Shown: positions 1 to 64,000, numbered from the stretch's first letter. The stretch: 64,000 bases of DNA from an uncultured Lentimicrobiaceae bacterium (GCA_964463695.1 CAYXCZ010000002.1:100155-164154); one strand, 5' to 3'. Numbers and translations: made by a program. Notes: generated by a model not told the origin, from the letters alone.

Positions 1-214
1 TACGATTATGTTCTTCAATCAAACTATCGACTTCGCGTTGAAGAAACTGACGTTGATTATCTTTTTCTTCCTGGAGCACCCTAAGGCTAGATTTGGCCGA
101 TATAAGCCATATTGACAGGGCTATAATGATCATCGCGAAAATTGCAAGGATGATGTACAACCAGCGCGAGGAGTTGGGTGACGGGATAGGTTTAACTGAA
201 TGTGAATTGTCCAT
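1..214 (-). CDS. Hypothetical membrane-anchored coiled-coil protein, 5' part only; the gene runs off the left edge of the window
   Basis: My own translation of the minus strand from the ATG at about 214 gives MDNSHSVKPIPSPNSSRWLYIILAIFAMIIIALSIWLISAKSSLRVLQEEKDNQRQFLQ... The frame stays open to position 1. It has one hydrophobic helix followed by a charged, coiled-coil-like stretch. A TAccTTTG box lies 27 nt upstream. It is absent from the ORF track because it is truncated by the window edge. Confidence 0.4.
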   Translation of the reverse strand, partial: MDNSHSVKPIPSPNSSRWLYIILAIFAMIIIALSIWLISAKSSLRVLQEEKDNQRQFLQREVDSLIEEHNR

Positions 215-240
215 GATTTACAAGCTTTTTCTTCAGGCTA

Positions 241-248
241 CAAAGGTA
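241..248 (-). promoter_or_regulatory. Bacteroidota sigma-A type -7 box (TAccTTTG on the minus strand)
   Basis: The plus strand reads caaaggta, which is TACCTTTG on the minus strand. This matches the TAnnTTTG consensus and lies 27 nt upstream of the ATG at 214. Confidence 0.4.
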
Positions 249-316
249 ATTCAAAAATAAGAGATAGCAAAACAATCCTAACCTATACAATTTAGTCAGG
301 GATAGATTACACTCTT

Positions 317-1297
317 TCAAAGGTTGTGGTAATACCACTTACATGCTTCTTCCAGTCCTGCCCTCAGGTTGTATAGAGGATTATATCCCAACAATTTTTT
401 TGCTTTGTCGACAGAAGCCAATGAATGAGGAATATCACCTTTTCTAAAATCTCCATGAAAAATTTCGACATCAGCAATAGCTGGATCGTAACTGGAAAGA
501 ATCTCGCGAAGCCATCCGGCTAGCTGGTTGAGGGTTGTACGATCACCAAAGGCAACATTATATACCTGATTAAGTGCAGCGGGATCATCGGTTGAGGCTG
601 CCAGCAGGTTTGCCTGCACAACATTGTCGATATAGGTAAAATCACGGCTATAATTGCCATCGCCATTTATTATTGGATTTTCGTGTTTTATAAACTGTTT
701 TACCCATTTAGGAATTACGGCAGCATACGCGCCTTCAGGATCTTGTTTTTTTCCAAAAACATTGAAATACCTCAGCCCAATAGATTGAAATCCATAAGTT
801 CTGGCAAAAACATCTGCATATAATTCGTTTACATATTTGGTGATGGCATATGGTGACAAAGGTTTTCCAATGATTTCTTCAACCTTTGGTAAATTTTCGG
901 AGTCACCATAAGTGCTTGAACTTGCAGCATATACAAAGCGACTGACACCGGCGTCGCGTGCCGATATGATCATATTCAGAAAGCCAGATACATTAACATC
1001 ATTAGTCGTTGCCGGATCATGAATAGAACGTGGAACAGAACCCAAAGCAGCCTGGTGGAAAACAATATCCTGATTTTCACATGCCAGCAGACAGGTTTTG
1101 AGCTCGCGAATATCAGCTTCAATCAAATGAAAATTGGAATCTTGCATGAATGGAGCGATATTATGCCGATGTCCCGTGGCAAAATTATCCAGGCAGCTAA
1201 CATTAGCACCTAACGATAAAAGTTTTTCAACCAGATTGGAACCTATGAAACCAGCACCACCTGTTACAAGTACCCTTTTGTTCTTAAAATCCATCAT
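317..1297 (-). CDS. NAD-dependent sugar-nucleotide epimerase/dehydratase (extended SDR, WbpP/TviC-like UDP-sugar 4-epimerase family)
   Basis: It has an N-terminal Rossmann motif ([11 protein letters not shown]) and a catalytic YxxxK (SPYAITKY). Its length of 326 aa and its position in a polysaccharide locus fit this family. Confidence 0.9.
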
Positions 1298-1317
1298 GGC
1301 AATTAATTTACTGATGA

Positions 1318-1845
1318 CTATTTTTGTTCAGATTCTTTCACCAATTCAACACGTGATCTTGGAATATTCAGTCGAATAACCTGACCAATTGCATCAATCA
1401 TAATGACGAGGCGAAATTTATTTTTGTAACTAACCAGTTTACCAATAAGACCTTCCATAGGCCCACTTTTTACACGCACAAGCTGTCCTGCTGTTAATGC
1501 TTCATCGCTTTCTTCATCTGGTTCAGGATCTTCAAGGTAGATGCGAATGGCTTCGATTTGTTTGTCAGGAATAGGAACAGCTTTGTTTTCGAATTTAATA
1601 TATTTCAGAGCACCGAAAACATTCAAGGCATTATAAAGGTTTTTTTCATCCACCCTGACAAAAATATAAGATCGGAATAATGGTTCTTCAACGATTTTTT
1701 TTCGGTCACTCCATTGTCGCAAACGCTTGATTAAAGGCAGATAAGCTTCAAAGCCTTCTTTTAGCAAGGAGTTGTGAACTTTTTTTTCAGCTCTTGCCCG
1801 GGTATAAATAGCATACCAATGTTTTTCGCCAGTCACCAATTTCAT
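1318..1845 (-). CDS. UpxY-family (NusG/RfaH-like) transcription antiterminator
   Basis: It starts with an NGN-type N-terminus ([15 protein letters not shown]) and has a KOW-like motif ([19 protein letters not shown]). It sits in a capsule/EPS locus, as UpxY proteins do in Bacteroides. Confidence 0.85.
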
Positions 1846-1867
1846 TTTGAAAACACCAAAAGAGCAA

Positions 1868-4327
1868 TTAGATCTTATTCAGCAAGCGTTTCATAAAGCC
1901 AGGTTTGTTTTCTTTAGCTTCGTCGGTATAATAGCCATAGCCATAGCCATAACCGTACCCATAGCCATAACCGTATCCATATCCATAACCGTATCCATAA
2001 CCATATCCATATCCTCCACCTGCTTTAATATCGTTCACAAGTATGTTCATAGGAGTGCCGCGGTCTTCGATATCTTTTATGATACTTTCAAAAATCTTTT
2101 TATGTGTATAGCCTTGTCTCACAACGAATAAGTTAACATCAGATTGTTTTAGAAGCAAGTAAGCATCTGTTACCAGGCCAATTGGTGGAGTGTCGATGAT
2201 GATGTAATCATACCTCTCACGCAATTCCTTAAACAAAGTTGAACATTTTTCTGAAGCTATAAGTTCAGCCGGATTTGGAGGAACAGGGCCAGCCATGATA
2301 ATATCGAAGTTACTCACCTTACCTGATGGCTGTATAATTTCGTTGAGTGTATGTTTATTGATAAGATATGTACTTAAACCAACAGAATTTGATAAACCAA
2401 AATCCTGATAGATTTTTGGTTTTCGAAGGTCAAATCCTAAAAGCACTGTTTTTTTACCATACATGGCATAAATACTAGCCAAATTGATAGAAATGAAGGT
2501 CTTACCGGCGCTGACCATATCAGCAGTTACCAAAATCACACTTTTATCCTTGCCTTGAGTAAGGTAATCGATATTCGTACGAACAGACCTGAAAGATTCT
2601 GATATAGATGATTTAGGCGACTCAACAACAACAAGCTGAGTTTCTTTATTGCTATGTAAAACTTGACCAACGATCGGCAGTTTAGTGATCTTTTCTATGT
2701 CTTTACGTTCATTGATTTTGTCATTTAAATAGTCACGGCCAAGTATATATGCGACAGGAATAAGTAATCCCAATAGCAAAGCAATGGTATAGTTAAGACT
2801 TTTCTTTGGGAAAACCATTGCGCTTAGACCTGCATCAGCCCTGTCAATAATTTCATTATCAGGGCTATTACTTGCTTTTGTAATTTGTGCATCCGCTCTT
2901 TTTTGCATCAGGAACGTATAGATAGCATCATTAAGTTCAAACTTACGTTGATATCCAAGGAGCAAACGTTGGGTTAGTGGGAGCGTACTTACTTGTTGAT
3001 CGAGTGATTGCATACGTCTATTTACATCGCCGATGGCCACATCAGAATTTTTAATGATGTTGTTGATGTTTTCCAACAAAGTGCGTTTAGTATTTGAAAT
3101 TTGCGCATCAATGCTCACAACCATAGGATGCTTTTCGGTAGAAGTGAGAAGTTGTTCAGCTTTTTGTGATGAAAGGTTTACCAACTCCTGAACAAGACGA
3201 TTTAGCAAAGGGTCTTCGATGCCCATTGCACTGGGTGCTACCAGGCGGTCGAGTTGATCAATATTGTCCTGAATATATTTTTGCATGCTTCGGTAATACT
3301 TGTTTTTTACAAGCATCTCAGCCTTTTGTTTTTCGAGTTCTTTTAGATAATCAAAAACATTCTGTGATTGAAAATCAAGATTCATGAATTCATTCTTTGT
3401 TTGAAAATCCTGGAGTGCAATCTCTGCAAATTGAAGCGAATCCTGAATATCAACCAATTGTTTATCAATAAACTGGATGGTGCTTTCAGCAATTTGATTT
3501 TTATTTTCAAGCCCGCGTATTACATATGTTTCTGTGAGTCTGTTAAGAAATTCAGCTGACTTTTCTTTAATATTTCCACGTAAGGAAATTTCAAGTATGC
3601 TTGCTTCACGGTTAATCGGTTCAATTTTGAAACCTCTCATTACTCTTAATAAGGATTGGTAATCGTTGAGTACGAAGCTCATGTTGCCTTTTTGGACTTC
3701 AGTCAAATCCAGATTATCATTTAACAAGATGCGGAAACGGTTGAAACCGTTGTCAATCCATTCTCCAAAACTGAAACTACCGCTCCATTTGACTTTTTCA
3801 TTCTTGTCACCTGTAGGTTTAGCAGCCCTGAAGTTATACAATGAAACATTTTCACCTTCAGCTTCCAACATAAAGCTGTTTTTGTCAATGAGTTTGATGG
3901 CATAAGGAAGACTTACAGATTGAGGTTTATCGAAATCAACTTCCAGGATAAATGGGGAAGTGTTGTACATTTCTTTGGAGATGAATCCGTCCTCGTTAAA
4001 ATAAGAGACTTCAAAATTCATGTCTCTTATAGTTCTGTAGCTTAATGAGTAGGACATCAAAATGCCAATTTCATTTTGCAGGTTTTGCTGTCCTCCGAAG
4101 TTTAATCCAAGCAAAGCTGTTGCATCCATTTTGCCGCCTTTCTGATCTTTAACCAGAACAGAGGTTTTTACTTCATATACAGGTTTTGTATATTTATTAA
4201 AAAGAAAGGCAACGAGCAAAGCGATGAAAACAGATATAGCAAAAAGATACCAAAATCTGGTAAATTTAAAAAACAGGGCTTTAAGATCAATTGTTTCTTC
4301 CTGTTGGTAGGGTTGAAAGTTTTCCAC
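1868..4327 (-). CDS. wzc: Polysaccharide co-polymerase / tyrosine autokinase (Wzc-like BY-kinase)
   Basis: It has an N-terminal TM segment, a long coiled periplasmic domain, a second TM segment, and then a kinase domain. The kinase domain carries Walker A (SAGKTFIS) and Walker A' (YIIIDTPP). The C-terminal tail is tyrosine-rich, GG(GY)14Y. Confidence 0.9.
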   Translation of the reverse strand: MENFQPYQQEETIDLKALFFKFTRFWYLFAISVFIALLVAFLFNKYTKPVYEVKTSVLVKDQKGGKMDATALLGLNFGGQQNLQNEIGILMSYSLSYRTIRDMNFEVSYFNEDGFISKEMYNTSPFILEVDFDKPQSVSLPYAIKLIDKNSFMLEAEGENVSLYNFRAAKPTGDKNEKVKWSGSFSFGEWIDNGFNRFRILLNDNLDLTEVQKGNMSFVLNDYQSLLRVMRGFKIEPINREASILEISLRGNIKEKSAEFLNRLTETYVIRGLENKNQIAESTIQFIDKQLVDIQDSLQFAEIALQDFQTKNEFMNLDFQSQNVFDYLKELEKQKAEMLVKNKYYRSMQKYIQDNIDQLDRLVAPSAMGIEDPLLNRLVQELVNLSSQKAEQLLTSTEKHPMVVSIDAQISNTKRTLLENINNIIKNSDVAIGDVNRRMQSLDQQVSTLPLTQRLLLGYQRKFELNDAIYTFLMQKRADAQITKASNSPDNEIIDRADAGLSAMVFPKKSLNYTIALLLGLLIPVAYILGRDYLNDKINERKDIEKITKLPIVGQVLHSNKETQLVVVESPKSSISESFRSVRTNIDYLTQGKDKSVILVTADMVSAGKTFISINLASIYAMYGKKTVLLGFDLRKPKIYQDFGLSNSVGLSTYLINKHTLNEIIQPSGKVSNFDIIMAGPVPPNPAELIASEKCSTLFKELRERYDYIIIDTPPIGLVTDAYLLLKQSDVNLFVVRQGYTHKKIFESIIKDIEDRGTPMNILVNDIKAGGGYGYGYGYGYGYGYGYGYGYGYGYGYGYYTDEAKENKPGFMKRLLNKI
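1928..2020 (-). repeat. Imperfect hexanucleotide coding repeat that encodes the GG(GY)14Y tail of Wzc
   Basis: The plus strand reads ata ata gcc ata gcc ata gcc ata acc gta ccc ata ... tcc tcc acc. The minus-strand codons alternate Gly (GGN) and Tyr (TAT/TAC). Confidence 0.9.
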
Positions 4328-4335
4328 TAGGGTTC

Positions 4336-5124
4336 TTATTTAAAGAAGTTAATTAAAAGCAGAGCTGTTGAGATGGTTGAGAAAATAAGGGCATATGGGA
4401 AGGTAGCAAAACCATACTGTTTGATTTTCAGAGGCCGGACGTAAATCATGTCGTTAGGCTTCAGATAATAAAAGTCGGAACTGAGGATATTGGCTTGCTC
4501 GAGGTTAACCGGAATAATTTCAGAACCGGTTTTAGTTTGCCTGATGATCTGAACTTCAAGGCGGTCAGCAAATTCAGTTAAGTCGCCGGCCATAGCCATT
4601 GCTTCAAAGATGTTGATTTCAGATTGGTATACCTTATATTGTCCGGGTCGGCGCACCTCACCCAGAATAGTAAGATTAAAATTTACCAATTTGACAATAA
4701 GAACGGTCTCTTTCAGATACTGGTCGAGCACGGTCTGAATGCGTTCCTTTATTTGTTCTACATTAAGATTTTGAACAATGATTTTTCCAGCTAATGGAAA
4801 TTCAATAAAACCTTCATCACTTACTGTGTAACTGTTGAGGTAAATTCCCTGATCGTTAGCGTTTTGTGCTCCTGAAGTGCTTTCCAGCGGGTTGAAGAGC
4901 ATAGCGGTTTTCTCGTCAAGGCTCACAACCTTAATATATAAGTTGTCGCCGGGCTGAATGAGGTAGGTAAGTTTTCGTTCATTAATAAACTGCCGGGCCG
5001 TATCTGAGTTACTTGCTCCTTGTAAGTACATCATCTTTTTTTGAGGCACACAAGAAAACAACAATATGCTCGCAATCACTAAAAATGCCGAAAACCGAAA
5101 AAATCGTAATATGTGTAATTTCAT
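4336..5124 (-). CDS. wza: Polysaccharide export outer-membrane lipoprotein (Wza / Poly_export plus SLBB family)
   Basis: It has a PGDNLYIKV motif typical of Poly_export and a lipoprotein-type signal ending LLFSC. I moved the start to the internal ATG (MKLHILRFF...). A TAaaTTTG -7 box overlaps the longer ORF's start at 5178, which argues against that start. Confidence 0.85.
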   Translation of the reverse strand: MKLHILRFFRFSAFLVIASILLFSCVPQKKMMYLQGASNSDTARQFINERKLTYLIQPGDNLYIKVVSLDEKTAMLFNPLESTSGAQNANDQGIYLNSYTVSDEGFIEFPLAGKIIVQNLNVEQIKERIQTVLDQYLKETVLIVKLVNFNLTILGEVRRPGQYKVYQSEINIFEAMAMAGDLTEFADRLEVQIIRQTKTGSEIIPVNLEQANILSSDFYYLKPNDMIYVRPLKIKQYGFATFPYALIFSTISTALLLINFFK

Positions 5125-5175
5125 ATGTTGGTGGTGTGTTTTAATAAGAAGACATTTCTTGTTAAAAATTACGTA

Positions 5176-5183
5176 CAAATTTA
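5176..5183 (-). promoter_or_regulatory. -7 box (TAaaTTTG on the minus strand) upstream of wza
   Basis: The plus strand reads caaattta. It lies about 52 nt upstream of the ATG at 5124. Confidence 0.4.
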
Positions 5184-5295
5184 TGTTTTTTTCAAATACA
5201 TATACATAGTTGTTTTTGTTTAAGTTAGTTATATTGTCCTAAAATGTTAAAAAACAATTATTTAGGTCAACTGCTGCATTGTTTACAAAAAGTGA

Positions 5296-5303
5296 TATTT
5301 TTG
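5296..5303 (+). promoter_or_regulatory. -7 box (TAttTTTG) upstream of the gldH-like gene
   Basis: tatttttg lies 16 nt upstream of the ATG at 5319. Confidence 0.45.
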
Positions 5304-5318
5304 CAAAAAAAAGATTAA

Positions 5319-5783
5319 ATGGGTCGCTTACTATCTTTTCTACTGATTATTATTGTTTTCGCGGGCTGTAGTTCACCCGAAATATATTCATACAATGAAC
5401 AATTTACGAATCGTATTTGGAATCGTTTCGATCTTATTGAGCTTGAAGTCCCTGTCGGGGATGAAGAGGCACTTTATGATCTTGCAATTGATTTTATACA
5501 TACGCAAGAATATCCGTCGGACCAAATTGCCATTAATTTCACTGTTTATTTTTCTTCAGGGGGTATGCGCTCCCGCGATTATGAGTTTAAATTGAAGGAT
5601 ATAGAACAGCAATGGACAGGAAAACCTATTGGAGAAGGATATCATCACGTTTTGCCTTTGATTTCGAGGTTAAAGTTTCCTGAAAAGGGAGTACATCGAA
5701 TTCGTATAGAAAGTAAAATGACAAAATTTGACTTACCGGGTGTCGAATCAGTTGGTTTTAAGGTGCTTAAGAGTAAGGACTAA
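5319..5783 (+). CDS. gldH: GldH-family gliding-motility-type lipoprotein
   Basis: It has a lipoprotein signal (VFAGCSS), is about 154 aa long, and has a C-terminal LPGVESVGFKV motif. This resembles my recollection of Flavobacterium johnsoniae GldH (IPGVEALEGITEVGFRI). Confidence 0.6.
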   Translation: MGRLLSFLLIIIVFAGCSSPEIYSYNEQFTNRIWNRFDLIELEVPVGDEEALYDLAIDFIHTQEYPSDQIAINFTVYFSSGGMRSRDYEFKLKDIEQQWTGKPIGEGYHHVLPLISRLKFPEKGVHRIRIESKMTKFDLPGVESVGFKVLKSKD

Positions 5784-5993
5784 TACCAAAATTTTCTAAA
5801 AGTAAATAACACCCCTAATCTGTATTGCCAGCTGCGCTTTCTAACTATTGAGGGGTTGAGATTTTTTAAAGTCAATCGACAAAAAGCATCAGCATTTTGT
5901 TTCTTTGTGGTTTGAAAAATCGTTAATCGATTTCCTTCATCAAAACAAATAGCCGTGCAAAACGTGCTCCTAAATCAATTCCGGGATGCATTT

Positions 5994-6698
5994 TCAAACC
6001 CTTAATGTTGATAAACCTCCGTCTGCTCCAATCACCTGACCACTGATCCAGGATGACTTTTCTCCGAGTAAAAAACAGGCTAAGTTTGCGATATCGCTGG
6101 CTTCGCCAACTCTTTGAAGTGGGTGACGTTTTGCAGCTGCTTCCAATTTTTCGGGTGTGGAGAGTAGCCGTTCGGCCAAAGGGGTGTTTGTTAGTGAAGG
6201 TGCAATGGCATTTACACGAATCCCTGGGGCTAATTCTGCCGCCAACGACCTCGTAAGTCCTTCAACTGCTCCTTTTGAAGCTGCGATTGAGCTGTGGTAG
6301 GGCATTCCCTGACTAACGGCTACTGTGCTAAATAGCACAACTGAAGCATTTTGGGCATTTTTTAGTGCTTTAAGCGAAGATTGAAGAATCTTTACTGCAC
6401 CTATTACATTTACTTCGAAATCTTTCCTGAAATCGTCTGGTCTCAATCCTCTGAAAGGTTTTAAATTGATAGTACCCGGCGCGTAAACTAATCCATCAAG
6501 CTGCTCCGGAAGTCCGTTTGCGTGCCAGTCATCAGCAAAAAAATCAGGCTCCAGAAAAGTAATTTCAGAAAGATGATGGAGTTTTTCAGGATTACGTGTA
6601 ATTACATACAGATGGTGTCCTTCAGCATGTAGTTTTTCGGTAATTGCACGCCCGATTCCAGAAGAGGCTCCAACAATCAAATAGTTTTTCATTTTCAT
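5994..6698 (-). CDS. Short-chain dehydrogenase/reductase (classical SDR)
   Basis: It carries the GASSGIG cofactor motif and a catalytic YxxxK (YHSSIAASK). It is 234 aa long. Confidence 0.85.
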   Translation of the reverse strand: MKMKNYLIVGASSGIGRAITEKLHAEGHHLYVITRNPEKLHHLSEITFLEPDFFADDWHANGLPEQLDGLVYAPGTINLKPFRGLRPDDFRKDFEVNVIGAVKILQSSLKALKNAQNASVVLFSTVAVSQGMPYHSSIAASKGAVEGLTRSLAAELAPGIRVNAIAPSLTNTPLAERLLSTPEKLEAAAKRHPLQRVGEASDIANLACFLLGEKSSWISGQVIGADGGLSTLRV

Positions 6699-6752
6699 TT
6701 TTCTAATTTAACAAAAATGAACGTAAAAGGTTGGAAAGTAGCCAGAGGTTAA

Positions 6753-8696
6753 TTACTTAATGATAACAATACCAAGTTGCTGGTTGATCATACGCCGAAG
6801 ATCATCATATTTCTTTTTCTGAATCATTAAACCCATCTGCTCAGCAAAATCTGTGCTTTCTTTCAGTTTTTCTGAAATAGCTTTTTGTCGTGCTTCAATA
6901 ATCTGGTCTTTGTACCTGAAAATGCTGTTCGTAATAGCTAATTTCAAGACATCAACTTCGGTTTTAACAAAAATACTCCGGCTTTCCCAATTATGAAGCT
7001 CGTAAGGACTGGTAAGCAGATCAACTGCCAAACTTGCTGTGTCAGGTTCTGGATGGTTGATAAAAAATTTCTCTGATGGAACGACCTCTTCTTTAAGTGC
7101 TTCGACAAAATGCGCCTGTATTTTTTTATGTGGCGAGTATTCAAACCAAAGATCGTCGGTTAACAGATCGTCAATAATAAGTCGTGCAACAGTTTCGGTA
7201 TAAGTCGTCGGGAATCCTTGCTCATCAGTGAGTTCGTGCGTTATTTCTTTATTCCCGTATTGTAGAAGTATTTTAACAAGTTCACGCTCCTGATAATAGC
7301 CAAGCTGAGTTTCTGGTCCTGTTTCAATCGTTTCTTGCTTAGTAGGCGTTTCAGGAACAGGCTCAGGAATATCAGTAGATGTGCGGGATTTAAATTTTTG
7401 TCTGAGCAGTTTATTCAGCTCATTCATAAGGGTTTGCTCTTCCACTTCAAGCATTCGACTGCATTCTTTCACATACACCGAACGATAAATTGGTTCAGGG
7501 ATGAGCGAAATGGTATGAACAATCTCCTTAATTAAACCTGCTTTTTTTATCGGGTCATGAGCCGACTCTTCCAATAGCAGGGCAGTTTTAAAACTTATAA
7601 AATCTTTGGCGTTATTGCTGATATACAATTCGACATCACTGCTTCGGTTTTTCCGAACAAATGAATCGGGATCGTCACCATCTGGAAATAAAAGCACCCT
7701 GACATTCATTCCTTCTTCCAGAATCATATCCGTACCTCTCAACGAAGCATTGATTCCGGCTTTATCACCATCATACAAAATAGTGATGTTATTAGTGTAA
7801 CGTCGGATTAATCGTATTTGATCGGTGGTTAGGGATGTGCCCGAACTGGCTACAACATTTTCAATTCCAGCCTGATGCATCGAGATAACATCAGTATAAC
7901 CTTCTACCAGCAGGCAGTTATCATGCTTAACGATGGCATTTTTTGCAAAATAGATGCCGTAAAGCGTTTTGCTTTTGTTATAGATTTCCGATTCAGGAGA
8001 ATTGAGATATTTTGCTTTGGTTTTATCTCCGCTTAAGATACGTCCTCCAAAACCAAGGACTTTACCGGTAAGGTTATGTATTGGGAAAATGACTCTTCCT
8101 TGAAAACGGTCGAAAAGACGTTCTTCAGAACCCACTGAAAGTCCTGTTTTCAAAAGAATATCTTCGGTGTAACCGTTCTTTTTTGCATGAACCGAAAATG
8201 TATCCCGATGGTCAGGGGAATAACCCAACTGGAATTTTTTTATGATGGCCTCACGAAAGTCACGTTCTTTAAAATAACTGAGACCTATTGATCTGCCTTC
8301 ATTTGTTTCGAAAAGTGTATGGGCAAAATAACTCTGGGCGAAGGTGTTAAGATTGAACATGCGTTCACGTTCATTCAATGCAGCTAACTCTTCGGGCGAC
8401 TGTTGTTCTTCTTCAATTTCTATCTGGTATTTTCGGGCCAGGTACCTGATAGCATCAGGATAGCTAACATGCTCGTGCTCCATGATGAAACGAGCCGAAT
8501 CACCTCCTTTGCCACAACCAAAGCATTTAAATATGCCCCTGCCAGGCGAAACACTGAAAGAAGGTGTTTTTTCCTGATGAAAAGGGCACAATCCGATCAA
8601 GTTGCTGCCGCGTCGTTTTAATCCGACAAATTCACCGACAACCTCTTCGATTCGGGCAGTTTCCAGAATATTTGTTATCGTGTAGGCAGGGATCAA
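6753..8696 (-). CDS. dnaG: DNA primase
   Basis: It has a CHC2 zinc finger (CPFHQEKTPSFSV...CFGCGKGG) and TOPRIM motifs (LVEGYTDV and YDGDKAG). Confidence 0.95.
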   Translation of the reverse strand: MIPAYTITNILETARIEEVVGEFVGLKRRGSNLIGLCPFHQEKTPSFSVSPGRGIFKCFGCGKGGDSARFIMEHEHVSYPDAIRYLARKYQIEIEEEQQSPEELAALNERERMFNLNTFAQSYFAHTLFETNEGRSIGLSYFKERDFREAIIKKFQLGYSPDHRDTFSVHAKKNGYTEDILLKTGLSVGSEERLFDRFQGRVIFPIHNLTGKVLGFGGRILSGDKTKAKYLNSPESEIYNKSKTLYGIYFAKNAIVKHDNCLLVEGYTDVISMHQAGIENVVASSGTSLTTDQIRLIRRYTNNITILYDGDKAGINASLRGTDMILEEGMNVRVLLFPDGDDPDSFVRKNRSSDVELYISNNAKDFISFKTALLLEESAHDPIKKAGLIKEIVHTISLIPEPIYRSVYVKECSRMLEVEEQTLMNELNKLLRQKFKSRTSTDIPEPVPETPTKQETIETGPETQLGYYQERELVKILLQYGNKEITHELTDEQGFPTTYTETVARLIIDDLLTDDLWFEYSPHKKIQAHFVEALKEEVVPSEKFFINHPEPDTASLAVDLLTSPYELHNWESRSIFVKTEVDVLKLAITNSIFRYKDQIIEARQKAISEKLKESTDFAEQMGLMIQKKKYDDLRRMINQQLGIVIIK

Positions 8697-8944
8697 TGCT
8701 GTGATTTTTTCTTGTTGCGAAAGTACGATTAATGCAGCATTATTGTATTTTTACATCACTTTTTGGATGTAAAAACCTTCAAAAGGTAATTTTCAGGCAT
8801 TCATGATTTTAATTTAAAGGTTAGTAATTTGAAATTAACTTCTGAAAAAGTGTAAAAACACTCGAAGATTGCTTTCGAATTGATCTGTTTTTTTAAGAAA
8901 AGGAGATGTTTTCCAACAAAATAAACCTATAAAACTTTCTGGAA

Positions 8945-9145
8945 ATGAATACAGTAAAAAAACTTTATCGCTCACGTTTCAACCGGATTATTGGCGGAGT
9001 GTGTTATGGATTTGCTGATTATATGAATCTGGATCCTACTATTGTTCGTGTTGGATGGATACTATTTACAGCTTTGGGTGGTGCCGGATTATTAGCTTAT
9101 CTGATTTGCTGGATAGTGATCCCTGAATCTCCTCACGGGTTTTAG
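8945..9145 (+). CDS. PspC-domain membrane protein
   Basis: The sequence LYRSRFNRIIGGVCYGFADYMNLDPTIVRVGW is followed by a TM helix, which is the typical PspC domain layout. Confidence 0.8.
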   Translation: MNTVKKLYRSRFNRIIGGVCYGFADYMNLDPTIVRVGWILFTALGGAGLLAYLICWIVIPESPHGF

Positions 9146-9510
9146 TCATTGGTGTCCAACTTATTATCAGAGTTATATTGCTCTTTTTCTGCTTCCATCA
9201 ACATTTCTTTTAGTGCATCAAGTTGGTTAAACAACCGATTTGTTAACTCTTCATTTTTTGCCAATCGGGTGGTCATTTCAGACAGATGCAACTGTATTGC
9301 TTTCTTGAATTTTTCAGTTTGGATTTCGGTCTGCCGAAAGATCAATTCGTCGTGTTCGTGCATTTTTTCTTCCAGCTGTTCAATACGTTGATAGCTGTTT
9401 TTGCGATGTTTCCAGAACAAAATCATCAAGGCTAATGCTGTAGCTGCGTATATTGCAATGATCGTCCATGTAATTAAATTTAGCCCGCTGGTAGTTATAA
9501 AAATAATCAT
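9142..9510 (-). CDS. Hypothetical single-pass membrane protein with a coiled-coil tail
   Basis: It has an N-terminal TM helix and a charged helical remainder. A TActTTTG box lies 31 nt upstream. I recognise no family. Confidence 0.5.
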   Translation of the reverse strand: MIIFITTSGLNLITWTIIAIYAATALALMILFWKHRKNSYQRIEQLEEKMHEHDELIFRQTEIQTEKFKKAIQLHLSEMTTRLAKNEELTNRLFNQLDALKEMLMEAEKEQYNSDNKLDTND

Positions 9511-9540
9511 AATTAATTAAGCTGAAGGTTGCGAAGGTGC

Positions 9541-9548
9541 CAAAAGTA
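9541..9548 (-). promoter_or_regulatory. -7 box (TActTTTG on the minus strand)
   Basis: The plus strand reads caaaagta. It lies 31 nt upstream of the start at 9510. Confidence 0.4.
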
Positions 9549-9663
9549 AAAATTTATTAAAATGAAGTAAAGTAAATTTACTCATTATTGCTTTAATTGC
9601 TGTTTTTCAAGTGTGTATTTAGCAGATCAGGCTTCAATATACCGCAAAAACGATATTATTTGC

Positions 9664-9671
9664 TACTTTTG
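9664..9671 (+). promoter_or_regulatory. -7 box (TActTTTG) upstream of the GT2 gene
   Basis: tacttttg lies 18 nt upstream of the ATG at 9689. Confidence 0.4.
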
Positions 9672-9688
9672 GCCGCTTGTTTGAACGT

Positions 9689-10465
9689 ATGAAGAAATTA
9701 TCTGTTGCCATTATTACACTTAATGAAGAAAGGAACATTGGTCGATGCCTTGATTCTGTTCATGGATTAGCAGATGAAATAGTTGTAATCGATTCGTTTT
9801 CAATTGATAAAACAGAGGAAATTTGCAAATCTTTTAATGTGCGTTTTGAACCTCATGCTTTTGGTGGATATATCCAACAGAAGCAATATGCACTCGATCG
9901 TTGTACGCATGATTATGTGCTAATGCTTGATGCCGATGAGGCGATTTCTGATACTTTACATAAATCAATCGCAGCAGAGAAGGAAAATGGTTTTCCTGAA
10001 ATGGCATACGAAATGAACCGCCTGACCAATTATTGTGGGCAATGGATTTATCATTGCGGATGGTACCCTGATAGAAAACTCCGTCTTTTCGACAGAACAA
10101 AGGCCATTATTGGTGGACAAAATCCCCATGATCGCGTTATACCTTTGTCAAATGCTCAAAATACTAAACATCTGCAGGGTGATATTTTGCATTACAGTTA
10201 CTATTCAATCGAAGAACATTACAGGCAAGCGGATCGTTTTGCTACAATTGCTGCCAAAGCGCTTGTCGAAAAAGGAAAAAGGTCGTCTGTCGCCTATGCA
10301 GGAATCAAAGCAGTTGCAAAATTTCTCAGAAATTACATTATCAAAGCTGGTTTTTTGGATGGTTTAAATGGATACACCATATGCAAAATCAGCGCTAAAG
10401 AAACCTGGTGGAAATACTACCGTGTAAGTGAAATTCACTCAGCCAAAGATGAAAAAAACAGGTAA
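9689..10465 (+). CDS. Family 2 glycosyltransferase (LPS-core KdtX/WaaE-like)
   Basis: It has the GT2 signature VAIITLNEERNIGRCLDSV and a DxD motif (LDADE). I set the start at the first ATG (MKKLS); the ORF-track start is a TTG. Confidence 0.85.
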   Translation: MKKLSVAIITLNEERNIGRCLDSVHGLADEIVVIDSFSIDKTEEICKSFNVRFEPHAFGGYIQQKQYALDRCTHDYVLMLDADEAISDTLHKSIAAEKENGFPEMAYEMNRLTNYCGQWIYHCGWYPDRKLRLFDRTKAIIGGQNPHDRVIPLSNAQNTKHLQGDILHYSYYSIEEHYRQADRFATIAAKALVEKGKRSSVAYAGIKAVAKFLRNYIIKAGFLDGLNGYTICKISAKETWWKYYRVSEIHSAKDEKNR

Positions 10466-11633
10466 ATTTTGCTGTTTCAACAGGTATGACCAACGTTGGA
10501 TATATGGCTTATATCTTATAGTTTTCACACTTGCAACTTTACACAAGCTTTTTCTGACCGAAGGCTCTTTCAATAATTTTGACATTTTCAGGTACTCATT
10601 TGCTCACCTCATTAATGGCGATAACCTATATGTTCATTATCCTGAACATTATTTTGATCTGTTCAAATACAGTCCTTCTTTCGCTATGCTTATGGCTCCT
10701 TTCTGGTATTTGCCACGTTTACCAGGTGTCATAATCTGGAACCTGATCAATGCATTGCTTCCGGTTTATGCTGTAAATCAATTCAATTTGACCTTAAAAC
10801 ACAAATGGTTTTTTGCGCTTTTTATAATGATTGAGATGCTTACTTCGGTTCAAAATGCACAAAGCAATGGGTTGATGCTTGGATTGATGATTCTGGGGTA
10901 TCATGCTATTGAAAAGGGTAAGGCAGGCTCAGCAGCTATTGCAATAATAGTTGGTTTTGTAATAAAAATATTTGCTTTAGGTGTTAGCATACTGGTGCTG
11001 TTTAAACCTTTCAAATTGCAGTTTACCCTTTGGTCAATGCTGATTGGTATTGTTGTACTCATATCACCGGCAGTCTTCACCGGATTTGGTGGACTTTTTG
11101 ATCAGTACGCTTCGTGGATTCATTTATTGGCAAATGACACAGCTATCGCACTTAATTTTTCCATCATGTCGTTTTTTGAAAGGACGTTAAATCTGGTTAT
11201 GCCAAATAGCATCTGGCTGGTATCTGGATTGTTGTTGTTGTTTTTACCCTTACTGAGGATAAGTCACTATTCAAACGAACGCTGGCGCATGAACTATTTC
11301 GCACTTCTTTTACTTTGGGTAGTTTTATTCAATCATAAAACTGAGTCACCAACTTTTGTCATTGCAATGGCAGGAGCTGCTCTTTGGTATATTTTGTCAG
11401 AACAGTCACAAGTTCACAAGTTAATAATTGTTATAGTGTTTATTTTCACCGGATTAGCTGCTACAGATATCTTCCCTTACACAGTTAGAGAAAATTTTAT
11501 AAAACCGTTTGCAATAAAAGTTTTACCTTGCATCATATTGTTCTTTTTCATGCTTTATGAAATGCTTTTTAAAAAGAATTTTGAATCATTTTCTGAAAGG
11601 AAAACGATGCTTTTGAAACATGAATCTGAATGA
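10449..11633 (+). CDS. Polytopic membrane glycosyltransferase-like protein (DUF2029 / GT87-like)
   Basis: It has about 10 predicted TM helices and resembles the GT87/DUF2029 mannosyltransferase-like family. Its ATG overlaps the end of the GT2 gene. Confidence 0.6.
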   Translation: MKKTGKFCCFNRYDQRWIYGLYLIVFTLATLHKLFLTEGSFNNFDIFRYSFAHLINGDNLYVHYPEHYFDLFKYSPSFAMLMAPFWYLPRLPGVIIWNLINALLPVYAVNQFNLTLKHKWFFALFIMIEMLTSVQNAQSNGLMLGLMILGYHAIEKGKAGSAAIAIIVGFVIKIFALGVSILVLFKPFKLQFTLWSMLIGIVVLISPAVFTGFGGLFDQYASWIHLLANDTAIALNFSIMSFFERTLNLVMPNSIWLVSGLLLLFLPLLRISHYSNERWRMNYFALLLLWVVLFNHKTESPTFVIAMAGAALWYILSEQSQVHKLIIVIVFIFTGLAATDIFPYTVRENFIKPFAIKVLPCIILFFFMLYEMLFKKNFESFSERKTMLLKHESE

Positions 11634-11660
11634 TAGCACACACACAACACACACATTAAA

Positions 11661-12698
11661 ATGAAAGAAACTGATAAATGGCTCGTGGTCGTGAACCCAA
11701 AAGCCGGAAGTAGTAAATGCGAAAAAGACTGGCCTAAAGTAAAAGAGTTGCTGTTGCAACAAGGGTTTTCTTTTTTGAGCGTATTGACCGAAAGGCCTTT
11801 TCATGCCATTGAAATTACCCGAAATATGGTAAACGATCTGGGTTTCAAAAAGATAATAGCTGTTGGTGGTGATGGAACTCTCAATGAGGTCGTGAATGGA
11901 ATATTTCAGCAAACCCGATTCGCAACCACTGACATTACCCTTGGAATGATTACTATCGGCACAGGAAATGATTGGGGCAGAATGTATCAGTTTCCGATGA
12001 AATATGAAAAAGCAATAAAAATTATTAAAAACGAACGCACTTTTCTTCAGGATGTTGGTAAAGTAAAATACAGCTATGAAACGGAGGACAAAAGCCGATA
12101 TTTCATCAATATGGCAGGCATGGGATACGATGCTTTTGTTGCAAAAAAAACAAATAGCCTGAAAGCTCAGGGAAAAGGAGGGAAGTTTTCTTACCTTATC
12201 AATCTGGTTTTGGGATTGTTTCAATACGAGGTGGTTCAACTTAGCATCATTGTTGATGATAAAGAAGTTGTTAATGATCAGGTATTTAGTTTAAGTATTG
12301 GTATTTGTAAATTCAATGGTGGTGGAATGAAGCAGCTTCCTGATGCTATTCCCGATGATGGATTGTTTGATATGACCGTGATACGCAAAACAACAAAATT
12401 GAGGGTTGTAAGAAATATCAAACGACTTTTCGATGGCTCATTTATTCAAATGCCTGAAGTAGATACCTTTAGAGGAAAGAAAATAAATATCACTTCAACA
12501 CCACGCCACTCCATCTTTTTGGAAACTGATGGCGAGTCACTTGGAAGTTCACCTCTTGATTTTACGATCGTACCAAGGGCAGTAAAGCTTATCGTTCGGA
12601 AAAAAGCGCTCAAGGAGTTTGGTGCTGACCAAAAAGTTGCGGAACCCGTAACCTTAGAATCGGATCAGGCAGTAAGAAAAATCAGCGCAAACGATTGA
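11661..12698 (+). CDS. Diacylglycerol-kinase-family lipid kinase (YegS/BmrU-like)
   Basis: It has the VVNPKAGS motif and the GGDGTLNEVVNG catalytic-domain signature. Confidence 0.85.
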   Translation: MKETDKWLVVVNPKAGSSKCEKDWPKVKELLLQQGFSFLSVLTERPFHAIEITRNMVNDLGFKKIIAVGGDGTLNEVVNGIFQQTRFATTDITLGMITIGTGNDWGRMYQFPMKYEKAIKIIKNERTFLQDVGKVKYSYETEDKSRYFINMAGMGYDAFVAKKTNSLKAQGKGGKFSYLINLVLGLFQYEVVQLSIIVDDKEVVNDQVFSLSIGICKFNGGGMKQLPDAIPDDGLFDMTVIRKTTKLRVVRNIKRLFDGSFIQMPEVDTFRGKKINITSTPRHSIFLETDGESLGSSPLDFTIVPRAVKLIVRKKALKEFGADQKVAEPVTLESDQAVRKISAND

Positions 12699-12752
12699 AG
12701 TTATTTTAAGCATGTTTTTGTAATCAGTCCCCACGACACCGTTTAGATTTCG

Positions 12753-12760
12753 TACTTTTG
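12753..12760 (+). promoter_or_regulatory. -7 box (TActTTTG)
   Basis: tacttttg lies 23 nt upstream of the ATG at 12783. Confidence 0.4.
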
Positions 12761-12782
12761 TTGTGCTGAAAAAGCATGCTGT

Positions 12783-14771
12783 ATGAGCGGAATTAAATCC
12801 TATTTATTTGAAAAAAGAGAAGTTTTGTTGGTCTTAGTGCTATTGATTATTGTCAGTTCGTTCTTTTTCTCCTCTCATTTTTTCGAATTCCCTTCCCACA
12901 CTCATGCCTGGACTCAAAGCGATCGATATGCCCTTGCTGTTGGTTATGCTGAAAATGGCTTGAATCCATTTCTTCCTTCTACATCTAATCTTTTCCCCAA
13001 GTACCCCCCTAACGAAAATTTCCAATATTTTAAAGGTTACACAAGCGCTGCATTGGCTTTACCTGAGTTTTTGGCAGCAGTTATAATGCGTGTAAGTGGA
13101 ATTGAAGATCCTGTAATTTTACGCACCATCGTTTTGCTTTCTGGTTTAATAGCACTTCTTTTTTTGTTTGTTTTCATGAAAGCTTTAGGTAGTTCCTTTG
13201 TTATGTCATTGCTCATGGTGGTGTTTGTGTTTTCCGCTCCGGTTTTTACCTATTACATGAACGGGTTCATTCCCGGTATTCCAGCCTTGTCATTATCATT
13301 TGCTGCTTTTTATTTTTATGTTCAATACTTAAAAAAGCAACATTTCAATCACTTTGTTGTGTCTTTGTTTTTGTTAACGTTAGCAGCAATGATACGTCCT
13401 CCATTTTTGATGCCATTGGTTGCAGTGATTGTGACTCAACTCTTTTTTTGGAAGAGTAATAAGTTGCGATCCAAGGAGTTATTTGTTATTATAGGCAATT
13501 TGGTGCTGTTTTCTGCTTTTTGGATGTATGACAAACGGTTGCAAGGCACATTTGGTTCCATGTTTAATAACGAGCTGATGCCTGCTGCCAATTTTTCGGA
13601 TTGGGGAGTTTTAATGCAAAAAGCATGGAGCAACTGGAATATCAGCTACCTGACTTATGGTCACTATGTGTTGCTTATAGTGGCTTTTCTTCTGCTTGTC
13701 TTTTATAGAAAGAAACTTGTATCTGGTTTCAGGACCAAAATTCTACTTGTGACATTACTCAATCTGGGTGCATCATTGATGTATTCTTTTGTTATGGCTC
13801 AACAATTTCCTGCACATGACTATTATTTCCTGGATAGCTTTTTTCTGCCGCTTGTGATATTTACCTCTCTTGGCCTTTCATTAATCACGGTGCAACAAAA
13901 AAAACAACTTATTCCACTTACAGCAGGACTACTCGTTTTCTCAAGCTTCATGCTGCATGCCTCGAATCTGAAGCAAAACGAGCGTTACACCACTCATAGC
14001 TGGGATCGTACCGAAACAACCCGCCTGAATTTTATAGGGAGCGAGGCTTTTCTTAAAGAATGTAAAGTGGAGGATGATGCACGTATTTTGGTATTGGATG
14101 CTTACACCAGCAATGTTCCTCTTTTATTGATGAATCGTAAAGGCTTCACAGTTATTGAAACTACCAATGAATTCATTCAGAAGGCTTTGACCTTACCTTT
14201 TGAACACATCGTCATTCAAAACAAAAGCCTTTCGGGTGATGTCCTGCGCAACTTCCCTGAGCTTGCTGAGCATCTTTATCCAGTTGCTAATAATGGTAGG
14301 ATAGGGTTGTATAATTATACTGAAAAAAGCAGTAAAAAGAGTTGGTTAGAGTTGTTATTGCCTGTAAACGAACAACATAGAATAAACTTTGTTATTGATA
14401 CAACAGTGCATTGCATCGGTTTGCAGGATGATTTTTACCCTCTTAAGGATACCATTATCCAGGAAACAGATCAGGCATTAACCGCTGTTTTGTTTCAAGC
14501 ACAGGCTTATACTAAAAACGAAAAAATTGAAGGTTTAAACCTTGTTATCGATGCAAAAAACGCAAACGGATTTACCTTTTATGATAGCTATCCGTTAAGT
14601 ATATTCTTCGAAAAGTCAGTAAAACAGACTGTAATGTCAGTTTTTTTTCAACTTCCACTGGGTTTTCCAGCCGGCACGCGTGTGAAGGTATATATCTGGA
14701 ATCCAGGGAAGAACGAAGTTTGTTTTCAAAATCAGGCAGTTTTATTTACAAAATATTCATTACACATTTAA
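12783..14771 (+). CDS. Large polytopic membrane protein, GT-C fold (ArnT/PMT-like) glycosyltransferase candidate with a soluble C-terminal domain
   Basis: It has about 12 N-terminal TM helices. The first-loop motif [15 protein letters not shown] resembles the ArnT/PMT D-x-x-RYA loop. The C-terminal ~260 aa are soluble. Confidence 0.5.
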
Positions 14772-14781
14772 TTTATTACAG

Positions 14782-15978
14782 ATGAAAAACATTGATCAGT
14801 ACAATCTTAAAGACAAACGTGTTATCGTACGCGTTGATTTTAACGTGCCGGTGAACGACAAATTTGAGGTCACCGATGACACCCGTATCAGGGCAGCAAT
14901 CCCAACTATCAAAAAGATTCTTGCTTCGGGAGGCTCAGTAATTTTGATGTCGCATTTCGGAAGGCCAAAAGACGGTCCGGACGACAAATATTCCTTACGT
15001 CATATCCTCGGTGACCTGGAAGCAAAACTTGGTATGAAAGTTCAGTTCGCAAATGACTGCATCGGAGCTGAAGCTCAGGAAAAAGCAGCTGCTTTGAAAC
15101 CGGGAGAGGTTTTATTACTTGAGAACCTGCGTTTTTACAAAGAAGAAACAAAAGGGGATGAAAATTTTGCAAAAAAATTGGCGTTACTAGCCGATGTTTA
15201 TGTGAACGATGCCTTCGGAACAGCTCACCGTGCGCATGCATCAACAGCTATTATCGCCCGCTTTTTCCCAGGAGCAAGTCTATTTGGATATCTTATGCAG
15301 GATGAAGTTTCAAACCTTGAGAAAGTGACAAAAAATGCCGAAAGACCTTTCACAGCTGTGCTTGGCGGAGCTAAAGTTTCAGGCAAAATTGAAATTATAA
15401 ACAACTTAATTGATAAAGTGGATAACCTCATTATTGGAGGTGGAATGATGTTCACGTTTATTAAAGCAATGGGTGGACAAATTGGCAATTCGTTGGTTGA
15501 AGAAGATTTGATCGAAACAGCATTAAAAGCCATTGAAAAAGCTAAAGCAAATGGAGTGAATCTATTGATTCCTACTGATGCAGTAATTGCTGACAGTTTT
15601 AGCAATGAGGCTGAACAAAAAGTCTGCAATGCAAACAGCATTCCTGATGGATGGATGGGTCTTGATATTGGCCATGAAACCATAAAAACATTTACCGAAG
15701 TAATTCTCAATTCACGTACGATCCTTTGGAATGGCCCGATGGGTGTGTTTGAATTTGTGAATTTTGCCAACGGCACGCGCGATATCGCTTTAGCCATTGC
15801 AAAAGCCACTTCAAGTGGATCATATTCACTTGTTGGTGGTGGCGACTCAGTAGCTGCCGTTAATAAATATGATCTGGCTGACAAAGTCAGTTATGTTTCA
15901 ACAGGTGGTGGTGCTATGCTCGAATATATTGAAGGGAAAGAACTTCCTGGCGTTAAAGCTATTCTCGAAGGCATTTAA
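14782..15978 (+). CDS. pgk: Phosphoglycerate kinase
   Basis: It carries the RVDFNVP motif, a GRPKDGP segment and the terminal [10 protein letters not shown] motif. Its full length is typical for Pgk. Confidence 0.97.
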
Positions 15979-16000
15979 TAATCCGAATTTAAGATAAAAA

Positions 16001-16055
16001 AGGTTATCATCTGAAACTTGTTATATAAATGAGATCAGATGATGACCTTTTTTTT
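16001..16055. terminator. Bidirectional rho-independent terminator between pgk and the asparaginase-like gene
   Basis: The stem is aggttatcatctga / tcagatgatgacct, 14 bp with one G-U pair. It is flanked by an A-run upstream and a T-run (tttttttt) downstream. Confidence 0.6.
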
Positions 16056-16125
16056 CGATTAATGATGTAAAGGAAATATCCGGATTTCTATCCATTGATA
16101 TTGAAGGCTTAATCAGGAATATTCT

Positions 16126-17181
16126 CTATTTAGACTCATCATCAGAATAGATACTTACAGAAGCTTCCTGTCCGGCAATAACATAAGCCCTGAACATTCC
16201 TGATGTGTTGAAAGGAAGCGCAATAGAGCCATTTTTGTCGACAGCAATTAATCCGCCACCTGCATCTAGCGATTTAAGCTTATTCATAACAAGATCATTA
16301 GCAGCTTGTTGAAGACTTTGTCCTGAATAAATCATTCGGGCATGAAGGTCGTGAGCTACTGCGTTACGAATAAAAAACTCACCATGACCTGTTGCTGAAA
16401 CAGCACAGCTGTTATTGTCGGCCCATGTTCCTGCACCAATCACAGGCGAATCGCCAAGTCTGCCCTCGCGTTTATAGTGCATACCTCCGGTAGATGTTCC
16501 GGCAGCCAGATTTCCCTCACGATCAAGAGCAACAGCTCCAACAGTTCCTTTTGATGGGATCATAAATTCTCGTTCAAGATGAGATTGACGCGTTTTTTCA
16601 TAGTTATCCCATCTGTTTTGTGTAAAAAAATAAGAGGGATTAACCGTGTCAACACCTGATTGTATGGCAAATTTCTCAGCACCTTTTCCAACCAGAAAAA
16701 CATGTCGGCCATCATCCATAATTGCTTTTGCTGCCAAAATTGGGTGACGGATAATACTAACTGCTCCAACAGCACCGGCACGGCCTTGCTTCCCTTCCAT
16801 GATGGAGGCATCGTGAGCAATTTCTCCAACTTCATTGTATACAGCACCTTTCCCTGCATTAAACAATGGATTATCCTCCATCAGGGTAATTGATGCAATT
16901 ACTGCATCTGTGCTACTCCCTCCGTTTTTAAGCACTTCCTCACCTGCCCTTAGGGCTGTCATCAATCCTTCTTTGTAGGCGGTCTCTAGTTCTGATGACA
17001 TTTTGGAACGTTCCATCGCTCCTGCGCCACCATGTATCACAAGAACGTAATCAGGCTTTTGTGGTTTATCAGATTTCATTTGGCAGGAACTAAATGAAAC
17101 CGAAAGAAAAAGCACAAGAAAGAAGAAGATTTTACTCAAATAATTAGGGTGTTGCAGCATCGTTTTGAGAGATTTATTCAA
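16126..17181 (-). CDS. Isoaspartyl peptidase / L-asparaginase (Ntn-hydrolase, Asparaginase_2 family), secreted or lipoprotein
   Basis: It has a signal peptide ending FSSCQ, an autoprocessing/nucleophile motif (GTVGAVALD) and a GAGT...HGE segment. Confidence 0.9.
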   Translation of the reverse strand: MNKSLKTMLQHPNYLSKIFFFLVLFLSVSFSSCQMKSDKPQKPDYVLVIHGGAGAMERSKMSSELETAYKEGLMTALRAGEEVLKNGGSSTDAVIASITLMEDNPLFNAGKGAVYNEVGEIAHDASIMEGKQGRAGAVGAVSIIRHPILAAKAIMDDGRHVFLVGKGAEKFAIQSGVDTVNPSYFFTQNRWDNYEKTRQSHLEREFMIPSKGTVGAVALDREGNLAAGTSTGGMHYKREGRLGDSPVIGAGTWADNNSCAVSATGHGEFFIRNAVAHDLHARMIYSGQSLQQAANDLVMNKLKSLDAGGGLIAVDKNGSIALPFNTSGMFRAYVIAGQEASVSIYSDDESK

Positions 17182-17221
17182 TATTTCAGGATTTTAAAAG
17201 TAAAGAAATGCCTACAGTTTA

Positions 17222-18016
17222 TCATCGTCTTTGTGGCATAAAAAGGCCCATAAGGGTATTAAAGTCATATAAACCAAATAGTTGTGCAGAGGTTATGAGT
17301 ATAACAGCTATTATTACCCATTTAACAAAACCTACTCCTTTAGCTGTTGCCATCTGTGAAGCCACAAGAGCTCCAATGATGTTTCCAACACCATGAACTA
17401 GTCCAAAATGCCAGTTTACTGCACCATTAAGAATAAAAATTGCAAGAGCTACAGGTGAATATAAAAGCACAATCCAGACTTTGATGGCGTTGGCTTTTAC
17501 AAGATCAAAACCTGCACCTACAACGAGGGCTGCCAGAAGGAAATAGCCAATTCCAACCTGAATAAACCCACCATAAATGCCTATCAAAAAGAAGATAAAA
17601 ACCTGGAACAGACTCACTGGCCTACCTTGCTTTTCGGTGTTCCCATGTAAATAGGTTGATGGTTTTACCAGCATAAAGAAAATCATCAGAAGTAGAATAG
17701 CGGCGAAAGCTCTTTCAATCACAACTTTATCAATGTCAACAGCGATTTGAGCACCAACAATGGAACCTGCAACGGCAGGCAAAGCTAACCATGTAGCTTT
17801 CCGTAATTCAAGAACTTTCTTTTGACGGAACATCCCCACCGAGGTAAGGTTTTGAAGCACAATAGCAATACGATTCGTTCCATTGGCTACATCAATGGGC
17901 AAACCAAGAAAAAGGAAAAGAGAAAGCGAAATGACCGATCCACCTCCGGCAAGTGTATTGATAAAACCAACCACGATTCCGGAAACAACGAGTGCAGTAA
18001 CTTCAATCCAATTCAT
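17222..18016 (-). CDS. TauE/SafE-family sulfite/anion exporter membrane protein
   Basis: It has about 8 TM helices and a glycine-rich repeated architecture typical of TauE/SafE. Confidence 0.8.
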   Translation of the reverse strand: MNWIEVTALVVSGIVVGFINTLAGGGSVISLSLFLFLGLPIDVANGTNRIAIVLQNLTSVGMFRQKKVLELRKATWLALPAVAGSIVGAQIAVDIDKVVIERAFAAILLLMIFFMLVKPSTYLHGNTEKQGRPVSLFQVFIFFLIGIYGGFIQVGIGYFLLAALVVGAGFDLVKANAIKVWIVLLYSPVALAIFILNGAVNWHFGLVHGVGNIIGALVASQMATAKGVGFVKWVIIAVILITSAQLFGLYDFNTLMGLFMPQRR

Positions 18017-18033
18017 AAAACCAATCCTTGCGG

Positions 18034-18041
18034 CAAATGTA
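18034..18041 (-). promoter_or_regulatory. -7 box (TAcaTTTG on the minus strand)
   Basis: The plus strand reads caaatgta. It lies 18 nt upstream of the start at 18016. Confidence 0.4.
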
Positions 18042-18195
18042 GCGAATCACTTGCTTGTTTTACTTCATCCCGAATTTTTTTAGTAATGGGCTTCTGAAAG
18101 ATAAAGTAGAAGAATAAGCTTTGGGTTAGTAAGGAAAAGCACAAGTTTTAGGGCTTTAAATTTCTTTGACAAAAAAAAGAAAAGGCTGTCAGGCT

Positions 18196-20691
18196 TTATT
18201 CCTGATAATATACACGCTTTACCCGTCTGGAAATTCTTGTCAGTATTTCGTATGGAATAGTATCAGCCGCCTGAGCAAAAGCATTCAAAGCGTGTTGGTT
18301 ATCGAATATTACAACTGTATCACCTTCCTCAGCAGAAATATCAGAAAGGTCAATCATACACATATCCATACACACATCGCCAACAATTGGTGCAGCTTTG
18401 CCATTAATAAAAAGAAATCCTCTACCATTGCTCAGGATTCTTGGCAGCCCATCAGCATAGCCAATAGGAACAACTCCAATTTTTGTTTCCTTGTCAACAA
18501 AAGTCCTGCGGTTATATCCAATACTGTCTCCTTCCGGAACTATACGAATTTGACTCAGATTTGATTTCAGGGAGACAACAGTTGAGAGTTTTTCATTTTC
18601 AACGCCACCTGATGCAACGCCATAAACCCCAATTCCAAGACGTACCATCTCATAATGAGCCTCTGGAAAACGTACAATACCGGCAGAATTGAGGATATGT
18701 CTGTCGAAGCTATAGCCAATTTTTTGCTCCAGAAACTTACAACTGTCTTCAAAAATGCTAAACTGTCTCCGTGTAAATGGATCATGCGCTTCTGTTTCAC
18801 TTGCAGCGAGGTGAGAAAAAACTGACTGGACCTGCAAAAGTGGATTTTTCAGAATTTGCTCGCTCAATTCCAAAAGTTCTTCCGGATTGAAACCCAGACG
18901 CCGCATCCCGGTATCTATTTTAAGATGTATTTTAACTTTTTGGTGATTTCTGTCAACCCGTTGAATGGCTTCCTGCAAAAGTCCCAACACTCTGAAACTA
19001 AATATCTCAGGTTCAAGGTCATAATTCAACATCGCATCAAAACTATGTTCTTCAGGGCTCATTACCATAATAGGTAACCGAATTCCTGCCTTTCGCAATT
19101 CGACACCCTCATCAGCATAGGCAACAGTTAGGTAGTCAACATGATGGAACTGCAAAACGTTCGCAATCTCGTAACCTCCGCTTCCATAGCTGAAGGCTTT
19201 CACCATAACCATTATTTTCACTTCGGGAGGCAGAAGCGAACGATAATAGTTCAAATTCGAAACCAAATGATTGAGATTGATTTCGAGAATTGTTTCATGA
19301 GCTTTTTGCTGAAGGAGTTGGCTGATACGTTCAAAACCAAATACACGTGCCCCTTTGATTAGTATGGAAGTGCTGTGAAAATCGGATAAGGCAATGGCTG
19401 CCAGAAAATCTTCTGTCGTTGCATAGAATTTCTTTTCCATTTTGAAGCAGCCTGACTGTCGCATCAATGAAGGACCTATACCGATGATTTTCTGAACCCC
19501 TTTTGCTTCCATTAAAGAAGCAACCTGTTCATATAAATCGGCCTCGTTGGTACCACTTTCCAGAATATCGGATAATATAACCGCTTTGTTTTGATGCTGA
19601 TTTTGCTGTTTCAGAAAATCAAGGGCGATAGTCAGTGAATGTATATCACTATTGTAACTGTCGTTTATGAGTGTACAATTATTCAAACCTTCTTTGAGTT
19701 CTAAACGCATTGCAACCTGCGTCAATAGTAACATTCGTTCCTTAATTGTTGCAATATTATAGCCTAAAAGAAGCATTACGCAGGCACAATGAATAGCATT
19801 TTCAACAGAGGCATCATCAATAAATGGGATGGTGAAATCGAAGGGTTGTTGCTGATAATGAGCACTTATAATACTGTGATGCGTCGATTTTGTAACAGTG
19901 TCAATCTTTAGATCAGCATCAAGTTTTTTACTCCAGGTAAATGACTTGATTGAATGAAGCAACTGTGACTTGATAATTCCTTCCTGAATTTCCGCATGAT
20001 CGATGCAATAAATCAAGGTTTCAACTTTTGTAAAAAGTTTGAGTTTTTCTCCAACCTTTTGTTGTATTCGAATAAAGTTTTCACCGTGAGCCGGACCTAT
20101 ATTCGTGAAAACACCTATTGCAGGACGGATGATTTGCTGAAGATTTATCATCTCACCGGGTTCCGAAATGCCTGCCTCAAAAAGAGCCAGTTGATGCTCA
20201 GCTTCAATTTGCCAAACAGATAACGGGACGCCGATTTGTGAGTTATAACTTTTGGGGCTTCGAACGATAGAAATATCAGGTGAAAGCAATTGATGCAGCC
20301 ATTCCTTAACGATGGTTTTTCCGTTACTTCCTGTTATTCCAATTACTTGTCCATCAAATGATTTTCTATGAAAAGAGGCTATTTTTTGTAAGGCAGAAAG
20401 GCTGTCCTGGACAAGAAGAAAATTTGTGTCAGAGGGGAAACTCTCCGGCTGGTCTGGTAATTGTGAAACCACAAAGTTCTTTACTCCTAGTTCACTCAGG
20501 GCAGTCAGATAGCGGTGACCATCATTTTTTTTGGTTTTTATTGCGAAAAAGAGGGTTTCATCCGGACTGATTAGTTGCCTGCTGTCGACAAGTAATTTGC
20601 TTATGAAAGTTTCGTTTTCCCCATCGCCAAAGAATTTCGCGTCGGTAATAGTAACGATAGTTTGTAGCTTATAGGGCTTTTCAAGCACCAT
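18196..20691 (-). CDS. Bifunctional UDP-MurNAc-tripeptide:D-Ala-D-Ala ligase (MurF-like) / alanine racemase fusion
   Basis: The N-terminal half has the Mur-ligase P-loop GITGSNGKT. The C-terminal half has the alanine-racemase PLP-lysine motif VMVKAFSYGSGG and a racemase C-terminal domain. Confidence 0.9.
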   Translation of the reverse strand: MVLEKPYKLQTIVTITDAKFFGDGENETFISKLLVDSRQLISPDETLFFAIKTKKNDGHRYLTALSELGVKNFVVSQLPDQPESFPSDTNFLLVQDSLSALQKIASFHRKSFDGQVIGITGSNGKTIVKEWLHQLLSPDISIVRSPKSYNSQIGVPLSVWQIEAEHQLALFEAGISEPGEMINLQQIIRPAIGVFTNIGPAHGENFIRIQQKVGEKLKLFTKVETLIYCIDHAEIQEGIIKSQLLHSIKSFTWSKKLDADLKIDTVTKSTHHSIISAHYQQQPFDFTIPFIDDASVENAIHCACVMLLLGYNIATIKERMLLLTQVAMRLELKEGLNNCTLINDSYNSDIHSLTIALDFLKQQNQHQNKAVILSDILESGTNEADLYEQVASLMEAKGVQKIIGIGPSLMRQSGCFKMEKKFYATTEDFLAAIALSDFHSTSILIKGARVFGFERISQLLQQKAHETILEINLNHLVSNLNYYRSLLPPEVKIMVMVKAFSYGSGGYEIANVLQFHHVDYLTVAYADEGVELRKAGIRLPIMVMSPEEHSFDAMLNYDLEPEIFSFRVLGLLQEAIQRVDRNHQKVKIHLKIDTGMRRLGFNPEELLELSEQILKNPLLQVQSVFSHLAASETEAHDPFTRRQFSIFEDSCKFLEQKIGYSFDRHILNSAGIVRFPEAHYEMVRLGIGVYGVASGGVENEKLSTVVSLKSNLSQIRIVPEGDSIGYNRRTFVDKETKIGVVPIGYADGLPRILSNGRGFLFINGKAAPIVGDVCMDMCMIDLSDISAEEGDTVVIFDNQHALNAFAQAADTIPYEILTRISRRVKRVYYQE

Positions 20692-20698
20692 AAATTAA

Positions 20699-21766
20699 TT
20701 AATTAGGGATAGAAGTTTTAGTCAACTTGTTGGATTCCAGCTCCTGTTGCTGTCTCCTGTTTCGAATAATGTCAATAGCCAAATATATAGCCTGACGAAA
20801 AGCTTCTTCTGAAGCTTCGTTTTTTCCTGCCAGGTCATAGGCTGTACCATGAGCCGGAGAGGTTCGAACGATGGGTAATCCGGCTGTGTAATTTACGCCT
20901 CCTTCAAAAGCGAGGCTTTTAAAAGGTGCTAAACCCTGATCATGATACATGGCTAAAACAGCATCATATTTTTTCCAGCTTCCTGAACCAAAAAAACCAT
21001 CAGCAGGAAAAGGGCCATAAGCCAGTATGCCTTGCTCTTTCTTAATTTTTTTGAGTGCCGGAATAATTACATCGTTTTCTTCATTACCAAGCAAACCTCC
21101 GTCACCAGCATGTGGATTTAACCCCAGAACAGCAATTTTTGGTTTCAAAACCCCAAAATCATTGATAAGACTTTGGTTTAGAATTTGTAATTTTTTGATA
21201 ATCAATTCCGGGTGTATTTTTGAAGGCACTTCTTCAAGGGGTATATGTCCGGTAAGTGTTCCAACACGCAGATTGTTCCAAACCATAAGCATAAGAGGTT
21301 CGTTGTTCCCAAAGCGTGTTGAAAGATATTCTGTGTGGCCCGGAAAGTCAAATTGAGCCGATTGAATATTCTGCTTATTAATTGGAGCTGTCACTAAAAC
21401 ATCAATCCAGTCATTTTTCAGATCGTTTACAGCCATTTCCAATGCCTGATAAGCGGCTTCACCTGCGATAGTGGTGCTTTTTCCAACGTCAATCTGTAAG
21501 TCGTTTTCGGTGCAATTCACAATATTGCAACGCTTTGGATGTGCTTGCGAAGCATCTTTGACCAGATTAAAATTGAGCTCTGCTGCATTCAGGTTTTTCT
21601 TGTAGAAAGAGGCAACCCTTGAATGTCCATAAACAATGGGCGTAAAAAGCTCGATCATCCTGATATCCGTAAGAGCTTTTATAATTACCTCATAACCAAT
21701 ACCATTAATGTCGCCATGAGTGATGCCAACCCTGATTCTGTCGTCGGTAGATTTTTGCTTCTCCAT
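20699..21766 (-). CDS. pdxA: 4-hydroxythreonine-4-phosphate dehydrogenase
   Basis: It has the motifs ITHGDINGIGYEV, GHTEYL and TSPAHGTAYDLAGK. Its stop is 7 nt upstream of the murF-alr start, so the two are probably co-transcribed. Confidence 0.9.
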   Translation of the reverse strand: MEKQKSTDDRIRVGITHGDINGIGYEVIIKALTDIRMIELFTPIVYGHSRVASFYKKNLNAAELNFNLVKDASQAHPKRCNIVNCTENDLQIDVGKSTTIAGEAAYQALEMAVNDLKNDWIDVLVTAPINKQNIQSAQFDFPGHTEYLSTRFGNNEPLMLMVWNNLRVGTLTGHIPLEEVPSKIHPELIIKKLQILNQSLINDFGVLKPKIAVLGLNPHAGDGGLLGNEENDVIIPALKKIKKEQGILAYGPFPADGFFGSGSWKKYDAVLAMYHDQGLAPFKSLAFEGGVNYTAGLPIVRTSPAHGTAYDLAGKNEASEEAFRQAIYLAIDIIRNRRQQQELESNKLTKTSIPN

Positions 21767-21791
21767 GCTATTTGTTAACTGAATTATGGTG

Positions 21792-21799
21792 CAAAGGTA
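21792..21799 (-). promoter_or_regulatory. -7 box (TAccTTTG on the minus strand) upstream of pdxA
   Basis: The plus strand reads caaaggta. It lies 26 nt upstream of the ATG at 21766. Confidence 0.45.
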
Positions 21800-22153
21800 G
21801 TCATTTCACCAAAGGTAAAATGAAGTCTGTTTGCTTTACATTTTTTGAAAAGTTGACGTGTTTTCAACATAATTATAACTGCTTGACTAAAACCTTGGAA
21901 TGTCTTCTTATAATTCGAAAATATTCTTGATTAATACCGATATATTTTGGTCATATATTTAAAATAAGACACATTTAAAATAAGTGCTTGCAGATGAAAA
22001 ACGGAATTTGTCATTAAAACTAACAGCGTCAATAGTTTGTTTTTCATTCTAAAACTTTGATTTGAAGGATACAAATTGAAAAAATATATCACACTTTTAA
22101 CGAAATAAAAGCATGAATGAAATAATCAGATGATACGCTATGTTTAATTTAGG

Positions 22154-22161
22154 TAGGTTTG
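22154..22161 (+). promoter_or_regulatory. Possible -7 box (TAggTTTG)
   Basis: taggtttg lies only 13 nt upstream of the ATG at 22174. That would give a very short leader, so my confidence is lower. Confidence 0.3.
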
Positions 22162-22173
22162 CAATTAAATTAA

Positions 22174-22917
22174 ATGAAATTGTTTCAATTCCTGGGTTTC
22201 TTTCATCAGCATCTCTTAATAAAACATGTTGTTTTGGCTTGCTTCATTAGCTTGACAATGGTCCCGGTTGAGATTTTTTGTCAGGAGTACACTGTTGTTC
22301 CCGATACCATTTATGGAGCTGATCCACTGCTACAAAACGGAAAAATTTACAATTTTTTCCCACCTCCAGGAACAAGCGGTAATCCGTATTTAAATGGTGC
22401 TGATTTTGTTGATGGCACTTTAGTGCTTCGCGGACAAGTATTTCAGAACCTTCCACTTAAGTATGATATTTTTAACAAAGTAGTTGTTCTTGGCTATCGT
22501 AATGAACTTGGGGCTCAGGGACAAATAATTGTTTCAAATGCATTTCTTGATGCTTTCACATTGGGTGATATGAAATTTATCCCTTTTACAGGTGTTGATT
22601 CTGTAATTAGATATGACCAAATTATTGGAGATGAAACCTTTGGAATTGTATATTCATGGTATAAACTCATTGCATTGGATACCCGGCTTGGGGCATCGAA
22701 TCATGTATTTTCTGATCCAAAGAAAAACGCAATGCTAATCCGAACCCAAAAACTTTACAGTTTCAAAAACAAGCGTTCCTTTCTTCGTCTGTTTACCAGT
22801 GAAGAAAGAGAAAAGTTGAAATCAATCATTAAAAAGCATAAAATCAAGCTTCATCGTGCCACTGATTATCAGATGGGACTTTTTGTTTCTGAATGCAGTA
22901 AAACGCTTGCCCCATGA
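22174..22917 (+). CDS. Hypothetical secreted protein; first gene of the TonB-receptor operon
   Basis: It has a hydrophobic N-terminus and belongs to no family I can name. Its stop overlaps the next gene's ATG (ATGA). It is a distant paralogue of the 247-aa ORF at 59728-60471. Confidence 0.55.
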   Translation: MKLFQFLGFFHQHLLIKHVVLACFISLTMVPVEIFCQEYTVVPDTIYGADPLLQNGKIYNFFPPPGTSGNPYLNGADFVDGTLVLRGQVFQNLPLKYDIFNKVVVLGYRNELGAQGQIIVSNAFLDAFTLGDMKFIPFTGVDSVIRYDQIIGDETFGIVYSWYKLIALDTRLGASNHVFSDPKKNAMLIRTQKLYSFKNKRSFLRLFTSEEREKLKSIIKKHKIKLHRATDYQMGLFVSECSKTLAP

Positions 22918-25691
22918 AGCGGTTATCTATATTTCTGTTGTTTTGGCTGCTGTTTATAAACGCAGTTTTAGCCGATGATCCCCCTAAAAAGGCGAGCTGT
23001 AATTTTAGTAAGGCATCTTATGCCGAGTTTGCATCCTTCATTTTCAATGAAACAGGAGTACGCATTTTTTACCAAAAGGAGGCTGTAAAAAACATTCAGG
23101 TTACTTTAAAAGAAGATAGTTTGAGTGTATTGGCATTGGTTGAAAAAACGATTAGTGGCACTAATTTAAGAGTTTCAGAATGGAATAAGCATCTTGTGGT
23201 ACTTCCGGAAATAACATTGTACACCGGGTTGCCTCCTTTTCAACCCATTCTCTCCGAGTCACAAGATGGCAGTGATGCTGTTGAAAAGAAGACAACAGCC
23301 GAAGAGAAGTACCTTACAGGCAGAGCTCCTGAAGTAGTTAAAACAATACGGATTGGAAATGCGGGCGCGATAAAAACCACAGGTAAAGCAAAAATCCTTG
23401 GACGTATTCTGGATAAGGACAGCGGAGAGCCGATCTATAATGCTACACTTTACTTTCCCGATCTTGAGACAGGTGTTGTTACGGATGAGAATGGTTTCGC
23501 TACGCTTTTATTACGTCCTGGGAAACATGCTGTTCGTATTGATTATCTTGGATATGAGCGTAAAAACTACTTGTTTGATGTGTATAACGATGGCGACTTT
23601 ACGATTGAATTGGGCAGAACGGTGATTCAAATGAAGGAGTTTGTTGTGTATGGTGACAAGCAGATGAGCATGAAATCCAAAGACCCCGGGCTGGATAAAA
23701 TTGCCATGAAGACCATCAAAGAACTTCCCATGATGATGGGAGAGCGTGATGTGTTGAAAATTTCAAGTATGCTTCCTGGCATTGTAAACACAGGTGAAGG
23801 TACTTCCGGAATTAATGTAAGGGGAGGAGGATCAGATCAAAATGCGTTCTATATCAATAAGATACCTGTTTATAACACTTCCCACTTGTTTGGTTTCTTT
23901 CCGGCTTTTAATTCTGAAATTATTCGTGACTTTTCCGTTTATAAAGGGCATATACCTGCTCAGTTTGGAGGCAGGCTATCTTCTGTTTTTAATATTACAA
24001 CACGTCAGGGAAACAGAAAACGTTTTTCGGTTCGTGGAGGTATAAGTCCGATAACCGGCAATATTGTTGTTGAAGGTCCAATTATCAAAGACACCTGTTC
24101 AGTTCTGCTTAGTGCCCGCACCTCCTATTCTGACTGGATGCTTGAGCGTATTGAAGACCCAACAATAAGAGCCTCATCAGCCAATTTTAACGATTTTGCA
24201 GCTGCGGTAAATTTTGATGTGCAAAAAACCCAGATTGCTGCTTTTGGTTACAGAAGTTATGACCGTTTTCGGCTGGCGGATCTAAATGATTACAATTATA
24301 CAAACTCAGGTGTATCACTTAGCATCAGTCGTACTGTAAATGCGATGCTGCGCGGCGAACTGTCGTTGATTGCTGCTGATTATAGCTTTAAAACAACAGA
24401 TCGTCAACAAATATCATCGGCTTATGAACACTCATACCAAACATCGCATTATGAAGCCCGGCTCGACTTTAAACATGTTATAAGTTCGAGTCACACCCTC
24501 GATTATGGCTTGGGTTCAACGCTTTATAAGTTGGATAGAGGTACAGTATCACCGCTGGGAATTTTATCATTACGCATCCCGGTCGAACTTGGAGAAGAAA
24601 AAGGTCTCGAGTCATCTATTTATATATCAGATACATATGAACCTAATCCCCGTCTGAGCTTAACATTGGGATTACGTTTTAGTGTTTTTAATCCACTTGG
24701 TCCTGATGATGTGCTCCTTTATGCTTCAGGGCTACCAAAAGATCTTAGGTTCATCGAAGATACGCTAAGTTTCTCCAATAATCAGCCTTTAAAGTGGTAC
24801 ACTGAGCCAGATATCAGGGCAGCAGTAAACTACAGTACCGACGAAAATGGCTCATTAAAGTTTGCGTTCAACCAAATGCATCAGCACCTGTTTTTGCTCA
24901 ATAATACAGTTAGTATTTCTCCCAGCGCTCAATGGAAACTCGCCGATTACCATTTGAAACCCTCTCAAAGCAATCAGGTTTCGATGGGTGTTTTCCGCAA
25001 TTTGAAACAATGGGGTTTGGAAACCTCTTTTGAGGTATATTATAAACAGGCAAAAAACTTTCCTGAGTTCAGGGATGGAGCTGATTTTTTAAAGTCGCCG
25101 CATGTTGAAACTGCCGTTCTGCAAGGAACACAGAAATCCTATGGATTTGAGTTTTTTCTCAAAAGAAACAACCGTAAAATTGATGGCTGGCTGTCTTATA
25201 CCTATTCAAGATCGTTGATTCAAGTTGATGATGCAAATAAATTAAACACAATCAATAACGGATTGGTTTACCCTTCAAATCACGACATACCACATGTGGT
25301 AAATCTGGTTGTTAACTATCATATTAGAAGGCGATTAACACTTTCATCAGTTGTAACTTACCAAAGCGGACGGCCTGTTACTTTCCCAACCTCATTCTAT
25401 TATGTGAATGGTGTTCCTATGCTCGATTATTCCAATCGCAATGCTTATCGCATCCCCGACTATTTTAGAACAGATTTATCACTTACACTGGAGGGAAGTT
25501 TAAAAAAAGAAAAATTCATTCACAGCTCATTGGTTATCAGTGTTTACAATCTGACCGGAAGGGAAAACCCCTATTCAGTGTACTTTAAAAACGAGGAGGG
25601 AAAGATAAAAAGCTATCAGTATTCGGTGATAGGAGTTCCAATTTTGACCGCCACATGGATTTTTAAACTTGGTAATTATGCAGCAGAATAG
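22914..25691 (+). CDS. TonB-dependent receptor-like outer-membrane protein with an N-terminal STN-like domain, a CarboxypepD_reg domain and a plug
   Basis: It has a signal peptide and an STN-like segment (FSKASYAEFASFIFNETGVRIFYQ...LRV). The CarboxypepD_reg segment reads ILGRILDKDSGEPIYNATLYF...DENGF. The plug contains GTSGINVRGGGSDQNAFYINKIPVY, and the C-terminal half is a long beta-rich barrel. Confidence 0.8.
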   Translation: MKRLSIFLLFWLLFINAVLADDPPKKASCNFSKASYAEFASFIFNETGVRIFYQKEAVKNIQVTLKEDSLSVLALVEKTISGTNLRVSEWNKHLVVLPEITLYTGLPPFQPILSESQDGSDAVEKKTTAEEKYLTGRAPEVVKTIRIGNAGAIKTTGKAKILGRILDKDSGEPIYNATLYFPDLETGVVTDENGFATLLLRPGKHAVRIDYLGYERKNYLFDVYNDGDFTIELGRTVIQMKEFVVYGDKQMSMKSKDPGLDKIAMKTIKELPMMMGERDVLKISSMLPGIVNTGEGTSGINVRGGGSDQNAFYINKIPVYNTSHLFGFFPAFNSEIIRDFSVYKGHIPAQFGGRLSSVFNITTRQGNRKRFSVRGGISPITGNIVVEGPIIKDTCSVLLSARTSYSDWMLERIEDPTIRASSANFNDFAAAVNFDVQKTQIAAFGYRSYDRFRLADLNDYNYTNSGVSLSISRTVNAMLRGELSLIAADYSFKTTDRQQISSAYEHSYQTSHYEARLDFKHVISSSHTLDYGLGSTLYKLDRGTVSPLGILSLRIPVELGEEKGLESSIYISDTYEPNPRLSLTLGLRFSVFNPLGPDDVLLYASGLPKDLRFIEDTLSFSNNQPLKWYTEPDIRAAVNYSTDENGSLKFAFNQMHQHLFLLNNTVSISPSAQWKLADYHLKPSQSNQVSMGVFRNLKQWGLETSFEVYYKQAKNFPEFRDGADFLKSPHVETAVLQGTQKSYGFEFFLKRNNRKIDGWLSYTYSRSLIQVDDANKLNTINNGLVYPSNHDIPHVVNLVVNYHIRRRLTLSSVVTYQSGRPVTFPTSFYYVNGVPMLDYSNRNAYRIPDYFRTDLSLTLEGSLKKEKFIHSSLVISVYNLTGRENPYSVYFKNEEGKIKSYQYSVIGVPILTATWIFKLGNYAAE

Positions 25692-26835
25692 ACAATTTCT
25701 TTATGTGGTTTGGTTATTGGCTATGCTAACATCCTGCATTAAGCCATACACACCTGATATACGGTTGGATGATCAAATCAAGTATGTTGTCAATGGCCAG
25801 ATAAATGACAGTGATGTGATTCAAACGATCAACATATCAAAAACATCCCCCGTTGACGACCCGGCTTATATACCAGTTGAAGGTTGTTCTGTGATTGTGC
25901 AAGCTGAAACAGGCGAAAGCTTTGATTTTTTTTACAATGGCAATGGTGATTATCAGGGGCATATACCTTCTGCTTATCTGACACCGGGAAAGGCTTTCAA
26001 ACTCGAAATTATCACTCCTGAAGGTGATAATATCTCTTCTGATTTTGATCGCATGTCGGAAGGGCCTTCACTCGGAGAGGTTTATTGGGAAGTTGACACT
26101 CTTTTTGGGAATCAAATAGGTGATCAAACAACAGGTATACAGTTTTATGTTGACCTTGAAGCAGAACCACAGCATAGCAGGTATTATCGCTGGGAAAGTG
26201 TTGAAACATGGGAGTATCATGCCGACTATCCTTTGCAATGGTACTACGATGGTTCGGTTCACAGGGTTGAGCCACCCGATTATTCGCGTAAAATTTGCTG
26301 GAATACTCAAAATGTACCGTATGTTTTTTCTATTAATACCAATAACCTGAGCGATAATCGTTTTTTAAAATTTCCACTGCATTTTGTAAGTAGCCGAACA
26401 TCTCGACTTGCCTATGGTTACAGTGTTAACATCAAACAATACACCTTGAGCGATGAAGCTTACCGTTATTGGGAACAGATGCGCCTTAACAACGAACAAG
26501 ACGCTGGACTATTTGAAAAACAGCCCGTTCCGGTAAGGGGAAATTTGCATTACAGCTCAGGTGATAAAGAAGTTTTGGGATTCTTTGGAGTAAGTTCAAT
26601 GAGAAGTAAAAGACTGTTCATCTTCGATAATGGAGGGGTAACGCTTGATTTCTCAACATTTTGTAATCCTTCGGTACTCGAAAGACAAGGTTTAAAAGAG
26701 ATTCGTCCTTATGAATATCCTGCCTATCTGATGGGTGATGAAGAAACTTATTACTTGGTGGTTTTGAACGAAGAGTGTGTCAATTGCCTTGCACTAGGTG
26801 GGGTAAATGTTAAACCTGACTTTTGGCCCCGTTAA
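25678..26835 (+). CDS. DUF4249-family lipoprotein (usual partner of CarboxypepD_reg TonB receptors)
   Basis: It has the lipobox LAMLTSC and a YTPDI...YVVNGQI start typical of DUF4249. I set the start at the ATG (MQQNRQF), which overlaps the receptor's 3' end by 14 nt. Confidence 0.65.
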   Translation: MQQNRQFLYVVWLLAMLTSCIKPYTPDIRLDDQIKYVVNGQINDSDVIQTINISKTSPVDDPAYIPVEGCSVIVQAETGESFDFFYNGNGDYQGHIPSAYLTPGKAFKLEIITPEGDNISSDFDRMSEGPSLGEVYWEVDTLFGNQIGDQTTGIQFYVDLEAEPQHSRYYRWESVETWEYHADYPLQWYYDGSVHRVEPPDYSRKICWNTQNVPYVFSINTNNLSDNRFLKFPLHFVSSRTSRLAYGYSVNIKQYTLSDEAYRYWEQMRLNNEQDAGLFEKQPVPVRGNLHYSSGDKEVLGFFGVSSMRSKRLFIFDNGGVTLDFSTFCNPSVLERQGLKEIRPYEYPAYLMGDEETYYLVVLNEECVNCLALGGVNVKPDFWPR

Positions 26836-26843
26836 TTATAATT

Positions 26844-28490
26844 ATGCAAAAAATCAAACCTATAACCATATCCTTCCTGCTGACACTGATTGCGTTAGCA
26901 CCTTTAAATGTTCTACCTGATGAGATAACTGAAAAAGTATACCTGTCATGCGACAGAAGTGTGTATATAGCTGGGGAGTCAATTGCTTTTTTTGCTCACC
27001 TGACATCAGTTAACAACCAACAGTTAAGCAAAGTACTTTATGTGGAGCTCCTTGATGCAACTGGTAAACAAATCGAAGGAATTAAAACACCTGTTGATAG
27101 TTCCTCCTCTTCCGGACAGTTAGTTGTTCCTGCTGATCTTCTGTCAGGATATTATTACCTCAGAGCTTACACTAAATGGATGCGGAATCAAGGTCCAGGA
27201 TCTTATGCATGGAAACTCATTAAAGTGATTAACCCAACACGTAATGAGACCATGACAGGAACTGACACGTTACAACCTCAAAACTTTGCTGAACCGGAGG
27301 CCTTTATTATTCAGCTTCAGAAAAATGAAATCAAAACACGTGAAAACGTTGTTTTTGAAGTAGATATGATCCGAAATGATCTTGATATTGTGTCATTTTC
27401 ATTTTCTGTTGTGCCAGAGGAAGCAGTACAATCCTTGCTTTGGCAGTCTGTGTTTTCTAATTCAATCTCCACAACTATTTACCACATGCCTGAAACTAAA
27501 GGCATAAGCCTCAGTGGGCAATTGGTTGATGAAGAAACAGGAGAGGGTGTGCCTTCGCAACATATCAATCTTACTGTTGTAGATCAAAATAAGGAATTTA
27601 TGGCACGCCAAACCGATGAAAACGGAAGGTTTTTCTTTGCACTACCAGATGGCATCGGCGAGCGCGACTTATTTATTTGTGCCCAACTTGCTACTGATAA
27701 AAAAACTGTTGTCCACATCGATAAGGATTTTTGCAGCATCGATGTGAAACTGCCAGCTTTACATTTTGAGCTTGATTCAGTGGCGCGTGCATCTGCACTT
27801 AAAATGGCCGTTAATCATCAAGTGGATGGCATTTTCCCTGTTTCAGGTAAAACCGAACTTTTACCCATATCGCCTGACGAAAGAGCCTTCTATGGAAAAC
27901 CAACACATGTTGTTGATATCGATAGATATGTGCAACTGCCTACATTGGAAGAATACTTCAATGAATTGCCGGGTATGGCAAGGGTTAGGAAAAGAAATGG
28001 ATCAAGGTATTTCAAAGTGCTTGGAACGAACGGAGCATTAGCAATTTATGATCCGCTTGTAATGATCGATCTTGTTGCTATTGATGACCCCGAGAAGGTA
28101 CTTTCAGTTGCTCCCCAACAGATTGAACGCATTGAAATAGTAAATGAACCTTACATAAAAGGTGATTTAACATACGGTGGCATCATTAGCCTTATTTCGA
28201 GAAAAGGTGACTTTGGAGGGATCGATTTGCCTTCTTCAGGTATTTTTGTTGCCTATGAATTATTTGATCCAGCAACTAAACAACAAAAAGTATTCAATTC
28301 TAATGCAGATAGTCCTGACCCTCGGAACACACTTGGATGGTGGCCAAATGTGACATTACATCCAGAAAAAAAGATTTCACTTTCCTTCAAAACTGGAGAT
28401 ACTTCAGGAAATTTCGCAATTGTAGCAACTGCGATTCTTTCAAATGGTGAGATAGTATATGCTGTCAAACGATTCAATATTAAGGATTAA
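26844..28490 (+). CDS. Hypothetical secreted protein with an MG2-like N-terminal domain and a CarboxypepD_reg-like middle domain
   Basis: It has a signal peptide. The segment VYLSCDRSVYIAGESIAFFAHL resembles macroglobulin MG2 domains. The segment LSGQLVDEETGEGVPSQHINL...DENGRFFF resembles the carboxypeptidase regulatory fold. Its ATG is 8 nt after the previous stop. Confidence 0.5.
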   Translation: MQKIKPITISFLLTLIALAPLNVLPDEITEKVYLSCDRSVYIAGESIAFFAHLTSVNNQQLSKVLYVELLDATGKQIEGIKTPVDSSSSSGQLVVPADLLSGYYYLRAYTKWMRNQGPGSYAWKLIKVINPTRNETMTGTDTLQPQNFAEPEAFIIQLQKNEIKTRENVVFEVDMIRNDLDIVSFSFSVVPEEAVQSLLWQSVFSNSISTTIYHMPETKGISLSGQLVDEETGEGVPSQHINLTVVDQNKEFMARQTDENGRFFFALPDGIGERDLFICAQLATDKKTVVHIDKDFCSIDVKLPALHFELDSVARASALKMAVNHQVDGIFPVSGKTELLPISPDERAFYGKPTHVVDIDRYVQLPTLEEYFNELPGMARVRKRNGSRYFKVLGTNGALAIYDPLVMIDLVAIDDPEKVLSVAPQQIERIEIVNEPYIKGDLTYGGIISLISRKGDFGGIDLPSSGIFVAYELFDPATKQQKVFNSNADSPDPRNTLGWWPNVTLHPEKKISLSFKTGDTSGNFAIVATAILSNGEIVYAVKRFNIKD

Positions 28491-28590
28491 GCCTATTATT
28501 AGAAGAAATTTACTCTTTTTAACCGGGTCGTTTTCACCCGATATCTTTTTTTCAATTGGTTTCCTGACTCTTTGTGTGGTTAAAAACTGT

Positions 28591-28598
28591 TACTTTTG
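28591..28598 (+). promoter_or_regulatory. -7 box (TActTTTG)
   Basis: tacttttg lies 32 nt upstream of the TTG start at 28630. Confidence 0.4.
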
Positions 28599-28629
28599 AT
28601 AACTGAAAAAACACATAAAAAGAGTTTCG

Positions 28630-28995
28630 TTGCGAGCGCTTGTTTTTATAGCAATGTTAGCCTTGTTGCTGCAATCAGCCGGACAAATGGTAATACTGAT
28701 TAATTTCAAGATCAATCAGGCTTATATTGCCAGTGTTTTATGTGAGAACAAGGATAAGCCTGAAATGAAATGTAATGGAAAGTGCCAGCTGAATAAAAAA
28801 TTAAAACAACAAGATACAAAAGAACAAAACCTGCCTCCGGAAATTAAATTGAAAGAACAACAATTGTTCTTTGAACAAACCAGTCGTGGAGGATTACTCA
28901 ACCTGTTAGAATCCTTTTCTTGTTTCACCAGTTATAAAACCCCTTCCATTCTGCATGGTTTTGGGGCATTGGTTTTTCGGCCTCCTAACAATTAA
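28630..28995 (+). CDS. Small membrane-anchored hypothetical protein with the motif C-x9-C-x3-C (CENKDKPEMKCNGKC)
   Basis: It has an N-terminal hydrophobic helix, the Cys/Met motif, and then a Lys/Gln-rich segment. It has its own promoter box and lies upstream of the copper-type receptor. The start could instead be the in-frame ATG at 28654. Confidence 0.5.
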   Translation: MRALVFIAMLALLLQSAGQMVILINFKINQAYIASVLCENKDKPEMKCNGKCQLNKKLKQQDTKEQNLPPEIKLKEQQLFFEQTSRGGLLNLLESFSCFTSYKTPSILHGFGALVFRPPNN

Positions 28996-29292
28996 ATGGT
29001 TCATTTTCTGATCATTGACACGTATTTGCTTCTCTGATTTCATAAGTTATGAGATCATTTCAATTTGTACCATAAAGGGTAAAATTGTTGTTTCATGCTA
29101 TTTCATGAGGTCAGCACCTTATATTGCTATGGTAACTACGAAAGTTAGCGTTTAAAAATGCTAATACACAGTCAATGTAAACTACCTGAATGTTAGTCTT
29201 TAATTTGAAAATGGTGTTGCCAATATCATGTTCAAATTCATGCAATTCAGGTAAGAAACTGTTTTTTAATTCATTAATCACTTTATTCAACT

Positions 29293-31560
29293 ATGATACA
29301 AATCAAATACTATGTGTTTTCAATCGTGCTTTTGTTGTTTTCCTTTAATGCTTTTAGTCAACAAGAGGTAAAGCGTTTTCAGCTTGTTAACCAAATTGAT
29401 AACCAACCCCTTAGCTTTACACATTTTAATTACGGAAAACAAAAAGGGCTTTCTGACGAGAAAGGTTTCGTTGAACTACGATTTGAAAAAGGGACAAAAC
29501 TTGAAATCTCACATGTGAGCACCGGCTATCAGATTTTTGATGAAGAAACCCTTCTGAAAGCTTCTGAAACCAAAAAACTGACAGTTCCCGGAGGTTCAGG
29601 ATATAATCTACAGCCTGTTACGGTTATTGCGCTAAGGCCTGCTGCGGTTGAGAAAGAAACCATGAATGTTGGTTTACAGGAGCAATTGGCTCACGATGCC
29701 GGAGCTTACTTGCAAATGAACCCAGTGATTTCAGGTATAAGAAAAAGCGGTTCATCAAGTGTTGATCCGGTTATGAGAGGTTTTAAATACGAGCAGCTGA
29801 CAATAGTCACTGATGGTGCTTGTGGTGCAACTGCTGCCTGCCCAAACCGTATGGATCCTCCATCAAGTCAGGTTTCTCTGAATATGATGGAAAAAGTTGA
29901 GATACTAAAAGGTCCACATGCTTTGCGTTATGGCAATTCTTTTGGAGGAACGATTCATTTTTTAAGTCCTGCTTCGCAATACAGCGACAAAATCAAACCT
30001 TTGGCACGTGTTTCGGCAGGTTATGAAAGCAATGGCTCTGTTTTTCGTACGGAGGCAATGGCTGGATTACGCGCTAAAAACATCCAATGGCAGCTTTTTG
30101 GAGCCCTATCACAAGGAAGCGATTACACCGATGGAAACGGTGATAAAGTTGCTGCAAATTTCTACCGCAATAGTCTCGGAACTACATTATCCGTTAAACT
30201 TGGACAGAAACAGGAAGTGAGACTTTCAGCACAGCATAATTATGCTAAAGATGTTGATTTCCCTTCGCTTCCAATGGATTTGCGCAGTGATGATGCCTGG
30301 CTTTTGAACGCGCGCCATTCGGTGACTTTTAAGGATAAACCATTGCAGAATATCACAACAATAGCCTATGCCACTTTTGTGGATCACTTTATGGATAACA
30401 GACTGAAAGAGCTGAATCCGAGAATGATGAATGCTGAAACTCCTGCAAAAACGAGCAATATAGGAGGGCGTTCGGAGGCACTTATTGTGTATGGAACAAC
30501 CAAAATGTACATTGGTGCTGATGGCAGATCAGAAGAAGCTGAAGGGTCACGTGAACGTGAATTTTTAATGGGCCCATTGGCAGGAAAAACCTTTTATGAT
30601 AATGCCTGGCAACACGGTCAAATCACCAAAATCAGTGTTTTTGCTGAATATCAAAAACGAATCAATGACTGGGCTATTGTTGCATCACTCAGAGCTGAAG
30701 CCAATCAATCGAAGGTGAAAGATCCAACTGAGGACTTTCTCGAAGTTTACCCTGATCCAAAAACACAACAGTTTAACCCTTCGGTCAGTGCCGGTATAAC
30801 CCATTATTGGAACAGCTACATTTCAACAGCACTTTGGCTTGGCCGCACTCAGCGAAGCGGAAGTTTGTCAGAGAGGTATATTAACTTTTTCCCAGTTGGT
30901 CTGGATGCCTACGAAATGCTTGGAAATCCGGATTTGAAACCTGAGGTTAATAACCAAGCTGACCTGAATTTTCAGTATCAACATGAAAAAACGGCGCTAA
31001 GTGTGAATTTTTTTGCCGCATATCTTCAGAATTTTATTTCAGGCCGGATTGATACAACCCTCACTCCCCGCATTAGCAGCTCTCCTGGCGTTCGTCATTA
31101 TGTCAATTTGGATCGTGCTTTAATGACAGGCTTTGAAGTCAACTTCAGTCAGAGTCTTCCTGCTCATCTTCAGGCTGATGTAAATATTGCTTATGTTTTT
31201 GGAAAAGACCTTTCAGACGATAAACCGTTGCCCGAAATACCTCCATTGGATATGCGAATTGCTTTGTCGGGAACCTACTTTAAGCATAAGTTGAAACCTG
31301 AGTTGAGTTTGAGATACGTTCTTGAGCAAGATCGCATTAATGAGTCGTTTGGAGAAAATTCCACACCCGAATTTGTATTGATCGATATTGCGATGGAATA
31401 TAAAATCAATAAAGCTTTCAGAGTAAAAGCAGGAGTTAAAAACCTCCTCGATGAAGCCTACTACGAACATCTATCAAGAGCAATAAATGGCAAACCTGAT
31501 CAACCACTTTATGCTCCAGGCCGTAATATCTTCCTAACCTTGAACTATTCGATTTTCTAA
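29293..31560 (+). CDS. TonB-dependent receptor, OprC/NosA-like copper receptor type
   Basis: It has a signal peptide, a plug and a barrel ending in the terminal F (LNYSIF). CxxxM (C183-P-N-R-M187, in ACPNRMDPP) and HxM (H365-F-M367) are 182 residues apart. This matches my recollection of the OprC C143/M147/H323/M325 copper site. Confidence 0.75.
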   Translation: MIQIKYYVFSIVLLLFSFNAFSQQEVKRFQLVNQIDNQPLSFTHFNYGKQKGLSDEKGFVELRFEKGTKLEISHVSTGYQIFDEETLLKASETKKLTVPGGSGYNLQPVTVIALRPAAVEKETMNVGLQEQLAHDAGAYLQMNPVISGIRKSGSSSVDPVMRGFKYEQLTIVTDGACGATAACPNRMDPPSSQVSLNMMEKVEILKGPHALRYGNSFGGTIHFLSPASQYSDKIKPLARVSAGYESNGSVFRTEAMAGLRAKNIQWQLFGALSQGSDYTDGNGDKVAANFYRNSLGTTLSVKLGQKQEVRLSAQHNYAKDVDFPSLPMDLRSDDAWLLNARHSVTFKDKPLQNITTIAYATFVDHFMDNRLKELNPRMMNAETPAKTSNIGGRSEALIVYGTTKMYIGADGRSEEAEGSREREFLMGPLAGKTFYDNAWQHGQITKISVFAEYQKRINDWAIVASLRAEANQSKVKDPTEDFLEVYPDPKTQQFNPSVSAGITHYWNSYISTALWLGRTQRSGSLSERYINFFPVGLDAYEMLGNPDLKPEVNNQADLNFQYQHEKTALSVNFFAAYLQNFISGRIDTTLTPRISSSPGVRHYVNLDRALMTGFEVNFSQSLPAHLQADVNIAYVFGKDLSDDKPLPEIPPLDMRIALSGTYFKHKLKPELSLRYVLEQDRINESFGENSTPEFVLIDIAMEYKINKAFRVKAGVKNLLDEAYYEHLSRAINGKPDQPLYAPGRNIFLTLNYSIF

Positions 31561-31593
31561 TTGAAATCTCTTTAGAAGAGTTTCATTTCTTAG

Positions 31594-31628
31594 ATGGCTG
31601 CCGGAAAGCATTTCCGGCAGCCATTTTT
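31594..31628 (+). terminator. Rho-independent terminator after the copper-type receptor
   Basis: A perfect 14-bp stem (atggctgccggaaa / tttccggcagccat) has a 3-nt loop and is followed by tttt. Confidence 0.8.
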
Positions 31629-31703
31629 CCTTGTAGGCCTATGTTTTTAAGCTCTTTAACAATCCTTAGGAAGTGGAGTAATCTTCAGCAGCCATTTTTG
31701 TCG

Positions 31704-31711
31704 TATCTTTG
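31704..31711 (+). promoter_or_regulatory. Possible -7 box (TAtcTTTG)
   Basis: tatctttg lies 117 nt upstream of the ATG at 31828. This implies a long leader, so my confidence is lower. Confidence 0.3.
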
Positions 31712-31827
31712 CAAGATGGTAGGCTTATCTAAAAAAATCTTTGACAAATTTAATCCAAATGTTTTTTGTAAAGATTTCATTTATATTGACTTACAATTCT
31801 TAATTACTTGAAGCATAACGCATATTT

Positions 31828-34278
31828 ATGATAAAAAATCACGGCTCTAAAGTAGCCATACAGTCGGGCGACAAAACCATCACCTACCAGGGACTTATTG
31901 CAAGTATTCATTACTTTGCAGGTTTATACACAGTTTCAGAAGCTGCCCGTGTCGTTGTTTTTTCTGAAAACAGGGTTGGGTATATCGCTGCGTTCTACTC
32001 TGCCTGGCAGCAAAAAGCTATAGGTGTTCCGGTTGATTTTATGGCAACCGTTTCCGAAGTAGCTTATATCATCAATGATTGCCAGCCTGAAGTGGTTTTC
32101 TGTTCCAAAGACAAGCTTGAAACTATGCTCAAAGCGTTGGAACAAGCTGGAAGTATGGCCCGGTTAATAGTTATCGATGAGCATGAAGATGCTGTTGCCA
32201 CAGTTCCTGAAATTGCTTTCCGTCAGGTTGAGAAGGATGCTACAGCAGTACTAATATATACTTCAGGAACAACAGGAAGCCCGAAAGGCGTGATGCTCAG
32301 TTTTGCAAACCTGATTCAGAATATTGATGCAGTATCACAACATATACCTATTTATAACCAGGATTCACGCGTTTTGATTCTTCTCCCGCTGCATCATATC
32401 TTCCCGCTTATGGGTACGATGATCATCCCGCTTTATGTGGGAGCTTCAGTGGCTATAAGTCCTTCTATGGCTTCGGAAGATATTATGGGCACACTTCAAA
32501 AAAACCGCATCACTATTATCATTGGCGTTCCCCGCTTGTTTGCGGCTATCCGCAAAGGGGTAATGGATAAGATAAATAAGAGTGCTGTAGCGCGGCTTTT
32601 GTTTGGTTTAGCCGAAAAGTTACAATCTCCGGCTTTTTCAAAGAAAGTATTTGGTGCGGTGCACAAAAAGTTGGGCGGTGCAGTTGAGAGTCTTGTTTCA
32701 GGCGGTGCTGCTTTAGATCCTGCAGTTGGTAAAGATTTCCAAACACTTGGTTTTGAAGTTCTTGAAGGCTATGGAATGACCGAAGCAGCTCCTATGATTA
32801 CGTTCACCAGACCAAAAAGGGTACGCATCGGTTCACCCGGAGAAGCTATGCCAGGAACAGATATACGTATTGTTGACGGAGAAATTACAGCTGCTGGCGG
32901 TAATATCATGAAAGGTTATTATAACCGGCCCGAAGAAACAGCAGCGGTTCTCAAAGAAGGTTGGCTATACACAGGTGATCTTGGTCATCTTGACAACGAC
33001 GGTTATCTTTATATAACAGGACGAAAGAAAGAAATAATTGTGCTTTCAAATGGCAAGAATGTAAATCCTGTTGAGCTCGAGGAAGAACTTCTTAAGTCGC
33101 AGCTTGTGACCGATTTAGGTGTATTTTTTGCCAACGATCAGCTTCAGGTGATGATTATACCCAATCGTGAAGCACTGAATGAAATTAGCAACGGAGACGA
33201 TGAGGCAACCATAAAAAAACAGCTTATTGAGCCTTTCAATAAAAGCGTTTCTTCCTACAAAAAAATTATGCGATTCTATCTTACTGATAAAGAGTTGCCA
33301 CGCACGCGTTTGGGAAAACTTCAACGATTTAAGCTGGCAGGCCTCATTGAGCAGCAGGAAGAAGCTGATTCAGATATCACAACTACATCCGACCCTGTTT
33401 TTGTAATGGTTTCTTCATTTCTCGAAAAGGAAAAAGGGAGAAAAGTTCGCTCAACTCATCATCTTGAAATGGATTTAGGACTCGATTCTCTTGATAAAGT
33501 GAGCTTACAGGCATTTCTTCAACAAACATTTGGGGTTTCACCTGAGCCACACACAATGGCCGATTTTGCTAATGTAGCTGAATTATCCAAATGGATTAGC
33601 GAACATAAGACACGCATGGAAGAAACACAAATCAACTGGAAAGATATTTTGCAGGAGAAAGTTTCGCTTAAATTGCCCGCATCCTGGATCACTGGAAATA
33701 TTGCACTGTGGGCTTCACGGGTGTTTTTTAAGCTTTATTTCCGTTTCCGCTCCACGGGAATGGAAAAAATTCCGGATGGGCCATGTATTTTGGCTCCCAA
33801 TCATCAAAGCTTTTTTGATGGTCTTTTTGTTGCATCTTACCTGCGTTTCGATCAGGCTAAGAAGACCTATTTCTATGCTAAGGAAAAACATATCCGGCAG
33901 GAATGGCTCAAGTTTCTGGCTAACAGAAACAATATCATCATCATGGACCTGAATCATAACCTCAAAGAATCTATCCAGAAAATGGGAGAGGTGTTGAAAA
34001 GCAATAAAAAGATCATCATTTTCCCTGAAGGAACACGTACCTTTAATGGAAATCTGGGTGACTTTAAAAAAACTTTCGCAATCCTTAGTCGTGAGCTTAA
34101 TGTTCCAATTGTACCTGTTTCAATCAAAGGTGCTTTTGATGCTTTGCCTCGCGGCAGTTTCTTCCCCAAACCATGGAAAAAAGTGAGCGTTGAGTTCCTT
34201 GACCCTGTGTATCCAGGACAACACACTTACGAAACCCTTTCGCAACTAGTTAAGTCGAAGATACAACTTACAATGTAA
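31828..34278 (+). CDS. Tri-domain protein: AMP-forming acyl ligase, phosphopantetheine carrier domain, and PlsC-type lysophospholipid acyltransferase
   Basis: The adenylation core motifs are YTSGTTGSPKGV and YTGDLG...GRKKEIIV. The carrier-domain serine motif is DLGLDSLDKV. The acyltransferase motifs are NHQSFFDG (HX4D) and FPEGTR. Confidence 0.85.
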   Translation: MIKNHGSKVAIQSGDKTITYQGLIASIHYFAGLYTVSEAARVVVFSENRVGYIAAFYSAWQQKAIGVPVDFMATVSEVAYIINDCQPEVVFCSKDKLETMLKALEQAGSMARLIVIDEHEDAVATVPEIAFRQVEKDATAVLIYTSGTTGSPKGVMLSFANLIQNIDAVSQHIPIYNQDSRVLILLPLHHIFPLMGTMIIPLYVGASVAISPSMASEDIMGTLQKNRITIIIGVPRLFAAIRKGVMDKINKSAVARLLFGLAEKLQSPAFSKKVFGAVHKKLGGAVESLVSGGAALDPAVGKDFQTLGFEVLEGYGMTEAAPMITFTRPKRVRIGSPGEAMPGTDIRIVDGEITAAGGNIMKGYYNRPEETAAVLKEGWLYTGDLGHLDNDGYLYITGRKKEIIVLSNGKNVNPVELEEELLKSQLVTDLGVFFANDQLQVMIIPNREALNEISNGDDEATIKKQLIEPFNKSVSSYKKIMRFYLTDKELPRTRLGKLQRFKLAGLIEQQEEADSDITTTSDPVFVMVSSFLEKEKGRKVRSTHHLEMDLGLDSLDKVSLQAFLQQTFGVSPEPHTMADFANVAELSKWISEHKTRMEETQINWKDILQEKVSLKLPASWITGNIALWASRVFFKLYFRFRSTGMEKIPDGPCILAPNHQSFFDGLFVASYLRFDQAKKTYFYAKEKHIRQEWLKFLANRNNIIIMDLNHNLKESIQKMGEVLKSNKKIIIFPEGTRTFNGNLGDFKKTFAILSRELNVPIVPVSIKGAFDALPRGSFFPKPWKKVSVEFLDPVYPGQHTYETLSQLVKSKIQLTM

Positions 34279-34305
34279 CAACTTGTAAAACAATATTATA
34301 AGTAG

Positions 34306-34331
34306 AACCGGCAGTAAATTCCGGTTTTTTT
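34306..34331 (+). terminator. Weak rho-independent terminator
   Basis: A short stem (aaccgg / ccggtt) is followed by ttttttt. Confidence 0.45.
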
Positions 34332-34349
34332 ATCTTGATTTTTTTAAAA

Positions 34350-34988
34350 ATGATTGAAACTATTGCATCAATAAGTCTGCTCGCATGGATTGGCTATCTT
34401 GCCTCCATCATCATTGCTTTTTCGATGACCATGAGCTCAATAGTCAAGTTCAGGATTATCAATTTGGTTGGCGCTTCGCTTTTTTCGCTGTATGGCTTTG
34501 TCATCGGAGCTTATCCAGTGGGAATTTTGAACGCTTTTATCGTTTCTATCGACATTTATTACCTCCTCAAAATCTTTGGGCGTAAGGAATCATTTGAAGT
34601 GCTCGAAGTTAGGGCTGATAATCGATATATGCTTAAGTTCCTGGCATATCACCATAAAGACATACAGTTGTTTTTCCCAGGTTTTGAATACAACCCAAAT
34701 GAAACCAACATCAGTTTTTTTGTGTTGCGAAATATGGCTGTCGCAGGATTATTTCTAGGAAAAAAAGATGCTGAAGGTACTCTGACCGTAACCCTTGATT
34801 ATGTGATTCCGGCTTACCGTGATTTTAAAAACGGGAAATTTGTCTATTATCACTTAAACAATAAGTTTCAGGATCAAGGTATTAAGAAAATGGTCACACA
34901 TTTTAACAGTAAACCTCATCTTGATTATCTGCTTAAAAACGGGTTTACCAAAAATGCAAACGGCCAGCTGGAAAAGATCGTTACTTAA
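34350..34988 (+). CDS. Hypothetical protein with an N-terminal three-helix membrane module (YgjV-like) fused to a soluble C-terminal domain
   Basis: It has three hydrophobic helices in the first ~75 aa, then ~135 aa of mixed alpha/beta character that may be GNAT-like. I set the start at the ATG (MIETIAS); the ORF-track start is a TTG. Confidence 0.5.
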   Translation: MIETIASISLLAWIGYLASIIIAFSMTMSSIVKFRIINLVGASLFSLYGFVIGAYPVGILNAFIVSIDIYYLLKIFGRKESFEVLEVRADNRYMLKFLAYHHKDIQLFFPGFEYNPNETNISFFVLRNMAVAGLFLGKKDAEGTLTVTLDYVIPAYRDFKNGKFVYYHLNNKFQDQGIKKMVTHFNSKPHLDYLLKNGFTKNANGQLEKIVT

Positions 34989-35002
34989 AACCAACTGCAA
35001 AT

Positions 35003-35023
35003 CAACACTTTCTGGAAGTGTTG
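35003..35023. terminator. Hairpin shared by the convergent genes ending at 34988 and 35024
   Basis: A perfect 8-bp inverted repeat (caacactt / aagtgttg) has a 5-nt loop and abuts the stop codon at 35024. It has no strong T-tract. Confidence 0.4.
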
Positions 35024-35641
35024 TTACTTAATCAGGCTCAATCCTTCGAGTGCGCTGCTGTCGTTGGGTTTGATCAGAAGAGTTTTTTGAAACATAATTT
35101 TTGCTTCACGTAATTTTCCAGATTTGAGTTGCGACCAGGCTACCATCACAGCTGTGTCATAATCAAACGGATAAAGATTCAGCACTTTGTTGAAATATTT
35201 AAGTGCAGTAACATAATCCTCCCGACCATAAGCTATGAGACCCATACGGTAATTAGCAGTTGTGTTCATCGGGTCGATTTTCAGTATTTCAACATACTGT
35301 TTTTCAACCTGAATCCAGTTACCAAGAGCTGCAGCCGGATTTACAAAACCAAGCCGTGCTTCAATCGACATTGGCATCATTTCGATGCATTTGAGGTAAT
35401 ATGGCAGCGCATCGGTGAACCGGCCAGAAACATAATTCAACCATCCTAAACGGATATTAATCTCATAACTATCTGCTTTATACACAGATGTAATATGTTG
35501 AATTGCTGTTGCATATTCACCTTTACCTTCAGCATCATATGAAGCCTGAAACGCTTTTTGTTGCTTGTCAACATCCTGAGCCGATGCATACAGCGTCAGG
35601 AAAGTGAAACAAGTCAAAAGTAATTTTCTTAAAAGATCCAT
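35024..35641 (-). CDS. Secreted tetratricopeptide-repeat protein (last gene of the candidate operon)
   Basis: It has a signal peptide (LTLYASAQ) followed by several TPR-like A/Y/L-periodic helices. Its start overlaps the upstream gene by 13 nt. Confidence 0.7.
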   Translation of the reverse strand: MDLLRKLLLTCFTFLTLYASAQDVDKQQKAFQASYDAEGKGEYATAIQHITSVYKADSYEINIRLGWLNYVSGRFTDALPYYLKCIEMMPMSIEARLGFVNPAAALGNWIQVEKQYVEILKIDPMNTTANYRMGLIAYGREDYVTALKYFNKVLNLYPFDYDTAVMVAWSQLKSGKLREAKIMFQKTLLIKPNDSSALEGLSLIK

Positions 35642-37113
35642 TTTATTCCTCCAATTAATGTATTTGATTTCGTTGTGTAATAGTTTGTTTTCAGTTCACT
35701 GCCTTCAAAAAGATAATCGTAGCGCCTTTGATATTCATGCAAGCGATACCTTAACTGCAACTGTAAATGCTTGGTAACCATATAAGAAGCCGATGCTTCA
35801 AACCGTGAACTAACGGTCTCGGGATTGTTGTATACGATATAACTGTATTGTTCGCTTAAGTTGTTGAGATGGCCAAAAAGATAATCAAGTTCAAGCGATG
35901 ACCTTTTTCCAGGCCTCCACCCGAGCAAGAAACGGTAAGCGCTTGAACTTCTACTGTCCATATTGAGGTACAGAAACTCTCCCTGATGGACCAGTTTGAG
36001 GTTGCCCAAAGGATTGATCTGATAACCTGCGTTGATTTGAAATGCACTGCTGTCGTTGACACTGGCTTTGGTAAGACCACCGGTTGCTGTAAATATTCCA
36101 ACATGATATTTCCCATGTAACGACATGCTGTAGTCGTTTGTTTCCCAAGCAACTGTGCTAAAAGTAGTTTTGCTTAACTCAGTCTCAAACAATTCAAGTG
36201 ATCCGGTAGATGAGTCGTAAAAAGCAGTATCAGTTATCGTTTCAAGTTTTTGATCGGGGATTGTAAAGTCGCGTTTTGCCTGAAATAATTGTAAAGAAGA
36301 AACTAAACTCCACCTGTCTGATCCTGCCCACTGAAGCTGAAAATAAAGAGCCTTTTGTGTTAATTGGTGATCAAAATCTACAAGTCGTTCGTCGTTTGTT
36401 ATTTTGTAGTAATAGGCATCACCGGCAGAGCTTGTAACAACTGAATCGAGCAAAAGGTTATTTTCAAGGTAAGCAAAACGGTCGGTTGCAACAATTGAAA
36501 TATATTGTGCACCAACATACATCAGCCATTGAGGATTGGTTTGAAAATACAAACCGGCATCATAAAATTGATTGTTATGATAAAAATGCTCCTGACCAAA
36601 TATCCCCTCACTACCTGCTAATTCCACGAAATCAAGCCCATTCTCTGATCCCCGGTTTACCGTTCCGATATCAAGATGTGCCGAAACAGGTCGAAATCCT
36701 GATTTCATGCCCGATTGTTGCTGATATTCTTTAGTCATTTTCTGAAACAAGCTCCCTGCCTCTACATTTTTCATCTGATAATTCAATGACTTGGAAAGTA
36801 AAAGTATTGCCGGGGCATCTGCAGTTTTAAAATTCAACGCTTGCCGGAAATGCGTTTCGGCTTTTGCTGTTTTCTGAAGTTCCAGACAAGCAATTCCCAT
36901 ACGCATCCTCAGATAATAATAATCAAGACCCTGTTTCCGCATCCAGTTCCCTGTATCGATTAGTGTTTTCCAGTTTTTTTGCTGGTAATATTGATAGGTG
37001 ATGCTGTCGTAATAGGCCTCATTAACAATGGACTGCGCATTTGCCGGACGCTGCACAAAACCCAGGAATAAAACTATCCCAACAAAATAATATGTTAATT
37101 TATACACGTACAA
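35629..37113 (-). CDS. Outer-membrane protein: N-terminal TPR region plus a predicted C-terminal beta-barrel
   Basis: It has a signal peptide (...RPANAQ) and a TPR-like ~130 aa region. About 340 aa of alternating beta-strand pattern follow, ending in the aromatic terminus GGIKWIF typical of OMPs. The start is non-ATG (TTG or GTG) and overlaps the upstream stop. Confidence 0.6.
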   Translation of the reverse strand: MYVYKLTYYFVGIVLFLGFVQRPANAQSIVNEAYYDSITYQYYQQKNWKTLIDTGNWMRKQGLDYYYLRMRMGIACLELQKTAKAETHFRQALNFKTADAPAILLLSKSLNYQMKNVEAGSLFQKMTKEYQQQSGMKSGFRPVSAHLDIGTVNRGSENGLDFVELAGSEGIFGQEHFYHNNQFYDAGLYFQTNPQWLMYVGAQYISIVATDRFAYLENNLLLDSVVTSSAGDAYYYKITNDERLVDFDHQLTQKALYFQLQWAGSDRWSLVSSLQLFQAKRDFTIPDQKLETITDTAFYDSSTGSLELFETELSKTTFSTVAWETNDYSMSLHGKYHVGIFTATGGLTKASVNDSSAFQINAGYQINPLGNLKLVHQGEFLYLNMDSRSSSAYRFLLGWRPGKRSSLELDYLFGHLNNLSEQYSYIVYNNPETVSSRFEASASYMVTKHLQLQLRYRLHEYQRRYDYLFEGSELKTNYYTTKSNTLIGGIKWIF

Positions 37114-39295
37114 GGGTAGTTTTAGTTTCGTTTTTTATCAGCGTAAAACGCTGAAGCTGATTATTTTCGAAAACCATTTCATAGGTTCTTTTCGCAGTTG
37201 CTTTATCAAAAATAAGGAAATTAATCTCCGATTCGATCAAAATTTTTGAGCTGCTCAGATCATTGATGAATTTTACCTGTTTCATGGAATGCGTGATTTT
37301 TAAAAACATGTAAAAAGGCGCAATGAAATCCTGAATAGTGAGAAGTGCCTTGTTTGGAAAAAGCGCGGTTGTAATCTTTTCTTTCATAACAAGTCCCGAA
37401 CTGAAACCGGTGACAAGCTGATACGCTCCCAGATAAAAATCATAAAGCCACGAATCGCGGTTGCCTTCAAAATGGGTGAAATAAAAAATGTCGGGCTGCC
37501 TGATAAACCATGCTTTTGCTTTGGTTTCTTCGCATATCAGGTAACTGTTGTTGTAAATATCCGTCTCGGTTTTCCAGATGATTTCTTTAGCTTCCCCCGC
37601 ATTCTCCCGCTTGAACCGGATCAGCTGACCGGGTACAAAGTGCAGTGACAAATCCAGTAGATCAATCACCTGATTATTAGAAACAATATCACCTGTTTGG
37701 GGTTGTGAGGCCGCACAAAATTCACTTGACTCGCTGTGCTTTAAGAAGGCTGCAAAGGGGTAATTTAGTGTTGCAGCACCAATATCACCTGCTGTCTGAA
37801 ATTGGAAATGGAGATGTGGGTAAGGCGATCTTCCGGAGTTTCCGCAGCGGCCAATTTGCTCGCCTTTTCGAACATATTGTCCTTTTTTTACAAGAATGCT
37901 GCCTTTTTGCAAATGACTCATTTGTGAAAAAAACGCCTCCGCATGATGAATAACAACACTGTTGCCCCAATTATTGCTAAGGTTAGCGTCGCCAATAATA
38001 TTATCCTCAACTCCAGTTTCAACATCTGTGATATATCCATCGGCTGAAGCAATCACAGGTTTTCCGTAGCAATAATAGTCTTCCAGGCGCAGGCCTTTGT
38101 CCTTATAAGTTTTTCCTTCTTCATCGGTCATCTCAAAATCCCAAGCATATTTCCAAACATCTTTATGAGTATGTATTCCATCGATGCCCTGAGTAATAGT
38201 CCACCGGCCAAAAAACGGAAGTTTAACATGTATTTTTCCAAGATGCGACAAACGGTTTTTGTTGACCATGTAACTATATAAATTTCGCTCCGGGCTATGC
38301 TGTTGTATAAATACGAGTGTCGGCTTGTCTTGAAAGCGCTCTCTCATTATGAACACATAGAGTAACAAAATAACGACCAAATTGAATGGAAGTGAATAAA
38401 CCGAAAGCTGAAATGTGCCAAGCAAATAACCTCCGCTACTTATCAAAAATGCCAGAACCGGCACAGCAACAAATACCCAGAGGAGCGATGTAAATGAAGG
38501 AATAACAAAAAATACACCTATTGCGATGGATGTTAAGATGAAATTGAATCCGATAAAACTGTAGTTGAGTTCAGAGATGCTTGCACCTGTAAACTGATAA
38601 AAATACCAGGCAGCCACAAATCCGGCAACTGAATAAAGAAATGCCAGCCTCGACCAGAATAGCAACCCGGCTGCAATAACAATACCAGCAAACATGTGAT
38701 ACTGAAAGAAAATTGCACCTAATGACCTGAAATACATTTTAATAGCTTCAGGCCATTGAAGCAGCTCAAACCAATCATAAATTTTTACAAGTGGCAAACC
38801 TCCAAGCAGGTACATCTCATTAAGAACGTAAATACCACGCTGACTGATCTCCAGATGAGTGAACTCTCTTGTGCTTAAAGTTACGATCCAAAGCGAAAGC
38901 AAAAAAGGAAGACTGAGATAAGGCAAACCATATTTGTAAAACATTCCCTCGAGCATAACGGTGACCATAAGGCTTAGCAGTGCAGTAAAAACAAGGACAA
39001 CTAAAAACGCCAGATTGAATTGATAATACAAACCTAAGCCAAGTCCTGCCAGCAAAGCATTGAAACCATACAAACCGTCAATAACTTTCTGACGGTTCAG
39101 GCCCATGAGATAGGCGATAACATTGGCGCTGAGCACCGCAACCAATCCGCTAAAACCAGCATTAAGATCGAAAAGACTTACCAAAATCAATATGACCCCA
39201 AGAACCTTGTTCTTTGAGAAAAAAACCTGGGTATAGCTGTTGCTGATACTTTGCCAGAAATAAGGAAAAACTGTTTGCAGCCTCAGGGCTATCAT
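37100..39295 (-). CDS. Fusion protein: urea-transporter-like (UT family) polytopic membrane domain, M23 metallopeptidase domain, and an uncharacterised C-terminal domain
   Basis: The first ~330 aa are polytopic with a UT-like start (VFFSKNKVLGVILILVSLFD...). The M23 motifs are intact: HxxxD (HTHKD) and HxH (PHLHFQF, in GNSGRSPYPHLHF). About 210 further residues match nothing I recognise. Confidence 0.75.
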   Translation of the reverse strand: MIALRLQTVFPYFWQSISNSYTQVFFSKNKVLGVILILVSLFDLNAGFSGLVAVLSANVIAYLMGLNRQKVIDGLYGFNALLAGLGLGLYYQFNLAFLVVLVFTALLSLMVTVMLEGMFYKYGLPYLSLPFLLSLWIVTLSTREFTHLEISQRGIYVLNEMYLLGGLPLVKIYDWFELLQWPEAIKMYFRSLGAIFFQYHMFAGIVIAAGLLFWSRLAFLYSVAGFVAAWYFYQFTGASISELNYSFIGFNFILTSIAIGVFFVIPSFTSLLWVFVAVPVLAFLISSGGYLLGTFQLSVYSLPFNLVVILLLYVFIMRERFQDKPTLVFIQQHSPERNLYSYMVNKNRLSHLGKIHVKLPFFGRWTITQGIDGIHTHKDVWKYAWDFEMTDEEGKTYKDKGLRLEDYYCYGKPVIASADGYITDVETGVEDNIIGDANLSNNWGNSVVIHHAEAFFSQMSHLQKGSILVKKGQYVRKGEQIGRCGNSGRSPYPHLHFQFQTAGDIGAATLNYPFAAFLKHSESSEFCAASQPQTGDIVSNNQVIDLLDLSLHFVPGQLIRFKRENAGEAKEIIWKTETDIYNNSYLICEETKAKAWFIRQPDIFYFTHFEGNRDSWLYDFYLGAYQLVTGFSSGLVMKEKITTALFPNKALLTIQDFIAPFYMFLKITHSMKQVKFINDLSSSKILIESEINFLIFDKATAKRTYEMVFENNQLQRFTLIKNETKTTLVRV

Positions 39296-40653
39296 AAATC
39301 AAAATGCACTAAATGAGCCGGTACCGCCTCCATTCCGGTGATGGTATCCATGGTTTCGTTGTTTCTGATTACATGAACTTTTTCCTGCTCATCAATCAAT
39401 ACAACTTTAGGGCGCAAGGTAATAAATTGCATCCATTGTGTCATATTGTATGCTCCAACATGATGGATCACTACTTGATCATCTTTGTTTAAAAGAGGCA
39501 TGTTGATACTTTCGCGCACTACATCGATATTCATACATAAAGGCCCGTAGAGTGCGGTATCTTCGGTATATGAGGTAAATGATTGTGCCGGAGTGATTTT
39601 GTGATCATACCAAAAAGCAGTGAAAAGAATATTCACACCAACATCAAGAATCGTTGAACGCCGGCCATCAGACAGCCGTTTGTTGGCTAAAACAGTTCCA
39701 AGTAACCATGCAGCATCATCAATAAGGGCACGTCCCGACTCAATGATTAGCAGTGGAGGGTTTTTTGGACGGTAATCACTGTTCATTAGCGCTGAGGTAA
39801 TGGCTTCAGCGAAATCATCAATTGATGGACTTATGTCAGTTCCAGGTAAATACGAACCTTTCAGGGTGTTTTTCGAAGCAAAACCACCGCCCATATCAAT
39901 ATATTTGATCTCATGGTTGTATTTTGTAAGTACACTTTGAGCCAGATGTGCGAGCTTGGATGCCGCGACAGCGTAGGCCGATGGCGAAAGCATAAATGTG
40001 CCAATATGTGTATGTAATCCAACAAGATCCATCAAGCCTGAAAACAGTATTTTATTTAAAGCATCCCATGCCTGTCCGTTTTCATAGTTGAAACCAAAAC
40101 GATCCCACATTGGATGAACACCTGTGTCCATGTTGACTCTGATAGCTACTTTTGGCCGTTGTCCGCTGTTTCTGGCAATATCCTGAAGCAAATACAACTC
40201 ATCTAAATGATCAATATGTATCAGCGAATTGTTTGTAACAGCTTTTCTAAGGTCAGATTCCGATTTATCAGGACCATTGAAAATAATCTTGCTTCCCTCC
40301 ACACCGTTTCGGATGGCTTTATCGTATTCAAAACCAGAAACTACTTCAGCCCATGAACCTTCCTGATGGAAAATATTGCAGACAGCATCGAGGTAATTTG
40401 TTTTGTAGCTCCATGCAAACTGAACCCGTGGGTAGCGTGTTTCGAATGCCTGTCGGGCATTGCGGTAGTTTTTCCGGATTTTCTTTTCTGAGATTACAAA
40501 CAAAGGTGAGCCATATGATTTTATCAAATCCTTTACTGCATTACCTTCAATGTGTGTTACCGGTTCGTAAATGGTGCGCATGCCAAATTTGTTTGGCATA
40601 TTGCTTTCGAGTCTTTTAATAATCGGCCGCTCGTATGTTTTTCGTGTTGCCAT
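39292..40653 (-). CDS. PLP-dependent decarboxylase, Orn/DAP/Arg decarboxylase (alanine-racemase fold, group IV) family
   Basis: The PLP-lysine motif is SYKTNY, the phosphate-binding loop is DMGGGF, and the C-terminal catalytic-Cys motif is YGPLCMNIDV. Its stop overlaps the downstream start by 4 nt. Confidence 0.9.
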   Translation of the reverse strand: MATRKTYERPIIKRLESNMPNKFGMRTIYEPVTHIEGNAVKDLIKSYGSPLFVISEKKIRKNYRNARQAFETRYPRVQFAWSYKTNYLDAVCNIFHQEGSWAEVVSGFEYDKAIRNGVEGSKIIFNGPDKSESDLRKAVTNNSLIHIDHLDELYLLQDIARNSGQRPKVAIRVNMDTGVHPMWDRFGFNYENGQAWDALNKILFSGLMDLVGLHTHIGTFMLSPSAYAVAASKLAHLAQSVLTKYNHEIKYIDMGGGFASKNTLKGSYLPGTDISPSIDDFAEAITSALMNSDYRPKNPPLLIIESGRALIDDAAWLLGTVLANKRLSDGRRSTILDVGVNILFTAFWYDHKITPAQSFTSYTEDTALYGPLCMNIDVVRESINMPLLNKDDQVVIHHVGAYNMTQWMQFITLRPKVVLIDEQEKVHVIRNNETMDTITGMEAVPAHLVHFDL

Positions 40654-40729
40654 GTTGTATTTTCTAAATGTGTTTCTGTCAATAATAAATTATAATTACA
40701 CTAAGAGAATAACAATCCCGGATAGGGGT

Positions 40730-41776
40730 TTATAATTCTCCGGTTGTCGAAATTTGTTCAAACTCATGTAGATCCACAATCATATCCCATGCATAGCGGA
40801 TAAACATTTTTCCAATTTCGTAACTTTTATAAGGCTCTGTTGGCCAACCCATTGCTAATCTTGTCAAGGCCTCAGGTATGTTTTGACCAACACCTACTGC
40901 AAGGTAAATCCAGGCAGGCATACGCGGATTGATTTCGAGCAGGTAGTACTCTCCGCTTTTATCTTTCATAAGCTCCAGCTCAAAACCACCGCGCCATTTT
41001 GTCGAACGCAAAAAACGATCGGTGAGAGCCAATGCCTCTTTGTCCGAAATTGAAATACCTCCCCAGGCCTTTCCTTTATCGGTTATATATTGCTTGCGCA
41101 TTGCAACAGCCGCGATCGTATTTCCTTCTCCGTCGCCTAAGCCGGTTACGTTGTATTCTGTACCATGCACAAATTCCTGAATAATAATAGGGAGTCCCCA
41201 CTTGGCTGAAATCTTATTGAAAGCAGATTTCGTTTGATCAAAATTGTATGCTAAAGTGGCATCATAGTACTTGCCTTTAACAACAAGCGGCCATTCATAC
41301 TCTTTTTCAAGCGACTGGGATTCATTCACATTGTAAATAGCTTTACTGCGAGGCACGTGAATTGAATATTTTTCACCGAACTCATTCAGGTTTACTTTAT
41401 GACGTTCTTCAAACTGATCCATTGTTGGCAAAAAAGTATGGATACCCATAGATTTTAGCTTTTGTTCCAGTTTGATAAATGAATAAAGCTCTGCATCAAA
41501 GTTTGGGATTATAACATCCAAATGCTCCAGTTCATGAATGTATTCCAATCTGCTGAGCAAAACTTCAGTACCAGTGGAAGGGTAGGGTATTTGATAGGTT
41601 TTATCAACAATATCGTGCATGTATATGCCAGGTTCGAGCGATTCATAAGAAAGGCCGATGATACGGCAATCAAATGAAGCTGCTTCGCGCAGTCCACGAA
41701 TAACTGCAACTCCCGGCCCCGGACTGTCGATGGCGTTCAGTCCTGTGACACCGATGGTTAAGATTGGCTTATTCAT
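40730..41776 (-). CDS. ATP-grasp ligase (substrate unknown)
   Basis: It has a pre-ATP-grasp N-terminal domain, a central ATP-binding region (PLVVKGKYY...IIQEFVHGTEYNV), and the Mg/ATP motif LLEINPRMPAW. Confidence 0.85.
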   Translation of the reverse strand: MNKPILTIGVTGLNAIDSPGPGVAVIRGLREAASFDCRIIGLSYESLEPGIYMHDIVDKTYQIPYPSTGTEVLLSRLEYIHELEHLDVIIPNFDAELYSFIKLEQKLKSMGIHTFLPTMDQFEERHKVNLNEFGEKYSIHVPRSKAIYNVNESQSLEKEYEWPLVVKGKYYDATLAYNFDQTKSAFNKISAKWGLPIIIQEFVHGTEYNVTGLGDGEGNTIAAVAMRKQYITDKGKAWGGISISDKEALALTDRFLRSTKWRGGFELELMKDKSGEYYLLEINPRMPAWIYLAVGVGQNIPEALTRLAMGWPTEPYKSYEIGKMFIRYAWDMIVDLHEFEQISTTGEL

Positions 41777-42020
41777 CGTCGTGCTGCATCAGGCGGTATT
41801 GCCTCATCATCTCTAGAAAATCATGCAGGTCGCGCTCAATTGTTGCAGTTTCAGCAACATATTGTTCTTGTATCGAAGCAATGATTTGCTGATGTGTGTG
41901 GCCTTTTCGTAATAGATTTAGCATCTCGAGCCCGACCGGATTAACGGTATACGACTCCCCCGACCCCGGGTTGAACACAAAGCCGTTGTCGCTTACTGCA
42001 ATATTACTTTTTACTTTCAT
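41769..42020 (-). CDS. PqqD-family small protein (RRE / peptide-chaperone-like)
   Basis: It is 83 aa long with a pattern typical of PqqD-like winged-helix proteins (FVFNPGSGESYTVNPVGLEMLNLLRKGHT...I...L...Y). Its stop overlaps the ATP-grasp start by 8 nt. Confidence 0.65.
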   Translation of the reverse strand: MKVKSNIAVSDNGFVFNPGSGESYTVNPVGLEMLNLLRKGHTHQQIIASIQEQYVAETATIERDLHDFLEMMRQYRLMQHDDE

Positions 42021-42092
42021 GTGTTTTGGTGCTTATGCGTTTTCAATGTGCAAGATTAGTTTCTTTTTTTTGTTCCCCTTCATGAAATTCAA

Positions 42093-42674
42093 TCAAAGTT
42101 GTGTAAAATTTTCAGCGGAGAGGCTTATATCAGCCACTTGAAGCCGTATCCCAATCCGCTCTTTTTCCGGAAGTACTTTATAATCAGTAACCGAATATCC
42201 AGTTACCTGCTTAAACTGAGTGGAGAGGTATTGAACACTGCTGTAGCCCATCATATAGGCAATCTCACTTAATGTAAGTTCCTCAGATTGAATTAATTCT
42301 TTAACTTTTTCGATTCTTTGAAGGATGATATATTTTTCGAGTGTGATCTTTTCAATTTTTGAGAATATTGTTGAAAGGTGCTGGTAACTTTTATTGAACC
42401 TTGCAACGATAAAGTCCGAGTTGCGAACCATCGCATTATAAGTTGTGTGGTGTACCAGTTCAACGATTACCTTTTTAATTTCTTCAACAAGTACCTCATC
42501 TTTGTCTTCTATAACTTTAAAACCAAGACGTGCAAAAACTTCGTTTATACGGGTAATATTGATCGGACTATCGACAAATGAAAGGGTGACATCGCCCAAA
42601 CGGGCTTTCTTAACCTCAACTCTAATTTGGTTGAGTTCAATTATGAGCAACTTCAAGCAACAATCGCTGATCAT
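42093..42674 (-). CDS. AraC-family transcriptional regulator with a small N-terminal ferredoxin/HMA-like domain
   Basis: It has a C-terminal HTH_18 region (LTLSEIAYMMGYSSVQYLSTQFKQVTGYSVTDYK). I moved the start to the ATG giving MISDCCLKLL..., which matches the usual M-x-x-x-C-C/R-C N-terminus of this Bacteroidota regulator family. The ORF-track GTG start at 42713 is also possible. Confidence 0.8.
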   Translation of the reverse strand: MISDCCLKLLIIELNQIRVEVKKARLGDVTLSFVDSPINITRINEVFARLGFKVIEDKDEVLVEEIKKVIVELVHHTTYNAMVRNSDFIVARFNKSYQHLSTIFSKIEKITLEKYIILQRIEKVKELIQSEELTLSEIAYMMGYSSVQYLSTQFKQVTGYSVTDYKVLPEKERIGIRLQVADISLSAENFTQL

Positions 42675-42735
42675 ATTGCTTAAGAGGTATCGTTGCTGAA
42701 TTTTTTCTTCCACTAGTGTCTGTTGTCAATGATGG

Positions 42736-42743
42736 CAAAAGTA
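42736..42743 (-). promoter_or_regulatory. -7 box (TActTTTG on the minus strand) upstream of the AraC-led operon
   Basis: The plus strand reads caaaagta. It lies 23 nt upstream of the GTG at 42713 and 62 nt upstream of the ATG at 42674. Confidence 0.4.
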
Positions 42744-42814
42744 TATTTTTTAGAGTTCTTAGATTTATAGTATTACATGTAAGATGTTCAATTTTTTAAC
42801 TGCACTTTGTAAAA

Positions 42815-42844
42815 ATAAAAAAAGCATCACCGTAGCAATGCTTT
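42815..42844 (-). terminator. Weak terminator after fabH
   Basis: A 7-bp stem (aaagcat / atgcttt) is followed on the minus strand by a T-run, seen as an A-run on the plus strand. Confidence 0.4.
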
Positions 42845-42863
42845 ACACTATTTTTTGTCGTTT

Positions 42864-43862
42864 TTATTTCGCATCATAAGCCCATTTAAGCCATATTGAG
42901 CCCCAGGTAAAACCACCGCCGAAGGCAGCAAGTACTATGTTATCGCCTTTGCGCAGTTGGTTTTCCCATTCCCAGACACACAAAGGCAGCGTTCCGTTTG
43001 TAGTATTACCAAAACGTTCTATATTAATCATAACCTGCTCCTTTTGGATGCCCATTCGGCGGGCGGTAGCCTCAATGATACGCATATTGGCCTGATGTGG
43101 AACGAGCCAGGCAATTTCTTCTGAACTAAGGTTGTTTTTGTCCATTATCGCTACTGCCACATCTGCCATATTCGTGACAGCAAATTTAAAGACAGGCTGA
43201 CCTTCCTGGTAAATGTAATGTTCTCTCGCATCAATTGTAGCATGAGTTGGTGGTTTTGCAGAACCTCCGGCTTTTTGGTGCAGGTGAATCATTCCAGATC
43301 CATCTGTATGCATCATTGAGTCCATTATACCAACATCTTCTGTTGTGGGCTCAAGTAAGAATGCGCCGCCGCCATCACCAAATATTACGCATGTTGCACG
43401 ATCGGTATAATCGACAATGGACGACATCTTGTCAGCCCCAACTACAATAACTTTTTTGTGTGTACCACTTTCAATGAATTTTGATGCTGTTACAAGGGCA
43501 TATAAGAAACCTGAACAGGCTGCATTCATATCAAAACTGAAAGCGTTTTTTATTCCACAGTTATGACTAATAATATTGGCAGTAGCTGGAAACTGCATAT
43601 CGGGGGTCACAGTAGCACAAATGAGCAAATCAACCTCATCAGGTGAAGTGCCTGTTTTCTCGAGCAGTCCTTTCACTGCATTGGTGCCAATTACTGAAGT
43701 GCCTTGTCCTTCGCCTTTTAAAATATGTCGCTCTTTGATTCCGGTTCGTGTCATGATCCACTCATCAGTGGTATCTACCATTTTTTCCAATTCTGCATTG
43801 GTTAATAAATCTTCCGGAACCCAACCATTAATACCTGTTATAGCGGCTCTGATTTTGCTCAT
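42864..43862 (-). CDS. fabH: Beta-ketoacyl-ACP synthase III
   Basis: It has the catalytic Cys motif NAACSGF plus the HQAN and GNT motifs. It follows the conserved order rpmF-plsX-fabH. Confidence 0.95.
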
Positions 43863-43891
43863 ACCAATTAATACGTTTAAAAGTTCATGAG

Positions 43892-44845
43892 CTATAAGGG
43901 GAAATCCTGAACAGCGTCATTAATTTTTTGATTTAATTTTGAAACGGCAACATTTTTAGCAAGTAATACCATGTTCTTGATTGCAAGCGCACTGCTGATT
44001 CCATGGCCAAGTACAACATTCCCGTTGATTCCGATAATCGGACTGCCGCCTTGCAACTCATAATTGAAGCGGCTAAAATAATCATCAACCAGACCCCGCT
44101 TTTCCATGATACGATACATAGCCTGAATCTGTTTGATGACAATATTTCCTGTAAAACCATCACAAACCACCACATCGGCTTTGTCGTTAAAAAGATCTCT
44201 CCCTTCAACATTTCCTATGAAGTTGTAATTGGTTGCTTCTTTCATTAGGGGATAGGTTGACTGTACCAGCAGATTCCCCTTTTTTTCTTCTTCACCAATA
44301 CTCAAAAGACCAACTTTTGGAGTCTCTATGTTCAAAACAGCCGATGCAAAAACTGACCCAAGTAGTCCATACTGATATAATACGTCATGTTTGGCATCGG
44401 GGTTGGTCCCCACATCGAGCAGAATGCTGTAGCCGCCGCTTATCTTTGGTATCATCACTACACTGGCAGGCCGGATGACTCCCGGGATCGTGTTGATAAC
44501 ATGCACAGCCCCTACCATCATAGCACCGCTGTTGCCAGCACTGGCAAACGCATCAATTTTACGTTTCTTCAGGTACTCAAAACCCTTGACGACACTGGAT
44601 TCGCTCTTGCTTTGAAAAGCTTTAATAGGTTTTTCACCCATTCCAATTACTTCGGGGGCATGAACAACCTCTGTTTTTGAAATCAAAAATGGGTTAGCAT
44701 CCAAAAATGAATGTATGACTTCCTGATCTCCAAAAAGGACAATTGTTTCATCCTCATGAAGTTCAGGAAAAAGCAGCAGAAGACCTTCTAATGTTACAGT
44801 TGGAGCAAAATCTCCACCAGAGACATCGAGTCCTATCCGCGTCAT
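43892..44845 (-). CDS. plsX: Phosphate acyltransferase
   Basis: It resembles PlsX across its full length ([11 protein letters not shown]..., GNSGAMM, DGFTGN) and sits in conserved synteny. Confidence 0.95.
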
Positions 44846-44885
44846 AGTACCTGGGTTGTATTACAGCGCATTGGCGGCCTTGTTA

Positions 44886-45074
44886 TCAGGCTTTTGCACC
44901 TTCCATAACAAGCTGACCTTTGTAGTAAAGGTCGCCGTCAACATAATATGCTCTGTGATACAAATGAACAGCGCCTGTTACAGGACATTTTGCTACTGTA
45001 GGCATTTCTGCTTTGTCGTGTGTTCTTCTTTTATCTCTTCTGGTTGTAGAATGTCTTCGTTTGGGATGTGGCAT
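44886..45074 (-). CDS. rpmF: 50S ribosomal protein L32
   Basis: It starts MPHPKRRHSTTRRDKRRTHDK and is 62 aa long. Confidence 0.95.
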   Translation of the reverse strand: MPHPKRRHSTTRRDKRRTHDKAEMPTVAKCPVTGAVHLYHRAYYVDGDLYYKGQLVMEGAKA

Positions 45075-45106
45075 TTTTGTACTATTTAAAGTTTATATTC
45101 AATTTT

Positions 45107-45628
45107 TTATGATAAATTGTTCAATTTCTTGAGAGCTTCCCATCTGGGATCAATCACTTTTTCAGTTTGCATTTGTTCCAGACGATGCAGCACTTCGGGG
45201 TTGCAACCTGAATTGCCTTCTTCATCTTCCAAATGAACTCTGCGATATGGGAGCATCAAAATGATGTACTCATACAACAGATGACGGATATCAAACTCAT
45301 GAAGATCAGGTGGAATAACAATAATTTCATCTGACTCTTCTTCATAAGATTCGCCATATTTTAAAATAAGCTGCTGATCTCCGGTTATTTCCTGCTGGTA
45401 TAAATCAGCACAACGGTCGCAAGGCAACTCAATCCAACCTTCAGCTTTGAAGTGAAGCTCTATCATGTTCTCATGCTTGTTCAGCACCAAAACCACATTT
45501 ACCTTAGCTTCAGTAACCTCCTCGTCTTCATTCAACACAAAGAAAGGATGCTCCAAATCAAAGGTATAAACTGTCTCACCCAGTGGCAAACCGGCCAAAG
45601 GCAACATGAATTCACGTGCGTATTTCAC
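45107..45628 (-). CDS. yceD: YceD/DUF177 family protein
   Basis: It sits in the conserved position upstream of rpmF and has a Cys pair (LPCDRC). Confidence 0.85.
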   Translation of the reverse strand: MKYAREFMLPLAGLPLGETVYTFDLEHPFFVLNEDEEVTEAKVNVVLVLNKHENMIELHFKAEGWIELPCDRCADLYQQEITGDQQLILKYGESYEEESDEIIVIPPDLHEFDIRHLLYEYIILMLPYRRVHLEDEEGNSGCNPEVLHRLEQMQTEKVIDPRWEALKKLNNLS

Positions 45629-45654
45629 TTCAATCCACTTTTAAAATCGGGCGG

Positions 45655-45662
45655 CAAAGATA
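45655..45662 (-). promoter_or_regulatory. -7 box (TAtcTTTG on the minus strand) upstream of yceD-rpmF-plsX-fabH
   Basis: The plus strand reads caaagata. It lies 27 nt upstream of the ATG at 45628. Confidence 0.45.
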
Positions 45663-45885
45663 GAAATTTATCTGAAGTTAAACAAATTATTGTTAAAGGT
45701 TATGAATTAGACCTTTACCTATCCTTTTTATAGCGATTAACTCTTGCACAAAATGATGATTTATCTCCAAATGATCCTTTTTCTGGTGCAAAAGTAATGT
45801 TTTCAGCCTCTTCTCATATCTGCTGTTATTCCAATGAATCAGGATTTGCTACACTAATTATTAATCTATTAATACCTAATTTTAC

Positions 45886-45893
45886 TACCTTTG
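45886..45893 (+). promoter_or_regulatory. -7 box (TAccTTTG) upstream of ileS
   Basis: tacctttg lies 35 nt upstream of the ATG at 45928. Confidence 0.45.
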
Positions 45894-45927
45894 CACCCAA
45901 TTTTTTCTTTAGGCTATATTACAGATA

Positions 45928-48900
45928 ATGAATACTATGAGCAGATACAAGGAATACAAGCATTTAAACCTGACACAAACAGGCGAGGATGTAAGAAGGT
46001 TTTGGGAAGAGAATGATATTTTTCAAAAAAGCCTGGACACAAGAGCAAATGGAGAGGCATTTGTGTTTTATGAAGGGCCACCTTCGGCGAATGGCGTGCC
46101 TGGTATTCATCACGTGATGGCACGCGCCATCAAAGATATTTTTTGCCGCTATCAAACCTTAAATGGTAAATATGTTCAACGTAAAGCCGGATGGGATACT
46201 CATGGCTTACCCGTTGAGATGAGCGTCGAAAAAACACTAGGGATTACAAAAGAAGATATTGGAAAGAGAATCAGCGTTGAAGCCTACAATCAGGCTTGCC
46301 GAAAAGAGGTGATGAAGTATAAAGATCTTTGGGATGAACTTACCCGGAAAATGGGATATTGGGTTGATCTTGAACATCCTTATATCACTTTCGATAATAA
46401 ATACATTGAAACAGTCTGGTATCTTTTATCAAAAATCTATGAGAAAGGGCTGTTGTATAAGGGCTACACTATTCAGCCCTATTCACCTGCCGCCGGAACG
46501 GGATTAAGTACGCACGAACTCAACCAACCGGGTTGTTACCGCGATGTGAAAGACACCTCGGCAACTGCACAGTTTGAGATTTTTACAGGTGAGGAAACCG
46601 GATTCTTATTGGCCGACAAAAAAATTCCGGTTCATATACTTGCCTGGACAACAACTCCCTGGACATTGCCATCAAACACCGCTCTTGCTGTTGGCGCTAA
46701 TATCGATTATGTGCTGGTCAGAACTTTTAACCCTTACACCGCTCTTCCTGTTCAGGTTATATTAGCTAAGGAGCTCATCTCTGCTTATTTTGATGAGAGC
46801 ATGCTCGATGCCGGGTTGGATTCGTATACTGCCGGCGACAAAAAAATTCCTTATTCCATCATTTCTGAGTTCAAAGGAAGAAAACTGACGGGCATCCGCT
46901 ATCATCAATTAATATCCTGGATCAAGCCCATGGGTGATGCATTCAGAGTTGTTGAAGGCGATTTTGTAACAACAAGTGACGGAACCGGGATAGTACATAT
47001 TGCACCAACTTTTGGTGCTGACGACGATAGAGTAGCTAAAATAAATGGGATATCTCCGCTGTTACTTATCGATAACGAAGGAAGTAGCCGGCCAATGGTC
47101 GACCTCAGGGGAAGATTTTATGCAGTTGAAGATCTGGATGTTGAATTTGTAAATACGTATGTCAACCAACAATCATATTCGGAATTTGCAGGTCGTTTTG
47201 TAAAAAATGACTACGACGAATCACTTGGTTCCGACTCACCGTCATTGGATGTTGACATCTCGGTGATGCTGAAAAAAGATAACAAAGCCTTCAGGATCGA
47301 AAAGTTTGTCCACAGCTATCCACATTGCTGGAGAACAGATAAACCTGTTCTTTATTACCCGCTTGATAGCTGGTTTATTCGCACCACAGCTGTCAAAGAC
47401 CGTATGATAGAGTTGAACAAAACAATCAACTGGAAACCCAAAGCCACCGGAGAAGGCCGTTTTGGAAACTGGCTTGAGAATTTAGTCGACTGGAACCTTT
47501 CCCGTTCACGTTTTTGGGGAGTGCCTTTGCCAATATGGACAACAGAAGACAAAAGCGAACAACGTATCTTTGGCTCGGTCGCCGATCTGAAAGAAGCCAT
47601 CTCAGCCTCAGTAAATGCCGGTCTGATGGATTCTAACCCGTTCGAAAGTTATGAAAACGGGTCAACAACGACCGAGAACTATCAGTCGTTCGATCTTCAC
47701 AGGCCATATGCCGATCGTATCGTATTGGTTTCATCAACAGGTAAACCCATGTATCGTGAACCTGATTTGATTGATGTTTGGTTCGATTCCGGTGCCATGC
47801 CTTATGCTCAGATGCATTATCCATTCGAAAACAACACCGATTTTCAAGGCAATTTCCCAGCTGATTTTATAGCTGAAGGTGTTGACCAAACCCGTGGTTG
47901 GTTTTTTACCCTGCATGCAATCGCAGTGATGCTTTTCGATTCGGTGGCTTTTAAGGCAGTGCTTTCAAATGGACTGGTATTGGATAAAAGCGGAAACAAA
48001 ATGTCGAAACGCCTTGGCAATGCTGTTGATCCGTTTGAAACAATTGAAAAATTTGGTCCTGATGCTACCCGCTGGTATATGATTACCAACGCGCAACCAT
48101 GGGATAACCTTAAATTTGATTTGAACGGACTTGATGAAGTGCGTCGCAAGTTTTTCGGAACGTTGTATAACACCTATGCCTTCTTTGCCTTGTATGCCAA
48201 TATTGACAATTTTACTTATCAGGAAGCTGATATCGCGCATGAAGAACGTCCGGAAATTGACCGGTGGGTAATATCCGAACTCAATTCATTAATCACTATT
48301 GTAGACGAAGCTTACAAAAATTATGAGCCAACTCGTGCAGGACGTGCAATCCAGGAATTTGTCGACGAACACCTTAGTAACTGGTATGTGAGATTATCTC
48401 GCCGCAGATTTTGGAAAGGCCAGTACACTTCTGATAAGATTTCAGCCTATCAGACCTTGTACAACTGCCTCACAACCATTGCCCAGCTGGCATCACCGAT
48501 TGCGCCTTTTTTCAGCGAGCAGTTATACCGCGACCTGAATCTTGTTACCGGTAAACAAACTTTCGAATCGGTTCACCTTTCGGTTTTTCCCCAAGCAAAC
48601 GCCGGCCTTGTTGACCGTAATCTGGAAGAACGGATGGAAATGGCTCAAAAGTTTTCTTCCATGATTTTGTCACTGCGCAAAAAAGCGAATATAAGGGTGC
48701 GTCAACCATTGAAGTCAATCATGATTCCTGTTGCCGATCAACATATGAAAGTTCAGCTTCAGGAAGTTGAGAACCTCATCTTATCCGAGGTCAATGTCAA
48801 AGAAGTGATGTATCTTACAGATGATAAAACTGTTCTCATAAAAAAGATAAAGCCAAATTTCAAAACATTGGGTCCCCGATACGGGAAACTCATGAAGGAA

Positions 48901-49368
48901 ATAGCACTGTTGCTTACCGGATTTGCACAATATGACATCCGTCAACTGGAGTTGAATGGAACATCTCAGTTGGAAATGAACGGACAAAAAATTGAGCTCA
49001 CGTTGGAAGATGTTGAAATTACTACAGAAGATATACCAGGCTGGGCAGTGGCAGCTCAGGACAAACTTACCGTTGCACTTGATTTGACCCTCACGGAGGA
49101 ACTTATGAAAGAAGGTTTGGTGAGGGAACTTGTGAACAGGGTGCAGAATATGCGCAAAGACTCCGGCCTCGAGGTGACCGATCACATCCTGCTCGAAGTT
49201 GATGCTGATGAGATAGTGAAGGATGCGATACGCTTGTTTGAAAGTTACATCACTTCAGAAACATTAGGAGAACTCAAAATTGTGACAAATTTATCGGATT
49301 CAGATGTTACTGAAAATGAACTTGTTGAAAATGTAAGCGCAAAAATCCGGATATCAAAAGTTAAATAA
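45928..49368 (+). CDS. ileS: Isoleucine--tRNA ligase (long, type 2 form)
   Basis: It has a class I HIGH-region (PPSANGVPGIHHV), the KMSKR motif (GNKMSKRLGN) and an editing CP1 insertion. It is 1146 aa long. Confidence 0.97.
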   Translation: MNTMSRYKEYKHLNLTQTGEDVRRFWEENDIFQKSLDTRANGEAFVFYEGPPSANGVPGIHHVMARAIKDIFCRYQTLNGKYVQRKAGWDTHGLPVEMSVEKTLGITKEDIGKRISVEAYNQACRKEVMKYKDLWDELTRKMGYWVDLEHPYITFDNKYIETVWYLLSKIYEKGLLYKGYTIQPYSPAAGTGLSTHELNQPGCYRDVKDTSATAQFEIFTGEETGFLLADKKIPVHILAWTTTPWTLPSNTALAVGANIDYVLVRTFNPYTALPVQVILAKELISAYFDESMLDAGLDSYTAGDKKIPYSIISEFKGRKLTGIRYHQLISWIKPMGDAFRVVEGDFVTTSDGTGIVHIAPTFGADDDRVAKINGISPLLLIDNEGSSRPMVDLRGRFYAVEDLDVEFVNTYVNQQSYSEFAGRFVKNDYDESLGSDSPSLDVDISVMLKKDNKAFRIEKFVHSYPHCWRTDKPVLYYPLDSWFIRTTAVKDRMIELNKTINWKPKATGEGRFGNWLENLVDWNLSRSRFWGVPLPIWTTEDKSEQRIFGSVADLKEAISASVNAGLMDSNPFESYENGSTTTENYQSFDLHRPYADRIVLVSSTGKPMYREPDLIDVWFDSGAMPYAQMHYPFENNTDFQGNFPADFIAEGVDQTRGWFFTLHAIAVMLFDSVAFKAVLSNGLVLDKSGNKMSKRLGNAVDPFETIEKFGPDATRWYMITNAQPWDNLKFDLNGLDEVRRKFFGTLYNTYAFFALYANIDNFTYQEADIAHEERPEIDRWVISELNSLITIVDEAYKNYEPTRAGRAIQEFVDEHLSNWYVRLSRRRFWKGQYTSDKISAYQTLYNCLTTIAQLASPIAPFFSEQLYRDLNLVTGKQTFESVHLSVFPQANAGLVDRNLEERMEMAQKFSSMILSLRKKANIRVRQPLKSIMIPVADQHMKVQLQEVENLILSEVNVKEVMYLTDDKTVLIKKIKPNFKTLGPRYGKLMKEIALLLTGFAQYDIRQLELNGTSQLEMNGQKIELTLEDVEITTEDIPGWAVAAQDKLTVALDLTLTEELMKEGLVRELVNRVQNMRKDSGLEVTDHILLEVDADEIVKDAIRLFESYITSETLGELKIVTNLSDSDVTENELVENVSAKIRISKVK

Positions 49369-49471
49369 TCTTGTAATTTCAATCAAAACAAGTGCCCGTT
49401 CAATAAAAATGCACTAAATTTATACCGGATTCATGCAATGAATCATTGAAAGAAACATAATAACAGAGGCC

Positions 49472-49891
49472 ATGAAAGACACGGAAAAAAACCAGGAAAC
49501 CGAAACAAAAAAAACGCGGTTTTCAGACGACGAGCTGGAAGAATTCAGACAGATCATTATCAATAAAGTGGATAAAGCCCGATCCGATTTGAAATTACTT
49601 TCCGAAGCCTTATCCAATGAAGATGAGAATGGGACCAATGATACATCTCCAACCTTTAAGGTGCTGGAAGAAGGATATCAGGTTTTGTCGAAAGAAGAAA
49701 ATGGAAGGCTCGCTGCAAGACAACAAAAGTTTATTAATAACCTCGAAAATGCACTTATTCGCATCGAGAATAAAACGTATGGGATTTGCAGAGCAACAGG
49801 CAAACTTATTGCAAAGGAAAGATTACGTATCGTTCCTCACGCAACCCTAAGCATCGAAGCAAAGCTACAACAAGGTAGTAATGCTCAATGA
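49472..49891 (+). CDS. TraR/DksA-family protein that keeps only one of the four zinc-finger cysteines
   Basis: It has a coiled-coil N-terminal region and a C-terminal YGICRATGKLIAKERLRIVPHATLSIEAK. This aligns to the C4 finger of DksA but retains only the first Cys. It lies between ileS and lspA. Confidence 0.8.
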   Translation: MKDTEKNQETETKKTRFSDDELEEFRQIIINKVDKARSDLKLLSEALSNEDENGTNDTSPTFKVLEEGYQVLSKEENGRLAARQQKFINNLENALIRIENKTYGICRATGKLIAKERLRIVPHATLSIEAKLQQGSNAQ

Positions 49892-49920
49892 TTCAATACT
49901 TTATAAATTAGAGAATTGTT

Positions 49921-49965
49921 TTCAACCCTGACCTCTTTTAAACAGATCAGGGTTGAAGTATTTTT
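49921..49965 (+). terminator. Possible attenuating or terminating hairpin between dksA-like and lspA
   Basis: An 11-bp stem (ttcaaccctga / tcagggttgaa) has a 15-nt loop and is followed by gtattttt. Confidence 0.4.
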
Positions 49966-49984
49966 AACAAGCAATTAACACAAC

Positions 49985-50602
49985 GTGAAACGACCCTTTT
50001 TCCTTATTGCGATCGTTCTTTTGCTGGATCAGCTCCTGAAGGTTTATATCAAATTAACGATGACCATCGGCCAGGAATTCCCTATGATAGGGGATTGGGC
50101 TATCATTCATTTTACCGAAAATAACGGGATGGCTTTTGGATTCCAGTTTGCAGGAGAATGGGGCAAACTTGCTTTAAGCATCTTTCGCATTCTTGCCGTT
50201 ATTGCCATAAGTATTTATTTGTATTTGCTTACACGAAAAAAGGTACCTTTCGGTCCTGTTTTTGGTATTTCGATGGTTTTGGCCGGAGCTTTGGGCAATA
50301 TTATCGACAGCGCTTTTTATGGCATACTTTTCAGTAACAGCAGCTACCATACCGTAGCTTCCTTTTTGCCTGAAGCCGGTGGATATGCCAGTTTCCTGCA
50401 TGGAAAAGTAGTTGACATGTTTTACTTTCCGCTTTTGATGCTTCAACAAAGCGAAGCCCCGGCATGGATTCCCGATTTTATATTCGGAAGTGACGGATAT
50501 TTCATCTTTTTTCGCCCTGTGTTTAATATAGCTGATGCAGCAATTTCAACAGGTGTGATCTGGTTGTTGCTTTTTGAGCGTCGATTTTTAAGTGGATTGT
50601 AG
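49985..50602 (+). CDS. lspA: Lipoprotein signal peptidase (signal peptidase II)
   Basis: It has the motifs NNGMAFG and FNIADAAISTG and four TM helices. The start is GTG. Confidence 0.9.
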   Translation: MKRPFFLIAIVLLLDQLLKVYIKLTMTIGQEFPMIGDWAIIHFTENNGMAFGFQFAGEWGKLALSIFRILAVIAISIYLYLLTRKKVPFGPVFGISMVLAGALGNIIDSAFYGILFSNSSYHTVASFLPEAGGYASFLHGKVVDMFYFPLLMLQQSEAPAWIPDFIFGSDGYFIFFRPVFNIADAAISTGVIWLLLFERRFLSGL

Positions 50603-50663
50603 TATTTCCAATAAAAACCAACAATTTTTTGTATTTCCTTGTTGGCAAAACCATTCAAAATCT

Positions 50664-50671
50664 TACCTTTG
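50664..50671 (+). promoter_or_regulatory. -7 box (TAccTTTG) upstream of atpDC
   Basis: tacctttg lies 37 nt upstream of the ATG at 50708. Confidence 0.45.
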
Positions 50672-50692
50672 TGGCTTCATTCAATGTATTAA

Positions 50693-52219
<1,527 letters not shown>

Positions 52220-52236
52220 TTTCTAATACCACTCAG

Positions 52237-52473
52237 ATGAACCTTGAAATTATCACCCCCGACAAGACCATTTTTACCGGTGAAGTACAATTGGTACAGT
52301 TACCCGGTGTAGATGGCCTGTTCGAAATTCTCAACAACCACGCACCTATGATTGCTGCCTTGGGTAAAGGTCGGATTAAAACGATGGATAATGACAAGAA
52401 GCTGCAGTATTTTGAGATAACCGGAGGAATGCTCGAAGTTTTTCATAACAAAGTACTTGTACTGGCTGAGTAG
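52237..52473 (+). CDS. atpC: F1 ATP synthase subunit epsilon (short form)
   Basis: It lies immediately downstream of atpD. It consists of the N-terminal beta-sandwich domain only (78 aa). Confidence 0.85.
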   Translation: MNLEIITPDKTIFTGEVQLVQLPGVDGLFEILNNHAPMIAALGKGRIKTMDNDKKLQYFEITGGMLEVFHNKVLVLAE

Positions 52474-52491
52474 TAATGCTTTCAACATATA

Positions 52492-52527
52492 AAAAAGCCC
52501 GCTTCCTTGATTGGTAGCGGGCTTTTT
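52492..52527. terminator. Bidirectional rho-independent terminator between atpC and the ferritin gene
   Basis: The sequence aaaaagcccgc ... gcgggcttttt has a GC-rich stem flanked by an A-run and a T-run. Confidence 0.75.
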
Positions 52528-52548
52528 CGTTGTGTTATGTCAGAAATC

Positions 52549-53067
52549 TTATGCTGTTGCTGAAGGGGCTGGCGCGGCAGCTGCCATAGAGGCTAATTCC
52601 TTGTCGAGATGGAACATTCCACCTTTTTCGGTACCAACAAGGTTTATTTTATCCAAAATGGTAGCCATTGTGCTTTCTTCTTCAATCTGCTCGTTGATGT
52701 ACCACTGAAGGAAATTACCAGTTGTGTAATCTTTTTCGTTTAAGGTCACTTCGTATAAATCGTTGATTGAAGCGGTGATATACTGCTCGTGTTCCATTAC
52801 CTGTTTGAAAACATGGCTAAGGTTGTCGAAATGTGACTCTGGGCTTGTAAGCGCCATCAAAGCGGCTTTTCCGCCCCTGTCATTCACGTAGTGAACAAAT
52901 TTTAGCTGATGCATCCTTTCCTCATCGGCCTGACGATACAAAAAAGCTGCTGCTCCCGGGTAGCCATTGGACTCACACCATATGGCCATTGACAAATAAA
53001 GTCGCGAAGAGAATTCTTCACGTTTGATTTGTTCGTTAATTGCTGATTCTACTGTTTTTTTAATCAT
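52549..53067 (-). CDS. ftnA: Ferritin (non-heme, Ftn type)
   Basis: It has ferroxidase-centre residues in ...SRLYLSMA..., ...ADEERMHQLKF... and ...EHEQYIT... It is 172 aa long. Confidence 0.9.
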   Translation of the reverse strand: MIKKTVESAINEQIKREEFSSRLYLSMAIWCESNGYPGAAAFLYRQADEERMHQLKFVHYVNDRGGKAALMALTSPESHFDNLSHVFKQVMEHEQYITASINDLYEVTLNEKDYTTGNFLQWYINEQIEEESTMATILDKINLVGTEKGGMFHLDKELASMAAAAPAPSATA

Positions 53068-53133
53068 GGTATTAGTCTTTAATTCGTTAAGGTTAAAACA
53101 TAAATAACCCTAAAAAGTTCATCGTTATGTGGT

Positions 53134-54015
53134 TTAACCCAGCGCATCTGCACCACCTACAATCTCCAGAATCTCTTTTGTAATGGCGGCCTGGCGGGCT
53201 TTATTGTAACTCAGTTTGAGTTCTTTCAACATTTCCGAAGCGTTATCAGTGGCTTTATGCATGGCAATCATTCGCGCACCATGCTCAGCGGCAAAGCTGT
53301 CGAGCAGCATTTTATATACCTGCATCTTTAGGATACGTGGTATCAGCACTTCGATAATGGTCTGTTTGTCAGGCTCAAAAATGTATTCTACATCAGGTTG
53401 ACGGAAATCATCCTCTTGTTGAGGTAGTTCTATCGGAAGAAATTGTTCCTCCGAAAGTACCTGATTTCCGGCATTGCGAAACTGGTTATAAACAAAAATG
53501 ATTTTGTCGAATTTTTCTTCTTCAAACAGTTTCATCAGCTTTTCAGCTATAGGCGTTACTGTTGAAAAATTCAGCTGATCAAAAACATGGATATCTGATC
53601 CGATAAGGTTGTATTTCCTGTTTCTGAAAAACTCCTCGCCTTTTTTACCGATACAAAACATCGATACCTTTCCTGCGGCATGCTGTGTGGCGAAGGTTTC
53701 GCTGATCAGCCGGGCTGTGTAGCGAATGACATTGGTATTAAAAGCTCCGCACAATCCCCTGTTCGAGGTAACAGGTATAATCAGAATATTTTCTACCGGC
53801 CGAATGGCAGTGTATTTATCCTGATTGGTATTGGCCAGACTAGCTGACAGGTTTTGCATCAGTTCGCGCAATTTAGCAGCATAAGGGCGCATAGTGGTAA
53901 TCGCATTCTGAGCTTTTCTAAGCTTTGATGCGGCTACCATTTTCATGGCGCTGGTGATCTGCCGGGTTGAATTGACTGACTCAATCCTTGTTCTGACTTC
54001 TTTTAAATTTGGCAT
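53134..54015 (-). CDS. atpG: F1 ATP synthase subunit gamma
   Basis: It starts MPNLKEVRTRIESVNSTRQITSAMKMVAASKLRKAQ and ends ITKEILEIVGGADAL. Confidence 0.95.
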   Translation of the reverse strand: MPNLKEVRTRIESVNSTRQITSAMKMVAASKLRKAQNAITTMRPYAAKLRELMQNLSASLANTNQDKYTAIRPVENILIIPVTSNRGLCGAFNTNVIRYTARLISETFATQHAAGKVSMFCIGKKGEEFFRNRKYNLIGSDIHVFDQLNFSTVTPIAEKLMKLFEEEKFDKIIFVYNQFRNAGNQVLSEEQFLPIELPQQEDDFRQPDVEYIFEPDKQTIIEVLIPRILKMQVYKMLLDSFAAEHGARMIAMHKATDNASEMLKELKLSYNKARQAAITKEILEIVGGADALG

Positions 54016-54040
54016 GTTGTGAATACTATTGTGCTAAGCA

Positions 54041-55624
<1,584 letters not shown>

Positions 55625-55641
55625 AATGTATCTTGTTGTCG

Positions 55642-56199
55642 TTAGAAACGTTTAATATACAAATTTTTATCAAACTCTTTATGTAAGTTGCTGATGATCT
55701 TGCTTATAGTTGCATCAAGCAGGTAGTCATCAATTTTAAGTTTAAAGCCCCCAATAATTTCGGGATCAGTAGTTTCTTTAAATTGCAGGGTGCTGTCAGT
55801 GTTTTTAGCTACTATTTCAGTGATTTTTGCCCGCAGGGAAGCATCAGAGGGGTAAGCAGTGACTAATTCAACGACAGCGATATTGTTAAAATCAAGGTAA
55901 AGCTTGTTGTATTGAATGGCAATCTCGGCAAGTTGCTGTTCTCGGCCTTTTCTGATAAGTATTTCGATAAATTTAAGGCTCAAAGTACTGAGGAAATTAC
56001 CAAAGAGACTTTTCATCAACGAATTTTTCTTTGAAGCTGTAATCAGTGGATTGGTCATCACCCTGCGGAGCTCACGGTTTTCAGCCATTACATCAGCTAC
56101 CAGTAACATGTCAGAATGAACACGCGGAGTGACTTTTTCCTGAAGAGCCAATTCAAACAGCGCTTTGGCATAACGTTTTGCTAGTAATATCTGCTTCAT
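55642..56199 (-). CDS. atpH: F1 ATP synthase subunit delta (OSCP)
   Basis: It lies between atpF and atpA and has the OSCP-like start [12 protein letters not shown]. Confidence 0.9.
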
Positions 56200-56223
56200 T
56201 TTTTAATGCAGGTTGATGCGTGT

Positions 56224-56718
56224 TTAGTTAAGCTGTTTGCTGTCAATAACTCTCTGAATGTATTGCTCGTGATCTTTTGGGGTTTGAAGTTTTTCCCTGA
56301 GTATTTTTTCAGCTATTTCAATAGAAATTTCAGCTATTTGATTTTTTATATCCATCAAGGCTGCTTTTCTTTCGTTTTCTATTTGAACTCTGGCACTTTC
56401 AACGATACGATCAGCTTCGACATTTGCTTTTAGCTTTGCGTCTTCGATCAGTTTCTCTCTGATTTTTCGCGCCTCATTCATTATGGCTTCACGTTCTTCT
56501 TTGGCTTCTTTAAGCAACACTTCATTGTCCAGCTTCAACTTTTTCATTTCTTCATGGGTCACATCAGCCAGATGTAAAGCCTCTTCAATGTGTTGTTCCC
56601 TGTCCTTGAGTGATTGTAAAATGGAAGGCCAGGCAAATTTTTTCAAGATGAATAAAACGGCAGAAAACACCACTATCATCCAGAAAATAAGACCTAGTCC
56701 GGGGTTTACTAATTCCAT
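56224..56718 (-). CDS. atpF: F0 ATP synthase subunit b
   Basis: It has a single N-terminal TM helix and a long charged helix. Its operon position fits. Confidence 0.9.
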   Translation of the reverse strand: MELVNPGLGLIFWMIVVFSAVLFILKKFAWPSILQSLKDREQHIEEALHLADVTHEEMKKLKLDNEVLLKEAKEEREAIMNEARKIREKLIEDAKLKANVEADRIVESARVQIENERKAALMDIKNQIAEISIEIAEKILREKLQTPKDHEQYIQRVIDSKQLN

Positions 56719-56810
56719 AACAGTCAGGTTATTATTTGGTAATCTTAGTTAAAAATCGAGAAAAACCTGTGCTGCAACCAGTTAAGTTGAAGCACAGGTT
56801 GTGCTGTTGG

Positions 56811-57071
56811 TTAAATAAACACAATCAGCAAACAAACAACGATCGCAAAAAACGCAACGCCTTCGATAAGAGCTGCAGAAACGATCATGCTTGAACGAAT
56901 ATCACTAGTTGCTTCAGGCTGACGTGCAATGGATTCCAAAGCGGCACGACCGATTTGGCTGATACCCATGCTGGCTCCGATAACTGAAATGCTGGCGCCT
57001 AAACCGGCAGCCATTTTAGCGAGTGGTGTCAGGTCTGTTGCAGCTTGCAACAAAATGGCTAATAATTCCAT
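56811..57071 (-). CDS. atpE: F0 ATP synthase subunit c
   Basis: It is a two-helix hairpin with a glycine-rich helix 1 and a carboxylate in helix 2 (ALIEGVAFF). Confidence 0.9.
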   Translation of the reverse strand: MELLAILLQAATDLTPLAKMAAGLGASISVIGASMGISQIGRAALESIARQPEATSDIRSSMIVSAALIEGVAFFAIVVCLLIVFI

Positions 57072-57144
57072 GATTTTAAGGTATTTGGGTTGATAATTCG
57101 AATTATTTTTTCTTTAAAATTATTTTTTCTTTGATCTCTAAGGT

Positions 57145-58260
57145 CTATGAATGGTGCGTTTCATGTTCTTCATGGTGGTGCTCTTCAACAGCCATCCCAA
57201 GGAATATGGATGATAACAAGGTGAAAACATAGGCCTGAATAAATGCCACAAGCAACTCGAGAAAATACAGGAAGACTGACATCGTGATAGAAAGTACCGA
57301 CATTCCGTAACCGGCTGTTAAACTGGTCTTGCCAAAAACAAAAATCAAACTGATAAATCCAAGAATAATGATATGCCCCGCAGTGATATTGGCAAACAAA
57401 CGAATCATCAAAACGAAAGGCTTTGTCACTACTCCTACCAATTCGATGATTGGCATCAAAGGCAATGGAAGTTTAAGCCACCAAGGCACGCCGGGAGTAT
57501 TGAAAATATGTGCCCAATAGTTTTTATTTCCTGAAATAAGGATCATACCAAATGTAAATAATGATAACACACCTGTTACAGCGATGTTTCCGGTAATGTT
57601 TGCCCCAAAAGGAAAAACAGGGATTAACCCCAGCAGGTTATTAAAAAAGATGAAAAAGAAAATAGTTAGGAGATATGGAGTAAAACGCTCATAGTTTTTC
57701 TTTCCAATTGTTGCAAGAGCAATTTCATCGCGTACAAAAAGGATGGCCACTTCGGCTATAGATTGAAATCCTTTTGGAGCATGTTTTTTTGTTTTCCGGT
57801 AGGATTTGGCAACACTGAGAAAAATTACAATCAGAAGGAAGGAAGAAACAAAAACTGCAAACACGTTTTTTGTGATTGAGAAGTCATAAGGTAATACCGC
57901 CGTTCCATCCGGTTCAAAGCGAACGATCTTACCTTTTTGAGCGCCTTCTTTTGCTATTTCATATCCAAGATAAGCTTCTTTTCCATGCTTGAACTTGCTC
58001 GACATGAACACATGCCACTGATTTTTATCGTATAAAATAACTGGTAGTGGAACAGAAATATGTGTGTGTCCGATATTGGCAATATGCCACTCATAAGAAT
58101 CAACAATATGACTGATAATCATTTCTCCGGGCTTGAATGCCTCTGTCGGAGCTTCATGTTCATCATTCCCAGCCTCTGAAGCGAGGATATGCTGAGTACT
58201 TAAAAGGGAAAACAGCAATAAAAAACTGGTAGTAATGAATGCTATCTTTGTAAATCTCAT
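57145..58260 (-). CDS. atpB: F0 ATP synthase subunit a, with a long N-terminal extension and a His-rich C-terminal tail
   Basis: It has the conserved Arg-containing helix (RLFANITAGH). I set the start at the ATG (MRFTKIAF); the ORF-track start at 58305 is a TTG. The C-terminus reads EEHHHEEHETHHS. Confidence 0.9.
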   Translation of the reverse strand: MRFTKIAFITTSFLLLFSLLSTQHILASEAGNDEHEAPTEAFKPGEMIISHIVDSYEWHIANIGHTHISVPLPVILYDKNQWHVFMSSKFKHGKEAYLGYEIAKEGAQKGKIVRFEPDGTAVLPYDFSITKNVFAVFVSSFLLIVIFLSVAKSYRKTKKHAPKGFQSIAEVAILFVRDEIALATIGKKNYERFTPYLLTIFFFIFFNNLLGLIPVFPFGANITGNIAVTGVLSLFTFGMILISGNKNYWAHIFNTPGVPWWLKLPLPLMPIIELVGVVTKPFVLMIRLFANITAGHIIILGFISLIFVFGKTSLTAGYGMSVLSITMSVFLYFLELLVAFIQAYVFTLLSSIFLGMAVEEHHHEEHETHHS

Positions 58261-58510
58261 GATGGCCTGGGGTGTAGATCGTATTTTCTCTGAAATTGGC
58301 TGCAATTTTACGAAAGAATCCTCAATTAGGAAAGAAAATTCTGAAAAATTTGATTGATTTACTGTTTGTTTGATGCTTTGAAAGCCATCCTTCGGGCATT
58401 CTAATCAATAATGTTTCTAAATTATCGTTTTCGCATGGACAAGCCTTAAATTATTTTGTAATTTCATCTTTTAAAAAGAAGTTAGTTCCGTTACCAAAAA
58501 AAAATTGAAT

Positions 58511-59008
58511 ATGAAAAGCACTTCAGTAATTCTGATTTTCCTGCTTTTTGTCATAGCAGGATGCAATCGTTGCCCACAGCAAAATGATCTGACAGTAGAT
58601 GAAGAACAGATCGAAAACATGCTGGAGAAATATATGATTGCTGTTGAAAACGAAGATTATCTGAGTATTGAAAAAATGTGGGACACAGGCGACAGCACGA
58701 TGATGCTTGGTACCGACTCACATGAACGCCTTATGGGCTGGCAAAAAATTCAGCAAGCTTACCGCAAACAGTTTAGTTTAATCAGCGAAACATTTGTTTC
58801 TGTTCAGGATCAGTACATACGTGTGAATTGCACCGGTAATACTGCCTGGTTTTCGCAACGGATGAACTACAACTTCATCTATGATAGCATTGCTCACAGC
58901 TTCGAAGGGATTCGGTTTACGGGAGTGATCCTTAAAAACAAGGATAACGAATGGAAGATGGTTCAGGGGCACATATCTGTTCCTGCGCATGTAAACATTG
59001 GTAAGTAG
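58511..59008 (+). CDS. NTF2-like (SnoaL/DUF4440-type) lipoprotein
   Basis: It has the lipobox VIAGC. Its size and pattern fit the NTF2-like fold (MLEKYMIAVENEDY...W...; ...RFTGVILKNKDNEWKMVQGHIS). I set the start at the ATG at 58511. Confidence 0.55.
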   Translation: MKSTSVILIFLLFVIAGCNRCPQQNDLTVDEEQIENMLEKYMIAVENEDYLSIEKMWDTGDSTMMLGTDSHERLMGWQKIQQAYRKQFSLISETFVSVQDQYIRVNCTGNTAWFSQRMNYNFIYDSIAHSFEGIRFTGVILKNKDNEWKMVQGHISVPAHVNIGK

Positions 59009-59023
59009 CAGGATCACATGTGA

Positions 59024-59731
59024 TTATAGTGTAATAATCATCGTGTTAAAATTTTTCTTTAAAGTGCGGTTATTGGTACCTCTGATAGCTACCCAAATGA
59101 TATCGGACAGCCAGATTGCTACACCAGTGCCAATTAGCAACTCTGCATCGTTACGAAAAAATTTGTATTTCACTTCGCCAGTTTTCCATATATTTCCATT
59201 ATCAGTGTAGCTTGGTTCTGTTTGATAACGTTGGTTGGAAGCATAAATTCCGGCCGAGAGGAAAGCTGCAACAGCGGCAGTTCGCATATACGGTTTGATA
59301 CGCTGATAGTGCGTTTCTTCAACAAAATAGTTACCCAAACCGGGCACAACTATCGAAAGAAAAGCAGCTTCAGGTCCCATCCCGAAATCATGAGATGAGG
59401 AGTTTCCAATAACAACAAAAGGTGAAAGCAATTTATCTTTCTTCCATGATTTCTCGTTTATTTTCCAACTTATGTGATGCTGTTTTCCCGGCTGAAACAA
59501 AAACAAGGTATCCGGATTAACATTTTCAGGTTTATAAATATGCAGGTCCTGGTCGAAAAAGTAAAGTTGAGCTGTAGTGGGTAAAGTGGCATGCTTTCCG
59601 CCAAGAAAAAATTCAACGGAAAGCGTGTCGAAACGGATAGAAAGGTCAACATCGCTTATTCTGTAGCTTTGATGTTGAGCATATATCAGCCATGGCTGAA
59701 TACCAATCAGCAATAGAAATATCTTTCTCAT
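59024..59731 (-). CDS. Hypothetical secreted/membrane protein (C-terminal DUF5683-like hydrophobic region)
   Basis: It has a signal peptide (...WLIYAQ). The C-terminal part has PGLGNYF and two or three hydrophobic helices. Its start overlaps the upstream gene by 4 nt. Confidence 0.5.
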   Translation of the reverse strand: MRKIFLLLIGIQPWLIYAQHQSYRISDVDLSIRFDTLSVEFFLGGKHATLPTTAQLYFFDQDLHIYKPENVNPDTLFLFQPGKQHHISWKINEKSWKKDKLLSPFVVIGNSSSHDFGMGPEAAFLSIVVPGLGNYFVEETHYQRIKPYMRTAAVAAFLSAGIYASNQRYQTEPSYTDNGNIWKTGEVKYKFFRNDAELLIGTGVAIWLSDIIWVAIRGTNNRTLKKNFNTMIITL

Positions 59732-60471
59732 GGTTGTGCGGATTTAGTGTTGTAAAAATTGATAAGCAGAACCAAATCGTCCAATCTCCGATAGTTTAAT
59801 TTTTGGTCTCGCGCAAAAGTGATGAGCTCTTTCTGATTAGCTGCAGGGAAATATCCAAGAAAGTTTTTTCTGCCCTTTTTCAAAGGAACAGCTTGTTTAT
59901 TTGGTTCAGGCTGAATGTAATAAGATAGAACTTTGGCAAACGACATCTTTTCTTCCACTTTAATGCCTAATTGTATATTGCCGGAAGAAGCTTTCGATTC
60001 GTCGACCCTTAATGTGCGTTGCATAAGTAGTTTTACTGGCCCTGATTCTGTTAGAACTTCAAAATAATCAGAGCCTGCATAGGGTTGACCTAGGTGATCT
60101 TTGATAAAATAGCTATAAATAAATGATTTTTTCCCCATCTTTACTTCGTTAAGCATAAGTGGGTTGGTAATTAAAACTGAATCGTTTCCAACAATCATTT
60201 CCATTTCGTGCCGGTACAAGTCGAGGCGCAACTGACCTTCCCATTTGATGGAATCAGAGAAAATGATGTATCCTGGTTGCCAGTTTTCATCAAGATAAGG
60301 GTTGAGCCACGACTGCCTCGATTGGGTGATGGGTTTGATGAACGACATCGAAAAAGCCTCTGAATTGCGCGTGACATAAATTGTCGACACCTGCGAAATG
60401 CCATCAGGCATGAAAAAACAACCTGAAACAATCAGGAGCAGCCCTTTAAATATCTTTTTAACATGCTTCAC
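59728..60471 (-). CDS. Hypothetical secreted protein, a distant paralogue of the ORF at 22174-22917
   Basis: It has a signal peptide and the same length (247 aa). The two ORFs share landmarks in the same order: NPYL..., an internal hydrophobic-G-K/D-x-F motif, and a C-terminal K-x-R/K-x-FL-x-x-F...L...K...R. Confidence 0.5.
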   Translation of the reverse strand: MKHVKKIFKGLLLIVSGCFFMPDGISQVSTIYVTRNSEAFSMSFIKPITQSRQSWLNPYLDENWQPGYIIFSDSIKWEGQLRLDLYRHEMEMIVGNDSVLITNPLMLNEVKMGKKSFIYSYFIKDHLGQPYAGSDYFEVLTESGPVKLLMQRTLRVDESKASSGNIQLGIKVEEKMSFAKVLSYYIQPEPNKQAVPLKKGRKNFLGYFPAANQKELITFARDQKLNYRRLDDLVLLINFYNTKSAQP

Positions 60472-60602
60472 ACATCGAAATTTTAGAAAATAAAAACCGG
60501 ATCATTCAGCTTGCAGGCGAGCTAACAACCAAAAAAGCGACCGAGGAGCAAAAGTAGCTAAAATATAATTGATCAAATGATGTGAACGGCCTCAAAATGG
60601 CT

Positions 60603-60610
60603 TAATTTTG
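60603..60610 (+). promoter_or_regulatory. -7 box (TAatTTTG) upstream of ppa
   Basis: taattttg lies 19 nt upstream of the ATG at 60629 and 46 nt upstream of the alternative ATG at 60656. Confidence 0.4.
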
Positions 60611-60628
60611 CGGGATTAAGAACGTTGA

Positions 60629-61324
60629 ATGTTGAAACCAGCTAAACAAAGAAATATGTCAAAAATAATGGATCCCATTGGCCGACTGATGGGTTTAAGG
60701 TATAAATCGCACCCATGGCACGGGGTCGAAATCGGCAATGAAGCGCCTGAGGTGTTGATTTGTTTCATCGAGATGGTACCTACCGATACCGTGAAGTATG
60801 AGGTTGACAAAGTATCAGGTTACCTCAAATTAGACAGGCCACAGAAATACTCCAACGTTGTGCCTGCGTTATATGGGTTTATTCCACAAACTTTTTGTGC
60901 TGCACGAGTTGCAGAATACTGCAATGAGAAAACGGGAAGAAAAGATATATTAGGCGATCGTGACCCATTGGATATCTGCGTGTTAACAGAGAAAGACATC
61001 ACGCATGGCGACATTCTTGTAAGGGTACGGCCGATTGGTGGTTTTCGTATGATTGACGGAAATGAGGCAGACGATAAAATTGTTGCCGTATTGAATAATG
61101 ATGCTGTCTACGGCACTTACAAAACCATTGATGATTGCCCCGAATTGGTTGTGAATCGGTTGAAGCATTATTTTCTTACTTACAAGGACCTGCCGGGCAA
61201 AGAAAGCAAAGTAGAAATAACACATGTATACGGAATCGAAGAAGCTCATGAAGTTATTCGCAGATCGATGGAAGATTATCATCATAAATTTGACAACCTC
61301 GATGTGTTCCTTTCAGAAGTTTAG
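60629..61324 (+). CDS. ppa: Inorganic pyrophosphatase (family I)
   Basis: It has the motifs HPWHGVEIG, KYEVDKVSG and GDRDPLDICVL. The start may instead be the second ATG at 60656 (MSKIMDP). Confidence 0.9.
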   Translation: MLKPAKQRNMSKIMDPIGRLMGLRYKSHPWHGVEIGNEAPEVLICFIEMVPTDTVKYEVDKVSGYLKLDRPQKYSNVVPALYGFIPQTFCAARVAEYCNEKTGRKDILGDRDPLDICVLTEKDITHGDILVRVRPIGGFRMIDGNEADDKIVAVLNNDAVYGTYKTIDDCPELVVNRLKHYFLTYKDLPGKESKVEITHVYGIEEAHEVIRRSMEDYHHKFDNLDVFLSEV

Positions 61325-61346
61325 TTGAAGGATTCATTACAAGACA

Positions 61347-61386
61347 TAAAAAAACCTGTTGCAAATCAATGCAACAGGTTTTTTTA
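61347..61386. terminator. Bidirectional rho-independent terminator between ppa and the yceI-like gene
   Basis: The sequence aaaaaaacctgttgca aatcaa tgcaacaggttttttt has a perfect 9-bp stem flanked by an A-run and a T-run. Confidence 0.8.
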
Positions 61387-61401
61387 TGTGATTGTTATCG
61401 A

Positions 61402-62058
61402 TTATTTTGCAGCCTTGAGGGTTACATCAAAAGCAATTTCATCTTTAATAAGATTGTTTTGCAAAAAATCTTTAATGCCTTGTTCGGTTTTTGTACCACC
61501 CCAAACAACACCCCATTCGTTGCGGTTGATGAGGAACTTTGCGCTGGCTTCAGCCATAGCATCGGTGATGGTAACTTTAGCCGGGAATGAAATTCCGTTG
61601 GTAACATCTTTGATAGTCAGGTTACCTGAAATTTTGTGTGTTGAACCATCTTGCATTGGTGCAGCTTCCACGGCTGTGATTTCAAATTTTGCGGTTGGAT
61701 AGGTTTCTGTCATGAAAAAGTCGCCACTTTTAAGGTGACCTTCCAGTTTGAGTTTACCATCATCTTCGGTAAGATCCAAAGATACAATGCTGTTCATGTC
61801 GAGGGTAAAACTACCTGCATCCAGTTGACCATCTTTTACAGCTAATGAGCCTTCGCTGATGTTAACAGTTCCAAAATGAACAGTTTCAGTGATTTTAGCG
61901 CCTTCCCATTTTACTGCGCTGGCACTCTTGTCAACGGTAAAAACGGTAGCCTCAGCGGCGGTGGTTTTAACATCTTTAGCTTCTTCGGCTGTTTTTGGTG
62001 CCTGATTGCAAGCTGAAAGGAAAATTACTGCGGAGAAAACATACAATAGTTTTTTCAT
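61402..62058 (-). CDS. YceI-family lipid/polyisoprenoid-binding lipoprotein
   Basis: It has the lipobox FLSAC and the YceI-like pattern (VKWEGAKI...HFGTV...G....D....G.F..DM.S). It is 218 aa long. Confidence 0.8.
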   Translation of the reverse strand: MKKLLYVFSAVIFLSACNQAPKTAEEAKDVKTTAAEATVFTVDKSASAVKWEGAKITETVHFGTVNISEGSLAVKDGQLDAGSFTLDMNSIVSLDLTEDDGKLKLEGHLKSGDFFMTETYPTAKFEITAVEAAPMQDGSTHKISGNLTIKDVTNGISFPAKVTITDAMAEASAKFLINRNEWGVVWGGTKTEQGIKDFLQNNLIKDEIAFDVTLKAAK

Positions 62059-62083
62059 AGGTTACTTAATTAAGTGATTAATT

Positions 62084-62091
62084 TACTTTTG
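62084..62091 (+). promoter_or_regulatory. Possible -7 box (TActTTTG) upstream of hemW
   Basis: tacttttg lies 132 nt upstream of the preferred ATG at 62223. Confidence 0.3.
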
Positions 62092-62222
62092 TTTCATCAT
62101 ACATGCGCCTGACAACCGAAACTGATGCTGAAAACGGATAGTTTTCAGGAGACTTCATGTCAGGTGCAGTATGCCAAATAAACACGCTATCGTTTTTTTT
62201 GTTCAAATACATTTCGTTTTTT

Positions 62223-63359
62223 ATGGCCGGAATTTATCTTCATATACCGTTTTGTAAGCAGAAATGCCATTATTGCAATTTTTTTTCAACTGCTTCACGT
62301 AAGCAATTGCCTCATTTTGTCGATGCTTTACTGAACGAGATGGATGCCCGAAAAGCATATTTGGATGATCAGACAGTTGATACAATTTATTTTGGAGGAG
62401 GTACCCCATCGATGCTTTCACATCAGGATTTGATTACCATAGAGCAGAAACTGAGAAGCATTTTTAGGATTTCGCCCGATGCCGAAATAACGCTGGAAGC
62501 AAATCCTGATGACATTAGCACGCATTATCTTGATGGATTAAAGGCCACCTTTGTTAACAGGTTGAGCATGGGGGTACAGAGTTTCTTTGCTGACGACCTT
62601 ACCTATCTCAATCGTGTACACAGCGCCAAACAAGCTATTGAAGGTATTAAAATGGTGCAAGATGCAGGATTTGATCGCATTACGATTGATCTTATTTATG
62701 GAATCCCAACCTTGACAGATGAAAAATGGATTCAAAACATCCAAACTTTCCTTGAAACCGGGATAACACATCTCTCGGCTTACGCTCTGACGGTAGAATC
62801 AAAAACTGCACTTGCGCATTTGATTCTCAAAGGTCAGCTGGCGGCTGTTGATGAAGTGCAGAGCGCACGTCACTTTGAGCTTTTGCTGAAAATGATGGAA
62901 GAAAATGGCTTCAGTCATTATGAAATCTCCAATTTTGCCATACCGGGACATTACTCCCGACACAACAGCATTTATTGGCTTGGAGGACATTACCTGGGAT
63001 TTGGCCCTTCGGCACACTCCTTTAACGGTTATTCGAGGGAATGGAATGTTTCGAACCTTGGAGAATATATAAAAAACTCAGGGTCAAATACATGTGTCGA
63101 AGAAAAAGAGATCCTGACAGTTGTTCAACGCTTCAATGAATATGTTATGACATCGTTACGGACCTCCTGGGGATGTGATTTGGAGCATATCAAGAACGGA
63201 TTTGGACCGACCTATAGCTCATATTTGGTGACAGCTACCCAAAAACACATTGACAATGAGCATTTGATCCGAAAAGGCATGAAATTTTACCTCACCAACA
63301 AGGGGAAACTCTTTGCCGATGGCATTGCTTCTGATCTTTTTATCGAAGAAAGTTTATGA
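62223..63359 (+). CDS. hemW: Radical SAM heme chaperone HemW (oxygen-independent coproporphyrinogen-III-oxidase-like)
   Basis: It has the CxxxCxxC motif (CKQKCHYCNF) just after the start I chose (MAGIYLHIPFC), plus a HemN_C-like C-terminus. Confidence 0.9.
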   Translation: MAGIYLHIPFCKQKCHYCNFFSTASRKQLPHFVDALLNEMDARKAYLDDQTVDTIYFGGGTPSMLSHQDLITIEQKLRSIFRISPDAEITLEANPDDISTHYLDGLKATFVNRLSMGVQSFFADDLTYLNRVHSAKQAIEGIKMVQDAGFDRITIDLIYGIPTLTDEKWIQNIQTFLETGITHLSAYALTVESKTALAHLILKGQLAAVDEVQSARHFELLLKMMEENGFSHYEISNFAIPGHYSRHNSIYWLGGHYLGFGPSAHSFNGYSREWNVSNLGEYIKNSGSNTCVEEKEILTVVQRFNEYVMTSLRTSWGCDLEHIKNGFGPTYSSYLVTATQKHIDNEHLIRKGMKFYLTNKGKLFADGIASDLFIEESL

Positions 63360-63512
63360 ATGTCCTCCAACCACAATGCGAATTATTTTGAGGTTGAGGA
63401 TAAAGAAACGTAAGGCCTGCCATGGTACAAAGCTTCTCCAGAAGCGTGTAGCCCGTGTTGGGACCGGCGGGTATGATTCTTCGCTGTAGGGGGTTATCGT
63501 TTTATTACTCAT
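63354..63512 (-). CDS. Possible small ORF (52 aa) downstream of the SQR-like gene
   Basis: My own translation gives MSNKTITPYSEESYPPVPTRATRFWRSFVPWQALRFFILNLKIIRIVVGGHS. It starts 42 nt after the upstream stop on the same strand and has an amphipathic/hydrophobic C-terminal half. It is below the size cut-off of the ORF track. Confidence 0.3.
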   Translation of the reverse strand: MSNKTITPYSEESYPPVPTRATRFWRSFVPWQALRFFILNLKIIRIVVGGHS

Positions 63513-63554
63513 AATAATTAAGTGTATTGATTTTGTAATGAATTTTAATAGGGT

Positions 63555-64000
63555 TTATTCTGGCAACAACCACCAGAAAGGATAGCCTTTGGCTTTGTGT
63601 AAAAACATATAATGCATGAACCATTTCATCCAGTGCCCCGCCAGTCCGGCCTCTCCCATAGTGTATCTGATACTGCGGCCATATTCGGGATAAGTGTTGA
63701 AATCGGGAACGATAGGAAAAACAGTCATTGTTGCAGCAGCACCTGAAGTCATTCCATAGCCGGCAGAAACAATGCAGGCAGCTCCCATTTTCCCCATGCT
63801 GGCTCGGTGTTTCAATTCATGCTCGCCTTTGTTGACAAGGTTAATAATGTTCAAGGCGGTAATTTTCCCCATAACACCTGAAGGCATCCCTGTTCGGGGT
63901 GGTGTTGGGAATATGGATAATCCCGACTTACTTGTCATTGGTTTTGAGATGCTGTGAGGAGGCGCAAAAGCGATTCCCGGAGCGAAAATATTTGGGTATG
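63555..64000 (-). CDS. FAD-dependent pyridine-nucleotide-disulfide oxidoreductase, sulfide:quinone-reductase-like; 3' part only, with the gene running off the right edge
   Basis: The reading frame stays open upstream of the listed Met all the way to position 64000 (...YPNIFAPGIAFAPPHSISKPMTSKSG...). The NIFAPG(D/I) motif and the amphipathic C-terminal tail (GLAGHWMKWFMHYMFLHKAKG) are typical of SQR-type flavoproteins. Confidence 0.6.
   Translation of the reverse strand, partial: YPNIFAPGIAFAPPHSISKPMTSKSGLSIFPTPPRTGMPSGVMGKITALNIINLVNKGEHELKHRASMGKMGAACIVSAGYGMTSGAAATMTVFPIVPDFNTYPEYGRSIRYTMGEAGLAGHWMKWFMHYMFLHKAKGYPFWWLLPE

Follow-up and report, generated by a model that had tools for sequence, protein, structure and literature searches.

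Coupled ligation and decarboxylation of an amino acid is known from several biosynthetic pathways. In the FslA/FslC (rhizoferrin), SbnE/SbnH (staphyloferrin B) and AcsD/AcsE (achromobactin) pairs, an ATP-dependent ligase makes a side-chain amide or ester, and a clade-2 alanine-racemase-fold PLP decarboxylase strips the α-carboxyl group. The decarboxylases of the FslC clade act on conjugated amino acids (PMC7857480). In the butirosin pathway, the small phosphopantetheinyl carrier BtrI is combined with the ATP-grasp ligase BtrJ and the clade-2 decarboxylase BtrK, which acts on a tethered amino acid. Small partner proteins of another kind are the discrete RREs (B1 proteins) of lasso systems, which bind the leader motif [Y/W]xxPx[L/V/I/F/A] (PMC13381572) in a precursor peptide and are accompanied by a lasso cyclase, a B2 protease and the precursor gene. 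The LysW/LysX systems combine a conserved C-terminal acidic acceptor with a RimK-type ATP-grasp enzyme.

Fusions of a conduit with a cytoplasmic enzyme are known from peptidase-containing ABC exporters (PCATs) and aquaglyceroporin–arsenate reductase proteins, and the enzyme on the cytoplasmic side is expected to make the cargo or set it free. M23/LytM endopeptidases are expected to act outside the cytoplasm, with access to the sacculus. In BcsC, PgaA and AlgK/AlgE, a periplasmic TPR part and an outer-membrane barrel are encoded beside an inner-membrane partner. Urea-transporter (UT) domains fused to regulatory modules such as EF-hand and ankyrin are known, and the UT–enzyme fusion architecture has so far been listed without functional study (PMC12998343).

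The locus described here lies in a 64,000-nucleotide stretch of DNA from an uncultured Lentimicrobiaceae bacterium (the window), and no described system matches its composition. Its decarboxylase has FslC as the closest solved relative (PMC7857480). The siderophore systems differ in that an IucA/IucC NIS synthetase takes the place of the ATP-grasp ligase; their MFS exporter and TonB-dependent receptor are absent here, and nothing in them corresponds to the RRE, UT-amidase and TPR/OMP partners of the cassette. Butirosin shares the small partner, the ATP-grasp enzyme and the clade-2 decarboxylase, but the cassette has no aminoglycoside genes, and its PqqD-like protein has an RRE fold without a conserved acceptor residue and is N-terminally fused in some lineages. 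The lasso likeness consists of the best match of the PqqD-like protein, a lasso chaperone, and of an invariant YERPxI motif; however, this motif is located at the N-terminus of the 453-aa decarboxylase, and lasso cyclase, B2 protease and precursor gene are lacking. Neither the acidic acceptor nor the RimK-type enzyme of LysW/LysX is present. In contrast to PCATs and aquaglyceroporin–arsenate reductase, the conduit is of the SLC14/UT type and the enzyme is M23, SIR2 or SIR2+GNAT. The M23 domain shares Zn ligands and catalytic His with the extracytoplasmic endopeptidases. An earlier description made from the DNA alone (the sequence-only reading) had named no characterised system of this composition, and none was found in the literature, nor any publication on the cassette.

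Results

Organization of the locus

The sequence-only reading had placed seven same-strand genes at 35024-42743, and all seven ORFs were found there, the whole cassette being on the (-) strand. Pfam and NCBIfam profile searches supported every domain call of the seven proteins, and none of them was matched by the PADLOC defence-system models. Neighbouring genes overlap by 8 nt (PqqD/ATP-grasp), 4 nt (decarboxylase/UT-M23), 14 nt (UT-M23/OMP) and 13 nt (OMP/TPR), and the two remaining junctions are gaps of 72 nt (AraC/PqqD) and 76 nt (ATP-grasp/decarboxylase). These values were as previously described, except that the 14-nt overlap becomes 8 nt with the OMP start of the public gene calls (37107, 492 aa). 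The packing is far tighter than chance. The motifs EINPR, SYKTNY, GGGF, GPLC and PHLH were all found in the translated ORFs.

The AraC-family regulator (42093..42713, (-)) was recognized by Pfam HTH_18 (1.5e-13) and HTH_AraC (5.6e-10). The public call starts at ATG 42674, giving 193 aa, and this is probably the start of the gene. A TActTTTG box resembling the Bacteroidota -7 element is present upstream (42736..42743, (-)), as claimed, but TAnnTTTG matches are no commoner in the window than expected by chance (66 observed, 73 expected). As a promoter element the box is plausible but unproven; its plausibility derives from its position just past the fabH terminator. This terminator-like hairpin with a U-run (42821..42844, (-); -11.2 kcal/mol, z = -2.55) putatively splits the cassette from the fabH-plsX-rpmF unit. 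The hairpin that had been reported after the last gene exists directly 3' of the stop codon (35003..35023, (-)), but it is weak (-8.1 kcal/mol), not significant alone (z = -0.96) and faces a convergent gene, the post-fabH structure being the stronger of the two.

Conservation of the block

Relatives of UT-M23 are encoded in at least 551 species genomes, and the hosts of this form are mainly environmental Bacteroidales, Lentimicrobiaceae, Marinilabiliales, Saprospiraceae and 'Chlorobiota' MAGs. Gene neighbourhoods were counted at 80 loci, of which 60 had enough flank for the upstream and 63 for the downstream count. PqqD, ATP-grasp and decarboxylase genes preceded UT-M23 at 56/60 loci, and OMP and TPR genes followed it at 63/63, while the genes flanking the block varied from locus to locus. 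The PqqD/ATP-grasp overlap was kept in 55/59 related loci; that of OMP and TPR was found in 60/68 and measured exactly 13 nt in 56/68. The ligases and decarboxylases of the 80 loci were 61-91% identical to those of the window which, together with the number of genomes carrying UT-M23, argues for a strongly selected function. Three loci carried UT-M23/OMP/TPR without the PqqD-ligase-decarboxylase trio within 10 kb; thus, the two halves of the cassette can be separated.

The conserved unit consists of six genes encoding the PqqD-like RRE protein, ATP-grasp ligase, PLP decarboxylase, UT+M23 fusion, TPR/β-barrel OMP and secreted TPR protein. They are co-inherited and mostly translationally coupled. 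The AraC gene was located upstream on the same strand in 24/54 loci and is a facultative partner. The earlier idea of one functional unit is therefore retained for a block kept over hundreds of species, with six genes instead of seven. In other lineages, PqqD is fused to ATP-grasp (P0397) and ATP-grasp to the decarboxylase (P0327), and tandem ATP-grasp duplications were also found. The pairwise fusions tie the RRE, ligase and decarboxylase together.

RRE protein and ATP-grasp ligase

The PqqD-like RRE protein (41769..42020, (-), 83 aa; Pfam PqqD 2.3e-13), a proposed adaptor, had a lasso PqqD chaperone as its best NCBIfam match. The sequence-only reading had compared it with the carrier BtrI. 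The C-termini of the PqqD proteins differ in length and in their final residue and lie within the chain in the PqqD–ATP-grasp fusions, and on these grounds a BtrI/LysW-like covalent carrier role was rejected. No phosphopantetheinyl carrier was found in the block by Pfam (PP-binding). Among the loci checked, the region extending 2.5 kb to either side of the block contained no conserved small ORF that could be a precursor peptide gene; small ORFs clustered solely as PqqD itself and its shadow frames. Domain searches of the block revealed no lasso cyclase, rSAM, YcaO, LanB/C or graspetide ligase.

The ATP-grasp ligase (40730..41776, (-), 348 aa) was matched by Pfam and NCBIfam as a CPS/PurD-like enzyme of the 'ATPgrasp_Ter' type. 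Its counterparts at the other loci show 61-90% identity. Its profile matched CPS (8e-11) and 2pn1 (1.8e-9) in the PDB; RimK was reached with E = 0.12. By these comparisons the ligase is CPS/PurD-like and not graspetide- or RimK-like, and no close characterized relative was found in searches that included the profile search of the PDB. In the databases the cassette proteins are annotated as 'diaminopimelate decarboxylase', 'carbamoyl-phosphate synthase large subunit' and 'urea transporter'.

PLP decarboxylase

The decarboxylase (39292..40653, (-), 453 aa) belongs by profile and structure matches to the alanine-racemase-fold FslC/SbnH/BtrK/DAPDC clade. The matches were 4.8e-60 with the FslC structure 7kh2, 3e-37 with DAPDC and 1e-23 (1.3e-23) with BtrK, a placement that fits the ligate-then-decarboxylate analogy drawn previously with BtrJ/BtrK and extends it to FslA/FslC. 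K84 (SYKTNY), GGGF 255-258 and C373 (GPLCM), the predicted PLP lysine, Gly loop and catalytic Cys of competent enzymes, were kept in all ten aligned cassette variants.

The substrate pocket differs from those of the named relatives. The score was 217 bits with the lysA equivalog TIGR01048 (cut-off 297.9) and 242 bits with the FslC/FigC family NF041039 (cut-off 500). The distal-carboxylate Arg segment of LysA, NDxxRPxxY, aligns with NILFTAFWY, where F344 replaces Arg, and the citrate-contacting H357 and R387 of FslC correspond to I376 and Q406. The LysA identity was rejected due to the missed cut-off and the lost specificity Arg, and the FslC (N-citrylornithine decarboxylase) identity due to the missed cut-off and the replaced H357/R387. 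The pocket signature T345, M374, I376 and Q406 is common to M23-type and SIR2-type cassettes. With scores below the equivalog cut-offs, the ATP-grasp enzyme and the decarboxylase are not orthologues of the primary-metabolism enzymes LysA, SpeC or CarB, identities that the sequence-only reading had named as refuting its proposal.

The N-terminal tail of the decarboxylase, residues ~5-29 (KTYERPIIKRLESNMPNKFGMRTIY; 40567..40641, (-)), contains a YxxPxI motif. According to the locus alignment, the YERPxI...MPNKFG segment is conserved in 66/68 loci, and the YxxPx[IL] form is kept in 9/10 cassette variants. The public gene calls shorten the protein to 435 aa, but the conservation of the segment indicates that the 453-aa start is correct. 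The YERPxI tail fits the recognition motif of lasso RREs and is a candidate docking peptide for the RRE protein. The tail could instead be conserved for structural reasons.

UT-M23 fusion and its sister forms

The fusion gene (37100-39295, (-)) encodes 731 aa, of which residues 1-318 form the UT domain (38342..39295, (-); Pfam UT 1.3e-54). The AF2 model of this domain had a pLDDT of 88, and Foldseek gave target-normalized TM-scores of 0.77-0.87 to dvUT/UT-B. The score with the urea-transporter equivalog TIGR03441 was 117, compared with a cut-off of 274.6. About 8/10 dvUT pore residues are identical or conservatively replaced (both Thr to Ser), and Glu187 corresponds to Ala194. Since the UT of the window keeps a narrow urea-like pore, the passage of oligomers or peptides is unlikely, which disfavours the oligomer that the sequence-only reading had listed among possible products. 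The narrow pore restricts permeants and has no obvious fit to an amine. The pore phenylalanines differ in remote cassette variants, so the permeant may differ by lineage.

The M23 (LytM-type) metallopeptidase domain, residues ~360-510 (37766..38218, (-)), was identified by Pfam (M23, 1.9e-17) and Foldseek (LytM). The enzyme motifs named by the sequence-only reading are all present, but its literal HxxxD falls on non-conserved residues (H375...D379). The family-invariant pair is H377...D386, with an atypical H-x8-D spacing, and is joined by H461 and H494xH496; these five residues are invariant in 96 sequences and are kept in variants of 27-28% identity. The β-rich C-terminal domain, residues 511-731 (37100..37765, (-)), was modelled confidently by AF2. 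It had no Pfam match even at E<=10 and no Foldseek match among the 50 PDB matches listed, all of which were UT or M23/LytM-type.

In sister forms of the cassette found in high-GC lineages, the genes abut or overlap. The ligase and decarboxylase directly precede UT+SIR2(±GNAT) at L087/88, L091, L095 and L096, where the sirtuin motifs of the SIR2-type cassettes are intact, and L090 and L093 carry a UT+M23 form with just 27-28% UT-M23 identity. The UT channel thus always bears a C-terminal amide-acting enzyme, M23 in the window and SIR2 or SIR2+GNAT elsewhere. The termini of UT proteins are intracellular (PMC11589576), and the slot that M23 occupies holds SIR2/GNAT in the sister cassettes, domains that need the cytoplasmic cofactors NAD and acetyl-CoA. 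The M23 domain is therefore predicted to lie on the cytoplasmic face, directly after the last UT helix, and not in the periplasm.

Outer-membrane and secreted TPR proteins

The OMP (35629..37113, (-)) has a signal peptide, a TPR-like region at ~30-132, a ~14-strand β-barrel at 139-491 and a C-terminal Phe. The AF2 model (pLDDT 92.4) and Foldseek matches to FadL, TodX, OmpG and BcsC barrels (E 1e-9 to 1e-7) bore out its description as a TPR and barrel protein. The low TM-scores (0.3-0.6) indicate only generic barrel similarity. The barrel is smaller than those of BcsC, PgaA and AlgK-AlgE; the NCBIfam scores for PgaA and BcsC were ~17-20 bits against cut-offs of 367 and 858, and no glycosyltransferase or synthase was found in the block at any locus examined. 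The last gene encodes a secreted TPR protein of 205 aa with a signal peptide (35024..35641, (-); TPR families up to 3.7e-16). The TPR protein and the OMP are tied to the cassette product by synteny alone.

Discussion

The locus belongs to a large uncharacterized cassette that probably spans the envelope, in which an RRE-assembled ligase and decarboxylase may make an amide-linked amine that is processed by a channel-tethered amidase. We put this reading first and hold it tentatively, with somewhat less than even confidence. In the cytoplasm, the ATP-grasp enzyme would form a bond between a carboxylate and an amino acid's side-chain group, leaving the α-amino-acid end free, and the FslC/SbnH/BtrK-clade decarboxylase would then strip the α-carboxyl to give an amide-linked amine, as in the pathways to rhizoferrin, staphyloferrin B and butirosin. 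The RRE would present no ribosomal precursor and would bind the YERPxI tail of the decarboxylase, holding the complex together. The membrane-tethered cytoplasmic M23 (or sirtuin) would cleave or de-acylate the amide at the mouth of a trimeric UT-type channel, through which a small uncharged amine or amide would pass the inner membrane. The secreted TPR protein and the TPR-barrel OMP would take over the product, for release or envelope use, and the AraC regulator would govern the operon in the lineage of the window. The steps would amount to the complete cytoplasm-to-outer-membrane export route proposed earlier.

A more specific form of this reading is doubtful, though conceivable: a channel-coupled machine, in which an RRE without ribosomal precursor docks the decarboxylase on the ligase, and the M23 or sirtuin on the UT channel unmasks the product, which is passed to the TPR/barrel pair. 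Unmasking by a channel-welded enzyme would mean that the small amine or amide is set free in its active form nowhere but at the pore.

The periplasmic or outer-membrane location of the partner proteins and the absence of a ribosomal precursor gene nearby are also consistent with the modification of peptidoglycan precursors, which we consider unlikely. Here a free carboxylate on a cytoplasmic wall-precursor peptide would receive a diamino acid from the ligase, and the decarboxylase would form an amide-bound diamine or decarboxylate the free D-centre of peptide-bound DAP, with the RRE binding the stem peptide; the tethered M23 or sirtuin would edit or reverse the mark on lipid-linked precursors, and TPR and OMP would tether the outer membrane to the modified wall. 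All three enzyme families have classical wall or DAP members (Ddl, LysA, M23 endopeptidases), the known activity of M23 enzymes is mostly on peptidoglycan peptides and extends to amides formed with the ε-amine of DAP, and the hydrophobic residue in place of the DAPDC distal-carboxylate Arg would admit a larger peptide-linked substrate. However, the conserved urea-type pore is left without a role, the block lacks genes of the Mur/Fem type or related to lipid II, and hydrolysis of precursors in the cytoplasm would need regulation to avoid being futile. To our knowledge, covalently bound peptidoglycan diamines are known in Negativicutes and not in the cassette-bearing phyla, which also counts against the wall.

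The lasso-type best matches of the RRE protein raise the question of a RiPP-like or scaffold-peptide pathway with its precursor elsewhere, a reading that we judge improbable. The RRE would present a ribosomal peptide, an amino acid would be added and decarboxylated on this scaffold, and the M23 or sirtuin would free the product or trim the leader beside the exporter, comparable with pearlins, fosfazinomycin and the peptidase-containing ABC exporters. Scaffold-peptide routes to small molecules exist (PMC13622209), a peptidase is joined to a membrane protein here, and the same decarboxylase clade includes MccE, whose substrate is a peptide-nucleotide. Against this, no conserved small ORF was found within ±2.5 kb and the abutting or overlapping genes of the sister cassettes speak likewise; the YxxPxI recognition motif lies in the decarboxylase itself, the ATP-grasp type is not that of graspetide or RimK-like enzymes, and the narrow UT pore leaves no room for peptides. 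The degree of ligase and decarboxylase conservation is also atypical of RiPP tailoring enzymes.

Slightly less probable still is a role in urea or nitrogen physiology, with UT as a genuine urea (or ammonia) channel that is regulated by its fused enzyme or regulates it, the trio making a polyamine-like amine tied to nitrogen status, and TPR/OMP serving for outer-membrane passage. The UT profile match, the TM-score of ~0.8 to dvUT and the conserved pore residues would suit such a channel, as would the known UT fusions to EF-hand/ankyrin regulatory modules (PMC12998343) and SIR2+GNAT as a classical acyl switch. Genes for urease, urea carboxylase and agmatinase were nevertheless absent from every locus examined, and the UT score lies below the urea-transporter equivalog cut-off. 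The invariant M23 catalytic residues argue for an enzyme and not a regulator, a dedicated TPR-barrel is not needed for urea to cross outer membranes, and the pore phenylalanines vary in remote variants. Chance adjacency of LysA-, CarB- or MepM-like primary-metabolism genes and unrelated membrane genes, as the source annotations would suggest, has a negligible probability and is already contradicted by gene order and overlaps kept across hundreds of species with differing flanks, by the gene fusions, by the missed equivalog cut-offs and by the replaced specificity residues.

The cassette would break three assumptions, namely that M23 enzymes act outside the cytoplasm, that RRE domains signal RiPP clusters and that UT proteins move only urea. 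In genome mining, the locus is at risk of being mislabelled as a RiPP cluster, a lysA gene or a urea transporter. If the channel-coupled machine is real, a cytoplasmic M23 peptidase would have a function for the first time, a bacterial UT channel would have its first role apart from urea, and Bacteroidota and other phyla would gain a new metabolite directed to the envelope or a new modification of the wall. Once the product is identified, a major environmental phylum could turn out to possess a new secreted metabolite or a new way of modifying its envelope, and the cassette could establish enzyme-gated channels as a general principle.

Gene organization of the cassette

The sequence-only reading had proposed a seven-gene operon forming a route from the cytoplasm to the outer membrane, and its seven consecutive minus-strand ORFs were confirmed in the window. 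These encode an AraC-type regulator (42093–42713; the public gene call starts at 42674), a PqqD-like protein (41769–42020), an ATP-grasp protein (40730–41776), a PLP decarboxylase (39292–40653), a fusion of a urea-transporter-fold (UT) channel with an M23 peptidase domain (UT-M23, 37100–39295), a 494-aa outer-membrane protein (OMP, 35629–37113; public gene call from 37107) and a 205-aa TPR protein (35024–35641). Every domain assignment was confirmed by Pfam and NCBIfam searches, and the junctions were found as claimed, with overlaps of 8, 4, 14 and 13 nt and gaps of 72 and 76 nt.

The proposed TActTTTG promoter box and the hairpin after the last gene were both present, but TAnnTTTG was not enriched in the window (66 matches vs 73 expected by chance) and the hairpin was weak (z = -0.96), the fabH terminator upstream of the cassette being better (z = -2.55). 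Taken alone, neither the box nor the hairpin had statistical support in the window. In the AraC-PqqD gap (42021–42092, minus strand), some 35 nt before the PqqD start codon, the sequence TAatCTTG comes close to the Bacteroidota -7 box and may represent a separate AraC-controlled promoter of the other six genes.

Convergent with the cassette, the gene at 34335–34988 (plus strand) encodes a protein of 217 aa whose N-terminal half is hydrophobic. The protein had no match in Pfam or NCBIfam, and its gene also lies downstream of the cassette, convergent with it, in the related loci L005, L010, L021 and L022. This gene separates the cassette from that of an 816-aa protein in which AMP-binding, phosphopantetheine-binding and acyltransferase domains are fused, an Aas-like acyl-ACP synthetase/acyltransferase, on the opposite strand (31828–34278, plus).

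Conservation of the block

The relatives of UT-M23 number in the thousands, and a scan in which each species was represented by a single genome showed at least 551 species to encode the fusion. For comparison, 80 loci were kept, all of them from MAGs of Bacteroidales, Lentimicrobiaceae, Marinilabiliales, Saprospiraceae, 'Chlorobiota' and similar groups; one, WOUZ01000001.1, was 98% identical to the window. The window proteins were mapped onto these loci. PqqD, ATP-grasp and decarboxylase (the trio) preceded UT-M23 in the same order in 56 of the 60 loci whose upstream flank was long enough, one of the four exceptions missing PqqD alone, and OMP and TPR followed it in all 63 of 63 whose downstream flank was long enough. 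The block is thus conserved, while the genes flanking it varied from locus to locus. The PqqD/ATP-grasp overlap was retained in 55/59 loci and the OMP/TPR overlap was exactly 13 nt in 56/68. Identities to the window were 61–90% for the ligase and 66–91% for the decarboxylase; those of the OMP were far lower, 20–54%. Three loci had UT-M23, OMP and TPR with the trio absent within 10 kb. AraC was found upstream of the block in only 24 of 54 loci, and therefore the conserved unit consists of six genes instead of the seven proposed. Chance adjacency of housekeeping genes was excluded.

Additional genes were observed at some loci. A same-strand IF-2B-family gene lies between the decarboxylase and UT-M23 genes in L025, L027, L034, L035, L037, L041, L046, L049 and L058, and as a fragment in L077. 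The encoded proteins (276–318 aa) are MtnA or ribose-1,5-bisphosphate isomerase-like, share 30–44% mutual identity and score far under any equivalog cut-off. The gene has the look of an ancient seventh component that is optional, with a hint of a link to ribose phosphate or methylthioribose. The same junction, where the genes of the window overlap by 4 nt, is an insertion hot spot in L004/L030, L031, L042, L052, L055 and L063, with inserts differing by locus: a PIN toxin with a small partner, an AAA_14/DUF4143 ATPase, DUF302 proteins or a DUF5714 protein. Directly upstream of PqqD, several distant loci encode a T9SS-sorted protein of about 1260 aa with a Por_Secre_tail (L003 3309–7106, L004 2579–6364, L089 6087–9878; also L025, L027, L032, L034, L077). 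The L003 and L004 proteins are 46% identical and carry papain-like CGQ...GH motifs near the N-terminus; no homologue was found within the window.

Decarboxylase and ATP-grasp ligase

The nearest solved structure to the decarboxylase was the N-citrylornithine decarboxylase FslC/FigC (4.8e-60), with DAPDC (3e-37) and BtrK (1e-23) further off; its score was under both the lysA and the FslC cut-offs of NCBIfam. Of the catalytic features, K84, C373 and the Gly loop are all retained. The citrate contacts H357 and R387 of FigC correspond to I376 and Q406, and the distal-carboxylate arginine of DAPDC to F344. The FigC clade comprises decarboxylases of amino acids already conjugated, such as SbnH, AcsE, MccE and BtrK (PMC7857480). 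The pocket signature is common to the M23-type cassettes and to those in which the channel is fused to SIR2, which suggests one substrate class for both.

In public gene calls the start of the decarboxylase is an internal one, the Met of MPNKFG, which leaves 435 aa (L001 8697–10004). Judged by conservation, the longer reading (39292–40653) is the correct one, since few parts of the protein are as conserved as the N-terminal residues that it adds. The database entries of the family are probably truncated, the invariant YERPxI segment being cut off.

The nearest solved relatives of the ATP-grasp protein were carbamoyl-phosphate synthetase modules, 2pn1, PurD and biotin carboxylases. Neither RimK/LysX nor the graspetide ligases were close to it.

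PqqD-like RRE and its partner

The best family match of the PqqD protein was the lasso chaperone. The N-terminus of the decarboxylase is the almost invariant (R)YERPxI(K/R)(K/R)LExxMPNKFG in 66/68 loci, and YxxPx[I/L] is kept in 9 of 10 cassette variants. It matches the motif [Y/W]xxPx[L/V/I/F/A] recognised by discrete lasso-type RREs (PMC13381572, PMC12710340). The YERPxI-bearing peptide KTYERPIIKRLESNMPNKFG is accordingly a candidate PqqD ligand.

An exhaustive search with the ATP-grasp protein resulted in 232 representative proteins at E<=1e-30, among them a PqqD–ATP-grasp fusion (P0397), an ATP-grasp–decarboxylase fusion (P0327) and tandem double ATP-grasps. The lasso-type motif on the decarboxylase together with the pairwise fusions suggests that the RRE would assemble a ligase–decarboxylase complex.

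No conserved small ORF was found near the block, either among window ORFs of at least 20 aa or when small intergenic ORFs were clustered across loci. The only recurrent ones were PqqD and its shadow frames, and an adjacent precursor peptide was rejected. The PqqD C-termini (60+ sequences) were acidic but varied in length and last residue, and are internal in the fusions, so a LysW-like carrier was rejected as well. The missing small ORF and the variable C-termini speak against a classical RiPP cluster and equally against a carrier of the LysW/BtrI type.

UT-M23 fusion and its envelope partners

The AlphaFold model of UT-M23 was confident (pLDDT 88). In Foldseek, residues 1–317 superposed on dvUT and UT-B with a TM-score of about 0.8, and residues 360–510 on LytM domains. 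Residues 511–731 form a β-rich domain in the model; it had no Pfam match at E<=10, and the whole-model Foldseek search gave no relative of it among the matches listed (50 PDB entries, all UT or M23/LytM-type). Of the 10 pore residues of dvUT, about 8 are identical or conservatively replaced; serines stand in place of the two threonines, and alanine in place of Glu187. The pore of the window protein thus appears narrow and urea-like; the pore phenylalanines are altered in remote variants.

The sequence-only reading had given the M23 motifs as HxxxD and HxH. The invariant residues are H377, D386, H461, H494 and H496; the literal HxxxD falls on variable residues. The M23 domain is predicted to be cytoplasmic, out of reach of the sacculus, because both UT termini are intracellular (PMC11589576), Lys and Arg are abundant in the segment past the last UT helix, and the same fusion point in sister cassettes holds NAD- and acetyl-CoA-dependent domains.

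In the OMP model (pLDDT 92), a signal peptide and a TPR-like segment are followed by a barrel with a terminal Phe; four of its roughly 14 strands are very long. The Foldseek matches (FadL, TodX, OmpG, BcsC) showed no more than generic barrel similarity. The 205-aa TPR protein carries a signal peptide.

Sister cassettes and related loci

L090 and L093 contain the UT+M23 block as in the window, with 46–47% identity of the ATP-grasp but only 27–28% of UT-M23. In L087/88, L091, L095 and L096, PqqD, ATP-grasp(s) and decarboxylase are followed by UT fused to SIR2 or SIR2+GNAT, with intact sirtuin motifs (GAGxS, TQNVD, HG, Zn cysteines). A periplasmic TPR protein precedes PqqD in L087/88 and L091, L095 and L096 being too short upstream to show it. 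Sister cassettes are also found in lineages of high GC content. A metagenome scan for UT+SIR2 returned mostly ordinary sirtuins, L095 and L096 being the only full-length relatives. In L085, PqqD and a ligase–decarboxylase fusion stand beside a different protein of no known function. From these contents the core is therefore TPR protein(s), RRE, ATP-grasp(s), decarboxylase and a UT channel that carries an amide-acting enzyme at its C-terminus.

In L085 (1–9436 and 12670–14583), the protein in place of the UT fusion has 637 aa and only faint DUF5939/cyclase matches, and the neighbouring genes encode TPR (1918 aa), TonB_C and HEAT-repeat (879 aa) proteins. A lone ATP-grasp (L089 10001–11056, 51% identical) occupies the syntenic site of the whole block and seems to be what is left of a decayed cassette; the site corresponds to the L003 context of the large T9SS protein and GcpE-PorZ-RecO. 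The ATP-grasp paralogue of L092 (10001–11047, 41% identical), without PqqD, decarboxylase or UT, lies within a glycan-biosynthesis cluster (MBOAT, GT2, epimerases, DegT aminotransferase, M1 peptidase), and relatives of the cassette ligase may therefore act on sugar-linked substrates.

Proposed function

The best-supported, partly inferred reading is that a cytoplasmic ligate-then-decarboxylate module would produce an amide-linked amine, which a channel-tethered amidase (M23 or sirtuin) would cleave or de-acylate at the pore, and that the periplasmic TPR and OMP partners would take up the resulting product. M23 enzymes and sirtuins alike cleave amides on ε-type amines, which makes their interchange understandable.

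As a rival, wall precursors could be modified with a bound diamine, the OMP and TPR proteins serving as a tether. A scaffold-peptide pathway would fit the lasso-type RRE, with its precursor encoded elsewhere than near the block. The urea-like pore would also suit a channel that truly conducts urea or ammonia and is controlled enzymatically. A defence system was rejected, PADLOC giving no matches for the cassette proteins.

Pieces of the cassette resemble FslA/FslC, SbnE/SbnH and BtrI/J/K in chemistry, lasso B1 RREs in docking, PCAT-like conduit–enzyme fusions in architecture and BcsC/PgaA in the TPR barrel; the defining features of each family fail in at least one tested respect. Since no description of the operon was found in the literature, the UT+M23 architecture was mentioned only in the domain list of a UT-domain survey from 2026 (PMC12998343), and no NCBIfam model names any component above cut-off, the cassette is rated as a system without known counterpart, its anatomy well supported and its mechanism inferred in part.
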